Of a stretch of 64,000 nucleotides of DNA, positions 1 to 64,000 are shown piece after piece. The stretch lies in NCBI GenBank assembly GCA_029775855.1, contig JARVJZ010000001.1:96001-160000 (forward strand). The letters run 5' to 3'. The notes beneath the pieces were generated by a model that worked only from the letters and a program-made list of their open reading frames with translations, did not search any database and was not told the DNA's origin. Each line of letters begins with the position of its first letter. Positions within the stretch are counted from its first letter, which is position 1. The position numbers and the translations under genes are program-made. The DNA is from Nitrososphaeria archaeon. Its GTDB lineage: Archaea > Thermoproteota > Nitrososphaeria > Nitrososphaerales > JAAOZN01.

Positions 1-354
1 GTAATATATGTGCCTGAAAGAAGGTTAGATAAACAAAAGATAGATAAGAAAGTGGTCGAGTACTTCAAACCATACGCACTCGAAGCCTTCAGAATAGCGT
101 CAGAAGGAAGATACTTCGAAGCACTAACCATAAACGGGTTAATCTACTCAGCAGCCCTAAACTTCACCGTAACAGTCGCTACAGAAGCCATAAAACACGG
201 TGCATTAGCAGCAGGTCTCTCAGGCACAGGCCCAGCGGTAGCTGCGCTATGCAAAAGCGAACATGTCAATGAGGTAGCCGAGGTGATGCGAAACTTTGAT
301 GGTAGAGTTATCTTAGCGAAGGTCAATAACGAGGGCGCTAGGGTGTTGGTGTAG
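1..354 (+). CDS. aroK: Archaeal (GHMP-family) shikimate kinase, C-terminal part (truncated by window edge)
   Basis: GALAAGLSGTGPAV GHMP C-terminal motif; directly upstream of aroA/aroC. Confidence 0.85.
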   Translation, partial: VIYVPERRLDKQKIDKKVVEYFKPYALEAFRIASEGRYFEALTINGLIYSAALNFTVTVATEAIKHGALAAGLSGTGPAVAALCKSEHVNEVAEVMRNFDGRVILAKVNNEGARVLV

Positions 355-1646
355 TGGTTAAAGTAAGGGTTTATCCATCGCGTGTGGATGGAGTGATTAA
401 CGCTCCTCCTAGTAAGAGCTATACACATAGAGCGATTATACTGGCGGCTCTCAGCGAGGGTTCTTCAAAGATAGTTAGACCCCTACTGGCTAGAGACACA
501 AAAGCTACTATAAGTGCGGTTGAAGCGTTAGGCGCCAAAGTTATACAAGGAGAAACTGCCTTAATAGTAAAGGGCTTAGATGTTCCACAAACCCCAGAGG
601 ATGTAATAAACGCTGAAAACTCGGGCACAACAATTAGAATAATGACCTCTGTCTCAGCACTTACACCTCAAGGCTACACGGTGCTGACAGGAGATAGCAG
701 TCTAAGGAGTAGACCTATGCAGCCTCTTCTAACAGCCCTAACGGATCTTGGTGTAAAATGCTGGTCAAGTAGGCTCAACGGCAAACCTCCTATCGTTGTG
801 CAAGGTGGAGGGATAAAAGGTGGAGTGGTATCGCTGAGAGGAGATATCTCATCGCAATTCATCTCATCTCTGCTAATCTCCACACCCAAAGCAGAAAACG
901 ACACAACCATAAAGGTAGTAGGGAAGATCGTTTCAAAACCCTACATAGATGCTACAATCTTCACCATAAACCAATTTGGAGGAAGCGTAGCGAACCCTGA
1001 AATAGGCATCTATCATATAAAACAAGGGCAAAAATACACACCCACTGAAGTAAGTGTGCCAGGAGACTTTAGTTCAGCATCATTTATATTAGCCTCAGCA
1101 GCCCTCACGGGTGGAGAAGTGGAAGTCAAGTCCCTATCAACTAACCGGCCTCAAGCAGACAGAGCAATCATAGACATTCTAAAAGATCTCGGGGCAGAAG
1201 TAGAGTTGAAAAGAAGTGAAGAAGCTGTTCGAGTAAAAGGGCCAAAAGGGCTGCTCAAAGGCGGAATATACGACTTAACAGACTCACCAGACCTTTTACC
1301 TGTGTTAGCGGTCCTAGGCTTAAGATGCAAAGATGGCATAGAAGTGAGAGGTGTAGCCCACGCCAGATACAAAGAAACGGATAGAATAAGCGTTTTGGCA
1401 GAAGAATTGAGCAAAACTGGGGCGCTTATATCAACATACGAAGATGGGTTAAAGATCAAAGCCGGCACATTTAAACACTGCATACTCGATGCTAGAGGAG
1501 ACCACCGCATGTTTATGGCATTCTGCCTCGCGGGATTAATCTCATCTGATGGTTGCGAGGTTATAGGCGCTGAAAGTGTAGATGTCTCCTACCCCAATTT
1601 CATAGATGATATGAAGAGGATAGGCGCGTTAATGGAAGTGAAGTAG
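354..1646 (+). CDS. aroA: 3-phosphoshikimate 1-carboxyvinyltransferase (EPSP synthase)
   Basis: PPSKSYTHRA, NSGTTIR, SSQFISSLL, KETDRI and DHRMFMA motifs. Confidence 0.97.
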   Translation: MVKVRVYPSRVDGVINAPPSKSYTHRAIILAALSEGSSKIVRPLLARDTKATISAVEALGAKVIQGETALIVKGLDVPQTPEDVINAENSGTTIRIMTSVSALTPQGYTVLTGDSSLRSRPMQPLLTALTDLGVKCWSSRLNGKPPIVVQGGGIKGGVVSLRGDISSQFISSLLISTPKAENDTTIKVVGKIVSKPYIDATIFTINQFGGSVANPEIGIYHIKQGQKYTPTEVSVPGDFSSASFILASAALTGGEVEVKSLSTNRPQADRAIIDILKDLGAEVELKRSEEAVRVKGPKGLLKGGIYDLTDSPDLLPVLAVLGLRCKDGIEVRGVAHARYKETDRISVLAEELSKTGALISTYEDGLKIKAGTFKHCILDARGDHRMFMAFCLAGLISSDGCEVIGAESVDVSYPNFIDDMKRIGALMEVK

Positions 1647-1647
1647 A

Positions 1648-2745
1648 TTGCCAGCCAACCTACTAGGCGAACGCTTCGCCGTTATGAGCTTCGGTGAAAG
1701 CCACGGAAAGTGTGTAGGCGTAGTTATTGACGGTTGCCCAGCAGGCTTACCCATAAAGCTAGAGGATATCCAGAGAGAAGTAGATCTAAGAAGACCAACC
1801 AGCATAATATCAACAACACGCGCAGAACCAGACCAAGTTGATATACTATCAGGAGTATTCAACAACAGAACAACAGGTGCGCCAATATGCTTAGTAATCT
1901 GGAACCGAGATATTGACTCAAAACCGTACGAAGAGATTAAAGACACGCCTCGACCCGGACACGCAGACTACCCAGCCAGAGTAAAATATAGAGGGTTTGA
2001 AGACTATAGAGGTGGTGGACGCTTCTCAGCAAGAGTAACCGCTGGCTTCGTGATGGCTGGCGCTGTAGCTAAGATGTTGCTTCGAAGATGCATAGGTGTG
2101 CGCATAGTAGCGTATACAAAGGAGATAGGCGGTATAAGAGCCTCTGAGATGCCTTTAGATGAAATCGAAAAGCGCAGATACCTTAACGAAGTCAGATGCC
2201 CAGACGAAGAAGCGGCCTCTCACATGAAAGAGAAGATACTCGAAGCCAGAAAGCAGGAAGACAGCCTAGGAGGTGTAGTCGAATGCATCGTCGATGGGTT
2301 AAAAACCGGGATAGGCGAACCCATATTCAGCTCATTAGACAGCGAAATTAGCAAAGCCATATTTTCCATACCCGCGGTTAAAGGTGTAGAATTTGGATTA
2401 GGTTTCCAAGCAGCTAGAGTCAGAGGTTCAGAAGACAACGACGAATACGCAATAAAAGACGGCAAGATCGTAGCCTTAACCAACAGAGCAGGAGGAGTGT
2501 TAGGAGGATTATCAACAGGGATGCCGCTAATCTTCAGAGCAGCATTCAAACCACCCTCATCGATACCAAAAAAGCAGAAGACCGTAGACTTAAAATCAAT
2601 GCGTGAAGTAGAGCTCGTTGTCAAGGGTCGCCACGACCCTTGTGTGGTTCCTAGAGCTGTCCCCATCGTTGAGGCGGTAACAGCTATAGTGCTAGCAGAC
2701 CTAGCCCTTAGGGGAGGATACATACCACCTATCCTAGATGGGTGA
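1648..2745 (+). CDS. aroC: Chorismate synthase
   Basis: FGESHG, PRPGHAD, GGGRFSAR and GRHDPCVVPRA motifs. Confidence 0.97.
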   Translation: MPANLLGERFAVMSFGESHGKCVGVVIDGCPAGLPIKLEDIQREVDLRRPTSIISTTRAEPDQVDILSGVFNNRTTGAPICLVIWNRDIDSKPYEEIKDTPRPGHADYPARVKYRGFEDYRGGGRFSARVTAGFVMAGAVAKMLLRRCIGVRIVAYTKEIGGIRASEMPLDEIEKRRYLNEVRCPDEEAASHMKEKILEARKQEDSLGGVVECIVDGLKTGIGEPIFSSLDSEISKAIFSIPAVKGVEFGLGFQAARVRGSEDNDEYAIKDGKIVALTNRAGGVLGGLSTGMPLIFRAAFKPPSSIPKKQKTVDLKSMREVELVVKGRHDPCVVPRAVPIVEAVTAIVLADLALRGGYIPPILDG

Positions 2746-2751
2746 TGCTGA

Positions 2752-4137
2752 TTGAATCCAGAAGAAAGACTTAGGGAGATCAGAGAGCAGATTGCTGATA
2801 AAACACGCATAATAGTTGAAGAATTTTGCCAAAGGCTCATCTTGGCTAAAGAGGTGGCAGCCCTAAAGACGCAGCTCAACTTACCCATAGAAGATTATCA
2901 AATCGAAAAGAAACTAACCCAGCAGATCAGAAATATATGCGTCAAAAACAACATAGATCCAAAGCTTGGATTAAAGCTGCTTAACATACTTATATCCGCA
3001 TCAATCTCTATACAGAAAGCAGCAACTAACAAACCGCTAATTACACCAACCACAATATTCGAAGAAACCAGAAGACTCGAAGAGCAAGGTGCGAAAATAA
3101 TACACTTAGAAGTAGGCGAACCAGACTTCGGACCACCACAAAGAGTCATAGACGCAACCATCAAAGCGCTTAAAGAAGGTAGAACACACTACACATCAAA
3201 GTATGGCATACCCGAACTAAGAAGAGCTTTAGCAAACCGACTAAGCGAAAGATGGCATACATCAATAGCACCCTATGAAACCATAGTCACACCAGGAGGA
3301 AGAGCTGCTTTAACGCTCGCTCTCTCTACTATACTAAATCAAGGTGACTCAGCTATAATATTTGAACCAGCGTGGCCAGCCTATAAAAATTGCGTGGAAT
3401 CACTTGGCTGTAGAGCTAGGGTTGTGAACACAACGATGGAGAATGATTGGCAACCAGAGGTAAGTCAAATAGAGGACCTAATAGATGAGACAACGAAGGT
3501 TATACTCGTAAACTCCCCTTGCAACCCCACAGGCAAAGTTTTAAGCAGAAAAGTCCTCAAATCGATAATAAACATAGCAGCTAAACATAACATAACCATA
3601 GTTAGCGATGAAGCATACACAGAATTCTCCTACAGAAACCGATACAGCCTACTCCAAGAAGACTGCAGAAAAATCGTCTTAGGCACATTCTCAAAAGCCT
3701 GGGGCATGACAGGCTTCAGACTAGGCTACATAATAGCACCAAAAGAAATATGCGATGCTATCTCTGAAATAGCTGGAGAATTCTACACTTCAGTGCCAGA
3801 ACCAATACAAGTCGCTGGTTTAACAGCACTAGAATGCTTCAACGAAGTAGACAAATATGTAGCGTTAATGAAAAGACGGCTTGAAACGGTTTTAACTCTT
3901 TTAAAACCTCTACCAATCACCTTCAAAGAACCTGATGGAGCCTTCTACATATTCTTCAAACTCAAAGATCCGATTAGTGGAGAAGAATTCGTTGAACAAC
4001 TACTAAAAAAACACCATGTAGCTCTAACTCCTGGCTCTAGCTTCGGAAGATACCAATCCTTCGTAAGATTCTCATTCTGCAGACCAGAAGAGGAGCTGCG
4101 TGAAGGTGTGGCAAGGATGCGTGAGTTTCTGCTGTGA
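2752..4137 (+). CDS. Chorismate mutase (AroQ-type) fused to a class I/II PLP aminotransferase
   Basis: N-terminal ~90 aa helical AroQ pattern (LREIREQI...QRL...LKTQLNLPIED); then GEPDF, NSPCNPTG, SDEAY, TFSKAWGMTGFRLGY. Confidence 0.85.
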   Translation: MNPEERLREIREQIADKTRIIVEEFCQRLILAKEVAALKTQLNLPIEDYQIEKKLTQQIRNICVKNNIDPKLGLKLLNILISASISIQKAATNKPLITPTTIFEETRRLEEQGAKIIHLEVGEPDFGPPQRVIDATIKALKEGRTHYTSKYGIPELRRALANRLSERWHTSIAPYETIVTPGGRAALTLALSTILNQGDSAIIFEPAWPAYKNCVESLGCRARVVNTTMENDWQPEVSQIEDLIDETTKVILVNSPCNPTGKVLSRKVLKSIINIAAKHNITIVSDEAYTEFSYRNRYSLLQEDCRKIVLGTFSKAWGMTGFRLGYIIAPKEICDAISEIAGEFYTSVPEPIQVAGLTALECFNEVDKYVALMKRRLETVLTLLKPLPITFKEPDGAFYIFFKLKDPISGEEFVEQLLKKHHVALTPGSSFGRYQSFVRFSFCRPEEELREGVARMREFLL

Positions 4138-4991
4138 ATATAGCAATAATAGGCGCAGCCGGCAACATGGGTAAATGGTTCACTTCATACTTCGTTAAAG
4201 CTGGAAACAAAGTCAAAATCTATGATGTAAATAAAGAGGCATCAGAAGCATTAGCTAAAGAGGCTGGAGTTGAGCACACAACTACACTGCATCAATGCAT
4301 AAACAAATCCGACATACTCTTAGTCTCAACACCAATCGATGTAACACCAAAAATAATAGCAAAAATCGGAAAGATAACAAAACAAAGCGCACTACTAGTC
4401 GAAATCACATCCATAAAGGCACAAGTAATGCCTGCTCTAAAACGCTTAAAGAAGCACATCACCCCCCTCTCACTGCACCCATTATTTGGACCAGGATTAA
4501 CTGATCTAAAGTTTGGACGCATGATCGTAGTTAAAGTAAACGATGTTAAGCGTGAAGTCGAGCTTGCAAGGATGCTCTTCCCAGAAGCAAAGCTCACTTC
4601 TTGCACTCTAAAAGAGCACGACAAGATGGTTGCATATTCACTAACTCTACCCTACTTTATGAACCTAGCTTATGGTTTGTCAATACTAAACCTCAATATA
4701 GCAGATTTACGGCAGCACGCTGGAACCACTCTCTCCCTACAGCTCGACTTACTCGAAGGTATAATTCAAGGCAGTAAACACCTTATACCTACAATCTTAG
4801 CCGAAAACCCCTATTCATTAAAGGTAACTAACAAATATTTCAAAGCACTTAAAACCATAAGCGAAAATCTCAACAAGGAAAAAGAGTTAAAGAAGATTCT
4901 GTTAAAACTAGAAAAACATCTATCTTCAGACCCAAACTATCAAAGAGCCTACCAAACCCTCTACGACTTAACAAAAAAGAAATCTTGTTGA
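4134..4991 (+). CDS. tyrA: Prephenate/arogenate dehydrogenase
   Basis: IIGAAGNMG Rossmann fold, EITSIK, SLHPLFGP, EHDKMVA; end of the aro operon. Confidence 0.9.
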   Translation: MNIAIIGAAGNMGKWFTSYFVKAGNKVKIYDVNKEASEALAKEAGVEHTTTLHQCINKSDILLVSTPIDVTPKIIAKIGKITKQSALLVEITSIKAQVMPALKRLKKHITPLSLHPLFGPGLTDLKFGRMIVVKVNDVKREVELARMLFPEAKLTSCTLKEHDKMVAYSLTLPYFMNLAYGLSILNLNIADLRQHAGTTLSLQLDLLEGIIQGSKHLIPTILAENPYSLKVTNKYFKALKTISENLNKEKELKKILLKLEKHLSSDPNYQRAYQTLYDLTKKKSC

Positions 4992-5015
4992 ATTAACATT
5001 AAGATAGTATGAAAT

Positions 5016-5327
5016 TTATAGATGAAGCCCGAAAGATTGAGCAAACTCTTCGAAACGAGAGTATGCTATAAGGAATTGACGCCCTTGATCACTTATTCGA
5101 TACCTAACACCTCTCTCAGCATTAATCTCCTCTATGAGTCCACATCTAACCAAGTCATTCAATAAACGGCTTAAGCGTGAGTAAGATATATTACCCTTTC
5201 TAAGAAGAGTTGTTATACCAACACCTTTAGACTCTATGTCAGAGTCTTTAGCAATCGTAAGTATGTCAACAACTATCCTTAGAGAGTTTCTATAAACCAC
5301 CTTAAACAACCCCCCTCCGTGAGGCAA
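5016..5327 (-). CDS. Winged helix-turn-helix DNA-binding protein
   Basis: YRNSLRIVVDIL...ITTLLRKGNISYSRLSRLLNDLVRCGLI...YRISDQGRQFL, typical archaeal wHTH. Confidence 0.85.
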   Translation of the reverse strand: MPHGGGLFKVVYRNSLRIVVDILTIAKDSDIESKGVGITTLLRKGNISYSRLSRLLNDLVRCGLIEEINAERGVRYRISDQGRQFLIAYSRFEEFAQSFGLHL

Positions 5328-5937
5328 ACTTAACTATCGGAACAAAAAGTGTCGACAGCCCAATCACCTTAAGAATAAGAGAAGACGAATACCAGAAAGG
5401 CCAAGATAACTCAACATAGCTTAGCCACTTCGCAAGCTCGCTTACCGCTAGAAATATAAGGCCAAGAGATAACACTAAAGTCTCAGCCCTCCTTGTTTTC
5501 ACATAAGCTATAGCCGTCTCCAATGACCCATAAATAAGTAGGTAAAAAGAAATAGACTTCAAAGCAGCTGAAATTTGAATAACAGGCATACTGAGGGGAA
5601 GAAGCAATGGCATAACCAAAGCTCGTTGAGATGCTCTAACGTTAAGTATATGAGAGAAGGCTAAGAAAAAGAAGCCTACAGCTTGCAAGAAACTTGAGGC
5701 AACGGTAAAGAAGCTTGATGCAAGCGCAAATATGGGTATTAAACTAACATAGCTAAATACAGCCAAAGCTTCGAACGTGAAACCTAAGAAGAGAAAAATA
5801 AACGCAGAAGTAAGGCGTAGTAAAGCTGGGCTACCTGTTTCTCTATACCCAGCTAGCGCTATGTAGCCTATCGTTAGCCCTATCAGCGCCCCAATTAAAG
5901 CCAAGACTCCATCAACAATAAATAATGTAGATGACAA
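5302..5937 (-). CDS. Multi-pass membrane protein with an internal repeat
   Basis: 6-7 hydrophobic segments; repeated motif GYRETGSPALLRL / AYVKTRRAETLVL; overlaps the wHTH gene. Confidence 0.75.
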   Translation of the reverse strand: MSSTLFIVDGVLALIGALIGLTIGYIALAGYRETGSPALLRLTSAFIFLFLGFTFEALAVFSYVSLIPIFALASSFFTVASSFLQAVGFFFLAFSHILNVRASQRALVMPLLLPLSMPVIQISAALKSISFYLLIYGSLETAIAYVKTRRAETLVLSLGLIFLAVSELAKWLSYVELSWPFWYSSSLILKVIGLSTLFVPIVKFASRRGVV

Positions 5938-6079
5938 GGCTATCTAGGCTCCACCTTCTTTGATAATAAGAGGCAATATTAAAGTCTTCTCTGCCTATCA
6001 ATCTAGACAAACAGCTAAATCTCTTCATCAACCACCTCTAAAATTTTTATACCCTTTTGTCCTAATCACAGATAGGAAG

Positions 6080-6139
6080 ATGGTGTCGGAAGAAGATTAC
6101 TTTACCACTACCAACGAAGTATTAGCGCCGGTGATGTGA
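6080..6139 (+). CDS. Putative 19-aa upstream ORF (MVSEEDYFTTTNEVLAPVM) overlapping the aIF1 start
   Basis: ATG 6080 lies ~30 nt after a TTTTATA box (6045-6051); its TGA (6137-6139) overlaps the aIF1 ATG (6139). Confidence 0.35.
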   Translation: MVSEEDYFTTTNEVLAPVM

Positions 6140-6447
6140 TGGCTGAAACATGTAGTAAATGTGGACTCCCACGAGATCTTTGTGTCTGCGAAGAACTTAA
6201 CAAAGAAGAAAGTAGGATAATCATCAGGTTAGAGATGCGGCGCTTCCGCAAACCTACTACGATGATAGAAGGACTTAATCTGAAGCGAGCAGAGCTTGAG
6301 AAGATTGCGCAAAACCTCAAAACTAAGTTAGCCTGCGGTGGTACAGCTAAAGATGGATATGTGCTCTTACAAGGAGATCATCGAGAGTCGGTCAAAGAAG
6401 AATTGATAAACATGGGATTTAACAAATCGTCTATAGAAGTGCAGTAG
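6136..6447 (+). CDS. sui1: Translation initiation factor aIF1 (SUI1/YciH); probable start ATG 6139
   Basis: CSKCGLPRDLCVC zinc knuckle; LKTKLACGGT and LQGDHR SUI1 motifs; GGTGA SD-like element. Confidence 0.95.
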   Translation: MMAETCSKCGLPRDLCVCEELNKEESRIIIRLEMRRFRKPTTMIEGLNLKRAELEKIAQNLKTKLACGGTAKDGYVLLQGDHRESVKEELINMGFNKSSIEVQ

Positions 6448-6659
6448 TGAATAATTTGAAGGATGGAGATAAAGTAGAGCGTCTGGTTAGGAGATCACCT
6501 ACTAGTCTACCGCCTAAACTATGCCCTAATTGCCTTAAGCCGCTTAAACCTCTGTCTCAACTTAGTGGTTGGTTTACTCCAGAGTATTATTATTGTGATG
6601 GCTGTGGTTATTCAGGTGCTGTAGCGCTCGAGTCAGTTAAAGATGAAGATAATGATTAG
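6447..6659 (+). CDS. Small zinc-ribbon protein
   Basis: CPNC...YYCDGCGYSG. Confidence 0.75.
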   Translation: MNNLKDGDKVERLVRRSPTSLPPKLCPNCLKPLKPLSQLSGWFTPEYYYCDGCGYSGAVALESVKDEDND

Positions 6660-6662
6660 TCT

Positions 6663-7640
6663 ATGTCTTTGCTTAAAATCATCCAATTTTGTGTGAAGAT
6701 AGTTTTTTTAGCCCAGTTGATAATCTTCCTACTCCTTTTTACTTTATCCTTTCCGCTAGGCGTCTACGTCGCTTTAACATTCTTCGGTAGTGGGTCAGAG
6801 CATACTCTACAGACGATTCCCTTTTTTATCTTTGGTTTGGCTTTGCCGATTAAAGTTCAGGTTGATGCGCTTACGCTCCTCTTTTATCTTATAGCTCTCT
6901 ACCTCTTTTTTGTCTATATAGCTGCAAAATCTCCTCTCGAAAATCCAATACAAGCATTTAGATCAATATACCATAAAGGCATCATTTTTGTTCAAACTAA
7001 TACCCTAGCTACTGTATGTACAGTTTTCGCTCCTCTGCTTCTTGTAAACGTTGTTTTAGAATACGTGCAAACTATCTTTGGTGTATCAACAGGTTCGCTT
7101 CCAAGGGGTGAACCTTTGCTTGACTTTGTTTTGCTTACATATGCTCCTTTGTCTGAGGAGTTTGGGTTTAGGTTAACGTTAATTGGTTTTGCTGCCTCGT
7201 TGATTCCTTTGTACTATGGGGACTTTAAGAGTGCTCTTTATTCTCTTTGGCGTCCATCAGCCTATTTTAGTTATAGGAATCTGAGGGTTAAGTCTTTGTT
7301 AAATTCTTTAATAGTCTTTTCAGCTTTTATGTTTAGCTCGGCGCATGTTATTTATGGTGGGGGATGGGAGTTTGGGAAGATTATACCCTCATTTGTTGCT
7401 GGTTTATGTTTAGGTTGGCTCTATGTGAGATGGGGTTTCCACGCAGCAGTTTTGCTTCATCTGCTCTTTAACTACTTTGCCGGCTCCTTCGACTATTTTG
7501 CAGAACTTGTTGCCTCATCTTCTATTTTGGATTTTGTCTCGTTTACAGTGTATTCGCTAGGTGTTATAGTGCTTATTTGGCTTGCTCTAAAGGTGTTAAG
7601 CATACGTCTCATAGGCGATAAGGAAGGATTAAATTGGTAG
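6663..7640 (+). CDS. CPBP (Abi/CAAX) family intramembrane metalloprotease
   Basis: APLSEEFGFR, FSSAH and HLLFN motifs in a hydrophobic protein. Confidence 0.9.
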   Translation: MSLLKIIQFCVKIVFLAQLIIFLLLFTLSFPLGVYVALTFFGSGSEHTLQTIPFFIFGLALPIKVQVDALTLLFYLIALYLFFVYIAAKSPLENPIQAFRSIYHKGIIFVQTNTLATVCTVFAPLLLVNVVLEYVQTIFGVSTGSLPRGEPLLDFVLLTYAPLSEEFGFRLTLIGFAASLIPLYYGDFKSALYSLWRPSAYFSYRNLRVKSLLNSLIVFSAFMFSSAHVIYGGGWEFGKIIPSFVAGLCLGWLYVRWGFHAAVLLHLLFNYFAGSFDYFAELVASSSILDFVSFTVYSLGVIVLIWLALKVLSIRLIGDKEGLNW

Positions 7641-8194
7641 AATTGGATGGGCTACTGTGGCTGGGTTTGTGCATCCTAGGGAAGGATAAACTATTAACCT
7701 TAATTGAAGAAAATAAGTGTATTTACCCATTCGACATGGCTCTTCTAGATGGAGACGGTTACATTCTAACAGTTAAGGAGGAAACCACTCTGAACTATCT
7801 AGAGCACAAGAATCTTATATCATACGAGATCATCTTCACACCGCCAAATATCGTAGCCCATTTGACAGCAAAGAGTAAATACGGTAGAATGGGTTTATCG
7901 TTCCTAAACGCTGCTAAAGTTCACAGCGGCTTTATAGGCAGACTTGCACTCGAATTAGTAAATCTAAATAATAACAGAGCACCTATTACTATAAAGAGAG
8001 GCGACCCGCTTATGCATATAGAGTTTATGACACGAGAAGGTTCACCTTCCCCCTACACAGGAGACTACCTCTTTCAATACATGACTGATGAAGAAGTGTC
8101 AATCTATCTGGATTTAATAAGCAAGAAGTTCGCAGAACTATTTCCTCCAGGCTTCTTGGAGAAGAGGGCTAAGAACCGAGTTATGAGCTTGTGA
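7634..8194 (+). CDS. dCTP deaminase/trimeric dUTPase-superfamily protein (divergent); true start possibly TTG ~7667
   Basis: AKSKYGRMG...VHSGFIGRLALELVN...ITIKRGDPLMHIEF...PYTGDY resembles the Dcd fold. Confidence 0.75.
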   Translation: MVELDGLLWLGLCILGKDKLLTLIEENKCIYPFDMALLDGDGYILTVKEETTLNYLEHKNLISYEIIFTPPNIVAHLTAKSKYGRMGLSFLNAAKVHSGFIGRLALELVNLNNNRAPITIKRGDPLMHIEFMTREGSPSPYTGDYLFQYMTDEEVSIYLDLISKKFAELFPPGFLEKRAKNRVMSL

Positions 8195-8215
8195 AAGTTA
8201 AACAAAATAAAGACG

Positions 8216-8758
8216 GTGCTTAAAATGGTTAAATCTGAACGCAACAGCGGCCCCTTAAGCGGCAAACAGCACACCCTTTTAGTATCAAGGCTTGCATCAG
8301 AGTTGCAGAAGAGCATCAACACTGGGCTCGCTTCAACTAAGATTATGAAGCAAATAGATGAATTAGTAAAATCTAATCTTGAACGAAAAATGAAAGGCAT
8401 ACTTAGGAAACTCGATAGGCTTCTAAGCAGTAATTCTACATCTAAATTTGGAGACTCAATAGGCTTACTATATGTCAAGATCGTATCTCTTCAAGAGTTG
8501 ATAAGAAGCGGTGATGAGGGTTATACGCTTAGCTGCTCACCTAAGGGGCGTGTTAAGACCTCGGTAATTAAAGACCTTTTAAAGTTAGATGAAGAGATCG
8601 CCTACTTCAGCAACGCGTTATACAACTCTATTCCTCAGAAAAATACACTTAAAGATGATACGCTGCGTGAAGTAGAGAATATCGTTGAAGACCTATATCA
8701 TCTTCTGAGTAAAAGGCAGCAATTTTTAGCTGCGATGAAGAAAGCTGCTAGAGGTTAA
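8216..8758 (+). CDS. Hypothetical helical protein
   Basis: 180-aa ORF continuing the operon; no recognisable motif. Confidence 0.65.
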   Translation: MLKMVKSERNSGPLSGKQHTLLVSRLASELQKSINTGLASTKIMKQIDELVKSNLERKMKGILRKLDRLLSSNSTSKFGDSIGLLYVKIVSLQELIRSGDEGYTLSCSPKGRVKTSVIKDLLKLDEEIAYFSNALYNSIPQKNTLKDDTLREVENIVEDLYHLLSKRQQFLAAMKKAARG

Positions 8759-9713
8759 GCGCTGCTTTAAGACCTTTGTATCTATTTCTTATAGTAACTT
8801 CAGTTACACCAGCAGCCTCAGCTACATCCTTCTGCGTCTTATTTTCGCCTTCTAGCACACACGCCACATATAAAGCTGCTGCAGCTAACCCCATCGGATC
8901 TTTGCCAGCTGAGGTTCTTGTTTCCGCGGCTTTTCGAAGTATTTCAAGCGCTTTTCTCTTTGTCTTCTCTGACAAACCAGCCTTACTCGCTATCCTTGAG
9001 ACACATTTAGTTGGATCTACGACAGGCATCTTAAGATCCATTTCGCGCAGTAGAAGCCTATAGCATCTCGCAATATCTTTCTTCTTCACATTACTTACTT
9101 GCGCAACATCTTTAAGTGTTCTCGGCGTCTCGGTATCTCGGCAAGCAGCATATAAAGCAGCTGCTATTAGGGCTGAGATGGATCTACCTCTAACCAGCCC
9201 TTTCTCTAACGCTTTTCTGTATATGTACGCCGCTTTTTCTATTACAGCGTCGCTTACACTCAGCTTATCCGCTAGTCTGTCAAGTTCACTAAAGGCTTGC
9301 CTAAGGTTACGGTCTATAGGCTCATGCACTTGACTCCTACCATCCCAAGTTCTAAGCCTCTCAATCGTAGCCTTCATAGATGCTGGCAGAGCTTTGCCTG
9401 ATGCGTCCCTATCCTCCACTCCTATCATCGTAGCTAGACCCATATCGTGCATAGCGAGGGAGGATGGCACACCCGCCCTACTTCGATTCTCCTTCTCCTC
9501 CTTTGAGAAGGCTCTCCATTCAGGCCCTAGCTCTTCTATCTTTTCTTTGACGACGTAGCCGCAGTTGCTGCAGAATAATTCGCCGCCAGCAGTATCCATT
9601 ACCATCGGTCCTTTCCCGCATCTTGGGCATCTGTCTACAGACTGCCGTAGCCTATATAAGTTTGCATACTCTTTGTTTTCACTCATTTTTTCACCAGAAA
9701 ACTTTTTATCCAA
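8748..9713 (-). CDS. tfb: Transcription initiation factor IIB (TFB), canonical copy
   Basis: CPRC..CSNCG Zn ribbon, GPEWRAF B-reader, two cyclin repeats, GVTEVTIRNRYK. Confidence 0.97.
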   Translation of the reverse strand: MDKKFSGEKMSENKEYANLYRLRQSVDRCPRCGKGPMVMDTAGGELFCSNCGYVVKEKIEELGPEWRAFSKEEKENRSRAGVPSSLAMHDMGLATMIGVEDRDASGKALPASMKATIERLRTWDGRSQVHEPIDRNLRQAFSELDRLADKLSVSDAVIEKAAYIYRKALEKGLVRGRSISALIAAALYAACRDTETPRTLKDVAQVSNVKKKDIARCYRLLLREMDLKMPVVDPTKCVSRIASKAGLSEKTKRKALEILRKAAETRTSAGKDPMGLAAAALYVACVLEGENKTQKDVAEAAGVTEVTIRNRYKGLKAALNL

Positions 9714-9821
9714 AAGATAAATCCAAAGACTTCTTTATAAACTTTACTGAACAATATTAGCTAAATGGTAAGTGCATGGGGTTAATTGAATCTTTGGAAT
9801 ATTGTCTATTTGATACTTTTT

Positions 9822-10217
9822 CTAAATATAGAGTATTAGAGCACCTTTGGCTGCTTCTAAGAAAGCCGCAAGATCCATAACATCACTCCTAATTACCTCT
9901 GGCAATATTTTAGATTCCTCTTCAGTAATTTCACTTTTCGCTAAGATCGTTGCAAGATCTTTACCCCTTTTGACTATACGATCGTGGACGCCTAGTAAAT
10001 TTTCGAAGTATTGCTGCCTGAAGATCTTTATGTGAGAAGGGTAGAAGATCTCTTCTTCCCATCTGAAGTGAGGGCCAGTCAGCTTATCTAACTTGAGGAG
10101 AATCTCTAAGGCTTTAGTAGCGTCTCGTTTGCTGATTGTATCGATTAGTTCAAGCAGGATGTCTCGAACTTTTGTATGGTTGGATTTTATTTCAGTTATT
10201 ATATCTAATCTCGCAAT
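9822..10217 (-). pseudogene. Hemerythrin (HHE)-domain protein lacking a canonical start; missing from the ORF track
   Basis: Manual translation IARLDIITEIKSNHTKVRDILLELID...GPHFRWEEEIFYPS...LLGVHDRIV; begins at ATT a few codons after an in-frame TAA. Confidence 0.65.
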
Positions 10218-10356
10218 TTTCTTTCGCTGTTAAAGGGTATAACAGTGTAATATATAAATATATCGCTGCTATAAGAAAAATATCGAAAAAGCGGCGAACT
10301 AAATAACGGAATAAGTGTAAATAAATATATTAGCATCAATCAGCATCGCTTAAGAG

Positions 10357-10830
10357 GTGATATACGTGATGGAATCTCAGACTACACCTCTAGGGTTTAT
10401 AAAATATAGGATCAAGGTTTCAGATACCGATTGTGGGGGTCGAGTCTTCTTCCCTAGTTATGTTAGGCTTCTTAACGAAGCGATACTCCATATGTTTAGG
10501 GTGCGTGGCGTTACTCTGCACGGCACATTCTCCTTAACCTATATTGATGGTAAGCCGCTTGAAGGACATTTCGTTGTAGGCGAATATTCTTGTCGTATAG
10601 AAGCACCCTCTCAATACGATGATGTGGTGATTATAGAGGTGTGGATTAAGAAGATTGGGGAGCATTCTATAACTTTTGAAGGACAGATGATAGATACACA
10701 AGCCAGAAAAAAACTTGCAAGCGGTTGGATAACTTACGTCTATGTTCACAACGATAAATCCAAGAAGATTCCTGTGGAGCTTATTGAACGTATAAAAGCT
10801 ACTCCAAAGTCTTCAGAAGATTACTTCTAA
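10357..10830 (+). CDS. Acyl-CoA thioesterase (4HBT/YbgC hotdog fold)
   Basis: RIKVSDTDCGGRVFFPSY motif. Confidence 0.85.
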   Translation: MIYVMESQTTPLGFIKYRIKVSDTDCGGRVFFPSYVRLLNEAILHMFRVRGVTLHGTFSLTYIDGKPLEGHFVVGEYSCRIEAPSQYDDVVIIEVWIKKIGEHSITFEGQMIDTQARKKLASGWITYVYVHNDKSKKIPVELIERIKATPKSSEDYF

Positions 10831-10950
10831 CGACGAACCTACTACACATCCTTCTGCTTGGTTTAAAATTAAAGATGATAGCTGATTAAGCGATGCTTTC
10901 GGTGCACGTAAAGTTAAAAAAAGAAGGTAGAGTAGAAGTAGTGTAATAAT

Positions 10951-11844
10951 TTGGTTAAGATTCTGATAGTTGGGCATATAACAATAGATCAAATAGCCTC
11001 ATATAACAGAGTCCTCACCTCGGTGGGGGGTCCTCCTAGTTATGTAGGTCTTATGGCAACGCGGCTAGGAGCTCAGGTAGATGCTGCTACGAAAGTGGGT
11101 TTGGATTTTCCTGAGCAATACCTCCTATTCCTCTCTAGATATATCAATCTCCTTAGCGCAAGTTTATCCTATACAAAGCCAACTACAAGATTTTTACTTC
11201 AGCAGCAAGGTGATGATAGAACAATAAAGTTAATAGCTCGTTGTGAAGATATAGAAGAGAATCAAATAATCAGCAGAAACTATGACATATGTGTGTTAAA
11301 TCCCGTGGCTGGAGAAGTCTCTGCCAAAGTTGCTGCCGCTTCGAAGAATTCAGCTAAATGCTTGTTTATGGATCCGCAAGGTTTTCTTAGAAGATTCGAT
11401 TCAGAAGGTTTCTGCACACTATCCTCCATGGATAAAGATCTTTTAAAAGATGTGGATGTTTTGAAGGTTGATTATGAGGAGATGCGCTGCATAACAGGGT
11501 TGCAAGATCCACAGCAAGCTTTGAGTGAACTGCATAAGTTAGGGCCAAAATTAGTTATTTTAACTGCACATAGAGGGTATGTTACTATTTCTACATCGAA
11601 GAGTATCTACAAGATACCAATACCTGAATACGAAGGTGAAAAAGAAGTAACGGGTGCTGGTGATATTCTTGTAGGCGCCTTTGCAGCAACTTACGCTCAA
11701 AATATGGATGTGTTGTGGGCTGGTTGTGTAGGTGTTTCTGCGGCTTCTCTCTCGGTAAGAGGAGTAGGTATATCAAAGATACCTAGTCGTGAAGATGTCT
11801 TACAATTTGCTGAGGGGATATTCAGAGGAGTTGAAATCTACTGA
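10951..11844 (+). CDS. PfkB-family carbohydrate kinase
   Basis: VGHITID, GGPPSY, DPQGFLR and VTGAGD motifs. Confidence 0.9.
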   Translation: MVKILIVGHITIDQIASYNRVLTSVGGPPSYVGLMATRLGAQVDAATKVGLDFPEQYLLFLSRYINLLSASLSYTKPTTRFLLQQQGDDRTIKLIARCEDIEENQIISRNYDICVLNPVAGEVSAKVAAASKNSAKCLFMDPQGFLRRFDSEGFCTLSSMDKDLLKDVDVLKVDYEEMRCITGLQDPQQALSELHKLGPKLVILTAHRGYVTISTSKSIYKIPIPEYEGEKEVTGAGDILVGAFAATYAQNMDVLWAGCVGVSAASLSVRGVGISKIPSREDVLQFAEGIFRGVEIY

Positions 11845-12869
11845 TTTACACCTATTAGAGATAGTAGCTCATTGTATGTTGATAGCGCTTCTTCTTCGCT
11901 CTTAACGTTCTTTAGAAGCATTCTACCCTGCCTAAATAGGCTGACCTCAACCCCTTTATATTCAAAGACTAGAATGATAGGGGAGCTTATTAATACCTTG
12001 TAGCCGCTAATCTTCTTAAGAGCTTCATTTAGATCTATGCTTAGGGGCTTAGGTGGGTTGACGTTCACAGTGTCTCTACCACACATCCAAGTTAACTTCT
12101 CTCTCTGCTCCGCTTCTCTTTCAACCTTCTGCTGACAAACCCTACATCCCTCCGTCTTTATTAATTCAATTGTTAGGAACTCCATTCTTCTAAAGTCGCA
12201 GACCAGTAGCCTATTCTTTAGGCTGCCTTCGATTCCGGCTAAGAGCTTAATGGCTTCTAAAGCTTGGATGGCGGCTATGGCTCCAGGAGTGGCACCTATT
12301 ACTCCTCTCGTTGAGCAGGTTGGCAGTATGTCATCGTCTAACCCTGGGAATACACATTCTAAGCAAGGTGTTTCTGGCGGGTGGAAGATGGACACATTTC
12401 CTTCCAACCCTAAAGCGCCTCCAAAGACAAAGGGTATTCGTTTTTTTACACACGCTTCATTAACGATGTATCTTGTGCTCATATTATCTAAGCCATCTAC
12501 GACGCAATCTACGCCATCGATGATGCTATCTACATTAGAGCGTCTAACGTTTTCAGGAACTATATCAATCTTCACGTCTGGGTTTATTTCTGTCAACTTT
12601 TTAGCTGCAACTTCAACTTTTGGGTATCTGAGGTCTTTTCTGGTGTAGAGCGCTTGGCGATGTAGATTGTGGAGTTCTATCGTATCTTGATCTACTAGCC
12701 TAAGATAGCCTACACCGGCTAAAGTTAAGTAGAGTGATGAGATGCTTCCAAGTCCGCCTACCCCTATAATCGCAACTCTTGCTTTGCTGAGCTTCTGCTG
12801 TCCAACTCTACCGAGCTCTGGCATGGTTATCTGGCGTAGATAATATTCGCTGAAGGTGTCTGCTTGCAT
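11838..12869 (-). CDS. HesA/MoeB/ThiF E1-like adenylyltransferase (UbaA-like) with C-terminal extension
   Basis: GVGGLGS, DQDTIELHNLHRQ, DGLDN, PCLEC, PTCSTRGV and CRVC motifs. Confidence 0.92.
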   Translation of the reverse strand: MQADTFSEYYLRQITMPELGRVGQQKLSKARVAIIGVGGLGSISSLYLTLAGVGYLRLVDQDTIELHNLHRQALYTRKDLRYPKVEVAAKKLTEINPDVKIDIVPENVRRSNVDSIIDGVDCVVDGLDNMSTRYIVNEACVKKRIPFVFGGALGLEGNVSIFHPPETPCLECVFPGLDDDILPTCSTRGVIGATPGAIAAIQALEAIKLLAGIEGSLKNRLLVCDFRRMEFLTIELIKTEGCRVCQQKVEREAEQREKLTWMCGRDTVNVNPPKPLSIDLNEALKKISGYKVLISSPIILVFEYKGVEVSLFRQGRMLLKNVKSEEEALSTYNELLSLIGVNQ

Positions 12870-12923
12870 ACAGTTCGGGTTAACTATTAGTAGATATAAA
12901 GTGTATTAAACAATGTTTTAATG

Positions 12924-13322
12924 TCACGGAAGAATCTCTATCTTTTTGACGGTTTTGTTTTGGGTATAATATGCGCCTATAGATTTATCAAGCATAGATG
13001 CGATTAGCCACACCATAGGGTTCGCCTTCATATACTCAAGGTCAATATTTGATGGTTCTGCTGGCGCTGGATGGGAATGGAAGACGCCTATAACCTCTAA
13101 TCCAATTCTATCGGCTTCATCAAAAACCTCAAACACCTCAGAGGGGTCAATCTTAAAGGCTACAGCAGAATCTAAAATATTTGATGCAGGAGTTACCTTA
13201 AGCACAGTAAACCCCTCACTGCTTGTTCTGCCTAAAAGGAAAGCACAAGCCTCTTTAGGTCTATGCGTCTCAACCAATTCATAAAGAAATCTCCTATCTC
13301 TGAAACTTAGAAATAGGTACAT
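12924..13322 (-). CDS. JAMM/MPN+ (M67) metalloprotease, desampylase-like
   Basis: PKEACAFL...GVFHSHPAPAEPSNID JAMM motif; adjacent to the E1-like gene. Confidence 0.9.
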   Translation of the reverse strand: MYLFLSFRDRRFLYELVETHRPKEACAFLLGRTSSEGFTVLKVTPASNILDSAVAFKIDPSEVFEVFDEADRIGLEVIGVFHSHPAPAEPSNIDLEYMKANPMVWLIASMLDKSIGAYYTQNKTVKKIEILP

Positions 13323-13386
13323 CAGAATAAGGTTAAGCAGCGGTCTTCAAAAAGCTTAAGATTTTCTTGAAATAGGAGGTTAGGGT

Positions 13387-13746
13387 ATGAGCGGAGAACA
13401 AAAGAAACTAAAGCGCGCTACGCAAAAGAGAAAGACAAATTCCGAAGCTAAGACTGTTAGAAAGAGAGTATATTCCAAAGAGAAGAAAATTGAAAAGAAG
13501 GAGTCTAAGCCTAACATTCAACTGAAACCAAAGACTGAACCACCCAACGCAGTGGTGCTCAAAAGGCATCACCTCTTGGTTAAGCAAAGAAGCGGCAAAG
13601 GCTTTTCCATAGGCGAACTGAAGGCTATCGGGTTGTCGCTAAAGCAAGCTCTAAAGCTGAGGCTGAAAGTCGATAAAAGGAGGAAAACGGTTCACGAGTG
13701 GAATGTTAAAGCGCTTCAACTCTACCTAGGGATTAAGGCTGTTTGA
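13387..13746 (+). CDS. rpl13e: 50S ribosomal protein L13e with basic N-terminal extension
   Basis: RSGKGFSIGELKAIGL...LKVDKRRKTVHEWNVKAL. Confidence 0.92.
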   Translation: MSGEQKKLKRATQKRKTNSEAKTVRKRVYSKEKKIEKKESKPNIQLKPKTEPPNAVVLKRHHLLVKQRSGKGFSIGELKAIGLSLKQALKLRLKVDKRRKTVHEWNVKALQLYLGIKAV

Positions 13747-14628
13747 TCCCAAGCGCTCATATGTGAATAAGTACTGCTGAGCGTACCCAGCATATCCACC
13801 AAAATAATCTATCATCTTTAATCGAACCTTATTATACGCTGTAGTAGTAAAAGATTTGTCTTTTAGCTTGCTGATTAACTCGGTATCGAACAGTTGCCGA
13901 TAACATCTTACCAAGCTGCGTCTAACCCATCGATCTATTGGAAAGGCTTCAAGTTTACCATATCCAAAGAGTAGTATACAATCAGCAACTTTGTTACCTA
14001 CGCCCTTAAACAGCTTCTTATTTAGCAGTGTAAGTCTAGCTTCCTCATATTGCTGCTCTGCAAGACTGGGTAAAAGATCAGGATTAGCTTCTACTATTTT
14101 AGCAGCCTCTAATATCCAAGGTGCGCGATACCCTAAACCAGTCTCATATAACCCCTTTAAGCCGTGGCTTAAGATTGCTTGTGGTGTAGGAAATAGGTAT
14201 ACTCTCTCCTTATTAAACATACTAGCGACCCCGAATCTACGACATAATTCGCCTAGTGTAGTCTCAACTCTTCTTATGTTTGTGTATGTTGCTGTGATGA
14301 AAGAGATGAGTGTCTCCCAAGGATCTTGCTTAAGTATTCTTAACCCTCGGTATGCTTTAAGAGCAGCGTGTATATGTTGATCTTTGTCTATTGAATCATA
14401 GATCTTAAGGAGATCATCCTTTAGCCCAAAGTATCTTAAAACTATATCTTCCTCCAACGCTTCGTTAGCTTTAAGTATGAGCTTATCCTTAATTTGTAAA
14501 GCTTTTACAGCTGTTGAGCCTATTACACCATACCAGCTCTCATCTACTTTGCGCCATCTGAAGGTCTGACCAGAGTTCAATGTAAAATCGAGGTTGAACG
14601 GCTGATGCAACCTTATCTCAAACAACAT
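13726..14628 (-). CDS. ogg1: 8-oxoguanine DNA glycosylase (Ogg1 family)
   Basis: TLNSGQTFRW, LRILKQDPWETLISFI, HhH-GPD KGVGNKVADC, FPIDRW, YAGYAQQYLF. Confidence 0.92.
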   Translation of the reverse strand: MLFEIRLHQPFNLDFTLNSGQTFRWRKVDESWYGVIGSTAVKALQIKDKLILKANEALEEDIVLRYFGLKDDLLKIYDSIDKDQHIHAALKAYRGLRILKQDPWETLISFITATYTNIRRVETTLGELCRRFGVASMFNKERVYLFPTPQAILSHGLKGLYETGLGYRAPWILEAAKIVEANPDLLPSLAEQQYEEARLTLLNKKLFKGVGNKVADCILLFGYGKLEAFPIDRWVRRSLVRCYRQLFDTELISKLKDKSFTTTAYNKVRLKMIDYFGGYAGYAQQYLFTYERLGSNSLNP

Positions 14629-14678
14629 ACAAACACTTATACAGCTATAAACTAAATAAGGCTATTCGTTAGTTTAAA

Positions 14679-15248
14679 GTGGTGTTGCAGCCAAATCGCA
14701 AAAAGCGTGTCGCTCTAGATGTGGACGGCACATTAGCAGATGTTATGCCGATGTGGGTTAAGGTCTATAACGAGGAATATAACAAGAACCTTGACTACCA
14801 GAATATAAGTCAATGGGCTTTTTGGATAAGTTTAGGCATAACCACGCGCGAGTTCTTTAGAATATTCTCAAAGGCTTGGTCAAGATGGGAGGAAATTCAA
14901 CCCACAGAAACGAATATAACACAGACTATAAAAACGCTGAATCGATTATGTGTAGTCGATATAGTTACTGGAAGAACAAAGGACACTTTAAAATTCGTTA
15001 AGAATTGGCTGCGCAAGCATCAGATCCAATACCAAAACTTTATAGCCGTATCTTCATGGCAACACAAGATCTATCTCCCATACGACCTTTACATAGATGA
15101 CTCACCAGACTTGGCACAGTTAGCGGCACATAAACAAAAGATGGTTTTACTCTATAACCGACCATGGAACACTATGGTAATGGAAGGTCCTTGGATTAAG
15201 CGTATCAACAACCTTAAAGAAGCTATTAAAACTATAGTTTGCGATTGA
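14679..15248 (+). CDS. HAD-superfamily 5'(3')-deoxyribonucleotidase (NT5C-like)
   Basis: LDVDGTLAD, IVTGR, YIDDSP and RPWN motifs. Confidence 0.85.
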   Translation: MVLQPNRKKRVALDVDGTLADVMPMWVKVYNEEYNKNLDYQNISQWAFWISLGITTREFFRIFSKAWSRWEEIQPTETNITQTIKTLNRLCVVDIVTGRTKDTLKFVKNWLRKHQIQYQNFIAVSSWQHKIYLPYDLYIDDSPDLAQLAAHKQKMVLLYNRPWNTMVMEGPWIKRINNLKEAIKTIVCD

Positions 15249-15251
15249 AAT

Positions 15252-15839
15252 TTAAGGTCGGTTTAACCTACTAACATCAAATACGATGGTTGAAGGAGGC
15301 AGATGAATATCTAACATCCGCTCAGGCGGAGGTATAAAGTTCAACACATACATAAGAGTAGCCCTTTTGGTCGATCTACTTAAAGGTGCTTTTGAGTCGA
15401 AAAACACAGCTAGAAGGCGCTCCCCAAGAGCTTGTGGTAAATTAGGTCGGTCAAGCCTTATATGAGGCTCAAACAACACATCAAACTCGTGCCTATAGGT
15501 TTCACCCCAAAGAGTAAAACGATACTCTACATTCACATAAGGTATAGAGAGACGAAACTTATGGGGATTCGTCGCTGAATGCAAAATATCATTTTGCAAA
15601 TAAAGCCGTCTATGGAGCTCGTCGTAAAAAGGCACCTTAGCATAAACTGTCGCACGCTGCTGTCTTCTAGTAGCCAACACCTCATACTTCTTAAACTCTT
15701 GGTCGGGAAGATTTGAAAGCCCATACTTACCATCATCCTTTTTAGTAACCATCCTATTGACAATTACATGTATGTTAGAATCAGTCGCTCTTCTTAAATT
15801 CTCCACAAACTGATGCTCGTTGCAATCATAGGTGGGCAT
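15252..15839 (-). CDS. Conserved-looking hypothetical protein
   Basis: 195-aa ORF with normal spacing; no motif recognised. Confidence 0.7.
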   Translation of the reverse strand: MPTYDCNEHQFVENLRRATDSNIHVIVNRMVTKKDDGKYGLSNLPDQEFKKYEVLATRRQQRATVYAKVPFYDELHRRLYLQNDILHSATNPHKFRLSIPYVNVEYRFTLWGETYRHEFDVLFEPHIRLDRPNLPQALGERLLAVFFDSKAPLSRSTKRATLMYVLNFIPPPERMLDIHLPPSTIVFDVSRLNRP

Positions 15840-15852
15840 GCTTAACTACCTA

Positions 15853-16131
15853 CTAAAGTATGCTGCATAGCGCTTCAATCGTCTCCTTCTTCCCACAGAT
15901 CGTAACAATTGGGTCACGTAAATGATAAAATCTTCCGATTTCATCAGAAACGCTTACTACTTCTTGCCCATTTATGTAGAGCCTTCTACGCCAAAATCTA
16001 TCATCCGATACAATAGTAGCTTCGGAGTGCAGTTTAAAGCCGAGCTCTATCAACTTACTTTCTACAGTATCTGAAGGCACCATACTAGGAAGTGACTTTA
16101 TCCTTAGTTCACTTTTTCCCCTGATGTTCAA
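15853..16131 (-). CDS. Hypothetical protein
   Basis: 92-aa ORF co-oriented with the downstream gene. Confidence 0.6.
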   Translation of the reverse strand: MNIRGKSELRIKSLPSMVPSDTVESKLIELGFKLHSEATIVSDDRFWRRRLYINGQEVVSVSDEIGRFYHLRDPIVTICGKKETIEALCSIL

Positions 16132-16252
16132 CCCTATCTGTGTTTATTAGAGGTTCTTAAAATGTTTAGCTCTAGCTAAAACAGCTAACGTTTAATGCCA
16201 TCAATTTTAGTAAAAGTTTGCTACAGTTAACCATTTAGGTAGCTACTTGATG

Positions 16253-17347
16253 TTAAGCGTGTTCGAACTTACAGATGTCTGATGGTTCTTCTAAGTATCG
16301 GTTGATCGTAATTTCACATATGGTGCTGCAATAGTCTGCAATCTGCCCCAGTGTCCAAATTATTGTTCTGAGCGATAGGTAGTAGTTGAGGTTCGGAGTA
16401 GCGCACTCAGAGGGCTCTTCACTGCAATATCTAATGGTTGTAAAGATCTTTTCTGTAAGGTTATTGACAACTAGGCTTACTTGATCCACTTTTTGTGCCG
16501 CTTCGTTAGCAAGCTTTAGATCCAGCTGGAAGAAGGACTTTACTGCTTTGCTGTATATCTCCTCAACAAGGTCAAAGAGCCCATACATCGCACCTAGTAT
16601 ATCTTCATCATACTGATTGTAATCTCCTTCTATCATGCGGATCGTCTCTATAGCAATTTCTTCTACACAGTCTCCTATCTCCTCGAGGAATTTGGCAACA
16701 GTTCTACTACCTATAATATGTAGAGGGTGATCTATCCCAAGCTTCTTTCCTATTGTTCTGTCCCTTATTGCTAATAGAAGCTGCCTAACAACCATCCAAT
16801 ATATTCTGTCTACTTCATTCTCCATATGCAACACTTCGTTAGCAAGGTCCTTCCGCTTCTCTTTTAAGCTGCGGTTAGTCGCATCTAGCATAGAAGATGT
16901 AATGATATAGAGCCTTCTTAGAAGCCCATTTACTGGAAACTTCGTTGGGTCAACAAAGTTTTGTAATATAGTGTAGGTTAATGTCTGCTCCACTATACTT
17001 ATTCCAGTAAGCCTCTGGACAGTTTTTCTAATTTCGTCTAGCTGGAATTTACTTAACCCCTTTCTAGAAACGATTTGAATGGTATCATGCCCAATGATAT
17101 ACATGCCAGTTATGAGCCGTGTAAGTAGCCCTTCATCAGCTATCTTATCTGCTTCAACAACCACTTTAAGAGGGCTCTTTGTCTCTTTGCTCACCCCAGG
17201 AAGTAGTCTGAGGGATCCATCTGCATCTCTAATTAGTGAAACTACATCACCTTGTTTCAGACCTACTTCTTTAACCCATTCTCTTGGCAAAGAAACGACT
17301 AATGTGGAATAGCCTACTTGCTGAACCTTCCTGACTTCTAACTCCAT
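16253..17347 (-). CDS. phoU: Archaeal phosphate-uptake regulator (AbrB N-terminal domain + 2 PhoU domains)
   Basis: RKVQQVGYSTLVVSLPREWV; ENEVDRIYW; LEEIGD; QIADY. Confidence 0.9.
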   Translation of the reverse strand: MELEVRKVQQVGYSTLVVSLPREWVKEVGLKQGDVVSLIRDADGSLRLLPGVSKETKSPLKVVVEADKIADEGLLTRLITGMYIIGHDTIQIVSRKGLSKFQLDEIRKTVQRLTGISIVEQTLTYTILQNFVDPTKFPVNGLLRRLYIITSSMLDATNRSLKEKRKDLANEVLHMENEVDRIYWMVVRQLLLAIRDRTIGKKLGIDHPLHIIGSRTVAKFLEEIGDCVEEIAIETIRMIEGDYNQYDEDILGAMYGLFDLVEEIYSKAVKSFFQLDLKLANEAAQKVDQVSLVVNNLTEKIFTTIRYCSEEPSECATPNLNYYLSLRTIIWTLGQIADYCSTICEITINRYLEEPSDICKFEHA

Positions 17348-17573
17348 CCTCAGAAAATATATTACACTTACTACTATATATCATTTATTATGCCAGTGTG
17401 ATGGTGTACATACTATATACTTTGTTCTGAATCCGAGGATAAGGCTGCTCCGCGGGTTAGAAATCGGTGTAGCGTTTATGTCAAGAATAAGAAGGGGATT
17501 AAGAATAGTATATACAATAGTAAGAAAATTTAGGTAAGATATATACGCGTGGCTAAAGGTAGTATAAGCGAAC

Positions 17574-18503
17574 TTGGCTTCCGAAGTCAAGCCTTCATTA
17601 GTTCTAGGTCAAACGGTTGCTTGCCCAGTTTGCACCTCAACTTCTATAATAATAGACACTTCGGCGGGCGAAGTGCTTTGTAAGATGTGCGGTGCCGTGC
17701 TTAATGAGAGCGTACCTACTTTTACGCCTGAATGGAGAAACTTTGGAGACAATGATAATTCAAGGGCTGGACTACCATATACACTGCTCTCTTGCGATAA
17801 AGGGCTATCAACAACGATCTCTACATCATGTAAGGATGCCAATGGTAAAGCTATATCTGCTGAAGAAGCTGAATTGATCAATAGGATTCGTCTACTCGAT
17901 AAACGTGCCAACTTGCAGAACTCAACCAACCGTTCGCTGCAAAAAGGGTTAAGGGAACTCGAGAAGATCGCGGATAAGCTTGGAGTAAGCAAGACCATAT
18001 TGGAGCAAGCTGCTTGGATATACAGGAAAGTCCTTAAAGAAGGCTTCACAAGAGGTAGGCCTATCCAAGCAACAGCAGCTGCTGCGTTATATGCTGCTTG
18101 TAGAGATTTAGAGACACCTAGAACCATAAAAGACTTTGCAGCAATCACGAATGTATCAAAGAAAGACTTGGCTAGATGCTATAGGAAACTGTTATCAGTA
18201 ATAGATCTTCAGCTCCCTATCGTTGACCTCATGAAATGTGTATCTAGAGTAGCTGCAAGTGTAGGCTTCGGTGAACGGGCTAAACGAAGAGCGATAGAGT
18301 TGGTAAAGTTAGCACAATCTTCTGGGAATGTGACTGGTAAAGATCCCATGGGTACTGCCGCTGCAGTCCTTTATATTGCAGGAACATTAGAAGGGGAGCG
18401 TGTGCGGCAAAAAGATTTAGCTAAGGCTGCTGGCGTGACTGAAGTAACAATCAGAAATAGGTGTAGAACTCTTAAGGGCTTTTTGAAGATGAACAGTTTA
18501 TAA
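17574..18503 (+). CDS. tfb: Transcription initiation factor IIB (TFB), second and more divergent paralog
   Basis: CPVC..CKMCG, PEWRNF, DKGLST, GKDPMG, GVTEVTIRNRC. Confidence 0.93.
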   Translation: MASEVKPSLVLGQTVACPVCTSTSIIIDTSAGEVLCKMCGAVLNESVPTFTPEWRNFGDNDNSRAGLPYTLLSCDKGLSTTISTSCKDANGKAISAEEAELINRIRLLDKRANLQNSTNRSLQKGLRELEKIADKLGVSKTILEQAAWIYRKVLKEGFTRGRPIQATAAAALYAACRDLETPRTIKDFAAITNVSKKDLARCYRKLLSVIDLQLPIVDLMKCVSRVAASVGFGERAKRRAIELVKLAQSSGNVTGKDPMGTAAAVLYIAGTLEGERVRQKDLAKAAGVTEVTIRNRCRTLKGFLKMNSL

Positions 18504-18599
18504 AAGCGAGTGCTCTTTGGGTTAGATTTATATCCACGACCTAACCCGCCTAAAGGCTGTTAAGCTTGATAGCGCTTAACAGAGTAGGTAGATATAAGT

Positions 18600-19724
18600 T
18601 TGCCAGAACCGGGTATAGTAAAGTATCTAGTGAAGTTAAAGTTCGATGTAGAGGGTGTTGTTGAAAAAGCTGATGTAATCGGAGCGATCTTCGGTCAAAC
18701 TGAAGGATTGTTTGGCCCAGAGATGAACCTAAACGAGCTTCAAAAATCTTGGAAGGTGGGTAGGATAGAAATCAGCATAAGTTCAAAAAATGATAAAACA
18801 AGCGGCGAAGTTCTAATTCCGATGTCTACAGATATATCAACAGCTGCACTTGTAGCAGCGGCTGTTGAAAGCGTAGATAAAGTAGGGCCTTGCTCAGCGC
18901 ATTTCACGTTAGTAGGAATAGAGGATGTACGGGCTGCTAAGAAGAAGCTTATCGTTGAGCGGGCTAAGCAGATTTTAAGAGAATGGGCTTCAAAAACTAT
19001 GAGTGAAAGCGAAGAAATCGTCCGAGACGTCATCGAATCGACAAAAAGGGCTCGCCTAATTTCTTTTGGCAAAGAGGGGCTGCCTGCTGGACCTGGGGTA
19101 TATACAGCTGAGAAGATAATTTTGGTGGAAGGAAGGGCTGACGTGATAAACCTACTTAGAGCGGGTTTCGAAAACGTTATCGCCCTTGAAGGTGCAAAGA
19201 TACCTGAGTCGTTGATTAGATTTATCCGAGAAAAGAAGGTTATACCTTTTTTAGACGGAGATAGAGCTGGCGATCTAATACTGCGTGAATTAGAGCAAGT
19301 AGGTGCAAATATAGAACGTGTGATTAGAGCGCCGAGAGGCAAGGAGGTTGAGGAGTTGACACCCGTTGAGATCATAGAGCTGTTAAGAGAAGAAATTAAA
19401 CCTGTTAAACACATTCAAGTAGAAGACGCTTTTACTGGAAAGGTAAAAGACCTTTACAACACTCTTAACGGCACCTTGGAAGCTGTAATACTCGACGATG
19501 CTTTAAATGAGGTTGCACGAATGCCTGTTAACGAGCTCTATACGCGTTTGGAAAATGCAAGCGGGTATGCTCACATCGTCTTTGATGGTATTATAACGCA
19601 GAGGCTTGTAGATGCTGCTTCAAAGATCGGTGTAAAGACGCTTATTGGGCATAGATTGGGTGAGCTACAAAATATACCAAATGGTATTAAAGTCAACACT
19701 TTCAAAGATCTTGGAATAGAGTAG
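18600..19724 (+). CDS. dnaG: Archaeal DnaG (TOPRIM; exosome-associated)
   Basis: GVVEKADVIGAIFGQTEGL, ILVEGRADV, FLDGDRAG, DGIITQRL. Confidence 0.96.
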   Translation: MPEPGIVKYLVKLKFDVEGVVEKADVIGAIFGQTEGLFGPEMNLNELQKSWKVGRIEISISSKNDKTSGEVLIPMSTDISTAALVAAAVESVDKVGPCSAHFTLVGIEDVRAAKKKLIVERAKQILREWASKTMSESEEIVRDVIESTKRARLISFGKEGLPAGPGVYTAEKIILVEGRADVINLLRAGFENVIALEGAKIPESLIRFIREKKVIPFLDGDRAGDLILRELEQVGANIERVIRAPRGKEVEELTPVEIIELLREEIKPVKHIQVEDAFTGKVKDLYNTLNGTLEAVILDDALNEVARMPVNELYTRLENASGYAHIVFDGIITQRLVDAASKIGVKTLIGHRLGELQNIPNGIKVNTFKDLGIE

Positions 19725-19734
19725 CATCTATACG

Positions 19735-20799
19735 TTGATAATCCATAAGTTCAACCCTAAGAAGGGTTTCATAGTCTTAACGCCTGAAGATGAAGATGAT
19801 CTTTGGGCGTTAAGAAGAGTGATAGAGCAAGGTGATTTATTGACTACACATGCGACTCGCTCCATTAAGCAGCAGGGTGAGTTCGTTAGGCCAGATAAAG
19901 GTAAGCGTATACCTGTTCGTTTAACGCTTGAAGTTGAAAAAGCGAGTATAGACAGTAGCTTGGGTCGTCTTAGGGTCTTTGGGCGGATATTTGAGGCTTC
20001 AGATGAGTCGGTTAAGAAAGGTGCTCACCACTCTTTCATTATAACACCAGATAAGCAAATTGAGCTTCAGAAAAATGCTTTCAGCAATCTGCACCTAAAT
20101 ATACTTAAGGCTTCTTCCACCTCTGAACCGAGCTTCATCATAGTCGCATTAGATAGAAGAGAAGCGGCAGTAGCTAGAGTTAAGGGGTCCCATCTTACTA
20201 TTATTACTAACATCGAATCCCATGCTGCTGGTAAAGCATTTCCGGAAGCCGCTGCAACTCAAACTTACTACCAGAAGATTTTAGAGGCTTTAAGAAGCAG
20301 TGTTAGAGAATGCGAGAAGATCTACATCGTAGGCCCAGGGGCTACCAAAAACGCTCTAGCAAACGTGATAAAAGAAGCAGATAAGAAGATGGGCAGCAAG
20401 GTTCTTGTTTTGGAGGGTATAGATGTGGCTGGTGAAGATGGTGCACGGATGGCTCTAAAGTCCCCTACCCTTCAGACGCTCTTAAAGGATAGCAAGCTCA
20501 TTAAAGCATCGTCTCTTGTGAAGGAGATTCTGCTTCGAATCTCAAAGAACGACAATAGAGTCGCTATAGGTCTGGATGATGTGGTTAAAGCTAGTGAAGT
20601 AGGTGCTGTAGAGTGCCTTCTTATCTCAGATAAAGCATTTGAGGATGAGAGGAATGAGGAGAGGTTAGTTCACGTCTTAAATAAAGTTGAGTCAAGCAGA
20701 GGTCAGATCTACTTAATGGACTCTTCGACTGAAGTCGGTCTTCAAGTATCTGCTTTAGGAGGGGTTGCAGCGCTGCTCCGCTACGCCGTATCAAGCTAA
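19735..20799 (+). CDS. pelA: mRNA surveillance protein Pelota/Dom34
   Basis: PEDEDDLWALRRVI, RLRVFGRI, GAHHSF, GPGATK, LGGVAALLRY. Confidence 0.93.
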   Translation: MIIHKFNPKKGFIVLTPEDEDDLWALRRVIEQGDLLTTHATRSIKQQGEFVRPDKGKRIPVRLTLEVEKASIDSSLGRLRVFGRIFEASDESVKKGAHHSFIITPDKQIELQKNAFSNLHLNILKASSTSEPSFIIVALDRREAAVARVKGSHLTIITNIESHAAGKAFPEAAATQTYYQKILEALRSSVRECEKIYIVGPGATKNALANVIKEADKKMGSKVLVLEGIDVAGEDGARMALKSPTLQTLLKDSKLIKASSLVKEILLRISKNDNRVAIGLDDVVKASEVGAVECLLISDKAFEDERNEERLVHVLNKVESSRGQIYLMDSSTEVGLQVSALGGVAALLRYAVSS

Positions 20800-21108
20800 A
20801 ACTTCAAGCATCCACTTCAAGTAGCTTTCGCCGAGAGAATCCACTTTGATCTCAAGCAGCTCTGGAACCTTATAGCTGTGAGTTTTAAGAATCTCTTCCT
20901 TTAAATTATCTGCCTTTGACGACACGGTCTTGTAAATAACCAAGTATTCAAAACCATCCTCTACTTTACCCTCCCATGTATAGATTGATCTTACTCTAAA
21001 GAATGTTGAGCACGCTGCAAGTTTTCTCTCAACCATAGCCTTCGCAGCATATGCTGCCTCCTCCTCAGAGCCGTAAGTTGTTAAGATTATGCTTGCATCA
21101 CCCAACAT
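20791..21108 (-). CDS. cutA: Divalent-cation tolerance protein CutA
   Basis: KLAAC, SIYTWEGKVE, HSYKVPE and YLKW motifs. Confidence 0.93.
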   Translation of the reverse strand: MLGDASIILTTYGSEEEAAYAAKAMVERKLAACSTFFRVRSIYTWEGKVEDGFEYLVIYKTVSSKADNLKEEILKTHSYKVPELLEIKVDSLGESYLKWMLEVLA

Positions 21109-21156
21109 CAGCCACCAACTTTGTCATAATCAGCTACATCTCTTTATGGCTATCGA

Positions 21157-22398
21157 TTACTGAAACAAGAGATAAGGGAAAAATAACATAGAGAGGACTA
21201 AACCTAATACTATGAAGGTTACTCCCAGCGTAAGCCTCTTCACAAAAGCTTCACTGGCAACATTCCTAAGTGCGCCTTGTAGAAGTGCCCTAAAAGTCTG
21301 CCCGCCGTCAAGTGGATAGATGGGTAAGGCGTTAAAGATAGATAAGTTAAAGTTTACGAACCAGATCCAGAAGAACACGTTAGCCAACACAGGTAGAATA
21401 GGGCCTAGTGGTGATTTGTAGAAGCGTATCATAAGATCTGAAAAGGGTATAAGTTCTTGATTAGACGTTGAAAACGTGGGCCAAACCAGATAAATAAATG
21501 GGTTGAAGCTCCAAGCGTTTCTATAATTATCCAAAGCTTCTCTAAGAGCTACACCGCCCAACCCAAGATAACCTCGAGAGGAGTTATAGGGGTTTGCGGC
21601 AACAGAAACCTCAGCGCTATAGGAGCCCACCACAACACCAGCAGACAACCTTACAAACCCAAGTGTCACGACATCTCCAGGCTTAAGATTAGAAAACACA
21701 TTATAAGCATCAGCCATCTTCGTAATGTTAACATAGTTCACCGAGATAAGCACATCACCAGGCCGTATCCCAGCTGTATAAGCAGGGTACCCCTCAACAA
21801 CAGTAGACACGCCTATACCGTCAACGACTGGAGACGCGGAGCCGAGCATCATAAGCAAAATCAATAGACTAGCCAAAGCAACAACCATATTCGAGCCAGG
21901 ACCAGCGGCTAGAACCCTACCAGAATCCCTTGCTCTAGCCGCGCGTATCTCCTTATCATCAACTTCTACAAACGCGCCTATAGGTACAACTAGAAAGAAT
22001 AGTAAGCCTACAGATTTAACCGGGAATTTAAGACTCCTAGCTAACACGCCGTGAGCCCCCTCATGAACAACTAATCCAACTATAAGCGCAATCCAGCCGT
22101 ATACTATAGGAAGATAAGGGTTTAAACCGGGTATAAGGAGGTTCGCTAGCGGCGTAACAGAGCGTATAAACTCTCTTGCGAGTGCGTTTGATATTATGAG
22201 ATTTACTGAGCGTATCACGATATAGAGTCCCAGTATCGCTATAATAGGCATAAGAATCGTAAAGAGCCAACCCAGCCGATTAGTTAAAGAGTAGCTGCCT
22301 AGCTTATCAAGTAAACCAAGACCACGCCTACTCTTAACGATAATAAACGGTGGTTGAAACTCTAACATCCGAAACTTCTTCCTTTCCTCAGTAGACAA
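21157..22398 (-). CDS. Site-2 (M50) intramembrane protease with PDZ domain
   Basis: VHEGAHG, AGPGSN, PDZ (PAYTAGIRPGD), FNALPIYPLDGG. Confidence 0.93.
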   Translation of the reverse strand: MSTEERKKFRMLEFQPPFIIVKSRRGLGLLDKLGSYSLTNRLGWLFTILMPIIAILGLYIVIRSVNLIISNALAREFIRSVTPLANLLIPGLNPYLPIVYGWIALIVGLVVHEGAHGVLARSLKFPVKSVGLLFFLVVPIGAFVEVDDKEIRAARARDSGRVLAAGPGSNMVVALASLLILLMMLGSASPVVDGIGVSTVVEGYPAYTAGIRPGDVLISVNYVNITKMADAYNVFSNLKPGDVVTLGFVRLSAGVVVGSYSAEVSVAANPYNSSRGYLGLGGVALREALDNYRNAWSFNPFIYLVWPTFSTSNQELIPFSDLMIRFYKSPLGPILPVLANVFFWIWFVNFNLSIFNALPIYPLDGGQTFRALLQGALRNVASEAFVKRLTLGVTFIVLGLVLSMLFFPYLLFQ

Positions 22399-22458
22399 CG
22401 CGTCTTCTAAACCATGGTTAAAAGTTCACCTATATAATCTAGTAAGCCTAACTATCCA

Positions 22459-23406
22459 TTGATAGCTATGCAGAGATGCCTAAGATGCGGTGGAGAACCT
22501 TTCTATTACAGAAAGTACTCTGGTGAAATGCTTTGCAGAGGGTGCTTCGTAGATTCCATCCTAGAAAAGACTAGGAGAACGATATCAAAGTATAAGATGC
22601 TTAAGTACGGTGATAAAATCGGTGTAGCAGTTTCAGGTGGAAAAGACAGTCTATCTCTACTACATATATTAGCAAACATAACAAAAGGGCATGCCTCAGA
22701 GATCGTTGCGCTTATCGTTGATGAGGGCATAGAAGGATATAGGGAAGAAGCGGTAAAGCACGCCGTAGATGAAGCGAAACAACTAGGAGTAAAATATCAT
22801 ATACTTAGCTTCAAAGAAGCATACCACATAACACTAGATGAAGCCATCAAACAAAGACAAGACAGTGATCTAGCATCCTGCACAATTTGCGGTACTCTAC
22901 GTCGAAGAGCTTTAGACCTACTCGCTAAAGATGCCGGAGTAGATGTTTTAGCAACAGCCCACAACTTAGATGATGTACTCCAAACCTTCATCATGAATCT
23001 ACTTTCAGGCAGCACGGAGCGGATTGTAAGAAGCAAGCTCTCTGAAGATTCTCCACCCATCTTTCTAGTGAGGCGTATAAAGCCTCTAATGGAGATACCT
23101 GAAGATGAAGTAGCACTCTTCGCTTACCTTAGAGGAATACCTTTTCAAAGGGCAACTTGCCCCTATATGAATGAATCCATAAGGTCAGAAGTTAGATCTA
23201 TACTCAATGAGATGGAGTTAAAGCATCCGGGAATAAAGTTTAACCTACTTAGATCATACCTTACAATATCATCAAACTTAAAAACAGAAGCAAAGAATTC
23301 AATCTGTAGCATCTGTAGTGCACCATCCTCAAATAAAGTCTGCGCTGTCTGTACAATTCTAACTCGGATCAAACACGAAGAGTCAGCAAACAAAATAGCC
23401 AAATAA
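22459..23406 (+). CDS. ncsA: tRNA 2-thiolation protein (TIGR00269; Ncs6/NcsA/TtuA family)
   Basis: N- and C-terminal Zn fingers, PP-loop SGGKDS, CTICGTLRR, TAHNLDD, CPY. Confidence 0.9.
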   Translation: MIAMQRCLRCGGEPFYYRKYSGEMLCRGCFVDSILEKTRRTISKYKMLKYGDKIGVAVSGGKDSLSLLHILANITKGHASEIVALIVDEGIEGYREEAVKHAVDEAKQLGVKYHILSFKEAYHITLDEAIKQRQDSDLASCTICGTLRRRALDLLAKDAGVDVLATAHNLDDVLQTFIMNLLSGSTERIVRSKLSEDSPPIFLVRRIKPLMEIPEDEVALFAYLRGIPFQRATCPYMNESIRSEVRSILNEMELKHPGIKFNLLRSYLTISSNLKTEAKNSICSICSAPSSNKVCAVCTILTRIKHEESANKIAK

Positions 23407-23427
23407 TACCCACAAGTAAATCCTATT

Positions 23428-23744
23428 GGTGGCGGGGAGGGCTGGGAGGCTAGCCGTCTCCCGAACCTGAAAACGGCTATACGCAGGGGCCAGCAACCAT
23501 CAGGTAAAACACCATAACCGAAGCACCCGCCAACTAGATGGGAATGAAGCCGCGCTGCGGTGGGTAGCAGCAAGGAGCAACCCTCTCGAAGGAGAGGTGT
23601 TGACTCTCAACCGCCGAACCGGGTCAGGTCCGGGAGGGAGCAGCCCTAAGGCGGGGCTGTCTACGCTGCTGCATCTACGTGGTAGACTTCATCTGGTTGG
23701 AGATGGGGTTTGGCTGTGGTGTGAATTCTGGTGGAGCCGCCACC
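23428..23744 (+). ncRNA. ffs: Archaeal signal recognition particle (7S SRP) RNA
   Basis: Terminal helix GGTGGCGG/CCGCCACC; helix 6 CTCTC-GAAG-GAGAG; helix 8 GGTCAGGTCC-GGGA-GGGAGCAGCC; ~317 nt, GC-rich. Confidence 0.93.
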
Positions 23745-23783
23745 GTTCTCCTGAATTCAGTTATCCAAAAATCTTTTCCCAAC

Positions 23784-23969
23784 TCACTCCGACCAGTATA
23801 TGAGGGCTAGCCCTATTATGAGTAGTATGATTCCTCGCCCTACCGTGTCCCAGCCTAAGTTAAAAGGCTCGAATCTCCAGTATCCAGTTATGTAAGCGTT
23901 GCCAAGATGTATGCCAGCAAATAGGCATACCAAGCCTCCAACATACTTTGTATACTTTCTCCACTTCAA
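23784..23969 (-). CDS. Small two-TM membrane protein
   Basis: Two hydrophobic helices; starts 3 nt after the aRF1 stop. Confidence 0.65.
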   Translation of the reverse strand: MKWRKYTKYVGGLVCLFAGIHLGNAYITGYWRFEPFNLGWDTVGRGIILLIIGLALIYWSE

Positions 23970-23972
23970 ATA

Positions 23973-25217
23973 TTACACCTTATAGCGTAGAAGAGCTGCA
24001 ACGCCACCAAAGCTCTTTAACATAGCCCCTTCTTCACTTCTAGACGAGATCACCTCAACGTTAGCGCTTGATATGTTAGCTTGGTCTTCTAGGTATTCTA
24101 TAAAATCCATCTCTGAGACCTCGTATTCTAAGGAGCCGCAGTTATCACAAGGTGTGCTTAGAAGCCTCTGCTTTTCTTGAATATAGTTTACTCTAGGCAC
24201 GTTGACTTCACGCGTAAAACCGCATTTACTGCAGACCGCCTTCATATGCAGCCATTCAAGGTCTTCAGAGACCAAAACAGTTTCTGCGCTGCCCTTTTGG
24301 AGCGCGTCTAAAACATCCTTAACACTGTAGGCTGCTAGACCATTTGACGTGTTGACTTCTCTAAGAAATCTGTTTACTAGCTTTTTCTCTTCAATCAATC
24401 TAACATCTTGTAGAACATCGGCGGCTTTATCAACAAGTTCTCTTAATCCTTCACGCCCAGCATAAGATGTATCGAATACAGCCAAAACGATCCTACGCAA
24501 CCTATAATCAAGAAATTCACCTTTTAAGAATGTATCCTTTGTCCCACCGGGTCCACCAACTATAAGCCCCTGAACGGTTTTCTCTTCAAGTAAAGCCTTG
24601 TTTACATGTCTAGCTACTCTATGGTAGTACTCTGTAAGTTCCATCTCTCTCAGCCTCTCAAATCTTCGTGCAGATTGCCCTCCTGCTCTATGCTTGCCGC
24701 TTACACCAGAAGTTATTTCGTCAACTACCTCAAACCTAGAGCCTGCAATTATCCCTACAGCTGCTTCTGTAGCATCTATAGAGAGTAGCCCTATGGTCTT
24801 CTCCTCCTTTAGCATATCCTTTAATATGTCGAGGTGGAAGTGGTCGTCACATCGATATAGGTAAGTCTGAACTGGTTTAGGGGGAAAGACTTCATATAGA
24901 AAGATTGTTTCACTTCCAGGACCATTAGTAGGTAAAGCGCCGCAGAAGATAACTAAACCATTTTCAGGTGTTGCTTTATATAGCTTAAGCCGCTGCATAG
25001 TTTTAACAAGAGCATCCATCACATGATTTCTTGTTGAGTCTGATTTGATGTTTGATGCTGTTCCATATTCATCCCTCAAAGCGGCTATAACTTCGTGCAG
25101 AGCCTTCTTCGGCGGAATATACAAGGAAATAAGCTCAGTCCCCCGCCCCTTCTTTTCAGAGAGTTCGCTCAAAAGGCGCTTCACCTTGTATAATGCGACA
25201 GAGCTAGAAGTAGGCAC
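23973..25217 (-). CDS. prf1: Peptide chain release factor aRF1
   Basis: GTELISLYIP, ASNIKS, YLYRCD and GGQSARRF motifs. Confidence 0.97.
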   Translation of the reverse strand: MPTSSSVALYKVKRLLSELSEKKGRGTELISLYIPPKKALHEVIAALRDEYGTASNIKSDSTRNHVMDALVKTMQRLKLYKATPENGLVIFCGALPTNGPGSETIFLYEVFPPKPVQTYLYRCDDHFHLDILKDMLKEEKTIGLLSIDATEAAVGIIAGSRFEVVDEITSGVSGKHRAGGQSARRFERLREMELTEYYHRVARHVNKALLEEKTVQGLIVGGPGGTKDTFLKGEFLDYRLRRIVLAVFDTSYAGREGLRELVDKAADVLQDVRLIEEKKLVNRFLREVNTSNGLAAYSVKDVLDALQKGSAETVLVSEDLEWLHMKAVCSKCGFTREVNVPRVNYIQEKQRLLSTPCDNCGSLEYEVSEMDFIEYLEDQANISSANVEVISSRSEEGAMLKSFGGVAALLRYKV

Positions 25218-25362
25218 AACGCTTCACCTTAAATCATTAAATCGAGTTTACCAGCAGCCAATCTAAATCTTCTTCAAAAAGCTTCTTAGCAACACCTTAT
25301 AAACTTACGGATTAAACAAGTTTAAGAACCAGTGTCTACAAATAGGTATCTAGTAGTCGGCG

Positions 25363-25917
25363 ATGCTCCCCGATCTTGAAGAGATCCGTAACATCAGATT
25401 AAGGCTTGGTTTAACTCAGAGGAAGCTAGCATCTTTAGTTGGGGTAAGCACTTCGCTAATAAATCAGATTGAGTCAGGCAGAAGTAAACCGAGCTACGAG
25501 ACCGCTAGGAAGATTTTCCAAGTACTAAATGGGCTTGAAGCTAAGACCTCTCCTAAGGTTGGTGATATATGTAGCAGAAGCGTGATATCAGTCTCAGGTA
25601 AAGATACTGCCGCTTATGCCGTTGAGGTGATGAGGAAGCACGGTTTTAGTCAGCTTCCTGTCTTTGACGGCGAGAAGGTGATTGGGCTTATCACGGAAGA
25701 GGGGATTATGAGGAAGATGATGAGCGGGGATCCCGATAGAGTGGGCAAGTCTTTGGTTTTTCAGATAGCCGATGCTCCGCCACCTATAGTTGATACCTCA
25801 ACACCAGCTAAGGCGATTATTCCTCTCGTAAAGTATTGTAAGGCGGTCTTGGTCGCAGAGAAGGGTAAGATCATTGGTATAATAACCGCTGCTGATCTGC
25901 TTAAAATGGTTGAGTAA
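25363..25917 (+). CDS. XRE-HTH + CBS-pair transcriptional regulator
   Basis: GLTQRKLASLVGVSTSLINQIESG; HGFSQLPV; IIGIITAADLL. Confidence 0.9.
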   Translation: MLPDLEEIRNIRLRLGLTQRKLASLVGVSTSLINQIESGRSKPSYETARKIFQVLNGLEAKTSPKVGDICSRSVISVSGKDTAAYAVEVMRKHGFSQLPVFDGEKVIGLITEEGIMRKMMSGDPDRVGKSLVFQIADAPPPIVDTSTPAKAIIPLVKYCKAVLVAEKGKIIGIITAADLLKMVE

Positions 25918-25924
25918 GCTCTTT

Positions 25925-27166
25925 CTACTCCTTTCTTAAGGCTACTACAGGGTCTAAGCTAGCAGCCCTCCAAGCCGGGTAAACTCCAGCTATCAAGCTT
26001 AAAATTACGCTGAAGAGCAAAACTGTAAGCAGCATATCTGGTGTGAAGATGGGCTGTATATTGAATGTTTGAATGCTCTGTGTGTTAAATTCATTAAAGG
26101 TTTCGTTGTTTCCACTAAGTAAACCTATAAGGAGATAGGCTGCTCCTATTCCACCTATGTTGCCTACAATTCCCCCTATCACACCTATTAACAACGCTTC
26201 CCCTAAAAATAGCTGTATGATTGATAGTTTCGGGAACCCTATGGCTTTAAGAAGCCCTATCTCACGTGTTCTTTCTAGGACTGATGTGTAAAGCGCTGCA
26301 AAGATTCCTACAGCTGCAACGATGAGTGATACGCTTGCTATGCTTCCTAGGAAGGTGTTTATAGTTCCGGTTATGTTTTGAATCGTTCTGATTATTGATC
26401 TAGAGGAAAAGATTTCCGCGCCACCTCCAAAGATCTCCTTTAATTCATTGGTCACCGCGTCTACGATATCAGCGTTTTCAGTTACAACATAGAGTCCATC
26501 ATATCTTCCGCCCCTACCTAAGAAGGCGTTGGCTGTTTGCGTGGATGTGAAGACCATGCGATCTACGGGTATGAACATTCCTTGGCTACCCATATAGTCG
26601 AGCACGCCGTCAACGAGCAGATTTCTTGTTTCTATTATGCGTCTACCTTCAACTACACTACTTATTTCGAGAACAATTACTTGCCCTACATCTATAAAAT
26701 TCTCTTCACCCGGGGGGTTGCTGATGAGGTTGCCTACAAGAACCGTTGGTTCATTCTGAGAACCAAAGCGCCCCTCCTTTAACCTTAAAGTTGGAAAGAT
26801 TGTCGTGAGTCTACTTCGATCTATCCCAACCAAAGTAGCTGTTATAGACTTCCCAGAAGATTTAACTGTAAGCACCTGTTGTATGAAAGGTTCACTTAAA
26901 ACTACGCCAGGTATGCGCTCTACTAACGCTGCGGTTTGGTCTGTAATCTTAGCTGCAGACCCGCTTCTAAGTCCTCCGGGTATAACTATTATTACGTTGG
27001 CTCCGAGTGTGCTGAATTCTTTTATTAGATAGTCGTTCAGTCCAGCAGACATGCCGTTTAATCCTGTTAGTAGGGCTGTGCCTACAACTACCATGATTAT
27101 GGTGATGGTGGCTCTAAGTTTTCTTTCTATTAGTGCTTGATAGGAGAGTTTTAGTAGTTTGAGCAA
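25925..27166 (-). CDS. ABC transporter permease (MacB/FtsX family)
   Basis: SVLERTREIGLLKAIG; YPAWRAASLDPVVALR. Confidence 0.92.
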   Translation of the reverse strand: MLKLLKLSYQALIERKLRATITIIMVVVGTALLTGLNGMSAGLNDYLIKEFSTLGANVIIVIPGGLRSGSAAKITDQTAALVERIPGVVLSEPFIQQVLTVKSSGKSITATLVGIDRSRLTTIFPTLRLKEGRFGSQNEPTVLVGNLISNPPGEENFIDVGQVIVLEISSVVEGRRIIETRNLLVDGVLDYMGSQGMFIPVDRMVFTSTQTANAFLGRGGRYDGLYVVTENADIVDAVTNELKEIFGGGAEIFSSRSIIRTIQNITGTINTFLGSIASVSLIVAAVGIFAALYTSVLERTREIGLLKAIGFPKLSIIQLFLGEALLIGVIGGIVGNIGGIGAAYLLIGLLSGNNETFNEFNTQSIQTFNIQPIFTPDMLLTVLLFSVILSLIAGVYPAWRAASLDPVVALRKE

Positions 27167-27177
27167 CGTTGCATCAA

Positions 27178-27903
27178 CTAGTATATTGTCTTCTCTAGGC
27201 TTATGTCTTTCTCTACAGTGCCGTCTCTGAGTCTTATTATTCGATGGGTTTGGTTGGCTACTTCCATGTTGTGTGTGACTATGATGAAGGTTGTGTTAAA
27301 TTTCTTATTCAAGTCTTGTACCAATTTGACGATTTCTTGTGTGGTTTTGCTGTCAAGATTACCTGTTATTTCGTCACCTAAGATTATAGAAGGGTTTGTG
27401 ACTAGGGCTCTTGCAATAGCAACTCTTTGCTGCTCTCCTCCACTGAGTTCATTAGGCTTTCTATTTATCTTGCTGCCTAGCCCTACTGCTGTTAGTAAGT
27501 TGATTGCCCTTCTCCTTCTTTCATCTGGGTCAATTTTTCTTATGAGTAAAGGTAGCTGCACGTTATCGATTGCTGTTAGACGTGGTATTAGGTTGAATGC
27601 TTGGAAGACAAACCCTATCTTTCTGTTGCGGAGTTCTGCCAAATCCTTGTCGCTGAGTCTATAGATGTCTACTCCATCGATGTAGACCTTTCCTGAAGTA
27701 GGTCTGTCTAAGGCTCCTAAGAGGTTCAACAGCGTGGATTTACCGCTACCTGAGGGTCCGACAACAGAAACGAGTTCTCCTCGCTTTATGGTTAACGAGA
27801 CTCCCTTTAATGCCGAGTAAATCTCTTTCCCGGTCACATAGTCTTTTCTAAGATTAATGGTCTTTAGCACCACTCCGTCTTCGCCCGTCTTTTTTGCCAG
27901 CAA
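27178..27903 (-). CDS. ABC transporter ATP-binding protein (LolD/MacB family)
   Basis: GPSGSGKST, LSGGEQQRVAIARAL, DEITGNLD. Confidence 0.95.
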   Translation of the reverse strand: MLAKKTGEDGVVLKTINLRKDYVTGKEIYSALKGVSLTIKRGELVSVVGPSGSGKSTLLNLLGALDRPTSGKVYIDGVDIYRLSDKDLAELRNRKIGFVFQAFNLIPRLTAIDNVQLPLLIRKIDPDERRRRAINLLTAVGLGSKINRKPNELSGGEQQRVAIARALVTNPSIILGDEITGNLDSKTTQEIVKLVQDLNKKFNTTFIIVTHNMEVANQTHRIIRLRDGTVEKDISLEKTIY

Positions 27904-28017
27904 CCCATTAAAGATTTAGATATTAAGGATATTTTAAAGTATACTAAGACCGTTAAGAATATAATCTATTACCTGCATCTCTCATCAAGATGGGTCCTGA
28001 AGAGCAAAGGAAATGTC

Positions 28018-28677
28018 GTGCTCAAACTCACAGGAAGCCTCTTTGATAGAGACGCTGAGGATATTAGAGCTGTATCTAAAGTGCTTACAGATGTTCTTAA
28101 AGAGTTATGTGGGTTAACAGTAGTTACAGGAGGAGGTAAAGCGGCTAGGCACTACATAGATATTGCTACGAGGTTGGGTGCAGACCAATCTACCCTAGAC
28201 GAAATCGGAACAGAAGCTTCAAGAATAAACGCTAAACTCCTAATAATCACATTAGGCTCCTTAGCCTATCCTTATCCGCCAGACACCCTAGAGGAAGCGG
28301 TTAAAGCTGTATCTACGGGTAAAGTGGTTGTAGCTGGAGGATTCCAGCCTGGGCAGAGCACTAATGCTGTAGCCTCGCTTTTGGCTGAGCGTCTCTCAGC
28401 ATCCCTCTTCATAAATGCTACTGATGTTGAGGGTGTGTATGATAAAGACCCTAAGAGGTTTAGAGATGCTAAGCTTCTTAAAAAGGTCTCCGTTGCTGAG
28501 TTAAGGCGCATATTAGAAGGCAGCTCAACTTATGCCGGAACATATGAGTTGATGGATCCTCTGGCTCTTAAGATTATAGAGCGCTCTAAAATACCTACCC
28601 GCATCATCAAGTGCAGCCCCGAGTGTATAAGAGGTGCTTTAGTAGGTAGAGATATAGGCACGTTAATAGTAGGTTAA
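28018..28677 (+). CDS. pyrH: UMP kinase (true start probably upstream, see findings)
   Basis: LKLTGS, VTGGG, PGQSTNAVA, ATDVEGVYDKDP, AGTYELMD. Confidence 0.93.
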   Translation: MLKLTGSLFDRDAEDIRAVSKVLTDVLKELCGLTVVTGGGKAARHYIDIATRLGADQSTLDEIGTEASRINAKLLIITLGSLAYPYPPDTLEEAVKAVSTGKVVVAGGFQPGQSTNAVASLLAERLSASLFINATDVEGVYDKDPKRFRDAKLLKKVSVAELRRILEGSSTYAGTYELMDPLALKIIERSKIPTRIIKCSPECIRGALVGRDIGTLIVG

Positions 28678-28682
28678 GTGGT

Positions 28683-28898
28683 ATGTCACAGCAAAAGACG
28701 TTGATACCCCCTCATACACATTGTAAGGTATGTGGTAAAGCTATACCAGTTGGAAAGAGCTACTGCTCTAATGAGTGTAGGGAGAGCGAGGTTAAGAGTC
28801 AGCAGAGAGCAAAGAGGCTCTCAAGAATATATACGCTCTTCTTCATAGCCTTAATGATAATAATCATCCTAATGACAGCTTTAACACCACGGGGGTAA
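28683..28898 (+). CDS. DUF2116-like Zn-ribbon membrane protein
   Basis: HTHCKVCGKAIP...YCSNEC plus a C-terminal TM helix. Confidence 0.85.
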   Translation: MSQQKTLIPPHTHCKVCGKAIPVGKSYCSNECRESEVKSQQRAKRLSRIYTLFFIALMIIIILMTALTPRG

Positions 28899-28904
28899 AA
28901 GCAG

Positions 28905-28912
28905 TTTAAATT
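28905..28912 (+). promoter_or_regulatory. Putative TATA box of the tRNA-Leu gene
   Basis: TTTAAATT preceded by a purine-rich BRE-like AAAAGCAG, 32-42 nt upstream of the candidate tRNA 5' ends. Confidence 0.55.
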
Positions 28913-28946
28913 AGAGCAGAGCAATAGGGGGTATAGGCGGGGGCGC

Positions 28947-29106
28947 GCGGGGGTTAGTCCAAACACCCCCAACCCGAGCCAGGTCAAAGCCTTGAGTTAG
29001 GCGACAAAAGGGGGCAGAGCAAAAGCGCCTAAACTCAAGATCTGCTCGGTCAGCCGTTCGTGGGTTCAAAACCCTCTAGTAGAGGGTGAAACTCCCACCC
29101 CCCGCA
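28947..29106 (+). tRNA. tRNA-Leu(CAA) with four BHB introns (28956-28972, 28988-29008, 29018-29032, 29071-29092)
   Basis: Spliced 85 nt: GCGGGGG TT CCCG AGCCAGGTCAA AGGG G GCAGA CTCAAGA TCTGC TCGGTCAGCCGTTC GTGGG TTCAAAT CCCAC CCCCCGC A; full cloverleaf with long variable arm and A73; each insert has a BHB-type junction. Confidence 0.9.
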
Positions 29107-29119
29107 CTAGTATTCTTAG

Positions 29120-30433
29120 CTAGGTTTGTTGATAGGGTTCTATTTTTAATATGGGTCCATCTTTTTGAATTACTTTTACTTTTTGCCCCTTGGTTATGTC
29201 TTGGTCTGAGGTTGCTTGCCAATATTCTGCTCCGCATCTCACTAAGCCAATCTTTCCCTTAGGTATATCTTCAACCGCAACACATACGCCGCCTACGATG
29301 TCTCCTATTGCTGGCGGTCTCTTTCTGGCTTGAATCACCTTATAGGCTGCAAATATGAAGAAGGCGCCGATAATCAACGGAGCCAATAGTGTGATTAGAA
29401 GTAGTTGATTTAGTAAGTCAGTTGAAACAAGCCACGGGCCGGTGGGCAGCGTTGGGAAGAGTAGTATCCCGCCGATTATTATGCAAGCAAAGCCGGCGCC
29501 GCCAAGCAACCCGAAGCCTGGTGTGAATAACTCAGCGAGAAGCAAAACCGCACCCAAAGCTATCAGCAGTATCCCACCTATGAATATTCCCGTTAAGCCA
29601 AGACCTATTAAGCCAAGTATAAGGCAGATACCTCCTATTACCTCGCTGCCGTAGCCTGGTGATGTTAACCCAAAGATTAGTGCGTAGAGTCCTGCAATAA
29701 AGAGTATATAGGATATTATTGGATCTGATAGAACCTTCAGGATCTGTAGTCTTAGACTTGGTTCCCACCACACAATCTTTAGCCCTTCTGTTTTGATTAC
29801 GTATTCTCCTTCAAGAAGTTCTACTTTGACCCCATCTATCATCTTAAGCAGTTCTTCAACGGAGTCAGCTACATACTCTATTACCCCCATCTTTTTCGCT
29901 TCTTCTGCTGAAAGGTTTAGGTTTTCTTTTATGAAGCGTGCCGCTGTAGTCTCATTTCTTCCGTGCATCCTTGCCTTTTCAACCAAAAATGTGGTTAAGG
30001 CGTTGATAGTTTTCGTGTCATTTATAGGTTGTGTGCCGCCTAAGGGGTTATAGGCTACTGGCTGGGCTGAACCTAGGATTGTGTGAGGCGCCATAGATGC
30101 TATATGTGTGGAGAGGAGGATGTATGTGCCTGCTGACCAAGCTCTAGCGCCCTTTGGGTAAACGTAGCCTATTACTGGCACGGTTGAGCGCTCTATTCTA
30201 TCTATTATCTTTATTGTAGCATCTAGATTCCCGCCTGGTGTATCAATTAATATTATAAGAGGAGTGTTAAGTGCTTCCGCTTCTCTTAGTGCTTCATCTA
30301 TTACCTCACTTGACATCGCGGTTATGGTTCCATCTACCTTTACTGCTATTATGTGGTCTGCTTTTGCTGAATATGCTGCGCCTAAAAGCGTTAATAGAAG
30401 AATAAATATTAGGGGTATCGCTTTCTTCAGCAC
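29120..30433 (-). CDS. nfeD: NfeD membrane-bound serine protease (ClpP-class N-domain, TM region, OB fold)
   Basis: IDTPGG, AWSAGTYI, MAPHTILGSAQPV; C-terminal GAEYWQA; paired with the SPFH gene. Confidence 0.93.
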   Translation of the reverse strand: MLKKAIPLIFILLLTLLGAAYSAKADHIIAVKVDGTITAMSSEVIDEALREAEALNTPLIILIDTPGGNLDATIKIIDRIERSTVPVIGYVYPKGARAWSAGTYILLSTHIASMAPHTILGSAQPVAYNPLGGTQPINDTKTINALTTFLVEKARMHGRNETTAARFIKENLNLSAEEAKKMGVIEYVADSVEELLKMIDGVKVELLEGEYVIKTEGLKIVWWEPSLRLQILKVLSDPIISYILFIAGLYALIFGLTSPGYGSEVIGGICLILGLIGLGLTGIFIGGILLIALGAVLLLAELFTPGFGLLGGAGFACIIIGGILLFPTLPTGPWLVSTDLLNQLLLITLLAPLIIGAFFIFAAYKVIQARKRPPAIGDIVGGVCVAVEDIPKGKIGLVRCGAEYWQATSDQDITKGQKVKVIQKDGPILKIEPYQQT

Positions 30434-30447
30434 ACTTAGGTTCCTCT

Positions 30448-31230
30448 TTACTCGCTCTTTGCCTTCTCTCCTTTTAGCAGCCCGATAAGAGTTCCTAAGT
30501 CTGTTTGGGCTCCTGTTGTTGTGACTACGATAAGGTTTTTCTCTCGTGCTATCTCAGCTAATGTTTGAAGCTCTCTTAGCCTCATAGCCATAGTTGTCTT
30601 CTCATACATCGCTGCTGCTTCAGCCATCTTGGCTGCTGCTTGGTATTCACCGTCAGCCACTATGATTCTTGATCTTCGTTCACGCTCAGCTTCGGCTTGC
30701 TTTGCTATAGCTCTTTGCATAACTTCCGGTAATGTGACATCCTTTATCGCTACAGCTTGAACCTTTATCCCCCAGGCATCTGTTGCTGCGTCAAGTATCT
30801 CAGTCAACCTTTTGCTGAGTTCTTCCCTCTTAGAGAGCAGCTCATCCAACTCAACTTGCCCGAGCACGTCTCTTAAGGTGGTTTGCGCCAAAAGGTTGGT
30901 TGCAAGAATATAGTTCTCCACAGAGACTACTGCTTTCTGAGGGTCGAAGACACGGTAGTAGACTACTGCGTCAACATCAACGCTTACATTATCGCGGGTT
31001 ATCACCCTCTGTTTTGCGACGTCAAAGGTTATCACCCTTAGATCAACCACTCTAAACACGTCTATTATAGGTATTCTGAAGAAGAGCCCCGGTCCTTTGG
31101 CTCCTATGAGCCTACCTAATCTGAACATTACTGCCCTTTCATATTCTTTTACGATTCTTATCGAAGCTCTCAGAAAGGATAAGACGATGATTACCACTAA
31201 TATTCCAGCGAATATTTCGACCTCCGCCAT
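30448..31230 (-). CDS. SPFH/stomatin-like (slipin) protein
   Basis: EYERAVMFRLG, ITRDNVSVDVDAVVYYR, QAEAERERR. Confidence 0.95.
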   Translation of the reverse strand: MAEVEIFAGILVVIIVLSFLRASIRIVKEYERAVMFRLGRLIGAKGPGLFFRIPIIDVFRVVDLRVITFDVAKQRVITRDNVSVDVDAVVYYRVFDPQKAVVSVENYILATNLLAQTTLRDVLGQVELDELLSKREELSKRLTEILDAATDAWGIKVQAVAIKDVTLPEVMQRAIAKQAEAERERRSRIIVADGEYQAAAKMAEAAAMYEKTTMAMRLRELQTLAEIAREKNLIVVTTTGAQTDLGTLIGLLKGEKAKSE

Positions 31231-31570
31231 CTAAAACACTGCCAGTTACTTATTTTAGGCTGTAGATAAAAGTTACTAAAGTCTTTCTCACTTAGGCTCC
31301 ACATAGCAATATTATATGCTACAAGATTGCTGGTCTGCTGTGTGGTAAAGAGTTTCAGAGAGAGTGTTATGACTGTAGTAGAATTATCTATCTTGATTGT
31401 ACTAAAACTAGCTTGTCCCCGCGGGGTTTTGACGACTGCTATGAAGTCTTCCAAGCCATCGATACATAATGACGAATGGTAACCACAAGATACTAAGGGG
31501 AGCAGATAAGATTTGGAGAACTAAACCCTACCAATTCCAATTAAGAATTACAAGCTTAGCTCACAGTGTG

Positions 31571-31642
31571 AGGAGGGGGTGGGATTTGAACCCACGTGTA
31601 TCCGCTCTGCAGGCGGACGCGTAGCCGCTCCGCCACCCCTCC
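31571..31642 (-). tRNA. tRNA-Cys(GCA), intronless
   Basis: GGAGGGG/CCCCTCC acceptor, TCCGC-CTGCAGA-GCGGA anticodon arm, GTGGG-TTCAAAT-CCCAC, U73 discriminator. Confidence 0.95.
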
Positions 31643-31703
31643 ATACATCCTATCTTTGAGTTTAAGAGGTATATAAAGGGCTTAAGGGTGTATGCCTCAG
31701 CTT

Positions 31704-32075
31704 TTAGCTTTGTTTAGCTGCTTGTCTTTTATGTTGTGTGTATACTTCGATTGCTTTCTCTACTGCTGCGAGTGGTGCGAGTCGCTCTATGCTTAGTAGG
31801 ATTATTTTGTTGAGCCAGTAGAATACGAGTATACATAGCTTCTCTCTTACTGCTAATATGCATTCGACTGAGCCCATCTTTTCGTTCCAGCTTTCTCTTT
31901 CTTTCTTTCTTGCTGCTGCTTGCTTAGCGTATCTTTGGAGGTCTTCTTTTGTGAGGATTATGTCTACGTTGGGTTTGCAGGCGAACTTTAGCACTTCTCC
32001 TTCTTCGCTTATGAGCATCGCGCACCTAACCTTTCTATGGCAGTTGAGCATCTTGTCGATGATATCTTCTGTCAT
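31704..32075 (-). CDS. Roadblock/profilin-like small protein
   Basis: VRCAMLISEEGEVL...MGSVECILAVREKL...ILLSIE pattern; downstream of the KaiC-like gene. Confidence 0.7.
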   Translation of the reverse strand: MTEDIIDKMLNCHRKVRCAMLISEEGEVLKFACKPNVDIILTKEDLQRYAKQAAARKKERESWNEKMGSVECILAVREKLCILVFYWLNKIILLSIERLAPLAAVEKAIEVYTQHKRQAAKQS

Positions 32076-32124
32076 CCTACACCACTACCTCAAAAGTAGA
32101 TGATAAGCTTAGTGGTGTAGATGA
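32072..32124 (-). promoter_or_regulatory. Inverted repeat/hairpin covering the RBS and start codon of the roadblock-like gene
   Basis: CTACACCACTA (32077-32087) / TAGTGGTGTAG (32110-32120), extendable by TCAT/ATGA. Confidence 0.5.
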
Positions 32125-32153
32125 TTGTGGCTGCTGAAGTGCTGTAAGGGCTA

Positions 32154-33566
32154 TTATACTACTGGAATTAGTCTATATCTCCTTATGTGTCCTTCCAGCT
32201 TCGTCTGTATATTAAATAGTTGAGTATTAGGCTTTACCCCGTATAGAAAATGAGCACCATCTATTTGGCATATCCGTAAGTGTATCGTGGCTAAGGCCCT
32301 TAGTTCATCAATAATCTTCATCGACGGTCTCGCTATGTTTATACGCAGCACCCCAAAGTTCTTGGTTCGCGCAACACTCTCTCCTAGAGTTCTTAAGGCT
32401 TCTTTTTCACTGTAAACATATTCGACAGTGTCAAAGCCTACAATCGACAAAGCTGGTCTTCTTGTCAACTTCATCAATTGTAGTGTCGCTGTCCAGAACC
32501 TGGTAGTGTCTTCTATAATGGATCGTCCACTTAACGGTAAAACATAAGGTGATGCAGATGTCTCCTCGGTTTCGAATCTGTAATCTACAATTTTTAGGTT
32601 CTCTAAAGGTGGTGTCACATCTTTTAAGACTTCTATCATCTTGTTTGCGCTAATTCCTTGTGGTGGTAGGATGATAACTGGGTAGCCTTGACTTAGAAAA
32701 TTTGATATTATAGGAACTAACAGCAGCTCTAATGGTATCCCTACGTCTTCATCAACCTCTAGCAAGTCGTAGCTTCCTGGAATGAATCCGTCTGTCAAAA
32801 TATTATCCAAGTCGCGAATTCCAGTCGAATAACGATTTGGTTGATGTGGAATCACCTCACATACGCCTGTTAGCTTCGTTTCTGGTAAGGTTGGCGGGAA
32901 GACATGGAATCCGTTTTCGAGCGTGTATACAAATCTTGGATTGCTTAATCTGGTTCCTCTAAGCTTAAGAATCTCCAACTCTCTTATTAAACGCCCTACA
33001 TGCATCTTTCTTCTAAGAATAATTACGCCATCGGCTACAAACTCACCACTACCTAATATTACCTTCTTCACTCCCGGAGGAATCTCACCTGTAATTAAGG
33101 TTGTGCATCCTTCTTTTCTCACAATCTTGTCTAGTATGTTGTGTAGCAGAGAGCGGGCTTCAATCGGCTTCTCAACCGCTTGCGCAAATGTTGAAAAGGA
33201 ATCTATAACAACACGCTTAGCCTCCATTGTGCGTATACGCTCTAAAAGAGCTTTAAGAGATTCAGATATCATCGCTTCTTGGCCAGTCAGCATCTCCATA
33301 AAGCAGAACTTATCCTCACTTTCAAGCTTCCTAAAGTTGTAAAACCTCTCCATATTATCAAAGAAAGTTTGACGGTCTTCACTAAAGCTCACATAAATAC
33401 CTTTCTCGTCATAATTGACTGCACCATCATAAATAAATTGAGCAGAGAAAATACTCTTCCCTGTGCCAGGTTCGCCGCATATAAGAATTAAGCTTCCTCT
33501 AGGAAAGCCCCCTTCAACAAAGGGATCCAATTCTTTAACGCTTGTTGAAACCCTAGTAACCGGCAT
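32154..33566 (-). CDS. KaiC/RAD55-like ATPase with an active N-terminal and degenerate C-terminal RecA domain (GvpD-like)
   Basis: GEPGTGKS, VVIDS, EILKLRG; second domain STGIRDLD lacks a Walker A lysine. Confidence 0.88.
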   Translation of the reverse strand: MPVTRVSTSVKELDPFVEGGFPRGSLILICGEPGTGKSIFSAQFIYDGAVNYDEKGIYVSFSEDRQTFFDNMERFYNFRKLESEDKFCFMEMLTGQEAMISESLKALLERIRTMEAKRVVIDSFSTFAQAVEKPIEARSLLHNILDKIVRKEGCTTLITGEIPPGVKKVILGSGEFVADGVIILRRKMHVGRLIRELEILKLRGTRLSNPRFVYTLENGFHVFPPTLPETKLTGVCEVIPHQPNRYSTGIRDLDNILTDGFIPGSYDLLEVDEDVGIPLELLLVPIISNFLSQGYPVIILPPQGISANKMIEVLKDVTPPLENLKIVDYRFETEETSASPYVLPLSGRSIIEDTTRFWTATLQLMKLTRRPALSIVGFDTVEYVYSEKEALRTLGESVARTKNFGVLRINIARPSMKIIDELRALATIHLRICQIDGAHFLYGVKPNTQLFNIQTKLEGHIRRYRLIPVV

Positions 33567-33572
33567 CTTCCT

Positions 33573-33953
33573 TCACCTCTTAGGCAAGTAAGAAATATTC
33601 CTCAGTAATTCATGCCACTCTCCCAAACTACTCTTTTGGCTATCTGTCAAAAACTTCAAAAGCTCCTCCTTCGATAGATGGAAAGCGTATCTTCTGCGGA
33701 GCTCACCAACCAAAAAATCAATGAACAAATCTGCTGCATCACCAAAAAGTTCCCTTAGCGTCCTGTAGAAAGCGGTAGGCTCTTCCCACAACGTATCAAA
33801 AGGATCACGACCCAGTCTCAACCGCATATGAAATAAGATTACCTCTTTAACAGTCTCGCCTAACCCTTTACTTATAACCTCTCCTAAGACATCCTTCAAA
33901 TCCTCAATCACCCATTTATTTCTCCCCTTATCTTCCTCTCTCATCCACTCCAT
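33573..33953 (-). CDS. Small helical protein of the type associated with archaeal KaiC-like ATPases
   Basis: LGETVKEVILFHM...EPTAFYRTLRELFGDAA; first gene of the KaiC operon. Confidence 0.7.
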   Translation of the reverse strand: MEWMREEDKGRNKWVIEDLKDVLGEVISKGLGETVKEVILFHMRLRLGRDPFDTLWEEPTAFYRTLRELFGDAADLFIDFLVGELRRRYAFHLSKEELLKFLTDSQKSSLGEWHELLRNISYLPKR

Positions 33954-34037
33954 CTTGGAAATTATATAAAATGCTATATTAAAAGGTTTTCTAAATGATA
34001 AAATGTGCCATTTACTTCAATTAATATGCCAAATATT

Positions 34038-34062
34038 TAAACAAAAACAAAAAAACAAAAAA
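34038..34062 (-). terminator. Oligo-U terminator of tRNA-Arg
   Basis: A-rich tract on + strand (T5GT8GT5 on - strand) just after the tRNA 3' end. Confidence 0.6.
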
Positions 34063-34070
34063 TCATTAAG

Positions 34071-34145
34071 CGGGACCGAGGGGATTTGAACCCCTGACCC
34101 CCAGCTCCGCAGGCTGGTGTCCTATCCATACTAGACGACGGCCCC
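34071..34145 (-). tRNA. tRNA-Arg(GCG), intronless
   Basis: GGGGCCG/CGGTCCC acceptor, CCAGC-CTGCGGA-GCTGG, AGGGG-TTCAAAT-CCCCT, G73. Confidence 0.95.
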
Positions 34146-34179
34146 ATTATCCAGATACTAATCGCGCATTATAATTTGT

Positions 34180-35772
34180 TTACGCTCCCTTCACTACTTC
34201 CTCGATGAGTTCAGCAGCTTTATCTCGCCCAATATCAACGATATATGGTCCAAGCCTCGGTCCTCGGTCTGAAGATATGAGAATCTGGTATAGTGTTTTA
34301 AAGAGCTCTTGGGGCTTAAGTCCATTGCGTTTTGCTGCCTCAAATATACTGTTTTGAATCTGTTGAGCATCGCTTAGAGCCCTTATAGATTGCGCAACTT
34401 CAGCTAAAGCCTTTTTCTGCTCCTCACTTAAAGCAAGTTTAACAGACTCATGCCTCGTAAAGTCCTCAGCCCAGTTCGCGGCTAACAAGATCTTTTTCTT
34501 CAACTCTTCATCTACTTCTTTTACGAATCCATAGGCTGCTAGCTTCTTTGAAACAAACTCTACCATTGACTCCTTGGGTGCTACTGATGCTAACTGTGTT
34601 AGAAGTCTATACGGTATATGTGTTGATGGCTTCGCCGGGGGCTTTAGAAGATTCACATATTCATAGAGCCCACGCATCTTCCTCAGCTCCGCTGGGTTTT
34701 CAATCTTCTTTACTCCAAAATACACATCTTCCAGCATGTCGTATTCATCCATATAGTTAGGAACATCCTCAACTGAGAGACTTCTTGTTCCTACAACTCT
34801 CTTAAACATCAGCAGGAGAAGCGATTGTGGTGAACCGTATCTGAGCCAAGTCTGAGGTGTAAAAACGTTTCCAACAGATTTAGATATCTTTCTACCCGAC
34901 TTATCCAAGAATAGCTCATACCTAATATGATAAGGATGCGGATGATTTAGAATATTATCCGATATCCAATCATTAACTTTAACTGAATCAGCTATATCTT
35001 TACCATAAGCTTCAAACCTTATGTCAAACGCAGCCCATCTTGCCGCCATCTCGCCTTTCCAACTCAGCTTACCCTTACCCTCTAACACATTCAACTCCCC
35101 TTCATGCCCACATCCCTTAACCCATCTCCCACCTATTTCAGCACCTTCACATCTGTACGCTATAGTGTGTTTCTCCTCATTGTATGAGTATGCCACAGCC
35201 ACGTAAAGCCTACCGCAACGTTCACAAAGAGGGTAGTAGGGTAGTATTTGCTCAAACTTCTTCTGCCCTATAACCTCAGCTATATATTGCCCTATCTTCT
35301 GCGCATTATTCAGTATAGTCTGAATCTGACCGTTTAGAAGCCCCTTCTGATATGCTTCAGCCCCACTCTGGAATGTATACTCTATACTCAAACGATCTAA
35401 AGCGTCAAGCAACATAGCGCTCATATGAACACCATAAGAGCGGTGGCAGCCAAAAGGATCTTGTATCAAAGTTACAGGTTTTCCGATATCATCTTCTAAC
35501 CACTTTGGTAACCCAGCCGGAACCTTACGCAGACCATCAAAGTCATCTGAATAAGCTATCAACTCAGACCTAAAGCCCATATCTTCTAACGCCAGCTTGA
35601 CACCATACGCTCTAACCGCATCACTTAAGCTTCCAACATGTGGTATTCCTGAAGCTCCAAGACCACTTTCAACTCTTAAATACGTTAGAGACCTACCTAT
35701 CTGCTTCTCTCTTTCAATAACCTTAGATGCCACTTTATCAAGCCATGTGCCGCGTCCTATTTTTATGCTCAA
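34180..35772 (-). CDS. lysS: Class I lysyl-tRNA synthetase
   Basis: SGIPHVG, DGLRKVP, GKLSWK, KISKSVGN, GPRLG. Confidence 0.96.
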   Translation of the reverse strand: MSIKIGRGTWLDKVASKVIEREKQIGRSLTYLRVESGLGASGIPHVGSLSDAVRAYGVKLALEDMGFRSELIAYSDDFDGLRKVPAGLPKWLEDDIGKPVTLIQDPFGCHRSYGVHMSAMLLDALDRLSIEYTFQSGAEAYQKGLLNGQIQTILNNAQKIGQYIAEVIGQKKFEQILPYYPLCERCGRLYVAVAYSYNEEKHTIAYRCEGAEIGGRWVKGCGHEGELNVLEGKGKLSWKGEMAARWAAFDIRFEAYGKDIADSVKVNDWISDNILNHPHPYHIRYELFLDKSGRKISKSVGNVFTPQTWLRYGSPQSLLLLMFKRVVGTRSLSVEDVPNYMDEYDMLEDVYFGVKKIENPAELRKMRGLYEYVNLLKPPAKPSTHIPYRLLTQLASVAPKESMVEFVSKKLAAYGFVKEVDEELKKKILLAANWAEDFTRHESVKLALSEEQKKALAEVAQSIRALSDAQQIQNSIFEAAKRNGLKPQELFKTLYQILISSDRGPRLGPYIVDIGRDKAAELIEEVVKGA

Positions 35773-35997
35773 CCCTCTTACCCCTACTCTGCTGCTGAAT
35801 ATAAGGCTCAGCCCTCACTACCTACATAATATAACAGAACTCGACGAATCGTTCTGCTTTTCTTCAGTCTTCTGAGTCTGTTCTTCAAAAATTGTGGTAG
35901 TAGCAACCCCTCTGATACCATCTTGAACGATTAAAAATATATTTTTTCTATAGGATTATTGCACCATTCTTTTATATATTAGAATCATCTTTTTTAC

Positions 35998-36492
35998 ATG
36001 ATAAATATGGCTGAAGCATCTCAGATCTTAGCATCAGATGAAACGATTAAGGTTATGGAGATACTTAAGCGATATAGTAGCGATAAGGATAATCTTATAC
36101 CTATTCTTCAAGAGATCCAAAAGAATGTGGGATACTTATCTCCAGATTTTGTAAGATTGGTATCAAAGCATCTAAAGATATCAGCTAGCAGCGTCTATGG
36201 TGTCGCAACATTCTACACGATGTTTAAATTCGCTAAACCAGCAAAACACAATATTAAAGTATGCTTAGGAACATCTTGTCACGTCAAAGGTGGAGACCGT
36301 ATTCTTGAAACATTCGAGAGGCTGCTTGAAGTAAGATGCGGGGAAAGCAGTCGAGATTTGATGTTTAGTTTAGAGCGTGTGGCTTGTTTAGGTTCATGCG
36401 CACTTGCACCAGTAGTGGTTATAGATGATACTATTTACGGTAATATGCATGTAGATCGGATTAAACCAATTCTCTCTAAAATTAGAGGGTGA
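35998..36492 (+). CDS. NuoE/HydC-like [2Fe-2S] subunit
   Basis: VYGVATFY, VCLGTSCHVKG, VACLGSCALAP. Confidence 0.93.
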   Translation: MINMAEASQILASDETIKVMEILKRYSSDKDNLIPILQEIQKNVGYLSPDFVRLVSKHLKISASSVYGVATFYTMFKFAKPAKHNIKVCLGTSCHVKGGDRILETFERLLEVRCGESSRDLMFSLERVACLGSCALAPVVVIDDTIYGNMHVDRIKPILSKIRG

Positions 36493-38411
36493 AAAAGCTG
36501 ACTAGACCTTTTGATGAGATTCGCAAACAAGCGGTAGAAGAATGGAACCGGCTTTGGAACGACGGAAGAGCTGTAATTAGAGTAGAGTCCGCTACCTGCG
36601 GTAGAGCAGCCGGCGTTCTACAAGTAGCTGATGCTGTGCAGAAGAAGCTTCAAGAGCTTAACATAGATGCAAAGATCGTAAACACGGGTTGCATCGGGTT
36701 ATGCTATCTTGAACCCATTATGGATGTGACGAAACCAAATCAACCAAGCATCCTCTACCACAGCCTAGACCCGAAGACAGCAGCATCTATAGTTGAAGAC
36801 TACCTAGTTAAAAATGATATTAGAGCAGATAAAGCGCTTTGTAGCCTGGGAAGCAGCTATGCCAATTTACCATCTTTAGCTGAGCTCCCAGTAATGCAGA
36901 AGCAGACAAGATGGATTCTTCAGCGCTGTGGTCTCATAGATCCAGAGAAGATAGAGCATTACATTGCATTAGGAGGATACAGTGGTCTAGTTAAAGCTCT
37001 CTCTATGAAGCCTCATGAAGTTATAGAGTGGGTTAAGTTGAGTAGGTTAAGAGGGAGAGGTGGCGCAGGTTTTCCAACTGGAAAAAAGTGGGAAGTTTGC
37101 AGATCTGCACCCGGTGATGAAAAATACATCATCTGCAACGCTGATGAAGGTGATCCCGGAGCCTTCATGAATAGGGCTCTACTTGAAAGTGACCCTCATT
37201 TTGTGCTTGAGGGGATGGTTATAGGCTCTTATGCTTTAGGTGCGCAAGTAGGCTACATATACTGTAGAGCTGAATATCCTCTCGCTCTAGAAAGACTCAG
37301 AACGGCTTTAAAACAGATGGCTGATTTTGGCTTCTTAGGTAAAGACATCTTAGGTTCTGGGCATAATTTTGAGATACGCATCAAAGAAGGCGCTGGTGCT
37401 TTCGTATGTGGCGAAGAAACTGCGCTAATAGCTTCTATCGAAGGAAAGAGAGGTATGCCTAGACCAAGACCACCTTACCCCGCCCAATCAGGGCTGTGGG
37501 GTAAACCTACAGTAATAAATAACGTTGAGACTTGGGCTTGTGTATCATTAATCTTCCAAAAGGGTTGGGAATACTTCGCCAACAAGGGCTCAGAGAGTAG
37601 TAAAGGAACTAAGACCTTTTCGCTCGTCGGCAAAGTTAAGAGAGCTGGTCTTATAGAAGTGCCGCTTGGAATTACACTTAAAGAAATTATTTATGATATA
37701 GGAGGAGGCATAATCGGCGATAAAGAATTCAAGGCAGTTCAGATAGGAGGTCCTTCAGGCGGCTGCTTACCTAAGGTCCTCTTGACTACGCCAGTGGACT
37801 ATGACAGCTTAAGTTCAGCAGGCTCTATTATGGGCTCTGGCGGTATTGTAGTTATGGATGAAGATACTTGTGTAGTTGATATAGCCCACTACTTTCTCGA
37901 CTTTACCCAGAAGGAGTCTTGCGGCAAATGTGTTGTATGCAGAGAAGGCACGTGGAAGATGCTTCAGCTTCTTAAAGCTATTAAAGAAGGTAGAGCTGAC
38001 TCTAACACACTAGCCAAGCTAGAAGATCTTGCTCAAATCGTAAAGATAGGTTCGCTCTGCGGACTTGGGCAGACAGCACCTAACCCCGTCTTAACAACCT
38101 TAAGATACTTTAGGGACGAATATGAGGCACATATCAATGAGAAGCGATGCCCAGCCAAGGTCTGTAAGAATTTGATTACATACTATATTATCCCAGATAA
38201 ATGTGAAGGATGCATGATCTGCTTGAGAGAATGCCCAAGCGGTGCAATAAGAGGCGGCAAAAGAATGGTGCATATCATAGATCAAGAAAAATGTTCAAAA
38301 TGCGGAGTCTGTTACAACGTCTGCCCACCACGATTCAGAGCAGTAGTCAAAGTTTCTGGCGAGCATATGAATACACCAAGCGAACCTATACCTGTGCAGA
38401 GGAGGAAGTAA
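36489..38411 (+). CDS. NuoF/HydB-like FMN/NADH subunit with N-terminal thioredoxin-like [2Fe-2S] and C-terminal 2[4Fe-4S] domains
   Basis: GCIGLCYLEP; RGRGGAGFPTG; CNADEGDPG; CGKCVVCREG; HINEKRCPAKVC; CEGCMICLREC; CSKCGVCYNVC. Confidence 0.93.
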   Translation: MKKLTRPFDEIRKQAVEEWNRLWNDGRAVIRVESATCGRAAGVLQVADAVQKKLQELNIDAKIVNTGCIGLCYLEPIMDVTKPNQPSILYHSLDPKTAASIVEDYLVKNDIRADKALCSLGSSYANLPSLAELPVMQKQTRWILQRCGLIDPEKIEHYIALGGYSGLVKALSMKPHEVIEWVKLSRLRGRGGAGFPTGKKWEVCRSAPGDEKYIICNADEGDPGAFMNRALLESDPHFVLEGMVIGSYALGAQVGYIYCRAEYPLALERLRTALKQMADFGFLGKDILGSGHNFEIRIKEGAGAFVCGEETALIASIEGKRGMPRPRPPYPAQSGLWGKPTVINNVETWACVSLIFQKGWEYFANKGSESSKGTKTFSLVGKVKRAGLIEVPLGITLKEIIYDIGGGIIGDKEFKAVQIGGPSGGCLPKVLLTTPVDYDSLSSAGSIMGSGGIVVMDEDTCVVDIAHYFLDFTQKESCGKCVVCREGTWKMLQLLKAIKEGRADSNTLAKLEDLAQIVKIGSLCGLGQTAPNPVLTTLRYFRDEYEAHINEKRCPAKVCKNLITYYIIPDKCEGCMICLRECPSGAIRGGKRMVHIIDQEKCSKCGVCYNVCPPRFRAVVKVSGEHMNTPSEPIPVQRRK

Positions 38412-38412
38412 A

Positions 38413-40545
38413 ATGGCTAACAGAACAGTAAAATTAAATATCGACGGTAAAACTGTTGTGGTAGAAAGTGGAAAAACTATCCTAGAAGCAGCTTTAGCAA
38501 ACGGAATCTACATCCCTCACCTATGCTACCACCCAGCCCTAACACCCTCAGGCGCCTGCAGACTTTGTTTGGTTGAAGTAGAAGGCATGCGTGGTGTGGT
38601 TGCATCATGCTCTACTCCTGCATCAGATGGTATGATTGTTCATACGGAGACGCCACTTATATCTAAACTGAGAAAGTCTACGCTTGAGTTCATACTCTCG
38701 GAGCATCCGCTTGACTGTTTAGTCTGCCCTAAGAACCTTCGATGTGAGCTCCAAGCTGTTGCACAATATATAGGTGTAGATGGATTAAATATACAGCGTA
38801 GAGCAAAAGAGGTGCAGATAAACGATAAGAACCCTCTCATCGTTATAGACCCGAATAAATGTATACTATGTGGCAGATGTGTAAGCATATGTAACGAAGT
38901 CAGAAAAGTCGGTGCCTTAACATTTGTAAACAGAGGGAAAGAAACCAGAATCGGAACATTCTTCAACAGTCCTTTAACCGAAGCTGGCTGTAGATTTTGC
39001 GGCGCCTGTGTAGAAGTCTGCCCAACCGCAGCCCTAATGGATAAAAATAGCTCTTGGAGGACACTTGCCGAAAGAGAAGCTAAGCTCGTGCCTTGTATAG
39101 ATGCTTGCCCAGCACACATCGATATACCTCGATACCTAGCGTTTATAGCGCGAGGGCTCTTCCAAGAAGCTGTAAACGTTATCAGAGAAAAGGCCCCCTT
39201 CCCACGTGTGTTAGGTAGAGTCTGCACACACCCATGTGAATACGCTTGCAAACGCGGCGAAGTTAACGAACCTATCGCCATTAGGCTATGTAAGAGGTTC
39301 GTAGCCGACTTAGACGACAAATCTTGGCGTCTGAAGATCAAGAAGATGCCTAAGACAGGCAAAAAAGTCGCTATAGTAGGCTCAGGACCAGCGGGTTTAA
39401 CCGCTGCCTACTTCTTAGCCAAACTTGGACACAGTGTAGTCATATTTGAGGCAGAGAATAAAATTGGCGGGTTGATGAGGTACGGTATACCTGAGTTTAG
39501 GTTACCTAAACGCGTTCTAGATGATGAGATAGAAGAAATAATGAATGTTGGTGTAGACGTTAGGTGTAACTTAAAGGTCGAATCTTTAGAAAGCCTGTTT
39601 GAGCAAGGATTTGACGCTGTATTCTTATCTATTGGTGCAGGCTCCACATCTAGGCTCGGTATACAAGGTGAGGATCTACAAGGCGTAGTTGATTGTCTGA
39701 GCCTACTTAAAGCCGCTAATCTCGGTCAAAAAATTGAAGTTGGGCGTAGAGTGCTGGTAATAGGGGGAGGAAACTCCGCTATTGATGCTGCAAGAACAGC
39801 GCTTAGGTTAGGCGCTGAGAGTGTTAAGATCATTTATAGGAGAAGTAGGGTTGAAATGCCTGCTGGTAGAGAAGAGTTAGACGAAGCTTTAGAAGAAGGT
39901 GTCGAATTAATAGAACTTACTGCGCCTTTAAAGATAGTTAAGGAGAACGGTGTGTTAAGACTTACTTGTATTAAAATGAGACTCGGAGACCCTGATGCTA
40001 CTGGTAGAAGAAAGCCTGAGCCCATAGAGCATAGTGAGTTTGTTATAGATGCTGACACTATCGTGAAGGCTGTAGGACAAAAACCTTCTCTACCTTCTGG
40101 ATTCAACCTTGAGTTGGACTCGAATGGTCGTGTTAAAGTAGATCAGAATCTTATGACGAGCAGAAAAGGTGTGTTTGCAGGAGGCGATATTGTAAGAGGG
40201 CCTTCATCCATTATACAAGCTATCGCCGATGGTAGGCAAGCAGCTTCGGCTATAGATATTTACTTGGGTGGCGAAGGGAAGATAGATGATGAACTTGCCT
40301 CAAAGCTAACCCCAAATCCAGTCTTAGGGTATGACGCAGACTTCCCCTTCATTAAGAGAGTAGAATGTTCGAAGCTTGAGCCTAAAACCAGAATCAAGAG
40401 TTTCGATGAAGTGGAGTCAGGATTTAAACAAGAAGAGGCTGTTAGAGAAGCTAGCCGATGCCTTAGATGTAAGTTAAGGTTGACTATACCACAACCAATT
40501 CTTCCACCAATTGAGACAAAATATAGATTGATGGAAAAAGGTTGA
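38413..40545 (+). CDS. Fusion of NuoG/HydA N-terminal Fe-S domains and a GltD/NfnB-like FAD-NADPH oxidoreductase
   Basis: IPHLC..GACRLC..ASC; HPLDCLVC..C; CILCGRC; CRFCGAC; PCIDACP; GRVCTHPCE; GSGPAG; GGGNSAID; YRRSR; FAGGD. Confidence 0.9.
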   Translation: MANRTVKLNIDGKTVVVESGKTILEAALANGIYIPHLCYHPALTPSGACRLCLVEVEGMRGVVASCSTPASDGMIVHTETPLISKLRKSTLEFILSEHPLDCLVCPKNLRCELQAVAQYIGVDGLNIQRRAKEVQINDKNPLIVIDPNKCILCGRCVSICNEVRKVGALTFVNRGKETRIGTFFNSPLTEAGCRFCGACVEVCPTAALMDKNSSWRTLAEREAKLVPCIDACPAHIDIPRYLAFIARGLFQEAVNVIREKAPFPRVLGRVCTHPCEYACKRGEVNEPIAIRLCKRFVADLDDKSWRLKIKKMPKTGKKVAIVGSGPAGLTAAYFLAKLGHSVVIFEAENKIGGLMRYGIPEFRLPKRVLDDEIEEIMNVGVDVRCNLKVESLESLFEQGFDAVFLSIGAGSTSRLGIQGEDLQGVVDCLSLLKAANLGQKIEVGRRVLVIGGGNSAIDAARTALRLGAESVKIIYRRSRVEMPAGREELDEALEEGVELIELTAPLKIVKENGVLRLTCIKMRLGDPDATGRRKPEPIEHSEFVIDADTIVKAVGQKPSLPSGFNLELDSNGRVKVDQNLMTSRKGVFAGGDIVRGPSSIIQAIADGRQAASAIDIYLGGEGKIDDELASKLTPNPVLGYDADFPFIKRVECSKLEPKTRIKSFDEVESGFKQEEAVREASRCLRCKLRLTIPQPILPPIETKYRLMEKG

Positions 40546-40556
40546 AGATAAAGTGT

Positions 40557-42167
40557 CTAATGGTTGAGCTGCTTAGCCATATAAGTCCCCTCAAGTCTAT
40601 ATCCTTGTCTTACATAGTATTGGCGAACTCCAACCGCGCTCGTAACTAAAATCTTTCTGCAATCATATACGCCTCTAGCAATGTTTTCAGCTTCGTAGAG
40701 GAGTTTCTTACCGAACCCTCTATGCTGCCAAGCATTTTCTTTCCTAATTCCTAATGGTAGGGCTTCACCATACACGTGGAGTTCTCTCACAAGCGCTGTT
40801 CTATCATTTTTCACTTCTTCCCTATGAGCTTTATTTGACGGTATCCTTAGTCTAAGAAAGCCTAAAAGGGTGTCTGTTAAAGGATGTTCATATGATAGGA
40901 AGATCTCTACTCCTTCAGACGCCTCATATTCTTCTCTTAGCAATTTGATTTCAGAATCGTTTATCCTTATGTTCTTAAGCCCTACTTCCCTGCATCTTAT
41001 GCATCTGCATCTAACCCCCATTCTCCTCATTTCTTGCTGTACGATTTCTCTTAAGTTGCCATTTTTGACACCCGCTACTATCTGGCCTGCCGGTATTTCC
41101 CGCTGTATGCGCATAATTCTAATCCAAGGTGGCACCATCTTTTTCACGGCAGAAAGTAAATCTACAACCTCATTGAGATCATATGGCTTGTACTCACCCT
41201 TTAAGTAGAGTTTATGGATGTAAGTGCCTTCTGTCACGACTGTTGGGTATATTTTAAGCATATCTGGCTTAAACCGAGGGTCCTCAAAGAGCATCTTAAA
41301 GTGCTGAAGGTCTTTTTCTATGTCTGATTTCGGTAAGCCTGGCATCATATGGGCAACTATCTTTAAACCAGAATCTCTAGCTGCTTGGAAGGCTTCAGCT
41401 ACATCTTTGACTGAATGCCCACGGTTAATAAATCTGTAGATTTCATCGTCAAGCGTTTGAACACCTATTTCAACTCTTGTGACTCCATAGCTTAGCATAA
41501 AGTCGATATGCTTCTCCTTACAGTAGTCTGGTCTAGTTTCTACAGTAAAGCCGACGTTTCTTATTTTAGCGTGTTCAGCTTCACTCAACGCTTCTTTAAG
41601 TGTCTGCGAAGGTTTCCCGTTTAACGCATCAAAGCAGCCTTTAACAAATCTAATCTGCTCTTCTTCGGGTAGGGATGTGAATGTTCCTCCTATTATCACA
41701 AGCTCGACTTTATCGACGGTATGTCCTATCTGTTTTAGCTGCTTCAGCCGCGCATTAACCTGTAGATAAGGGTCATATAGGTTCTCTTTAGCTCTTCTCG
41801 ATGAGGGTTCAAATCCAGTGTAGCTTTGTGGTGTTCCCTTACTCACACCCCCAGGGCAGTAGATGCAGACGCCGTGGGGGCAGGGGTGAGGTGCAGCCAT
41901 AACCGCGACAACAGCTATCCCGCTCGCTGTTCTTATTGGTTTGATTTTAAGTCTGCTTAACCCTTTTAGGTCTTCTTGGGGTAGTGTGTTTATTAGTTGT
42001 CTTAATCCTATAAGCTTATTTAATCCGTATCTTTTTGAGATGAGTTTTTGATGTTGGATAAGTTTCTTCGTTGTGAGTTTGGATTCTGACGATATGATTT
42101 GGGCTAACTCTTTGAGCGCTGCTTCATACGCTCTGCTCCTATCCTCTGTTTCAGCTTCGGGTTGCAT
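40557..42167 (-). CDS. elp3: Elp3 tRNA uridine(34) acetyltransferase (radical SAM + KAT)
   Basis: CPHGVCIYCPGG, PQSYTG, ETRPD, LKIYPT, RIQRE, RELHVYG, WQHRGFG. Confidence 0.96.
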   Translation of the reverse strand: MQPEAETEDRSRAYEAALKELAQIISSESKLTTKKLIQHQKLISKRYGLNKLIGLRQLINTLPQEDLKGLSRLKIKPIRTASGIAVVAVMAAPHPCPHGVCIYCPGGVSKGTPQSYTGFEPSSRRAKENLYDPYLQVNARLKQLKQIGHTVDKVELVIIGGTFTSLPEEEQIRFVKGCFDALNGKPSQTLKEALSEAEHAKIRNVGFTVETRPDYCKEKHIDFMLSYGVTRVEIGVQTLDDEIYRFINRGHSVKDVAEAFQAARDSGLKIVAHMMPGLPKSDIEKDLQHFKMLFEDPRFKPDMLKIYPTVVTEGTYIHKLYLKGEYKPYDLNEVVDLLSAVKKMVPPWIRIMRIQREIPAGQIVAGVKNGNLREIVQQEMRRMGVRCRCIRCREVGLKNIRINDSEIKLLREEYEASEGVEIFLSYEHPLTDTLLGFLRLRIPSNKAHREEVKNDRTALVRELHVYGEALPLGIRKENAWQHRGFGKKLLYEAENIARGVYDCRKILVTSAVGVRQYYVRQGYRLEGTYMAKQLNH

Positions 42168-42251
42168 CTTAAATCAGACTATTTTGAGCTCTTAAGGGGT
42201 TCGTGTTATTTAAGTTAAGTTTATCGGTATGCGGAACAAAGCCAGTATAGA

Positions 42252-42539
42252 GTGGATTTGAGCGGAGAGATAGAGTTTGAGCTGCTTGAGAGTAAGCCTG
42301 TGGGAAGCGACACCGTTGTCTTTAGGCTGGAGGATGGTGCTATAGTCAAGATCAGAGTAGATATCGATAGGGCTGGTGTTGCGGTTAACTACAAAAACCC
42401 AGACGGCTCTCCCCACTACAACATAACCGTATCAAACAAAATCGTCATAATCCCACCAACTAAGAGATACCGCCTACCTAAAGAACAGATTCAGCCGACT
42501 CAGCAAGCTAAAGACGTTAAGAGCGAGCCATACCGTTAA
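42252..42539 (+). CDS. Hypothetical beta-rich protein
   Basis: 95-aa ORF following a TATA-like element; co-oriented with the dUTPase gene. Confidence 0.7.
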   Translation: MDLSGEIEFELLESKPVGSDTVVFRLEDGAIVKIRVDIDRAGVAVNYKNPDGSPHYNITVSNKIVIIPPTKRYRLPKEQIQPTQQAKDVKSEPYR

Positions 42540-42553
42540 AAAGGCGGCTGCAA

Positions 42554-42886
42554 ATGGTAGATACTTTAGAAGAGATCTTTAAACTCCAGAAAGAGTATGT
42601 TTCAACTTTTAGCTTTGAGCGCTACCCTAAGAGCCTAGAGGCGCGTATTTCAGCCCTCTGCACAGCTATAATCCACGAAGCAGTAGAACTACAAGACCTA
42701 ACATCTTGGAAGTGGTGGAAGACATCCAAAGGATTCGAAGTAGAAAGAGCAAAAGAGGAGCTCATAGACATCCTCCACTTCCTTGTGCAAGCTTTCATAG
42801 AAATGAATCTCTCACCAAACGATATATTAAACCTATATCGTGCGAAGAATTATGTAAACCGAGAAAGGGCGCAAAGCGGATACTAG
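42554..42886 (+). CDS. All-alpha NTP pyrophosphatase (dimeric dUTPase family)
   Basis: HEAVEL, WKWWK, EELIDILHF, KNYVNRERAQSGY. Confidence 0.88.
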   Translation: MVDTLEEIFKLQKEYVSTFSFERYPKSLEARISALCTAIIHEAVELQDLTSWKWWKTSKGFEVERAKEELIDILHFLVQAFIEMNLSPNDILNLYRAKNYVNRERAQSGY

Positions 42887-42972
42887 GGTGTAACCAAGCG
42901 TTAATTAACCAAGGTAACAACAACTCAAGTGACAAGCAAACTGATAACACAGACCTGCTCTCCTTTATACAT

Positions 42973-43194
42973 ATGCCCTTCGAAATCGTCTGCGGTAACT
43001 GTGGAGAAACGCTATACTGGGGAATGGAGCTACTTTCTCCGAGAGAAGTCTTAAAGATGAAGCGAGGCATATGCTACAGATGCGGCGCTAAACTTTCAAC
43101 CGACTACACTTTCGAAATCTTAAGATGTGAAGCATATACCCCCTCTATAAAAAGAATAAGTGTCAAGCATCGAGAAATAGATGAATCTGAATAG
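42973..43194 (+). CDS. Small zinc-finger protein (C-terminal part of the 42706 ORF)
   Basis: MPFEIVCGNCGETLY...CYRCGAKL; in-frame ATG 42973. Confidence 0.7.
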   Translation: MPFEIVCGNCGETLYWGMELLSPREVLKMKRGICYRCGAKLSTDYTFEILRCEAYTPSIKRISVKHREIDESE

Positions 43195-43230
43195 ATAGCC
43201 TTAAGAAAGCAGTCTTAACCAACTCTTGCG

Positions 43231-44694
43231 TTGATGAACTACGAGCAGATCATAAGGCTGATGCTTGAGCGAGGCTTCCTACTGCCTAGCTCAGAAATCT
43301 ATGCTGATGCTTTAGCTGGCTTCTGGGACTATGGACCTTTAGGTGTAGCCCTCAAGAACAAGTATGTTGAGCTCTGGAGAAGATACTTAGTTAGAAGAGA
43401 TAACATGGTTGAAATAGATGGATGCCAAATTATGCCCAAGAGCGTATTCGTAGCATCGGGACACCTAGCTGGCTTCGAAGACCCTATCGTGAGTTGCACA
43501 AAATGCAACTTGACTCTTAGAGCAGATAGGCTTATACAGGAGAAGACTGGGAAGATCATACCAGAAAGGCTCCCTAATCAAGAGCTTGACAACCTCATAT
43601 CTTCTAACGATATTCGATGCCCTAACTGCGGGGGAAACTTTGGAAATGTGCGTAGATTTAACATGATGTTTAAGGTTAATGTAGGTCCTTCAGGTGAAGA
43701 AGCATATCTTAGACCTGAAACATGCCAGAGCATCTTCGTCGACTTCCCAAGGCTCTTTAAGGTCATGCGTTGTAAGCTACCTGTAGCATTTGCACAATAT
43801 GGTAAAAGTTTCCGTAACGAGATATCACCGAGACAGAGCCTAATGAGGCTAAGAGAGTTTTATCAAGCTGAGATAGAAGTCTTCTTTAATCCAGATAAGG
43901 CTAATGAATTCGAAAAGTTCGATGCAGTAAAGTCTGAGGTTTTAAGACTTGCGTTAGACGGGGAGAAGCTAGAAGAAATTACTGCTGCAGAGGCTCTCGA
44001 AAAAGGTTATCTACCTAACAAGCTAATCGCCTACTACTTAGTCATCCTTAAACAGTTCTATCAATATGCAGGTTTAGATGTTAAAAGAAGCCGCTTTAGG
44101 AAGCTGGGAGATGATGAGAAAGCTTTCTACGCCAGTTCAGCCTTCGACTTTGAGGTAGAAACCAGCTTAGGCTGGATCGAGTTGGTTGCCTGCAACCATA
44201 GGGGCGACTATGACCTCTCTGGGCACTCTAAGGTTAGTAAGAAAGACATGACGGTGTTAGATGGCGATAGAGATGTTTTGCCAAATGTCTTCGAGCTTTC
44301 GATGGGTGTTGACCGAAGTATCTACGCTATAATTGAGCACTCACTTGTAGTTGATGGGGAAAGAACAGTTTTACGCTTTAAACCCTATCTTGCACCCATT
44401 CAAGTAGGCGTCTTCCCCCTTGTAACTAGAGACGGTCTTCCAGAAGCGGCAAAGCAGATCTATTCAAAGATTAAATTGAATTTTGAAGCGTTTTACGATG
44501 AATCAGGAAGCATAGGGCGGAGATATAGGAGAATGGATGAAATAGGCACTCCTTTTTGCATCACTGTAGATTATCAAACCCTTGAAGATAACACAGTGAC
44601 CATTAGAGACCGAGACACAATGAAGCAAGATAGGGTGAAAATAAGTGAATTAGAGCAAGCGCTGCAGCGTAGACTTTTCACCTACTCGCCTTAA
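43231..44694 (+). CDS. glyS: Glycine--tRNA ligase (alpha2, eukaryote/archaeal type)
   Basis: DYGPLG, LRPETCQ, FRNEISPRQ, RLREFYQAE, GSIGRRYRRMDEIGTP. Confidence 0.96.
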   Translation: MMNYEQIIRLMLERGFLLPSSEIYADALAGFWDYGPLGVALKNKYVELWRRYLVRRDNMVEIDGCQIMPKSVFVASGHLAGFEDPIVSCTKCNLTLRADRLIQEKTGKIIPERLPNQELDNLISSNDIRCPNCGGNFGNVRRFNMMFKVNVGPSGEEAYLRPETCQSIFVDFPRLFKVMRCKLPVAFAQYGKSFRNEISPRQSLMRLREFYQAEIEVFFNPDKANEFEKFDAVKSEVLRLALDGEKLEEITAAEALEKGYLPNKLIAYYLVILKQFYQYAGLDVKRSRFRKLGDDEKAFYASSAFDFEVETSLGWIELVACNHRGDYDLSGHSKVSKKDMTVLDGDRDVLPNVFELSMGVDRSIYAIIEHSLVVDGERTVLRFKPYLAPIQVGVFPLVTRDGLPEAAKQIYSKIKLNFEAFYDESGSIGRRYRRMDEIGTPFCITVDYQTLEDNTVTIRDRDTMKQDRVKISELEQALQRRLFTYSP

Positions 44695-45506
44695 GACAGC
44701 AACAGAAACACAGCCATACCTATAAATGCGCCTATAAATGTCGAAGTAAGGTTTACAAGATTATTATCTAACCTATGTATACCCGATACGAAGAGCCCTT
44801 TAGAGCCATGATGCATAGGCTGCTCAACAACCTTGCCGCAGACTACACATCGATACTTTTCCTGCAGAAGTGCACCTAATAAGCTGTCAGCTATCGAACC
44901 TAACACCCCACCAACTGCTGCCACAACAATAACTTTAAACACAGCGCCGTCAAAGAAACCCAACACAGCAGCAGCCAAACCGATAATCAAAGCACCAACT
45001 ACAGCCATGAATGTTCCCAAAGGTGTAACACCGCCCGATGTTCCGGGTTCAACTTGAAGGCGAAGATTTGTTATAAGCCGTGGCTTCACTCTGCTTAACA
45101 ATCCAACCTCTGTTGCAAGAGTATCTGAAGCAGCTGTCGCTACTACACCAAGGAAAGCTGCGGCAAAGATATCTCCACCAACTGCGTATTCTGCTGCAGC
45201 AAAAAGCGCCGCCGCTCCACCATTCGATGCAGCGTTGAGCCAGCTTCTTGCGCCTCCTTTAGCTTCTGCTGCGCCTATACCGCGCTTATAGTTGTATTTA
45301 AAATGCGTAAAGAATGAAGCAGCGGTGAAGAAGATTATGATAAGAATCAGCCAGCTCCAGCTGCCTGAGCCGACTAGAATCACCATACCTATGAGTATAG
45401 ATGCAAGAGCGCCACTTCGGCTAAGTGCTTTTAGTTTGAATGCTAAGTAGGCGAGAAGTGATATAAGCACAAAGCCAACTATTATGTCATATAGAGGCAG
45501 CGGCAT
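44691..45506 (-). CDS. DUF92/TMEM19 family membrane protein
   Basis: ATAASDTLATEVG, PGTSGGVTPLG, DSLLGALLQ, DNNLVN. Confidence 0.9.
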   Translation of the reverse strand: MPLPLYDIIVGFVLISLLAYLAFKLKALSRSGALASILIGMVILVGSGSWSWLILIIIFFTAASFFTHFKYNYKRGIGAAEAKGGARSWLNAASNGGAAALFAAAEYAVGGDIFAAAFLGVVATAASDTLATEVGLLSRVKPRLITNLRLQVEPGTSGGVTPLGTFMAVVGALIIGLAAAVLGFFDGAVFKVIVVAAVGGVLGSIADSLLGALLQEKYRCVVCGKVVEQPMHHGSKGLFVSGIHRLDNNLVNLTSTFIGAFIGMAVFLLLS

Positions 45507-45623
45507 AAGGCCCCAAATATAGCGCTTAGGGTCTTATTCAAAAACCTTTCCCTATATAAATTGTTAGGTGCAGCGTATCGCTAACTTTTTCTATAACCCT
45601 CAAGTATATAAACTCTATATATC

Positions 45624-46175
45624 TTGAGTGGGCTAAAATCCTCTAAGGAAGTATTTATCAGGAAGGTTGAGCTAAAAGATGGTTCTGAAGTAAAAATCAG
45701 GTATGTAGATTTGGATGACGCTCTTGGGCTACATGAAATGTATAACTCCTTGTCACAAGATACAATTTATAACCGCTTTTTCATATTTAGAGATCAGCTT
45801 AGCCTCGAAGAAGCAAAAAAGATGGTGGCAATAAGCAAAAAAGATGAAATAGCTTTGGTAGGAGTGCTTAATAGCGAAGCAGGCACACAGATAATAGCCG
45901 ATGCACGCATCTACATAGAAGGCAGCACAGGAGAGATAGGTATCGTAGTCCATGACCGTTGGCAAAACAAAGGTTTAGGCACAGCGTTGGTAAGTGAGTT
46001 GATACGCGAAGGAGAGAAGATGGGTTTAAAGAAGCTCAAGATCTACTGCCTCCCGGATAATAGAATTATGATACATGTGGGTGAAAAGCTTGGTTTCAAA
46101 TATAGCATGTCTGAGTTAGGTGTTGTCCGAATGATTCTCGAGCTACCTATTAGCCAAAATCAACAAAACAAGTAG
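45624..46175 (+). CDS. GNAT-family acetyltransferase
   Basis: LSQDTIYNRFF; VHDRWQNKGLGTAL; N..M...KLGF. Confidence 0.88.
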   Translation: MSGLKSSKEVFIRKVELKDGSEVKIRYVDLDDALGLHEMYNSLSQDTIYNRFFIFRDQLSLEEAKKMVAISKKDEIALVGVLNSEAGTQIIADARIYIEGSTGEIGIVVHDRWQNKGLGTALVSELIREGEKMGLKKLKIYCLPDNRIMIHVGEKLGFKYSMSELGVVRMILELPISQNQQNK

Positions 46176-46186
46176 AGGGAACACTA

Positions 46187-46831
46187 CTAATCTATCTTCT
46201 TAACATCTCTCTGATAAGCAATATAGGAGTAAACTACTGTGTAGATGGATACAGCTAAGATTGGCGCGAGAATAAAAAGATACGCATATTCAGGTAAGAG
46301 CACGCCCACTAATGAGAGGAGACCAACAGCAATAAAGAGGCGACCACCAATTCTATGAGTCTTATCCCATACTACATCGCTGCTTAGAGTCCACGGCGTT
46401 CGAATACCAATAAACCAATTCCTCTTAGCCTTACCCAGCAGCACCCCAATGTATATGAATAATGCACCTATGCCTAAAGGAATAATAACATTAGGGCTAA
46501 CTTTAAAACCAAGCCCCCAAAGGATAACTTGAGTCTGCACAACCAGCATAAACAGCAGCATAACCAAGATAAACCCATAGTAGTAGCTTATGAACCGCAT
46601 AATATTATCCTTCAACGGGTCAATTCGAGGTATTGCTACGAAGAGCAGATAGAGCCCAACCATAATCAAAGGAATTAAAAAAGCCCCCCAAAACTTAGGC
46701 AAGTATCCGTCAACCTCTCCAGCCGCATTCCAGTGTGATGGCATCAACTCAGGCATATAGGGGTAAGTAAAGATGGAGATTAGAAAAGATGCAACAAGCA
46801 GACCAATACTCATAGCTACAACAATCTTCAT
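46187..46831 (-). CDS. SdpI/DUF1648 family membrane protein
   Basis: PSHWNAAGEVDG; NWFIGIRTPWTLSSDVVWDKTHR. Confidence 0.92.
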   Translation of the reverse strand: MKIVVAMSIGLLVASFLISIFTYPYMPELMPSHWNAAGEVDGYLPKFWGAFLIPLIMVGLYLLFVAIPRIDPLKDNIMRFISYYYGFILVMLLFMLVVQTQVILWGLGFKVSPNVIIPLGIGALFIYIGVLLGKAKRNWFIGIRTPWTLSSDVVWDKTHRIGGRLFIAVGLLSLVGVLLPEYAYLFILAPILAVSIYTVVYSYIAYQRDVKKID

Positions 46832-46882
46832 TCCATCCCCCTAAGGAATACAATAAATATATGTCCTTCGCTCTATCTCATT

Positions 46883-48208
46883 ATGGTTAAAGATCTTAGG
46901 AGCTTCATCAACCTACTTGAGGAGAAAGGTCTTCTTATAAGGGTCAAGAAGGCTGTTAACAGAAGGTTTGAGTTAGCAGCACTCATAGTTAAAGCTCAGA
47001 AAATAGGTAAAGCAATACTCTTTGAAAACGTCCTAGGCTCTAATATACCAGTAGTAAGCAACATCGTAGGCTCAAGACGAATGCTTGCTCTAGCTTTGGA
47101 TACAGATGAAGAGCAGCTGCTTGAAGAATATACAAAACGAAGTTCTCATCTAATCGAACCACAGATAGTGGACCAAGGTGCGGTGCAAGAAGTAGTAAGG
47201 GTGGGTGAAGACGCTACAACAGAGATGCTGCCAATAGTCACACATAGCGAACTCGACGCTGGTCCATACATAACTGCTGGAATAGCTGTAGCAAAAGACC
47301 CAGAAACTGGCTATAGGAACGCTTCCTTCAATAGAATGCAGCTCAAAGGAACACAGAAGTTGGGGATAAGGATGATGCCTCCTCAACACCTAGGCATCAT
47401 ACACAGTAAAGCAGAATCCAAAGGTAAGAATCTTGAGGTAGCCGTAGTGATAGGTAATCACCCAGCAGAAATGGTAGCTGGCTCAACAACTCTACCATAT
47501 AACGTGGACCACTTTACTTTAGCCAGCGCATTAAGAAGAGAACCTCTAAAGCTGGTTAGATGCAAGACTATAGACCTTGAAGTACCAGCTGATGCTGAGA
47601 TCGTATTAGAAGGCGAAGTCCTAGCTAACATAAGAGAAGAAGAAGGACCATACGGAGACTTCATGCAGCTCTATGTGCCGATAGCGCATAACCACATATT
47701 TAGGCTGAAGGCTATAACGCATAGACGCAACCCCATATATCAAACAATACTTGCCGGGACAGTTGAAGATACTACCTTATTAGCTCTTTCGAGAGAATCC
47801 CTAATCTACAAAGCTGTGAAGAGCAGCGGTTCAGAGGTCAAAGCAGTGAGCCTAACACCAAACCTATTTAACTGCGCAATCTCAATAAAAAAGAAGTTCG
47901 AAGGCGAACCAAAGAACGTGGCGATGGCCGCCTTTGGCGCATACTACTGGCTAAAATACTGCATCGTAGTGGATGAAGATGTAAATGTATATGACCTAAG
48001 TGATGTATGGTGGGCGATAGCCACCAGAAGTAAACCAGACACAGGTCTCTTCGTTATACCATATGCGCGTGGCTTCCCAAGAGACCCATATCACTTACAC
48101 CAAACGAAGGTCGGGATAGACGCCACAGCTCCAATAGATGCAAAAGAAGAACGTATTAGAAGACGTATACCAAACGTAGAATTAACAACGCTGGAGGACT
48201 ACATATAA
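46883..48208 (+). CDS. UbiD-family prFMN-dependent (de)carboxylase
   Basis: DAGPYIT, NASFNRMQ, VPADAEIVLEG, EGPYGDF, VVDEDV, GIDAT. Confidence 0.93.
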   Translation: MVKDLRSFINLLEEKGLLIRVKKAVNRRFELAALIVKAQKIGKAILFENVLGSNIPVVSNIVGSRRMLALALDTDEEQLLEEYTKRSSHLIEPQIVDQGAVQEVVRVGEDATTEMLPIVTHSELDAGPYITAGIAVAKDPETGYRNASFNRMQLKGTQKLGIRMMPPQHLGIIHSKAESKGKNLEVAVVIGNHPAEMVAGSTTLPYNVDHFTLASALRREPLKLVRCKTIDLEVPADAEIVLEGEVLANIREEEGPYGDFMQLYVPIAHNHIFRLKAITHRRNPIYQTILAGTVEDTTLLALSRESLIYKAVKSSGSEVKAVSLTPNLFNCAISIKKKFEGEPKNVAMAAFGAYYWLKYCIVVDEDVNVYDLSDVWWAIATRSKPDTGLFVIPYARGFPRDPYHLHQTKVGIDATAPIDAKEERIRRRIPNVELTTLEDYI

Positions 48209-48240
48209 CTTTATCAGCCCAATCAGCCTAAATTACGCGC

Positions 48241-48630
48241 ATGAGCAAAAGAATAATCAGTCCAAAAAAAGTTTGGGATTCAAAACCCTATGCTTTCTCA
48301 CAAGGCGTATCCTGTGGCGGCAAAAGAATTATCTTCATAGCAGGACAAGTAGGAATTGACCCAACTGGAAAGATCGTAAGCGAAAGCATAGAAAAGCAAA
48401 CAGAACAAGCCTTTGAAAACATGCAACAAATACTTAGATCAGCAAAGGCTTCTATGGAAAATATAGCAAAACTAACCGTTTACCTCACCGACATAAAAGA
48501 TCTACAGCGCTACTCAGAGGTTATGAAAAGATACTTTAAGAAAGGCTTACCCGCGCAGACCGCTGTAGAGGTAAGCAGATTAGCTCTACCAGAGTTAAAG
48601 ATTGAAGTTGAAGCTATCGCCGTTGTGTGA
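48241..48630 (+). CDS. RidA/YjgF family protein
   Basis: FSQGV, IFIAGQV, PAQTAVEV, KIEVEAIA. Confidence 0.9.
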   Translation: MSKRIISPKKVWDSKPYAFSQGVSCGGKRIIFIAGQVGIDPTGKIVSESIEKQTEQAFENMQQILRSAKASMENIAKLTVYLTDIKDLQRYSEVMKRYFKKGLPAQTAVEVSRLALPELKIEVEAIAVV

Positions 48631-48674
48631 AGAAATGGCTTTTAAGAAGTTTGGATAAAAATAATGTGATAGAT

Positions 48675-49169
48675 ATGATTACAGATGAAATGGTTGAGGA
48701 ACTGAACAAGCAGCTGAACTCAGAACTATATTCCTACTACCTTTACTTGGCTATGGCAGCATACTTCGATTCGATAAACCTAAAAGGATTCGCCAACTGG
48801 ATGAAAGTCCAAGCTAAGGAGGAAGAGACACACGCGCTTAAATTCTATGAACACATAGTCGAAAGAGGAGGGCGAGTAAAACTATACCAGATAAACCAAC
48901 CTCCATCAGAGTGGAAGACACCCTTGGATGTATTTGAAGCAGCATACTCGCATGAAACCGAAGTTACAAGAAGAATATATTCCATCTTAGAACTAGCGCA
49001 GCAGAAAAGAGACCACGCAACCGTAAACATGCTACAATGGTTTATCTCGGAACAAGTAGAGGAAGAAGCATCAGTTAGCAGCATCGTCCAGAAACTCAGA
49101 TTAATAGGTGAACACATAGGCGGACTACTAATCATGGACAAGGAGCTAGGCGAACGCAAACCATCCTAA
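48675..49169 (+). CDS. ftn: Ferritin (non-heme, prokaryotic type)
   Basis: ELYSYYLY, EEETHA, HETEVT, LQWFISEQVEEE; likely start ATG 48675. Confidence 0.95.
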   Translation: MITDEMVEELNKQLNSELYSYYLYLAMAAYFDSINLKGFANWMKVQAKEEETHALKFYEHIVERGGRVKLYQINQPPSEWKTPLDVFEAAYSHETEVTRRIYSILELAQQKRDHATVNMLQWFISEQVEEEASVSSIVQKLRLIGEHIGGLLIMDKELGERKPS

Positions 49170-49181
49170 CATTCGAGTAAA

Positions 49182-50336
49182 ATGTCCAGAAAGCTAAGTA
49201 GAGAAGAGATAGAAGCCCTAATATTAGGTGCTTCGATCTACTCAACAGGAGGCGGAGGCTCAGTACAAGATGGAATGAACATCTTAGAGCAGATAAGTAA
49301 TGAAGGTCTTCAAGCAACGCTCATCTCCCTACAAGAACTAAAAGATGACGCACTTGTATTCAATCCAGCTGAAGTAGGAGGAGGTGTAAGAAAAGAGTTA
49401 GAAAAGAGGTTTGAGCAAAGATACGGCACAAAGATACCTCTAAAATGGGAACGATGGCCGGTAGAAAAATGGATACCTCAAGCAGTAAAAGAACTTCAGA
49501 AGCATTTAGGTAGAAGGCCAGATGCCTACATTGCTACTGAGCTAGGACCTGGCGCGCTTTTGAGACCACTCTATCAAGCTGCGAAAGAAGACTTGCCTGT
49601 AGTAGATGGTGACCCTGTCGGGCGCTCAGTACCAGAAATGACTATGAGTCTATTTAATTTAAATGGTTTCCACCCTGCTCTCTCAGTAGCTACTTCACAT
49701 TTTGGTGATGTTATTGTCATAAAGCGCGCTTCTGACTATAAGAGGTTAGAAGATATACTGCGTTCCTTTGCCGAATACTCAGGAGGAGGCGTAGGCTTCG
49801 CAGAAGCTCTTCAAGGTCGAGAGGTGAAAAAAGCTTTACTACCAGAAAGCTACACCAGATGCATAAAGCTGGGTTTGGCAATAAAGGAAGCCACACGTAA
49901 TAATAAAGACTTGATCAAAACGATCCTTGACATAACAGGAGGCTACCTACTTTTCAGAGGCAGGCTTCTAAAGTTAGATCTGAAACCAGCCTTTGGTCAT
50001 CTTATTGGTGCCGCTTATATGGAAGGCATAGAAGAATATAGAGGAAAGAAGTTTAAACTTTGGTTCAAAAATGAAAACCACGCCGCTTGGAGAAATGGAA
50101 GAATATGCGCATTATCCCCAGATATTATAACTGTCTTAGATGAAGAAACGGGAACAGGTATATACAACTTCGACTGGGTTAAAATAAGCAAAGAACGAAA
50201 GCTTGCAGCTATAGGTATACCAGCACCAGAAGTATGGAGAACGAAAGAAGGACTGAAGATCCTAGGACCGAGAGCAGTAGGTGTAGATGCTGACTACAAA
50301 CCTATTGAATCTCTAGAACTTGAACAAAAAGGTTAA
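49182..50336 (+). CDS. DUF917 family protein (S-methylthiohydantoin desulfurase-like)
   Basis: GASIYSTGGGG, VVDGDPVGRSVPE, FKNENH, SPDII. Confidence 0.85.
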   Translation: MSRKLSREEIEALILGASIYSTGGGGSVQDGMNILEQISNEGLQATLISLQELKDDALVFNPAEVGGGVRKELEKRFEQRYGTKIPLKWERWPVEKWIPQAVKELQKHLGRRPDAYIATELGPGALLRPLYQAAKEDLPVVDGDPVGRSVPEMTMSLFNLNGFHPALSVATSHFGDVIVIKRASDYKRLEDILRSFAEYSGGGVGFAEALQGREVKKALLPESYTRCIKLGLAIKEATRNNKDLIKTILDITGGYLLFRGRLLKLDLKPAFGHLIGAAYMEGIEEYRGKKFKLWFKNENHAAWRNGRICALSPDIITVLDEETGTGIYNFDWVKISKERKLAAIGIPAPEVWRTKEGLKILGPRAVGVDADYKPIESLELEQKG

Positions 50337-50370
50337 GTACTGCACATAAAACTATAAATCTTGAGCCAAA

Positions 50371-52164
50371 ATGTCTACAACACATTCTGTCAGTAAGACA
50401 TCTATCGCCGCTCTCATCATTGTCATCATCGTTATAGCAGCCTCTGCAGCATATGTAACCCAGATACAACCAACGACTATCACATTAACTTCTACAGCAG
50501 AAAGAACCGTAACCCAGACCATAACCACTACAGTAGGCGCTGGATCTACTGTAACTCAAACCGTCCCTCAAACTATAACCCAAACAGTAACTCGAACAGC
50601 TACTATCACACAAACTGAAACAACCACACAGCCACCCGTAACTACCACTACACCAACAGCTCCAGGTAAGCCAGGTGGTACATTCATAATTGGTGTAGAG
50701 AAGGATGAGCCATCTCTAGATCCGCTTTTTACGCAAGCAGGTGTAGCAGCAGATACAGTGCAAAACGCAATATACGAAACGCTAGTAGTATACGACTTTG
50801 CAATGAAGAAGATAGTACCACGCTTAGCCGAATCCTATGAACAGATAGACGATGTGACATACATATTCAAGATAAGAAAAGGTGTATCGTTCCATGATGG
50901 AACTCCTCTAAACGCCAACGCTGTAAAGAAGAGCTTCGACAGGATACTAACAACACAGTCACCTAGACAATCACAACTCGATATGGTGAAGGAAGTAGAG
51001 GTGGTTGATGACTACACAGTAAAATTCATACTAAAGTATCCGACACCAAACTTCCTACCCAACCTAACTTGGGGCACAGGTGTAGTTTCACCTACAGCGG
51101 TTGAAAAATATGGAAAAGACTATGGTACAGCAGCAGCAGTAGGGACTGGTCCATTTAAGTTCGTTGAGTGGGTTAAGGGTGACCATATACTACTTGAGAG
51201 AAACAACGCGTACTGGGGCACCAAACCCTACTTGGACAAAGTACTTATTCGAATAATACCTGAAGCGTCAGTCAGAGCCCTTGAGCTTGAGCGAGGTGGC
51301 ATACACGCAGCACAACTCAGCCCATCTGATGCAACAAGACTAAAGGGAAGCAAGACCGTCAACGTTCAAGTAGGTCCTGCACCAAGAGTTATCATGCTCT
51401 CTATAAACATGAACGCAAGCACTCAAGAAACAAAAGCTCTGCTTGACAAAAGAGTTAGACAAGCCATTAGCTACGCTGTAGACCGTCAAGCTTTAGTAAA
51501 TAGTGTCGAAGAAGGCTACGCCATCATTGGAGTAGGTATAGTAAGCCCAGCCATAGGTGCCTTTTGGAACCCATCTCTCCAAGTTTACCCACCTACAGCA
51601 AACATAGCTAAAGCAAAAGAGCTACTTGCTCAAGCAGGCTATCCTAACGGATTTGAAACAACGCTACTCAACTTCTTCCCATGGGGTCTACCCGTAGCAA
51701 CAGTACTACAAGCTCAGCTAGATAAAGTTGGCATAAAGTTGAAGATCAACAACATGGAGTTCGGCGCAGGTGCTACTGTGATGCTTGTAGATAGGAAGTA
51801 TGACATTGCATTACACGACTGGGCTGGTACAGGTTCACCAACTCCATACGGAGTTATGGGTGCTTTCTACGACCCTACACAAGTTGGTGCATGGCAGTGG
51901 AACTTACAGAATGTGCAAGATCCAATAATGGCCTTCTTGGTAAATGAGATGGCTATACAGACCGACTTGGCTGCTCAGAAAGGGTTGTCTGACGCTGCTC
52001 AGCGGAGAGCAATAGACGAAGCTTGGGGTGTCTTCCTATACTATCCAAACAGGATACACGCAGTCACAACAGCGGTTCAAGGATACAATCTACATCCACA
52101 TCCGTGGTATGGCTTCGTATTAGCGATGGATGCTCTTAACGTGAACGTCTGGCTACAACAATAG
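50371..52164 (+). CDS. ABC peptide/nickel solute-binding protein (family 5) with TM anchor and Thr-rich linker
   Basis: IYETLV, LAESYE, FHDGTP, GTGPF, RVRQAISYAVDR. Confidence 0.92.
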   Translation: MSTTHSVSKTSIAALIIVIIVIAASAAYVTQIQPTTITLTSTAERTVTQTITTTVGAGSTVTQTVPQTITQTVTRTATITQTETTTQPPVTTTTPTAPGKPGGTFIIGVEKDEPSLDPLFTQAGVAADTVQNAIYETLVVYDFAMKKIVPRLAESYEQIDDVTYIFKIRKGVSFHDGTPLNANAVKKSFDRILTTQSPRQSQLDMVKEVEVVDDYTVKFILKYPTPNFLPNLTWGTGVVSPTAVEKYGKDYGTAAAVGTGPFKFVEWVKGDHILLERNNAYWGTKPYLDKVLIRIIPEASVRALELERGGIHAAQLSPSDATRLKGSKTVNVQVGPAPRVIMLSINMNASTQETKALLDKRVRQAISYAVDRQALVNSVEEGYAIIGVGIVSPAIGAFWNPSLQVYPPTANIAKAKELLAQAGYPNGFETTLLNFFPWGLPVATVLQAQLDKVGIKLKINNMEFGAGATVMLVDRKYDIALHDWAGTGSPTPYGVMGAFYDPTQVGAWQWNLQNVQDPIMAFLVNEMAIQTDLAAQKGLSDAAQRRAIDEAWGVFLYYPNRIHAVTTAVQGYNLHPHPWYGFVLAMDALNVNVWLQQ

Positions 52165-52223
52165 AAACAGTATCACAACTCCCATATTCCTTTTTTAATT
52201 AGATTGTAGAGTAAGTTGTCAAG

Positions 52224-52298
52224 TGCTCCGGGCGGGATTTGAACCCGCGTTTGCGGCTCGAGAGGCCGCGATCCTTGACCGGGCTAGACGACCGGAGC
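52224..52298 (-). tRNA. tRNA-Glu(CTC), intronless
   Basis: GCTCCGG/CCGGAGC acceptor, GCGGC-CTCTCGA-GCCGC, GCGGG-TTCAAAT-CCCGC, A73. Confidence 0.95.
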
Positions 52299-52367
52299 TG
52301 CTTAACTATTAGCTGTTTACGTATATGTTTTTAATATTAGCGGTTTGGGTTATATTATGTATTGCTT

Positions 52368-52535
52368 TTAGCTGTTTGTTTTGCTTGCGTGTTTTGTGAT
52401 TTCTAGTGAGCAGGCGTGGTGTGTTGAGCAGAAGTCTTCACACCTCTCTGCCCATATTTTCTCTTCATAGAGGAGGTGACATTCTTCACACTCGTAAAAT
52501 AGTGTGCCGTCTCTTATTTTCTGCTTAACCATCAT
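52368..52535 (-). CDS. Small 55-aa Cys/His zinc-finger protein (below the ORF-track cutoff)
   Basis: MMVKQKIRDGTLFYECEECHLLYEEKIWAERCEDFCSTHHACSLEITKHASKTNS. Confidence 0.75.
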   Translation of the reverse strand: MMVKQKIRDGTLFYECEECHLLYEEKIWAERCEDFCSTHHACSLEITKHASKTNS

Positions 52536-52568
52536 CTAATCTGTGTTTGCGGGTTGAGATATAAGTGT

Positions 52569-53342
52569 TTATAGATTTGCTAGTCTTCTCAGGAGGTCTT
52601 GGACTTCATTTGTGTTTCTCAAGTAGTACTTTGCGTTTGTTTTTTTGAATTCTTCTGCTACTAATATAGTCACACCTTCTTTTAATTTTATGAAGGCGTC
52701 TTCGTCTGTGTTATCGTCTCCAGCGTATATGGGTAGGCTTGCTGGCGCTACACTCTTAACTAAGAATCTTGCTGCTTCACCTTTATTCCAATCAACACTT
52801 GGTTTTACTTCTAGAACCTTCTTTCCTTGTGTGACTAATATCTGTTGGAATTGGTTGGCTTCGTTGAGCACCTTCTTCTTTACCCAACCTATCTTCTCAA
52901 GTGGTGTAAGTCTGTAATGCACGCTTATAGTGAAGATCTTGTTTTCAACAATAACCCCTTCAATACCGCTTAAGACGCTTTTTAAACTATTTGCGAGTTT
53001 TTCGATGCTACCTACTAACTTCTTAGCTTTTGGATGTGTGAAGTTAAGATTAGGTCCAGTTATCTGTAAGCCGTGGTTTCCAGCGTAATATAATCCTTCT
53101 AATCCCACACGCTCCTTAACGTCATTTAACATTCGGCCTGAGACTATTGCTATTTTAAATCTCGGGTTATCTGCTAAGATCTTAAGGAGTTGCTTTGTTT
53201 CTGTTGATAGATATGCTTCTTGGGGTCTTCTAACTATGGGGGTAAGAGTGCCGTCAAAGTCAAGCAGTATGAATAAGGAAGAGCTTGCTCTAAGGAGGTT
53301 TACCATATTTTGCCACTCGTTTAGGAGGTGTTTAGGTTCCAT
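52569..53342 (-). CDS. otsB: Trehalose-6-phosphate phosphatase (HAD IIB)
   Basis: LDFDGTLTPIV, VSGR, YAGNHG, SVHYR, GKKVLEVKP, AGDDNTDEDAF. Confidence 0.93.
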   Translation of the reverse strand: MEPKHLLNEWQNMVNLLRASSSLFILLDFDGTLTPIVRRPQEAYLSTETKQLLKILADNPRFKIAIVSGRMLNDVKERVGLEGLYYAGNHGLQITGPNLNFTHPKAKKLVGSIEKLANSLKSVLSGIEGVIVENKIFTISVHYRLTPLEKIGWVKKKVLNEANQFQQILVTQGKKVLEVKPSVDWNKGEAARFLVKSVAPASLPIYAGDDNTDEDAFIKLKEGVTILVAEEFKKTNAKYYLRNTNEVQDLLRRLANL

Positions 53343-53510
53343 TTTAGATAAGTGCTTAGGGATATTGCTGTATCTTCCCTCTTAACTTTTGCTATTTGGC
53401 GCTGCTTAGAACAGTATTTAACCGATAAAATTTAATTAAATATTTAGAATTTATGATGTTTGTGAAAAGGGTAGGAAGACTTAAATAAGTGGCGGATAAT
53501 TTGCTGTTTT

Positions 53511-54698
53511 ATGCAGCGTTCTACAATAATAGCAACTATAATTGTAATCATAGTGATAATAGCTGCTGCCAGTGCAGTAATCCTCACCCCTCCCACAACT
53601 ATAACGAGCACAGTAACTAAAGTTGAAACCACTACTGAAACAAGAACTGTTACTAGCACAATGACAGCTGGAACCGCAACTGTAACATTAACTCAAACAG
53701 TCGCACAGACTACAACTGTAACACAACCACCACTGACTACCACAGTCACACAGACAGCCGCGCCTCTCACCACCACAGTTACAGTAACTGCGACGCCTAA
53801 GGTTGAGCCGATAAAGCTCAAGATCGGGACTTTGACTTTCCCAGCGTATATGTCTATAGTCCATCTTGTTATCGAGAATCAGAGCTTTGATAAGAAGAAT
53901 GGGCTTGATGTCGAGTGGGTTAGGTATTCTGCTATAGCTGCTGCTTACGCCGGTCTTGGCACTGGTGAAGCTCATATCTGGGGTGGTGGTGCTAACGTCT
54001 TTCAAAGGATGCATAACGAGGGCATACCTATAACAATAATCTCAACCTACGCAACCGCAACCCTCTATATAGTCGCACGGGATCCTAACATAAACAGTAT
54101 AAAGGATCTGGCTGGTAAGACACTAGCTATAGATGTTGGTGCAGTAGACTACCAACTTGTAGGATCATATGCGCTGACGCAAGGTCTTAAGTTGGGTGAG
54201 CAGATAACGGTTAGAGCGGCAGCCTATCCAGTTGCAAGGGCTGAGTTCGAGGCTAAGAGGGTTGATGCAGCGGTTCTGGTGGAGCCTCATGTAGCGTTAG
54301 CTAAAAAGGCAGATCCAGCTACTAAGGTGATATGGGTTGGCAATGAAGCTTGGCGTGAACTTAAGGGCTATGACTATGCTTGGTATCTTCTACTCGCTAT
54401 GAACAACAACTACCTTAAGCAAAACCCACAGTCCATCCCAAGAATTATAGCGATGTATAAGGATGCTGAAGATTTCATCAGAGATAATCCAGATAAGGCG
54501 GATCAAATAGTCACGAAAGCTTTGAATCTGCCTCGTGGCGTAATAAAAGAAGGTATACTCACAGGTAGGATCGACCCAAGATTTAGAGCAGTCTGGGACC
54601 CTGCGGTAAAAGAGAATGTGTGGGCACTCTTCCAATTTGGTGTAGACTCTGGTTTCATAGATAAGATGCCGGCACCAACGATACTCTATTCACCATAA
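53511..54698 (+). CDS. ABC solute-binding protein (SsuA/NMT1-like) with TM anchor and Thr-rich linker
   Basis: KKNGLDVEW, INSIKDLAGKTLA, VDAAVLVEP. Confidence 0.85.
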   Translation: MQRSTIIATIIVIIVIIAAASAVILTPPTTITSTVTKVETTTETRTVTSTMTAGTATVTLTQTVAQTTTVTQPPLTTTVTQTAAPLTTTVTVTATPKVEPIKLKIGTLTFPAYMSIVHLVIENQSFDKKNGLDVEWVRYSAIAAAYAGLGTGEAHIWGGGANVFQRMHNEGIPITIISTYATATLYIVARDPNINSIKDLAGKTLAIDVGAVDYQLVGSYALTQGLKLGEQITVRAAAYPVARAEFEAKRVDAAVLVEPHVALAKKADPATKVIWVGNEAWRELKGYDYAWYLLLAMNNNYLKQNPQSIPRIIAMYKDAEDFIRDNPDKADQIVTKALNLPRGVIKEGILTGRIDPRFRAVWDPAVKENVWALFQFGVDSGFIDKMPAPTILYSP

Positions 54699-54700
54699 AA

Positions 54701-54727
54701 GTGGGGTGAACCCCCACCGTTTTTTAT
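54701..54727 (+). terminator. GC hairpin followed by a T-tract
   Basis: GTGGGG-TGAAC-CCCCAC then CGTTTTTTAT between convergent genes. Confidence 0.6.
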
Positions 54728-55149
54728 GGTATGATGGCTATAGCATCAACTTCGACAAGCATCTCTGGTAGGGCTAATCCTATGTCTAAGAGTAGTGTGG
54801 AAGCGTATGCTCTCTCTTTAAGCAGATTCGGCGCATTTTCAGCCAGCCATTCATCTCTTGCCCTTATGAATTCATCTCTATGCTCTCGTTTTGAAACATA
54901 CCACACAAACTTCACTACATAATCTATGCTTGAACCAGCCTTCTCAAGTCTCTCCTTTATCTTATCGAGGGCTAGTCTAGTCTGAGCCCTAACTCCTTCG
55001 ACAGCTCTGTTGGTCGCTGGGTCTCTACCTTCGGAGCCTGAGAGGAAGATGAAACCTTTTACACCCTTAACCTTAGCCCCTACCCCCCACTCTACTAACT
55101 GTCCCCCATAATGAATTAGACCTAACCCCTCTTTACAAGACTCAGCCAT
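54724..55149 (-). CDS. RidA/YjgF family protein (second, divergent)
   Basis: IFLSG, QTRLALDKI, YASTLL, LVEVDAIA. Confidence 0.85.
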   Translation of the reverse strand: MAESCKEGLGLIHYGGQLVEWGVGAKVKGVKGFIFLSGSEGRDPATNRAVEGVRAQTRLALDKIKERLEKAGSSIDYVVKFVWYVSKREHRDEFIRARDEWLAENAPNLLKERAYASTLLLDIGLALPEMLVEVDAIAIIP

Positions 55150-55209
55150 ACCCTACTAATTACAGCATATCAATATATATTTGGTATTACTCTATTACTA
55201 CTGATAATA

Positions 55210-57303
55210 TTGGTTTTAGAGGAGATCAGCACAAACTGCCGCGGTTGCGGACATGGAGGATGCGGTATCATAGTCAAGGTTGAAGATGGTAAGATAGTAG
55301 GTATAAAAGGCGATGAAACACACCCAATAAGCAAAGGCTACATATGCATAAAAGCATATGCAGCAGTAGAGCAACTTAACCACCCAAGTAGGCTTAGACA
55401 TCCTTTAAGACGAATAGGGCCAAAATCTTCAGGGAAATGGGAAGAGATCACTTGGAATGAAGCTATAGATGTTGTTGCTACAAAGCTGAAGGAAATAGCC
55501 GAGGAATCCGGACCTGAAAGCGTGGTTTTTATGCATGGGACTGGTAGAGACTACTTCCACTTTATGAATAGATTCACTAACCTCTTTGGCTCACCTAACT
55601 ATGTGACTAATGGGCATATGTGCTATATCCCAAGGCTTGCGTTGACTAAAGTTCTGGGTTTAAGCAGCCTACCTATAGTTGATTACGACGCATCACCAAA
55701 ATGTGTGCTTGTATGGGGAAGCAATAGCGTAATCTCAAACCCAGACGAATACATTGGTATCAATTTGACGCTAAATCTAAAGAAAGGAGCAAAGATGATT
55801 GTAGTAGATCCAAGAAAGACCAGATTAGCAAGTAGTGCTAACATCTGGCTCCAGATAAGACCTTCTACAGATTTAGTACTTGCATTAGGTATGATTAAGT
55901 ATATAATTGATAGAGAACTTTACGATAAGAACTTTGTAGAACATTACACCATAGGTCTCAAAGATCTAAAGATACATGTCTCAAGATATACGCCGCAGTT
56001 AGTTGAAGAGATCACTTGGATTCCACGGGATAAGATGGAAGAGGCTGCAGAAATGTATGCGACGACTAAACCCGCAGCAATACATTGGGGTGTGGGGATA
56101 GAGCAGAACATAAACTGCATAGGTATAGATGCAGCCTTAATGTATCTTGTCGCCTTAACTGGAAACCTAGATGTTCCAGGTGGCAACGTACTCTTTGATT
56201 CCCCTCCAATAGTTGGCTATCGCGACTTCGGTCTGCCAGATAAGCTGCCTGAGGAGAAAAAGCAGAAGAGGATTGGTGGGCAAGAATATAAGCTCCTTGA
56301 CTCGGTAGGCAGATGTCCACCCTATGCTGTATGGGATGCAATCATTGAGGGAAGACCGTATAAAGTTAGGGCATTGTATATTGCCGGTTCAAACCCTCTT
56401 GTTGTAAGAGAAAATACCGCAAGAGTAAGAGAAGCTCTAGAAAAAGTAGAGTTCATGGTGGTTGCGGACATGTTCAAGACACCTACGGCAGAATACGCCG
56501 ACATAATACTGCCTGTGGCATCTTGGCTCGAATACAACACAATAGGAGACTATTGGAAGAGCCACGGCTATGTCTTCGCTAGGAAAAAGATCGTTGATAA
56601 CTCTGAATGCTGGTCTGATTTAAAGATCTTTAACGAGCTAGGGAAAAGGCTTTACCCAGAATACTTCTGGAATGACCCAGACGACGCGCTAAATTACATT
56701 CTAAGTCCAGCAAAGGTTACATGGGTAGAGTTCGCTAAGTTAGGCTACCTAAGGGGGCGAGTAGAATATCGTAAGTATATTAAAGTTGGATTTAATACAA
56801 AATCTGGTAAATTCGAATTTTATCCAGAGAAGTTTAAGGAATGGGGGCTAGGACCACTGCCAGAATATCAGGAGAACCCAGAAACGCCTCTAAGTGCGTC
56901 TGCGTTGGCTGAGCGCTACCCCTATATGCTGATTACGGGAGGAAGAAGCATAGAATATTTCAACTCGGAAGGCAGGCAGCTGAAGACCCTAAGACGAAGC
57001 CATCCAGACCCTATAGTTGAGATAAACCCAGCAACCGCGAATAAGCACGGCATTAAAGATGGTGATTGGGTTATAGTAGAGAATCATAGGGGCTCTGTAA
57101 AGATGAAGGCAAGATTGACTGAAGGCATAGATCCAAGAGTTATACACGCTGAGCATGGTTGGTGGTTTCCAGAGATCGAAACCCCTGACCACGGCTACCA
57201 GATATCAAACATTAACCTTCTGACAGATGATAGGCCTCCAGTAGACCCATTAATGGGCTCTACACGCCTAAAATCTTTACTATGTAATATAAGGAAGGCT
57301 TAG
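55210..57303 (+). CDS. Mo/W-bisPGD enzyme, acetylene-hydratase-like subfamily, cytoplasmic
   Basis: CRGCGHGGC...ICIKA [4Fe-4S] motif, GHMCY, ALTGNLDVPGG, TAEYADIILP, EHGWWFPE; no Tat signal. Confidence 0.85.
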   Translation: MVLEEISTNCRGCGHGGCGIIVKVEDGKIVGIKGDETHPISKGYICIKAYAAVEQLNHPSRLRHPLRRIGPKSSGKWEEITWNEAIDVVATKLKEIAEESGPESVVFMHGTGRDYFHFMNRFTNLFGSPNYVTNGHMCYIPRLALTKVLGLSSLPIVDYDASPKCVLVWGSNSVISNPDEYIGINLTLNLKKGAKMIVVDPRKTRLASSANIWLQIRPSTDLVLALGMIKYIIDRELYDKNFVEHYTIGLKDLKIHVSRYTPQLVEEITWIPRDKMEEAAEMYATTKPAAIHWGVGIEQNINCIGIDAALMYLVALTGNLDVPGGNVLFDSPPIVGYRDFGLPDKLPEEKKQKRIGGQEYKLLDSVGRCPPYAVWDAIIEGRPYKVRALYIAGSNPLVVRENTARVREALEKVEFMVVADMFKTPTAEYADIILPVASWLEYNTIGDYWKSHGYVFARKKIVDNSECWSDLKIFNELGKRLYPEYFWNDPDDALNYILSPAKVTWVEFAKLGYLRGRVEYRKYIKVGFNTKSGKFEFYPEKFKEWGLGPLPEYQENPETPLSASALAERYPYMLITGGRSIEYFNSEGRQLKTLRRSHPDPIVEINPATANKHGIKDGDWVIVENHRGSVKMKARLTEGIDPRVIHAEHGWWFPEIETPDHGYQISNINLLTDDRPPVDPLMGSTRLKSLLCNIRKA

Positions 57304-57812
57304 ACTATATGCTTGATTCGCCGCCATATAACTGCAGCAATCAAACCCGCAATAAAACCATTAACAATTCCACCTAATAGAATCATAGCATCAACCATAG
57401 GATTTGGTGGCATAAACTCCATAAGATAAACTGCAAGATAGTAGCTTACAAAGCCAGTCAAAGCTGTTGCGACAGAGGTTGCAGCCAAGAGTCTTCTAAG
57501 CCTAACGTCACCGCTGAAGCTCTTGGCCTTAAACACATTAACAAATAAATCTATTAACACGCCGAAGTAAATTGAGACCGCGAGGCTTAGAGGCGCAAAG
57601 CTAGGACGCCATAATGTAATTAAAAGACCACTTACTGTTGCTGTAGACGTACCTCCTAATCTAGGTAGGATAAGTGATGCTAACGTTAGGATAGTTGCTT
57701 GAGGTAAGATCACAGCCTTATCAAAAGGAGTTGGGATAAAGACCTTTGATACAAATATTATTCCAGCAAATATTGCTGCGAGGGCTATTCTACGCGCTGA
57801 AATTCTACTCAT
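57300..57812 (-). CDS. Membrane protein, ECF S-component-like
   Basis: RRIALAAIFAGI N-terminus, ~5-6 TM helices. Confidence 0.65.
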   Translation of the reverse strand: MSRISARRIALAAIFAGIIFVSKVFIPTPFDKAVILPQATILTLASLILPRLGGTSTATVSGLLITLWRPSFAPLSLAVSIYFGVLIDLFVNVFKAKSFSGDVRLRRLLAATSVATALTGFVSYYLAVYLMEFMPPNPMVDAMILLGGIVNGFIAGLIAAVIWRRIKHIV

Positions 57813-57837
57813 ATTTGAAGTCTCCTTTTTGAGCGGT

Positions 57838-58047
57838 TTATAGTTTTTTAGCTAGGTTTAAATAGGCTTCACTTTCGTTTCTGCCTCTGCCCTCCAACTT
57901 ACATGCTTCGCAAGTCAAAACTACGTATTCAAGCATGAAAGGGTTGCCTTTTTTAGGAGGGTAGTAGTGCTCCACGAGTTTGAGCTCACCACCACACTTT
58001 GCACAGGGGTAGTAAGAGGTTGTTGTCATAGTATACTCTTCCTTCAA
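57838..58047 (-). CDS. Small zinc-ribbon protein
   Basis: CAKCGG...CEAC. Confidence 0.7.
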   Translation of the reverse strand: MKEEYTMTTTSYYPCAKCGGELKLVEHYYPPKKGNPFMLEYVVLTCEACKLEGRGRNESEAYLNLAKKL

Positions 58048-58149
58048 GACACTTAGAATATCTTACCTCTACTATATAAGATTAGCATCTTAGTATTGTT
58101 CACACTACCGTAAGAAATATATCCTATATAATTATAGTTAATAGTGTAA

Positions 58150-60039
58150 GTGGTCTATTTGGGGGCAGAATTCGGCGGCTTTATGGGTCAGATTCTAAAG
58201 GTTAACCTCTCCACCAGCAAAATCGTTAAAACAGATCTGCCCAGCGAATGGCCTCGAGCTTATGTGGGTGGAGTAGGATTTGGTGCGAGAATACTATATG
58301 ATGAGGTATGCCCTTGGGTTTCCCCCTTTGATCCAGACAACAGACTGATATTTACTCAAGGCCCACTTTCAGGCACATTTACCCCAACTGCCTCCAGATA
58401 TACTGTAGTCACTAAATCTCCTTTAACAGGGTACTTCGGCGACGCTAGCGGAGGAGGCTTCTTCCCAGCAGAGTTAAAGAAGTGCGGATATGATGCTATA
58501 GTCTTAACTGGGCGTGCAACTAAGCCTTCCCTTCTGCTTTTATCAGATGGCAGCTATGAGCTAAGAGATGCTTCAGCATACTGGGGTATGAATGCTAGAG
58601 AAGCGGAGAGAGCAATAGTAAACGATCTAGGCGACAAATCCTACAAAGCTTGCACAATAGGAAGAGCTGGAGAAAGGTTAGTTAGATTCGCAGCAATAAT
58701 GAACGACGAAGCTGATAGAGCAGCAGCTCGATGCGGGGTAGGTGCGGTCATGGGCTCTAAGAACCTCAAAGCAATAGTTGTAAAAGGCTACAAGCAGCCA
58801 AAAGTCGCAGACGCAAATGCATTAAAGAACCTACTCGTAGAAATAACCAACTACGTAAAAACTAACAAGAACGTTGTAGGGTTCACAAAAGGCGGCACAC
58901 CCGGAGCATTCACCTTCTTCTATCAGCTGGGGGACGTGCCTATACATAACTGGAGCAGCTCATCCTTCGGCCCATCAGACGCCTACGTTGAGAAAGTGGC
59001 TTATCCAGGAGGCTATGAGAGAATACTACTAAGGAATAGGACGTGCTATGCTTGCCCAATAAGTTGTCGACGAGTATCTAAAGGCATAGATGGGCTATAC
59101 GGTGTTGAAGAAGGCGTAGAGGGGCCTGAATATGAGACAGTCGCCTCATTTGGGCCTAACTGCGGGATTTCCGAGCCTGAAATAATCGCTAAAGCAAACA
59201 ACCTTTGCAACGAATATGGGTTAGATACCATCTCTGCTGGTGGTGTGATAGCTTTTGCTATGGAATGCTTTGAGAAAGGGATACTAAGCGAAGAAGACAC
59301 AAAAGGTGTTAAACTCCGATTTGGTGAAGGTGAAGCCCTTTTAGATGTTCTCAGAATGATAGGTGAAAGGGAAGGAATTGGCAACCTATTAGCCGAAGGT
59401 GTAAGAAGAGCCGCTGCGGCAATAGGCAAAGGGGCAGAAGATTACGCTATACACGTTAAAGGGTTGGAGATAGCTATGCACGACCCTAGAGCATTCCAAG
59501 GCGGTGGTGTACATTACGCTTGCACGCCAACAGGAGGCAGACATACTGAGGGTCTAAGCATAATTAAAGAACTTAAGACCAGATTCTCTACCGAAGGAAA
59601 AGGTAAGCTGGTGAAGGAGGTTGAGGATTGGGATGCGTTTGTTCAAGCATCTGGTTGGTGCCTCTTTGTGGTTGATGCAAGAGGATATCCTTCAAATGAG
59701 CATCTAATTAAAGTCTTTAACGCGGTTACAGGATTCAACCTCACTTTAGGTGATGCGATGCTGCTCGGAGAAAAGATCTTTAATCTAAAAAAGGCTTTCA
59801 ATGTGAAACACGGATGCAGTAGGAGCGAAGACACATTACCTCAGAGGCTTCTGACATTACCTACCAAGGCTGGTGCTGTAGTTAAGTTAAATGAACTTCT
59901 CCCACAGTATTACGAAGCTAGAAGATGGGATGCTGGAACAAGCAAACCAACAAAAGCATTACTACAGTCCCTGGGGTTGAATGATGTTGCAACTGATCTT
60001 TGGGGAGTTGACAGCAGCGCCTTAGAGCCTAAGGTTTGA
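58150..60039 (+). CDS. aor: Aldehyde:ferredoxin oxidoreductase family (tungstopterin)
   Basis: KSPLTG, GAVMGSKNLKA, CYACPISC, EGPEYET, GLDTISAG, VKGLE..HDPR. Confidence 0.94.
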   Translation: MVYLGAEFGGFMGQILKVNLSTSKIVKTDLPSEWPRAYVGGVGFGARILYDEVCPWVSPFDPDNRLIFTQGPLSGTFTPTASRYTVVTKSPLTGYFGDASGGGFFPAELKKCGYDAIVLTGRATKPSLLLLSDGSYELRDASAYWGMNAREAERAIVNDLGDKSYKACTIGRAGERLVRFAAIMNDEADRAAARCGVGAVMGSKNLKAIVVKGYKQPKVADANALKNLLVEITNYVKTNKNVVGFTKGGTPGAFTFFYQLGDVPIHNWSSSSFGPSDAYVEKVAYPGGYERILLRNRTCYACPISCRRVSKGIDGLYGVEEGVEGPEYETVASFGPNCGISEPEIIAKANNLCNEYGLDTISAGGVIAFAMECFEKGILSEEDTKGVKLRFGEGEALLDVLRMIGEREGIGNLLAEGVRRAAAAIGKGAEDYAIHVKGLEIAMHDPRAFQGGGVHYACTPTGGRHTEGLSIIKELKTRFSTEGKGKLVKEVEDWDAFVQASGWCLFVVDARGYPSNEHLIKVFNAVTGFNLTLGDAMLLGEKIFNLKKAFNVKHGCSRSEDTLPQRLLTLPTKAGAVVKLNELLPQYYEARRWDAGTSKPTKALLQSLGLNDVATDLWGVDSSALEPKV

Positions 60040-61087
60040 TTACCGCTCTACCCTTAACTTCACCGCTACGCAGCTTCGCTAGAGCTTCATTCGCTTCTTC
60101 TAGTCTGAATGATGTCGAGATAACTGGTTTTACCACCCCTCTGTTTGTGAGCTGAAGTATCTCGTTAAGATCTGTCAGTGTACCAGTGTAGCTACCCACT
60201 ATGTCCAACGCCAGTATTGGTAAGAGCGGTATCTGCATCTTAAGTATCCCCCCAAAGAGACCTACAACAACGAGCCTACCACCTTTTACAAGTATTTTCA
60301 CGGCGTTTTCAACGGTCTGAGTACTCCCAACAAAATCTATCACCGCATTAGCCCTCTTACCAAGTGCTTGCTTCATAACGGCGCCAATATCATCTTTAGA
60401 AGAGTTTATTGTAAAGTCTGCGCCGAGCGATTTGGCATACTCCAGTTTTCTATCATCGATATCCAAACTAACAATAGTAGCTCCACTCAAGGCCTTAGCA
60501 AGTTGAATAGCCATTCCACCAACACCACCAGCACCTATTATAGCAAGCACGTCGTCAGGAGCCACTCTAGCCTTCTTCAAAGCATGCAACGCAGTTATGC
60601 CCGAGCAAGCTAGAACACCAGCTTCCTCAGGCTTCAATCCATCATATTTTAGTACATAGCGTGGATCTGGAACCAAGACATACTCCGCATATCCTCCGTC
60701 AGCATACACTCCTAGAGCGTTAGGTCTCTCACAGAGGTTATCAAATCCAGCCCTACAAGCTCTGCATACTCCGCAGCCTATCCAAGGATAGACGACGACA
60801 GTGTCACCTACTTCGAAGGCTGATACCGCTCTTCCTTTAGCCTCAATCCTGCCAGCAATCTCATGTCCTAAGGTTAATGGAAGTCTTATCCTTCTATCTC
60901 GTATGACTAATCTTTCCTCTTCTCTTGCGCCGTAATATCCTTCTGCCAGGTGTATGTCACTATGGCACACTCCACAAGCATCAACCTTAACCAGCACGTT
61001 ATTGTCTAGAACTTGTGGTAAGTCGCTTTCCATAAGCTGAAGCGGTTTACCAAACTCCTGGAGTTTCATAGCCTTCATAAAGACCAT
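60029..61087 (-). CDS. Zn-dependent medium-chain alcohol dehydrogenase (NAD-type)
   Basis: CHSD, GHEIAG, CGVCRAC..C, GAGGVG, LDID. Confidence 0.94.
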   Translation of the reverse strand: MVFMKAMKLQEFGKPLQLMESDLPQVLDNNVLVKVDACGVCHSDIHLAEGYYGAREEERLVIRDRRIRLPLTLGHEIAGRIEAKGRAVSAFEVGDTVVVYPWIGCGVCRACRAGFDNLCERPNALGVYADGGYAEYVLVPDPRYVLKYDGLKPEEAGVLACSGITALHALKKARVAPDDVLAIIGAGGVGGMAIQLAKALSGATIVSLDIDDRKLEYAKSLGADFTINSSKDDIGAVMKQALGKRANAVIDFVGSTQTVENAVKILVKGGRLVVVGLFGGILKMQIPLLPILALDIVGSYTGTLTDLNEILQLTNRGVVKPVISTSFRLEEANEALAKLRSGEVKGRAVIKP

Positions 61088-61195
61088 AATTTTTATACGC
61101 CACCCTATAGTTTAAACATTTCTTTTCTACTAACCATTAATTAAATTCTTGCTTATATTTAGCAACCTTGTATTGCGCGGTTATAATTAAAATCT

Positions 61196-61221
61196 ATTAA
61201 GAATAAATTTATATTCTTAAT
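61196..61221. promoter_or_regulatory. Palindromic operator overlapping the TATA box of abfD
   Basis: ATTAAGAATA-N6-TATTCTTAAT perfect 10-bp inverted repeat. Confidence 0.55.
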
Positions 61222-61238
61222 CGTTCTAAATATATCAT

Positions 61239-62720
61239 ATGCCTATTCGTTCGGGCGCAGAGTACATAGAAAGCCTGCGTAAACGCAAGCTCAAGGTCTA
61301 CTACTTAGGTCAGCTAATAGAGAATCCAGTTGACCACCCGGTTATAAGACCTTCTATAAATGCTGTAGCAGAAACATACGACCTTGCTAACAGAGAGCCT
61401 GAGTTAGGTAGCGCCCACTCATCGCTGATCGGCAAAAAGGTCAACAGATTTCTACATATTACAGAAAGCGCTGAAGATGTAGTGCTTCAAAATAAGATGC
61501 AAAGGCGACTAGGGCAGCTGACTGGAACTTGCTTCCAGCGATGCGTAGGTATGGATGCGTTAAACTCGCTCTACTCAGTAACTTATGAGATAGATGAGAA
61601 ATACAAAACTGAGTATCATAAACGCTTCATAGACTTTGTAAGATACGTGCAAGAAGAAAACCTTGTAATAGGAGGAGCTATGACTGATCCAAAAGGGGAC
61701 AGAAGCGTCAGCCCATCAAAGCAAATCGATCCAGACCTATTTCTGCACGTGGTCAAGAAGACTGATGAAGGAATAGTCATTAGAGGTGCAAAGGCTCATC
61801 AAACAGGCTGCATAAACTCACATTGGCTCATCTTCATGCCCACACAACGGCTAGAACCAGGTGAAGAAGATTACGCCGTGAGCTGCGCTGTGCCAGTAGA
61901 TGCGCCAGGCTTAACCTACATTTATGGGCGGCAAGCGTGTGACACAAGAATAGTTGATGGTGGAGAAATTGACGCAGGTAACTCGATGTATTCTGGTCAA
62001 GAGGCTCTTATTGTAGTTGAAGATGTCTTTGTTCCTTGGAAATACGTCTTTATGTGCGGGGAGATAGAGTTTGTTCCAATACTTGTCGACCGCTTCACAG
62101 CTTATCATCGAAGGAGCTATGTATGCAAAACTGGAGTTGGCGATGTGCTTATAGGAGCTGCTGCTTTAGTAGCAGATTATAATGGGGTTGGCGATAAAAG
62201 CCACATAAAAGAGAAGCTCGTAGAAATGGCACACCTCAACGAAACCATCTACGGCACAGGCATAGCATCATCCTTTCTATCCTATAAGACCAAGGCAGGC
62301 AATTGGCAGTGTGACAGTATGCTCGCTAATGTGTGTAAGCATAATGTTACACGCTTCCCATATGAGATCGCACGCCTCGCTCAAGACCTTGCTGGAGGAA
62401 TAGTGGTGACACTACCATCTGAAAAGGATCTCAGAAACCCCGAAACTGGGCATCTTCTAAGGAAGTTCTTTGCTACAAAAGAGAATGTCGATCCTGAGGA
62501 TAGGATGCGCATAATACGCTTGATAGAGAACATGACTATTGGGCGAAATGCTGTTGGGTATCTTACTGAATCGCTACACGGTGCAGGTTCTCCACAAGCG
62601 CAGAGAATAGTGATTTCTAGGCTTATGCAGATTGAGGAGAAGAAGAAGTTAGCTAAGCGGCTTGCTAAGATAAAGGATTTGGAGGAGCAGGTTAAAAAGG
62701 CTACGGCAAAAATAACTTAA
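61239..62720 (+). CDS. abfD: 4-hydroxybutyryl-CoA dehydratase
   Basis: CFQRCVGMD, MTDPKGDRS, GAKAHQTG, HRRSYVCKTG and ESLHGAGSP: all [4Fe-4S] ligands present. Confidence 0.94.
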   Translation: MPIRSGAEYIESLRKRKLKVYYLGQLIENPVDHPVIRPSINAVAETYDLANREPELGSAHSSLIGKKVNRFLHITESAEDVVLQNKMQRRLGQLTGTCFQRCVGMDALNSLYSVTYEIDEKYKTEYHKRFIDFVRYVQEENLVIGGAMTDPKGDRSVSPSKQIDPDLFLHVVKKTDEGIVIRGAKAHQTGCINSHWLIFMPTQRLEPGEEDYAVSCAVPVDAPGLTYIYGRQACDTRIVDGGEIDAGNSMYSGQEALIVVEDVFVPWKYVFMCGEIEFVPILVDRFTAYHRRSYVCKTGVGDVLIGAAALVADYNGVGDKSHIKEKLVEMAHLNETIYGTGIASSFLSYKTKAGNWQCDSMLANVCKHNVTRFPYEIARLAQDLAGGIVVTLPSEKDLRNPETGHLLRKFFATKENVDPEDRMRIIRLIENMTIGRNAVGYLTESLHGAGSPQAQRIVISRLMQIEEKKKLAKRLAKIKDLEEQVKKATAKIT

Positions 62721-62736
62721 TCTTTAAACCTACTTA

Positions 62737-63024
62737 CTAATGCGTAGAGATTCGCGCATCCATCACATAACTTATTACAAGGTCTTGTATTCTTATACAT
62801 GGTACGTTGAATTTCTTACAGTATTTTGCCAATTCATTGTCTAACGTTATCAGACAAACTTCGCCTTTCATCTTCATAAGATATTCCAAGATATCTGGGT
62901 CAGGTATGCTTACCCGTGAATCTTCGTCTCCTCGTATAAGCTTGGAAGCAGTTTCGCATTCAACACCTAGCTCTCGAAGCTCTTTGGCTAGACCGTAAAG
63001 CATCGCATCTACCATATACCTCAA
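62737..63024 (-). CDS. Mut7-C-type PIN domain protein
   Basis: MRYMVDAMLYGLAKELRELG...LITLDNEL. Confidence 0.8.
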   Translation of the reverse strand: MRYMVDAMLYGLAKELRELGVECETASKLIRGDEDSRVSIPDPDILEYLMKMKGEVCLITLDNELAKYCKKFNVPCIRIQDLVISYVMDARISTH

Positions 63025-63113
63025 TTTCTCTTTTCTTGGAGCTGGTTAGATGGTTATTTATCTTTCTGTTAAGGATGTGTTTCCTTTTTAAAGAAGTGTA
63101 TGCATGGATTAAC

Positions 63114-63605
63114 ATGATGGCTGGGTTAGACGACATAACTATAGTCCGCGACGTCCCTATGAAGCTGTTGAAGTTTACTGACTACTTTAAAGGTTTTGAA
63201 AAGGTTCCAGCTGTTAGGAGCCTGTTTGGTGATAAGACTGAAGAAGTTTTAGGTAATCTTAAAGTGGAGTTCTTCTCTTCACGCTTTGGCTACATGGGTG
63301 TAAGTGATGTTGACGGGCATCTTTTGGTAAGCACATATCATCTGAAGCATAGTGATGTGAAGACCCTCTATCTCGATATTATTCACGAACTCTACCATTT
63401 GAAGCAATTCTTAGAGGGGAAGCAGCTATTTAGCAGCGAAGTATCTTACGTCGACAACCCTATTGAAATAGAAGCTTATCGCTTTACAGTAGAAGAGGCT
63501 AAGAGAATAGGTTTAACTAAAGAAGAGATTATTGAATATCTGAAGGTAGACTGGATTAACGAAGAGGAGCATAAAAGGCTCATCAAGCGGTTAGGACTCG
63601 AATGA
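63114..63605 (+). CDS. Zincin-like metallopeptidase (HEXXH); likely start ATG 63114
   Basis: IIHELYHLKQ...DNPIEIEAY. Confidence 0.75.
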   Translation: MMAGLDDITIVRDVPMKLLKFTDYFKGFEKVPAVRSLFGDKTEEVLGNLKVEFFSSRFGYMGVSDVDGHLLVSTYHLKHSDVKTLYLDIIHELYHLKQFLEGKQLFSSEVSYVDNPIEIEAYRFTVEEAKRIGLTKEEIIEYLKVDWINEEEHKRLIKRLGLE

Positions 63606-64000
63606 GCCGCTTAAAATTATCTTATACCTAGAGGTCTTCCAAGCTACTTCATCCAAAGCTTTCTTAAACATCTCTTCGTCTTTCTCCCCGATTTCTCTAA
63701 AGACTCTAGCCGGTGAACCATATGCAACACATCTTTTCGGTATTTTTGTACCAGCTGTGACTAGACTTCCTGCACCTATTATGCTACCCTCTCCAATCTG
63801 CGCTCCATCTAGTATGACGGCACCTATCCCTATCAATACCCTACTCTCAACTATGCATCTATGAAGGAGAGATCTGTGGCTGACCAGCACTTCTTCAGCC
63901 AAATGAGCATCCTCTACAAAACATTGCTCCATAACAACGCTTCTACTGCCTATCTTCGTAACGCCACCTTCACCTTTAACCAGACATCCAAACCACACAG
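63591..64000 (-). CDS. Gamma carbonic anhydrase/hexapeptide-repeat protein (N-terminus outside window)
   Basis: VSHRSLLHRC, LIGIGAVILDGAQIGEGSIIGAGSLV, GSPARV. Confidence 0.88.
   Translation of the reverse strand, partial: VWFGCLVKGEGGVTKIGSRSVVMEQCFVEDAHLAEEVLVSHRSLLHRCIVESRVLIGIGAVILDGAQIGEGSIIGAGSLVTAGTKIPKRCVAYGSPARVFREIGEKDEEMFKKALDEVAWKTSRYKIILSGSFES

Follow-up and report, generated by a model that had tools for sequence, protein, structure and literature searches.

What does a cell make from positions 28947–29106 of the 64,000-nucleotide stretch analyzed here (the window), in which a tRNA-like sequence seems to be broken into five short pieces? ARAGORN reports no tRNA at the unspliced locus, with its intron option on or off, and the Rfam tRNA model misses it at the gathering threshold; the preliminary description had suggested that standard scanners overlook the gene or call it a pseudogene, and these two do overlook it. 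Our reading is that 28947–29106 (+) is most probably the one tRNA-Leu(CAA) gene that can be detected in this genome, interrupted by four bulge-helix-bulge (BHB) introns of the kind cut by the archaeal splicing endonuclease. We place the probability of this explanation as a whole at about 0.88. A second feature, a short copy of the acceptor strand in the leader of the gene, may say more about how such introns are accommodated than their number does.

Exons, introns and processing enzymes

Excision in silico of 28956–28972, 28988–29008, 29018–29032 and 29071–29092 leaves an 85-nt class II tRNA-Leu(CAA). Removal of the introns restores a complete cloverleaf: ARAGORN calls the joined exons tRNA-Leu(caa), in which the acceptor stem has 7 bp, the variable arm is long and position 73 is A, and our own cloverleaf score is 32/33. 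The variable region of 14 nt contains a stem, the anticodon is CAA and an A stands at 29106, all features of a class II tRNA-Leu. A73 and the long arm serve as identity elements for archaeal LeuRS. All five exons lie on the plus strand. Exon 1 (28947–28955, 9 nt) supplies tRNA positions 1–9, as read from the sequence, from ARAGORN on the spliced product and from the finder described below; ARAGORN likewise places exon 2 (28973–28987, 15 nt) at positions 10–21 and exon 3 (29009–29017, 9 nt) at positions 22–30. Exon 4 (29033–29070, 38 nt) covers positions 31–59, comprising the CAA anticodon loop, the variable arm and the 5′ part of the T arm, and exon 5 (29093–29106, 14 nt) covers positions 60–73, ending on the discriminator A with no encoded CCA. 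Upstream, an archaeal TATA-type TTTAAATT box at 28905–28912 (+), 35–42 nt before the mature 5′ end, is the candidate promoter; its TTTAAAT motif is shared by the four genomes of the genus, whereas the sequence to either side varies among them. A T5 run at 29143–29147 (+), read from sequence alone, is a possible transcription stop.

Each of the four introns, all on the plus strand, can be drawn as a BHB motif. Intron 1 (28956–28972, 17 nt; site 9/10) forms an HBh′ motif with a GGGG/CCCC central helix (4/4 pairs), bulges TT|A and AA|C, and a 2-bp inner helix. Intron 2 (28988–29008, 21 nt; site 21/22) is a relaxed HBh′ motif in which the GGTC/GACA central helix consists of three pairs plus G.A, flanked by two AA|A bulges and a 4-bp inner helix, GCCT/AGGC. 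Intron 3 (29018–29032, 15 nt; site 30/31) is hBHBh′-like, having a GGGC/GCCT central helix (4/4), bulges AG|A and AA|A, and inner and outer helices of 2 bp each. Intron 4 (29071–29092, 22 nt; site 59/60) presents the full hBHBh′ arrangement: TTCA/TGAA (4/4), bulges AA|A and AC|T, an inner helix of 6 bp and an outer helix that is the 5-bp T stem. Introns 1, 3 and 4 thus combine four central pairs with 3-nt bulges, intron 2 being the relaxed form, and every motif has a flanking helix of at least 2 bp (h′ = 2, 4, 2 and 6 bp; h = 1, 0, 2 and 5 bp, for introns 1–4). The exon and intron coordinates and sequences agree base for base with the preliminary description, as does every BHB detail that it listed at the four sites. 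The weakest elements are the 2-bp inner helices of introns 1 and 3 and the three Watson–Crick pairs plus G.A of intron 2, and 4-bp helices are weak at hot-spring temperature.

Other classes of interrupted gene do not describe the locus. The five exons are collinear inside 160 nt, unlike those of a split or permuted tRNA gene. The introns measure 15–22 nt, against the hundreds of nucleotides of a group I or II catalytic core, and Rfam returned no match to these self-splicing families in the window.

The intron map was also recovered de novo. Our finder, which allows jumps solely at BHB-compatible sites and scores the resulting cloverleaf, returned exactly these four introns as its top solution (raw score 32/33), and none of 150 dinucleotide-preserving shuffles of 28900–29150 gave a solution that passed the filters. 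Run without a per-intron penalty, the finder adds spurious introns at gene ends. In adjusted score the locus reaches 29.1, the lowest value among the accepted tRNAs of the genome, compared with at most 26.9 for spurious solutions elsewhere.

The host, a hot-spring archaeon with a 1.5-Mb genome, appears equipped to process such a transcript. As for the type of endonuclease, it encodes a catalytic EndA and a His-less paralog. The former (185 aa) retains Tyr, His and Lys and aligns over its full length, loop region included, with its closest relatives, the crenarchaeal catalytic subunits 3p1z_B, 2cv8 and 2zyz_B; the latter (180 aa) carries Ala in place of the catalytic His of the M. jannaschii enzyme. 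We infer from these sequences that the two paralogs form a heteromer of the (alpha-beta)2 type. RtcB is encoded as well. Maturation would then begin with a single precursor transcribed from the TTTAAATT box, whose promoter function we infer from its sequence. Each intron would fold locally into its own BHB, the four motifs being free of overlap, and the endonuclease, composed of the catalytic EndA and the His-less paralog, would cut in the 3-nt bulges. RtcB would join the five exons, RNase P would remove the leader, and CCA would be added.

Related genes and the copy in the leader

Of 201 genomes in the order, 21 contain the same gene, with one to four introns at identical sites: four introns in 2 genomes, three in 6, two in 11, to which comes one gene cut off by the end of its contig, and one in 1. 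At every site the insertions are precise, and the four genomes of the genus share an identical mature sequence while their introns differ.

The sites differ in how widely they are occupied. The 30/31 intron is present at all 21 full-length loci, with 4/4 central pairs at 20 of them, and the central helix shows compensating exon–intron changes (GGGT/ACCT in L012 and GGAC/GTTC in L027, versus GGGC/GCCT). At 21/22, every full-length locus but L012 (genome G007) has an intron, which makes 20 of 21; central pairs number 4/4 in 2 loci, 3/4 in 17 and 2/4 in 1. Locus L026, at a contig end, carries the 21/22 intron by eye and stands outside these counts. The 9/10 intron is found in 7 genomes from three families and is precisely absent at the site in 14 others; its inner helices vary yet stay paired (GT/AC, GTG/CAC, ATGGT/ACCAT and TTGGC/GCCAA). 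Intron 4 is found in G000 and G001 (in the latter 25 nt long, with a longer inner helix), whereas two genomes of the same genus, G002 and G003, lack it. At 59/60, G005 carries a different, 31-nt intron, with a compensating change to TTCG/CGAA versus TTCA/TGAA. Compensating changes are thus seen at 30/31, at 59/60 and in the 9/10 inner helix; those at 21/22 are mostly one-sided. When metagenomes were scanned for alleles resembling intron 4, the matches were two other tRNAs, and no additional four-intron allele came up.

ARAGORN, the finder and the relatives support the central claim of the preliminary description, that of a tRNA-Leu(CAA) with BHB introns at 9/10, 21/22, 30/31 and 59/60. The presence and absence of introns may also record stepwise gain. 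On one quick single-gene LysRS tree, which has open forks and omits G001 and G010, the 30/31 intron would have come first, followed by 21/22 and 9/10, with 59/60 arriving last, within the genus. This natural series of one to four introns is a resource for studying intron gain.

The 9/10 intron poses a structural problem. Its central helix is built on acceptor bases G4–G7 and therefore competes with the 7-bp acceptor stem. Upstream of the gene, at 28937–28943 (+), the putative leader contains GCGGGGG, a perfect 7/7 copy of the acceptor 5′ strand that we propose acts as a decoy. Such a copy is present at 25 of 25 loci with an intron at 8/9, 9/10 or 10/11 and at 0 of 17 without one, though loci of related genomes do not count as independent. 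For Leu(CAA), the copy is 7/7 at all seven loci with a 9/10 intron, and none of the 13 loci lacking the intron has one or exceeds 4/7. For Gln(TTG), a copy of at least 6/7 accompanies the 10/11 intron at 17 of 17 loci, and none of the 4 evaluable loci that lack this intron has one. A 7/7 copy also stands at −12 of an Asgard Leu(CAA) gene interrupted at 8/9. Among the 36 tRNAs resolved in G000, a 7/7 copy precedes just two, Leu(CAA) and Gln(TTG); the intron-free Pro(TGG) has a 6/7 copy, and Ala(CGC) shows a 7-bp complementarity run at −35 without an intron at 8/9–10/11. A shuffle test of the leader copies was set aside, as shuffled leaders retain the bases of the G-rich copy and bias the result upward.

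Folding at 37 °C with nearest-neighbor parameters predicts what the copy may do. In the minimum free energy (MFE) fold of Leu(CAA) with its leader, the copy pairs with the 3′ acceptor strand and G4–G7 pair with the intron; when the leader is left out, the fold contains the acceptor stem and no intron-1 helix. The Gln(TTG) folds match, the leader giving copy/3′-strand pairing together with the BHB central helix and its removal giving the acceptor stem. These predictions suggest that the leader copy frees the true acceptor strand to build the splicing motif. In such a pathway, 28937–28943 would pair with the 3′ acceptor strand and leave G4–G7 available to the intron; after splicing, the true acceptor strand would displace the copy, and RNase P would then remove the decoy. 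We lean slightly toward a decoy step of this kind in 9/10 intron removal. The broader rule, that archaeal tRNA genes tolerate 8/9–10/11 introns only with a leader decoy copy, in Thaumarchaeota-like and Asgard lineages alike, is an even bet.

The copy could instead be a functionless footprint of intron arrival, for instance a short duplication of the 5′ end during insertion. It lies directly upstream, 8–25 nt away, as a local duplication would, and in families f6 and f8 it reaches 9 nt (GCGGGGGTT or GCGGGGGTC) and for that reason resembles a second 5′ exon. One insertion mechanism could underlie all three separate tRNA/lineage cases, and the abstract of bioRxiv 10.64898/2026.10.13.758758 describes BHB intron gain as an open question. 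Yet the seven bases of the copy are intact across families whose LysRS proteins are just 63–65% identical, while the remaining leader is unconserved. In family f14, the Gln(TTG) copy and acceptor strand have changed together (both AGCCCCG there, both AGCCCGG elsewhere), covariation that comes from Gln alone because the Leu acceptor stem never varies. Five of the six imperfect (6/7) Gln(TTG) copies still pair with the 3′ strand through G.U, the G013 variant losing one pair, and folding predicts a functional consequence for the copy. We regard a functionless footprint as rather unlikely, if a serious contender.

A real decoy would account for the ability of a 4-bp splicing helix to beat a 7-bp acceptor stem. 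It would constitute an undescribed folding aid, encoded in the transcript, that decides where tRNA introns persist, and would provide both a testable rule for where such introns survive and a new signal for annotation software. The accessible portions of the literature on archaeal tRNA introns yielded no description of a leader copy of the acceptor strand, and we consider this copy weightier than the intron number.

Other readings of the locus

The gene might be real and its intron map different, with other boundaries or with fewer and longer introns. The finder's second solution (10/11, 28/29, 30/31 and 59/60) trails the first by a single point, a cut within the A runs of the 21/22 and 30/31 junctions can slide by one base with an unchanged product, and the per-intron penalty leads the finder to favor a wrong two-intron solution at L005 and L008. 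The relatives nevertheless fix the boundaries: L012 lacks the 9/10 and 21/22 introns, the f12 genomes lack the 9/10 intron, and G002 and G003, devoid of the 59/60 intron, define that site. Moreover, the alternative product would be 82 nt long, with a worse anticodon stem. A different map is accordingly improbable.

Could the locus be a decaying pseudogene with insertions that is never matured, UUG being read by tRNA-Leu(UAA)? Standard scanners reject it, and two metatranscriptome runs that hold 10% of the sampled words yield contigs covering 29110–29400 alone, outside the gene and with no joints. DNA runs X4 and X7 show loose ends at 29033, which were considered as splice joints and rejected, as they belong to another organism's Leu gene and are DNA; in that gene, an intron-free 5′ part abuts exon-4-like sequence. 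The finder census of the genome did not locate Leu(TAA), nor Arg(TCT), Arg(CCT), Gly(GCC), Leu(GAG), Val(GAC) or a third CAT tRNA, so that a second Leu(CAA) gene may be hidden, or UUG may be read by Leu(UAA). Solutions from nine extra finder anchors were spurious, a genome-wide scan for interrupted T arms gave mostly false positives, and a naive search found no matching 5′ half for an orphan 3′ half on contig C2. The Rfam tRNA hits listed in G012 number 31 as well, and that genome was not taken as a source of reference tRNAs.

Decay nevertheless fits poorly with the pattern of change, in which exons are identical within the genus and almost unchanged between families, whereas introns diverge with their BHB pairing kept by compensating changes. 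The cloverleaf is near perfect, and introns of the same kind interrupt other tRNAs of the genome, where 39 resolved tRNAs contain at least 41 introns. Searches of the genome by Rfam, ARAGORN, blastn-short and the finder detected no other tRNA-Leu(CAA), leaving this locus as the sole such gene found. TTG codons are in use at 11.2 per 1000, consistent with the preliminary description, which had called them abundant and had also correctly noted that the other three tRNAs of the window are intronless (ARAGORN). We judge a pseudogene very improbable. That the insertions arose in assembly or binning is scarcely credible even for a 6-contig assembly with 2% estimated contamination, given that contigs of at least seven DNA runs from three studies hold at least half of the stretch's sampled words (the three best runs may be source samples), that one such contig spans 28784–29400 with one difference, and that the same introns recur in three congeneric species that were assembled independently.

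Relation to known systems

Our preferred reading, a tRNA-Leu(CAA) gene with four BHB introns, bears on how heavily an archaeal tRNA gene can be interrupted. In the portions available, a 2014 review and the tRNAscan-SE 2.0 paper give "up to three" introns per gene, the figure behind the earlier suggestion that four would exceed the reported maximum. That suggestion does not hold. The October 2026 preprint (bioRxiv 10.64898/2026.10.13.758758) reports Asgard tRNA genes with as many as five intervening sequences, and our own scan of public genomes revealed two comparable Leu(CAA) genes, one with four introns in a further thaumarchaeal MAG (L069) and one with five introns, and a leader copy too, in a Sifarchaeum MAG (L066). 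A text search of the literature for archaeal tRNA genes described as four-intron found no report. Four introns is thus the high end of the known range and no longer a record. The present case shows heavily interrupted tRNA genes in a lineage beyond Thermoproteales and Asgard, and once again an essential tRNA has been overlooked by standard scanners.

Among the closest precedents are the Thermoproteales. In Pyrobaculum and Thermofilum, the accessible text of PMC4033280, PMC4090602 and 10.1101/614032 describes several short BHB or relaxed-BHB introns at noncanonical sites, including 30/31 and 59/60. The present gene likewise combines several short noncanonical BHB introns with two EndA paralogs in its genome, the set known from heterotetrameric endonucleases, which cut relaxed motifs. 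It differs in having four introns, not three, in belonging to Nitrososphaerales (Nitrososphaerota), and in pairing a 9/10 intron within reach of the acceptor stem with a leader copy, which goes unmentioned in the accessible parts of that literature. With no fewer than 41 introns across 39 resolved tRNAs, this genome also lies above the Thermoproteales mean of 0.84 per tRNA gene, as quoted in the tRNAscan-SE 2.0 paper.

Asgard archaea offer a second parallel. Many of their introns interrupt the D arm, and the genes escape standard annotation, according to the available parts of the preprint (bioRxiv 10.64898/2026.10.13.758758) and of PMC11291895. Heavily interrupted genes that annotation passes over are common to both, as is the leader copy, which the Sifarchaeum Leu(CAA) gene shares; the word "leader" is absent from the main text of the preprint. 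The gene described here belongs to another phylum, and its introns are supported singly by presence and absence in relatives. Nearer at hand, Thaumarchaeota, the same broad lineage, have many noncanonical tRNA introns and a clade-specific BHB model, as reported in the consulted sections of the tRNAscan-SE 2.0 paper. The 59/60 intron is widespread in Leu tRNAs, our pattern for it having matched 52 stretches in public archaeal genomes.

The nearest analogy for the leader copy comes from split and permuted tRNAs (Nanoarchaeum equitans, Caldivirga and Cyanidioschyzon), in which, as the relevant part of PMC4090602 describes, pairing of leader and trailer forms the endonuclease substrate. In both settings, flanking sequence absent from the mature tRNA would pair to enable an endonuclease substrate and then be discarded. 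Here, however, all exons are collinear in one gene, and whereas the flanks of split and permuted tRNAs build the BHB, the copy in this leader would stand in for the acceptor 5′ strand and keep the 3′ strand occupied.

The four introns and their counterparts in relatives

The preliminary description of a tRNA-Leu(CAA) gene at window 28947-29106 (+) agrees with the sequence. Five exons of 9, 15, 9, 38, and 14 nt, joined by script, yield an 85-nt product that ARAGORN calls as tRNA-Leu(caa): its acceptor stem is 7 bp, its variable arm long, and its discriminator A. As had been anticipated, standard scanners overlook the unspliced gene: ARAGORN made no call at the locus on genomic sequence with the intron option on or off, and the Rfam tRNA model stayed below threshold. 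The inserts lie at 9/10 (28956-28972), 21/22 (28988-29008), 30/31 (29018-29032), and 59/60 (29071-29092) in standard numbering, each with the bulge-helix-bulge (BHB) geometry claimed for it. Their central helices are, in that order, GGGG/CCCC, GGTC/GACA (three pairs plus G.A), GGGC/GCCT, and TTCA/TGAA; every bulge is 3 nt long and cut after its second base, the inner helices span 2, 4, 2, and 6 bp, and the T stem supplies the outer helix of the 59/60 intron.

Candidate tRNAs were sought with a finder that traces a cloverleaf along genomic DNA, its jumps restricted to drawable BHB-compatible introns of 10-70 nt. Across window 28900-29150, its top solution was exactly these four introns (raw score 32/33), and 150 dinucleotide-preserving shuffles gave 0 solutions. 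Genome-wide, after a per-intron penalty, accepted tRNAs scored at least 29 and clearly spurious solutions at most 26.9; because the adjusted score of Leu(CAA), 29.1, is the lowest of those accepted, the finder by itself is not decisive for this gene.

A DNA search within the same order located intron-bearing homologues in 21/201 genomes, which form a nested series of intron content. All four introns occur in the source genome (G000) and in G001 of the same genus; 9/10, 21/22, and 30/31 in the two other members of the genus, G002 and G003, in family f6 (G008, G024), and in G010 (f8); 21/22 and 30/31 with a different, 31-nt intron at 59/60 in G005 (f3); 21/22 and 30/31 only in 11 genomes of f2, f4, f11, and f12, with a further gene that breaks off where its contig ends; and 30/31 only in G007 (f5). 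Insertions are base-exact at each site, and the mature tRNA is identical across the four genomes of the genus, with introns that vary in length and sequence. Over 21 full-length loci, all four pairs of the central helix are kept in 7/7 loci at 9/10, 20/21 at 30/31, and 3/3 at 59/60; at 21/22 (n = 20), 4/4 pairs form in 2, 3/4 in 17, and 2/4 in 1. Compensating exon-intron changes appear at 30/31 (GGGT/ACCT, GGAC/GTTC) and 59/60 (TTCG/CGAA), and the 9/10 inner helix is built from four different self-complementary sequences. The base-exact series and the kept helices fix the intron boundaries, and the nested presence and absence with maintained helices excludes a pseudogene bearing random insertions. 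The Leu(CAA) gene is almost certainly functional.

A class I LysRS tree (window 34180-35772, an ordinary-looking gene), built by a quick maximum-likelihood search from 30 genomes, G001 and G010 missing, unites f1, f6, and f12 in one group (SH-aLRT 83) with an open branching among them. The source genome is sister to the pair G002 and G003, G005 branches outside the group, and G007 is more basal. This single-gene tree is compatible with stepwise gain of the introns, 30/31 first, then 21/22, then 9/10, and last, inside the genus, 59/60, and with a separate gain of the 59/60 intron in G005. Intron losses are a conceivable alternative to stepwise gain.

Related sequences also occur in other organisms. 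At window 29033, DNA runs X4 and X7 hold another organism's Leu gene, intron-free at 9/10, 21/22, and 30/31; in their contigs, from the same hot-spring samples, the intron-free 5′ part adjoins exon-4-like sequence. A Leu(TAA) gene of another organism (metagenome locus L085, FWPU01073299.1) has a 59/60 intron much like intron 4, starting ACCCT and ending AGGGTGAAAC.

Splicing enzymes and tRNA census

The assembly (1.51 Mb, 6 contigs, 98% complete, 43% G+C) represents a broadly thaumarchaeote-like lineage, not Thermoproteales. The stretch, which includes an ordinary-looking archaeal SRP RNA at window 23430-23742 (Rfam, 135 bits), is present in hot-spring metagenome DNA runs; the two RNA runs that match it cover only 29110-29400, outside the Leu(CAA) gene. 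RtcB is present, as are two EndA paralogs. The 185-aa paralog aligns along its whole length with the Aeropyrum, Sulfolobus, and Pyrobaculum catalytic subunits and keeps Tyr, His, and Lys; the 180-aa paralog is closest to the M. jannaschii enzyme and has Ala at that enzyme's catalytic His position. Judged from sequence, the pair fits an (alpha-beta)2 enzyme, a type that cuts relaxed motifs according to a passage of a 2014 review (PMC4033280). The best match of the His-less paralog (L022:1465-2007 (-), on contig C1 at ~5.1 kb) is 1a79, the M. jannaschii homotetramer subunit, and none of the solved crenarchaeal structural subunits was matched at E up to 0.001, so a separate origin is possible for the lineage's non-catalytic subunit.

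A census resolved 36 tRNAs with the finder and 3 by eye. Among the former, 17 are intronless, 7 contain a single intron, 10 two, 1 three, and 1 four, and 26/34 finder-called introns lie away from 37/38; those resolved by eye are Ser(CGA) and Gln(CTG), with two introns each, and Ser(TGA), with three. The 39 genes thus contain at least 41 introns, Leu(CAA) being the most interrupted. TTG codons are in use, as noted beforehand (long ORFs have 11.2 per 1000 codons). Neither Rfam nor ARAGORN detected a second Leu(CAA) gene, nor did the finder or a blastn-short search with the mature sequence, which reads as none other found, since seven expected isoacceptors, including Leu(TAA) and Leu(GAG), stayed undetected in the census. 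ARAGORN in intron mode mislabelled several multi-intron tRNAs: Gln(TTG) as Gly(acc), Pro(GGG) as Ser(aga), Phe(GAA) as Arg(cct), Tyr(GTA) as Ile(gat), Trp(CCA) as Ser(gga), and Ala(CGC) as His(gtg).

Three further observations concern tRNA genes of the source genome. An orphan 3′ tRNA part outside the window (C2:37304-37345 (+); perfect T arm, acceptor 3′ strand CCGCGAG, A, CCA) has no matching 5′ strand within 250 nt upstream and could represent a tRNA gene that is split (trans-spliced) or permuted. A second gene resembling Thr(CGT), likewise beyond the window (C3:77965-78039 (-)) and called Thr(cgt) by ARAGORN, has G at position 8, an unusual T loop (TACAAAT), and an Rfam match restricted to positions 9-63; a normal Thr(CGT) gene is at C4:173694-173767. 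The 10/11 intron of Gln(TTG) (C1:16901-17009 (-)) resembles the Leu(CAA) 30/31 intron, both beginning AGCAAAA and having GCGCC ahead of the final AA, a likeness that could reflect shared origin or shared constraint.

A leader copy of the acceptor strand

In the homologue alignment, every 9/10-intron gene carries in its 5′ leader a repeat of GCGGGGG, the seven-base 5′ strand of the acceptor stem. The copy is perfect, at -8 to -25, in 7/7 Leu(CAA) loci with that intron (window 28937-28943 (+) in the source genome, a 7/7 match), and none of the 13 loci without it exceeds 4/7 matches. Only one other resolved tRNA of the source genome has a perfect copy, Gln(TTG), with a 10/11 intron and acceptor strand AGCCCGG; none of the 34 others does. 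Intronless Pro(TGG) has a 6/7 copy, Asp(GTC) (13/14 intron) matches at 5/7, Arg(CCG) (12/13 intron) at 3/7, and Ala(CGC) shows 4/7 identity only, with a 7-bp run of complementarity to its own 3′ strand at -35. Gln(TTG) orthologues were examined in 22 genomes, one at a contig end not being evaluable: the copy accompanies the 10/11 intron in 17/17 (7/7 in 11, 6/7 in 6) and occurs in 0/4 evaluable genes lacking it. A Sifarchaeum Leu(CAA) with an 8/9 intron likewise has a perfect copy at -12. The portions of the literature examined gave no description of such a copy.

An intron at 8/9 to 10/11 draws on acceptor-stem bases (G4-G7 in Leu(CAA)) for the exon side of its 4-bp central helix, so this motif and the 7-bp stem exclude each other. 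Folded by RNAfold without its leader, the Leu precursor is predicted to form the acceptor stem, with intron 1 unpaired; when the leader is included, the 3′ acceptor strand pairs with the copy, and G4-G7 with the intron C run. Gln(TTG) shows the same switch. From this switch we propose that the copy is a decoy that would occupy the 3′ acceptor strand until the intron is removed. TATA-like boxes lie ~35-42 nt upstream of +1 in Leu(CAA) and Gln(TTG), which, with the usual archaeal spacing between TATA box and transcription start, would put the start near the copy's first base.

The chief competing reading treats the copy as a neutral scar left by intron insertion. Against it, the copy is conserved while the rest of the leaders are not; copy and acceptor strand co-vary in f14, where both read AGCCCCG in Gln(TTG); and imperfect copies keep wobble pairing, 5/6 in Gln (AGCTCGG, GGCCCGG) pairing with the 3′ strand via G.U and one (CGCCCGG) losing the end pair. 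Against the decoy, which we put forward as a model, kinship among the genomes inflates the counts. In f6 and f8 (L005, L006, and L007, the loci of G008, G010, and G024), the copy is lengthened to 9 nt (GCGGGGGTT or GCGGGGGTC), so a second 5′ splice site can be drawn that gives the same mature tRNA or one differing by one base; of the two sites, the proximal one forms the better inner helix (5 bp vs 1).

Comparison with known multi-intron tRNAs

Three introns per gene is the maximum stated in the relevant passages of the 2014 review (PMC4033280), PMC3218864, PMC3293823, and the tRNAscan-SE 2.0 paper (10.1101/614032), and the preliminary description had placed this gene beyond it. That claim falls with an October 2026 preprint (10.64898/2026.10.13.758758), which gives an average of 2.2 intervening sequences for each tRNA gene across three Asgard families and as many as five in one gene, and with two further loci found here. 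A 2024 article (PMC11291895) also mentions several introns in over half the tRNA genes of three Asgard genomes. The review passage lists intron positions other than 9/10, closing in "etc.", and 3/4.

A scan of public genomes, one per species, sought genes that share this Leu 3′ end and have a 12-40-nt insert at 59/60 in the T loop; it matched 52 stretches in Thermoplasmata, Nitrososphaeria, several Asgard groups, DPANN groups, and Thermoproteus. The finder resolved at least four introns in 3/52: L062 (G001); L069 (JAHFOH010000074.1, a "Thaumarchaeota archaeon" MAG), a Leu(CAA) with four, at 14/15, 29/30, 37/38, and 59/60; and L066 (JAECRW010000011.1, a Sifarchaeum MAG), a Leu(CAA) with five, at 8/9, 30/31, 37/38, the variable arm, and 59/60, at a borderline adjusted score of 27.5. 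Since 59/60 is the only site common to L069 and the present gene, the comparison suggests that Leu(CAA) is a recurrent intron target.

Four introns are therefore rare without being unique, and they no longer exceed what has been published. The locus adds a new member to the multi-intron tRNA genes, from a lineage for which the literature examined holds no description of this degree of interruption; taken together with its leader copy, it may be a new variant and merits a bench test.
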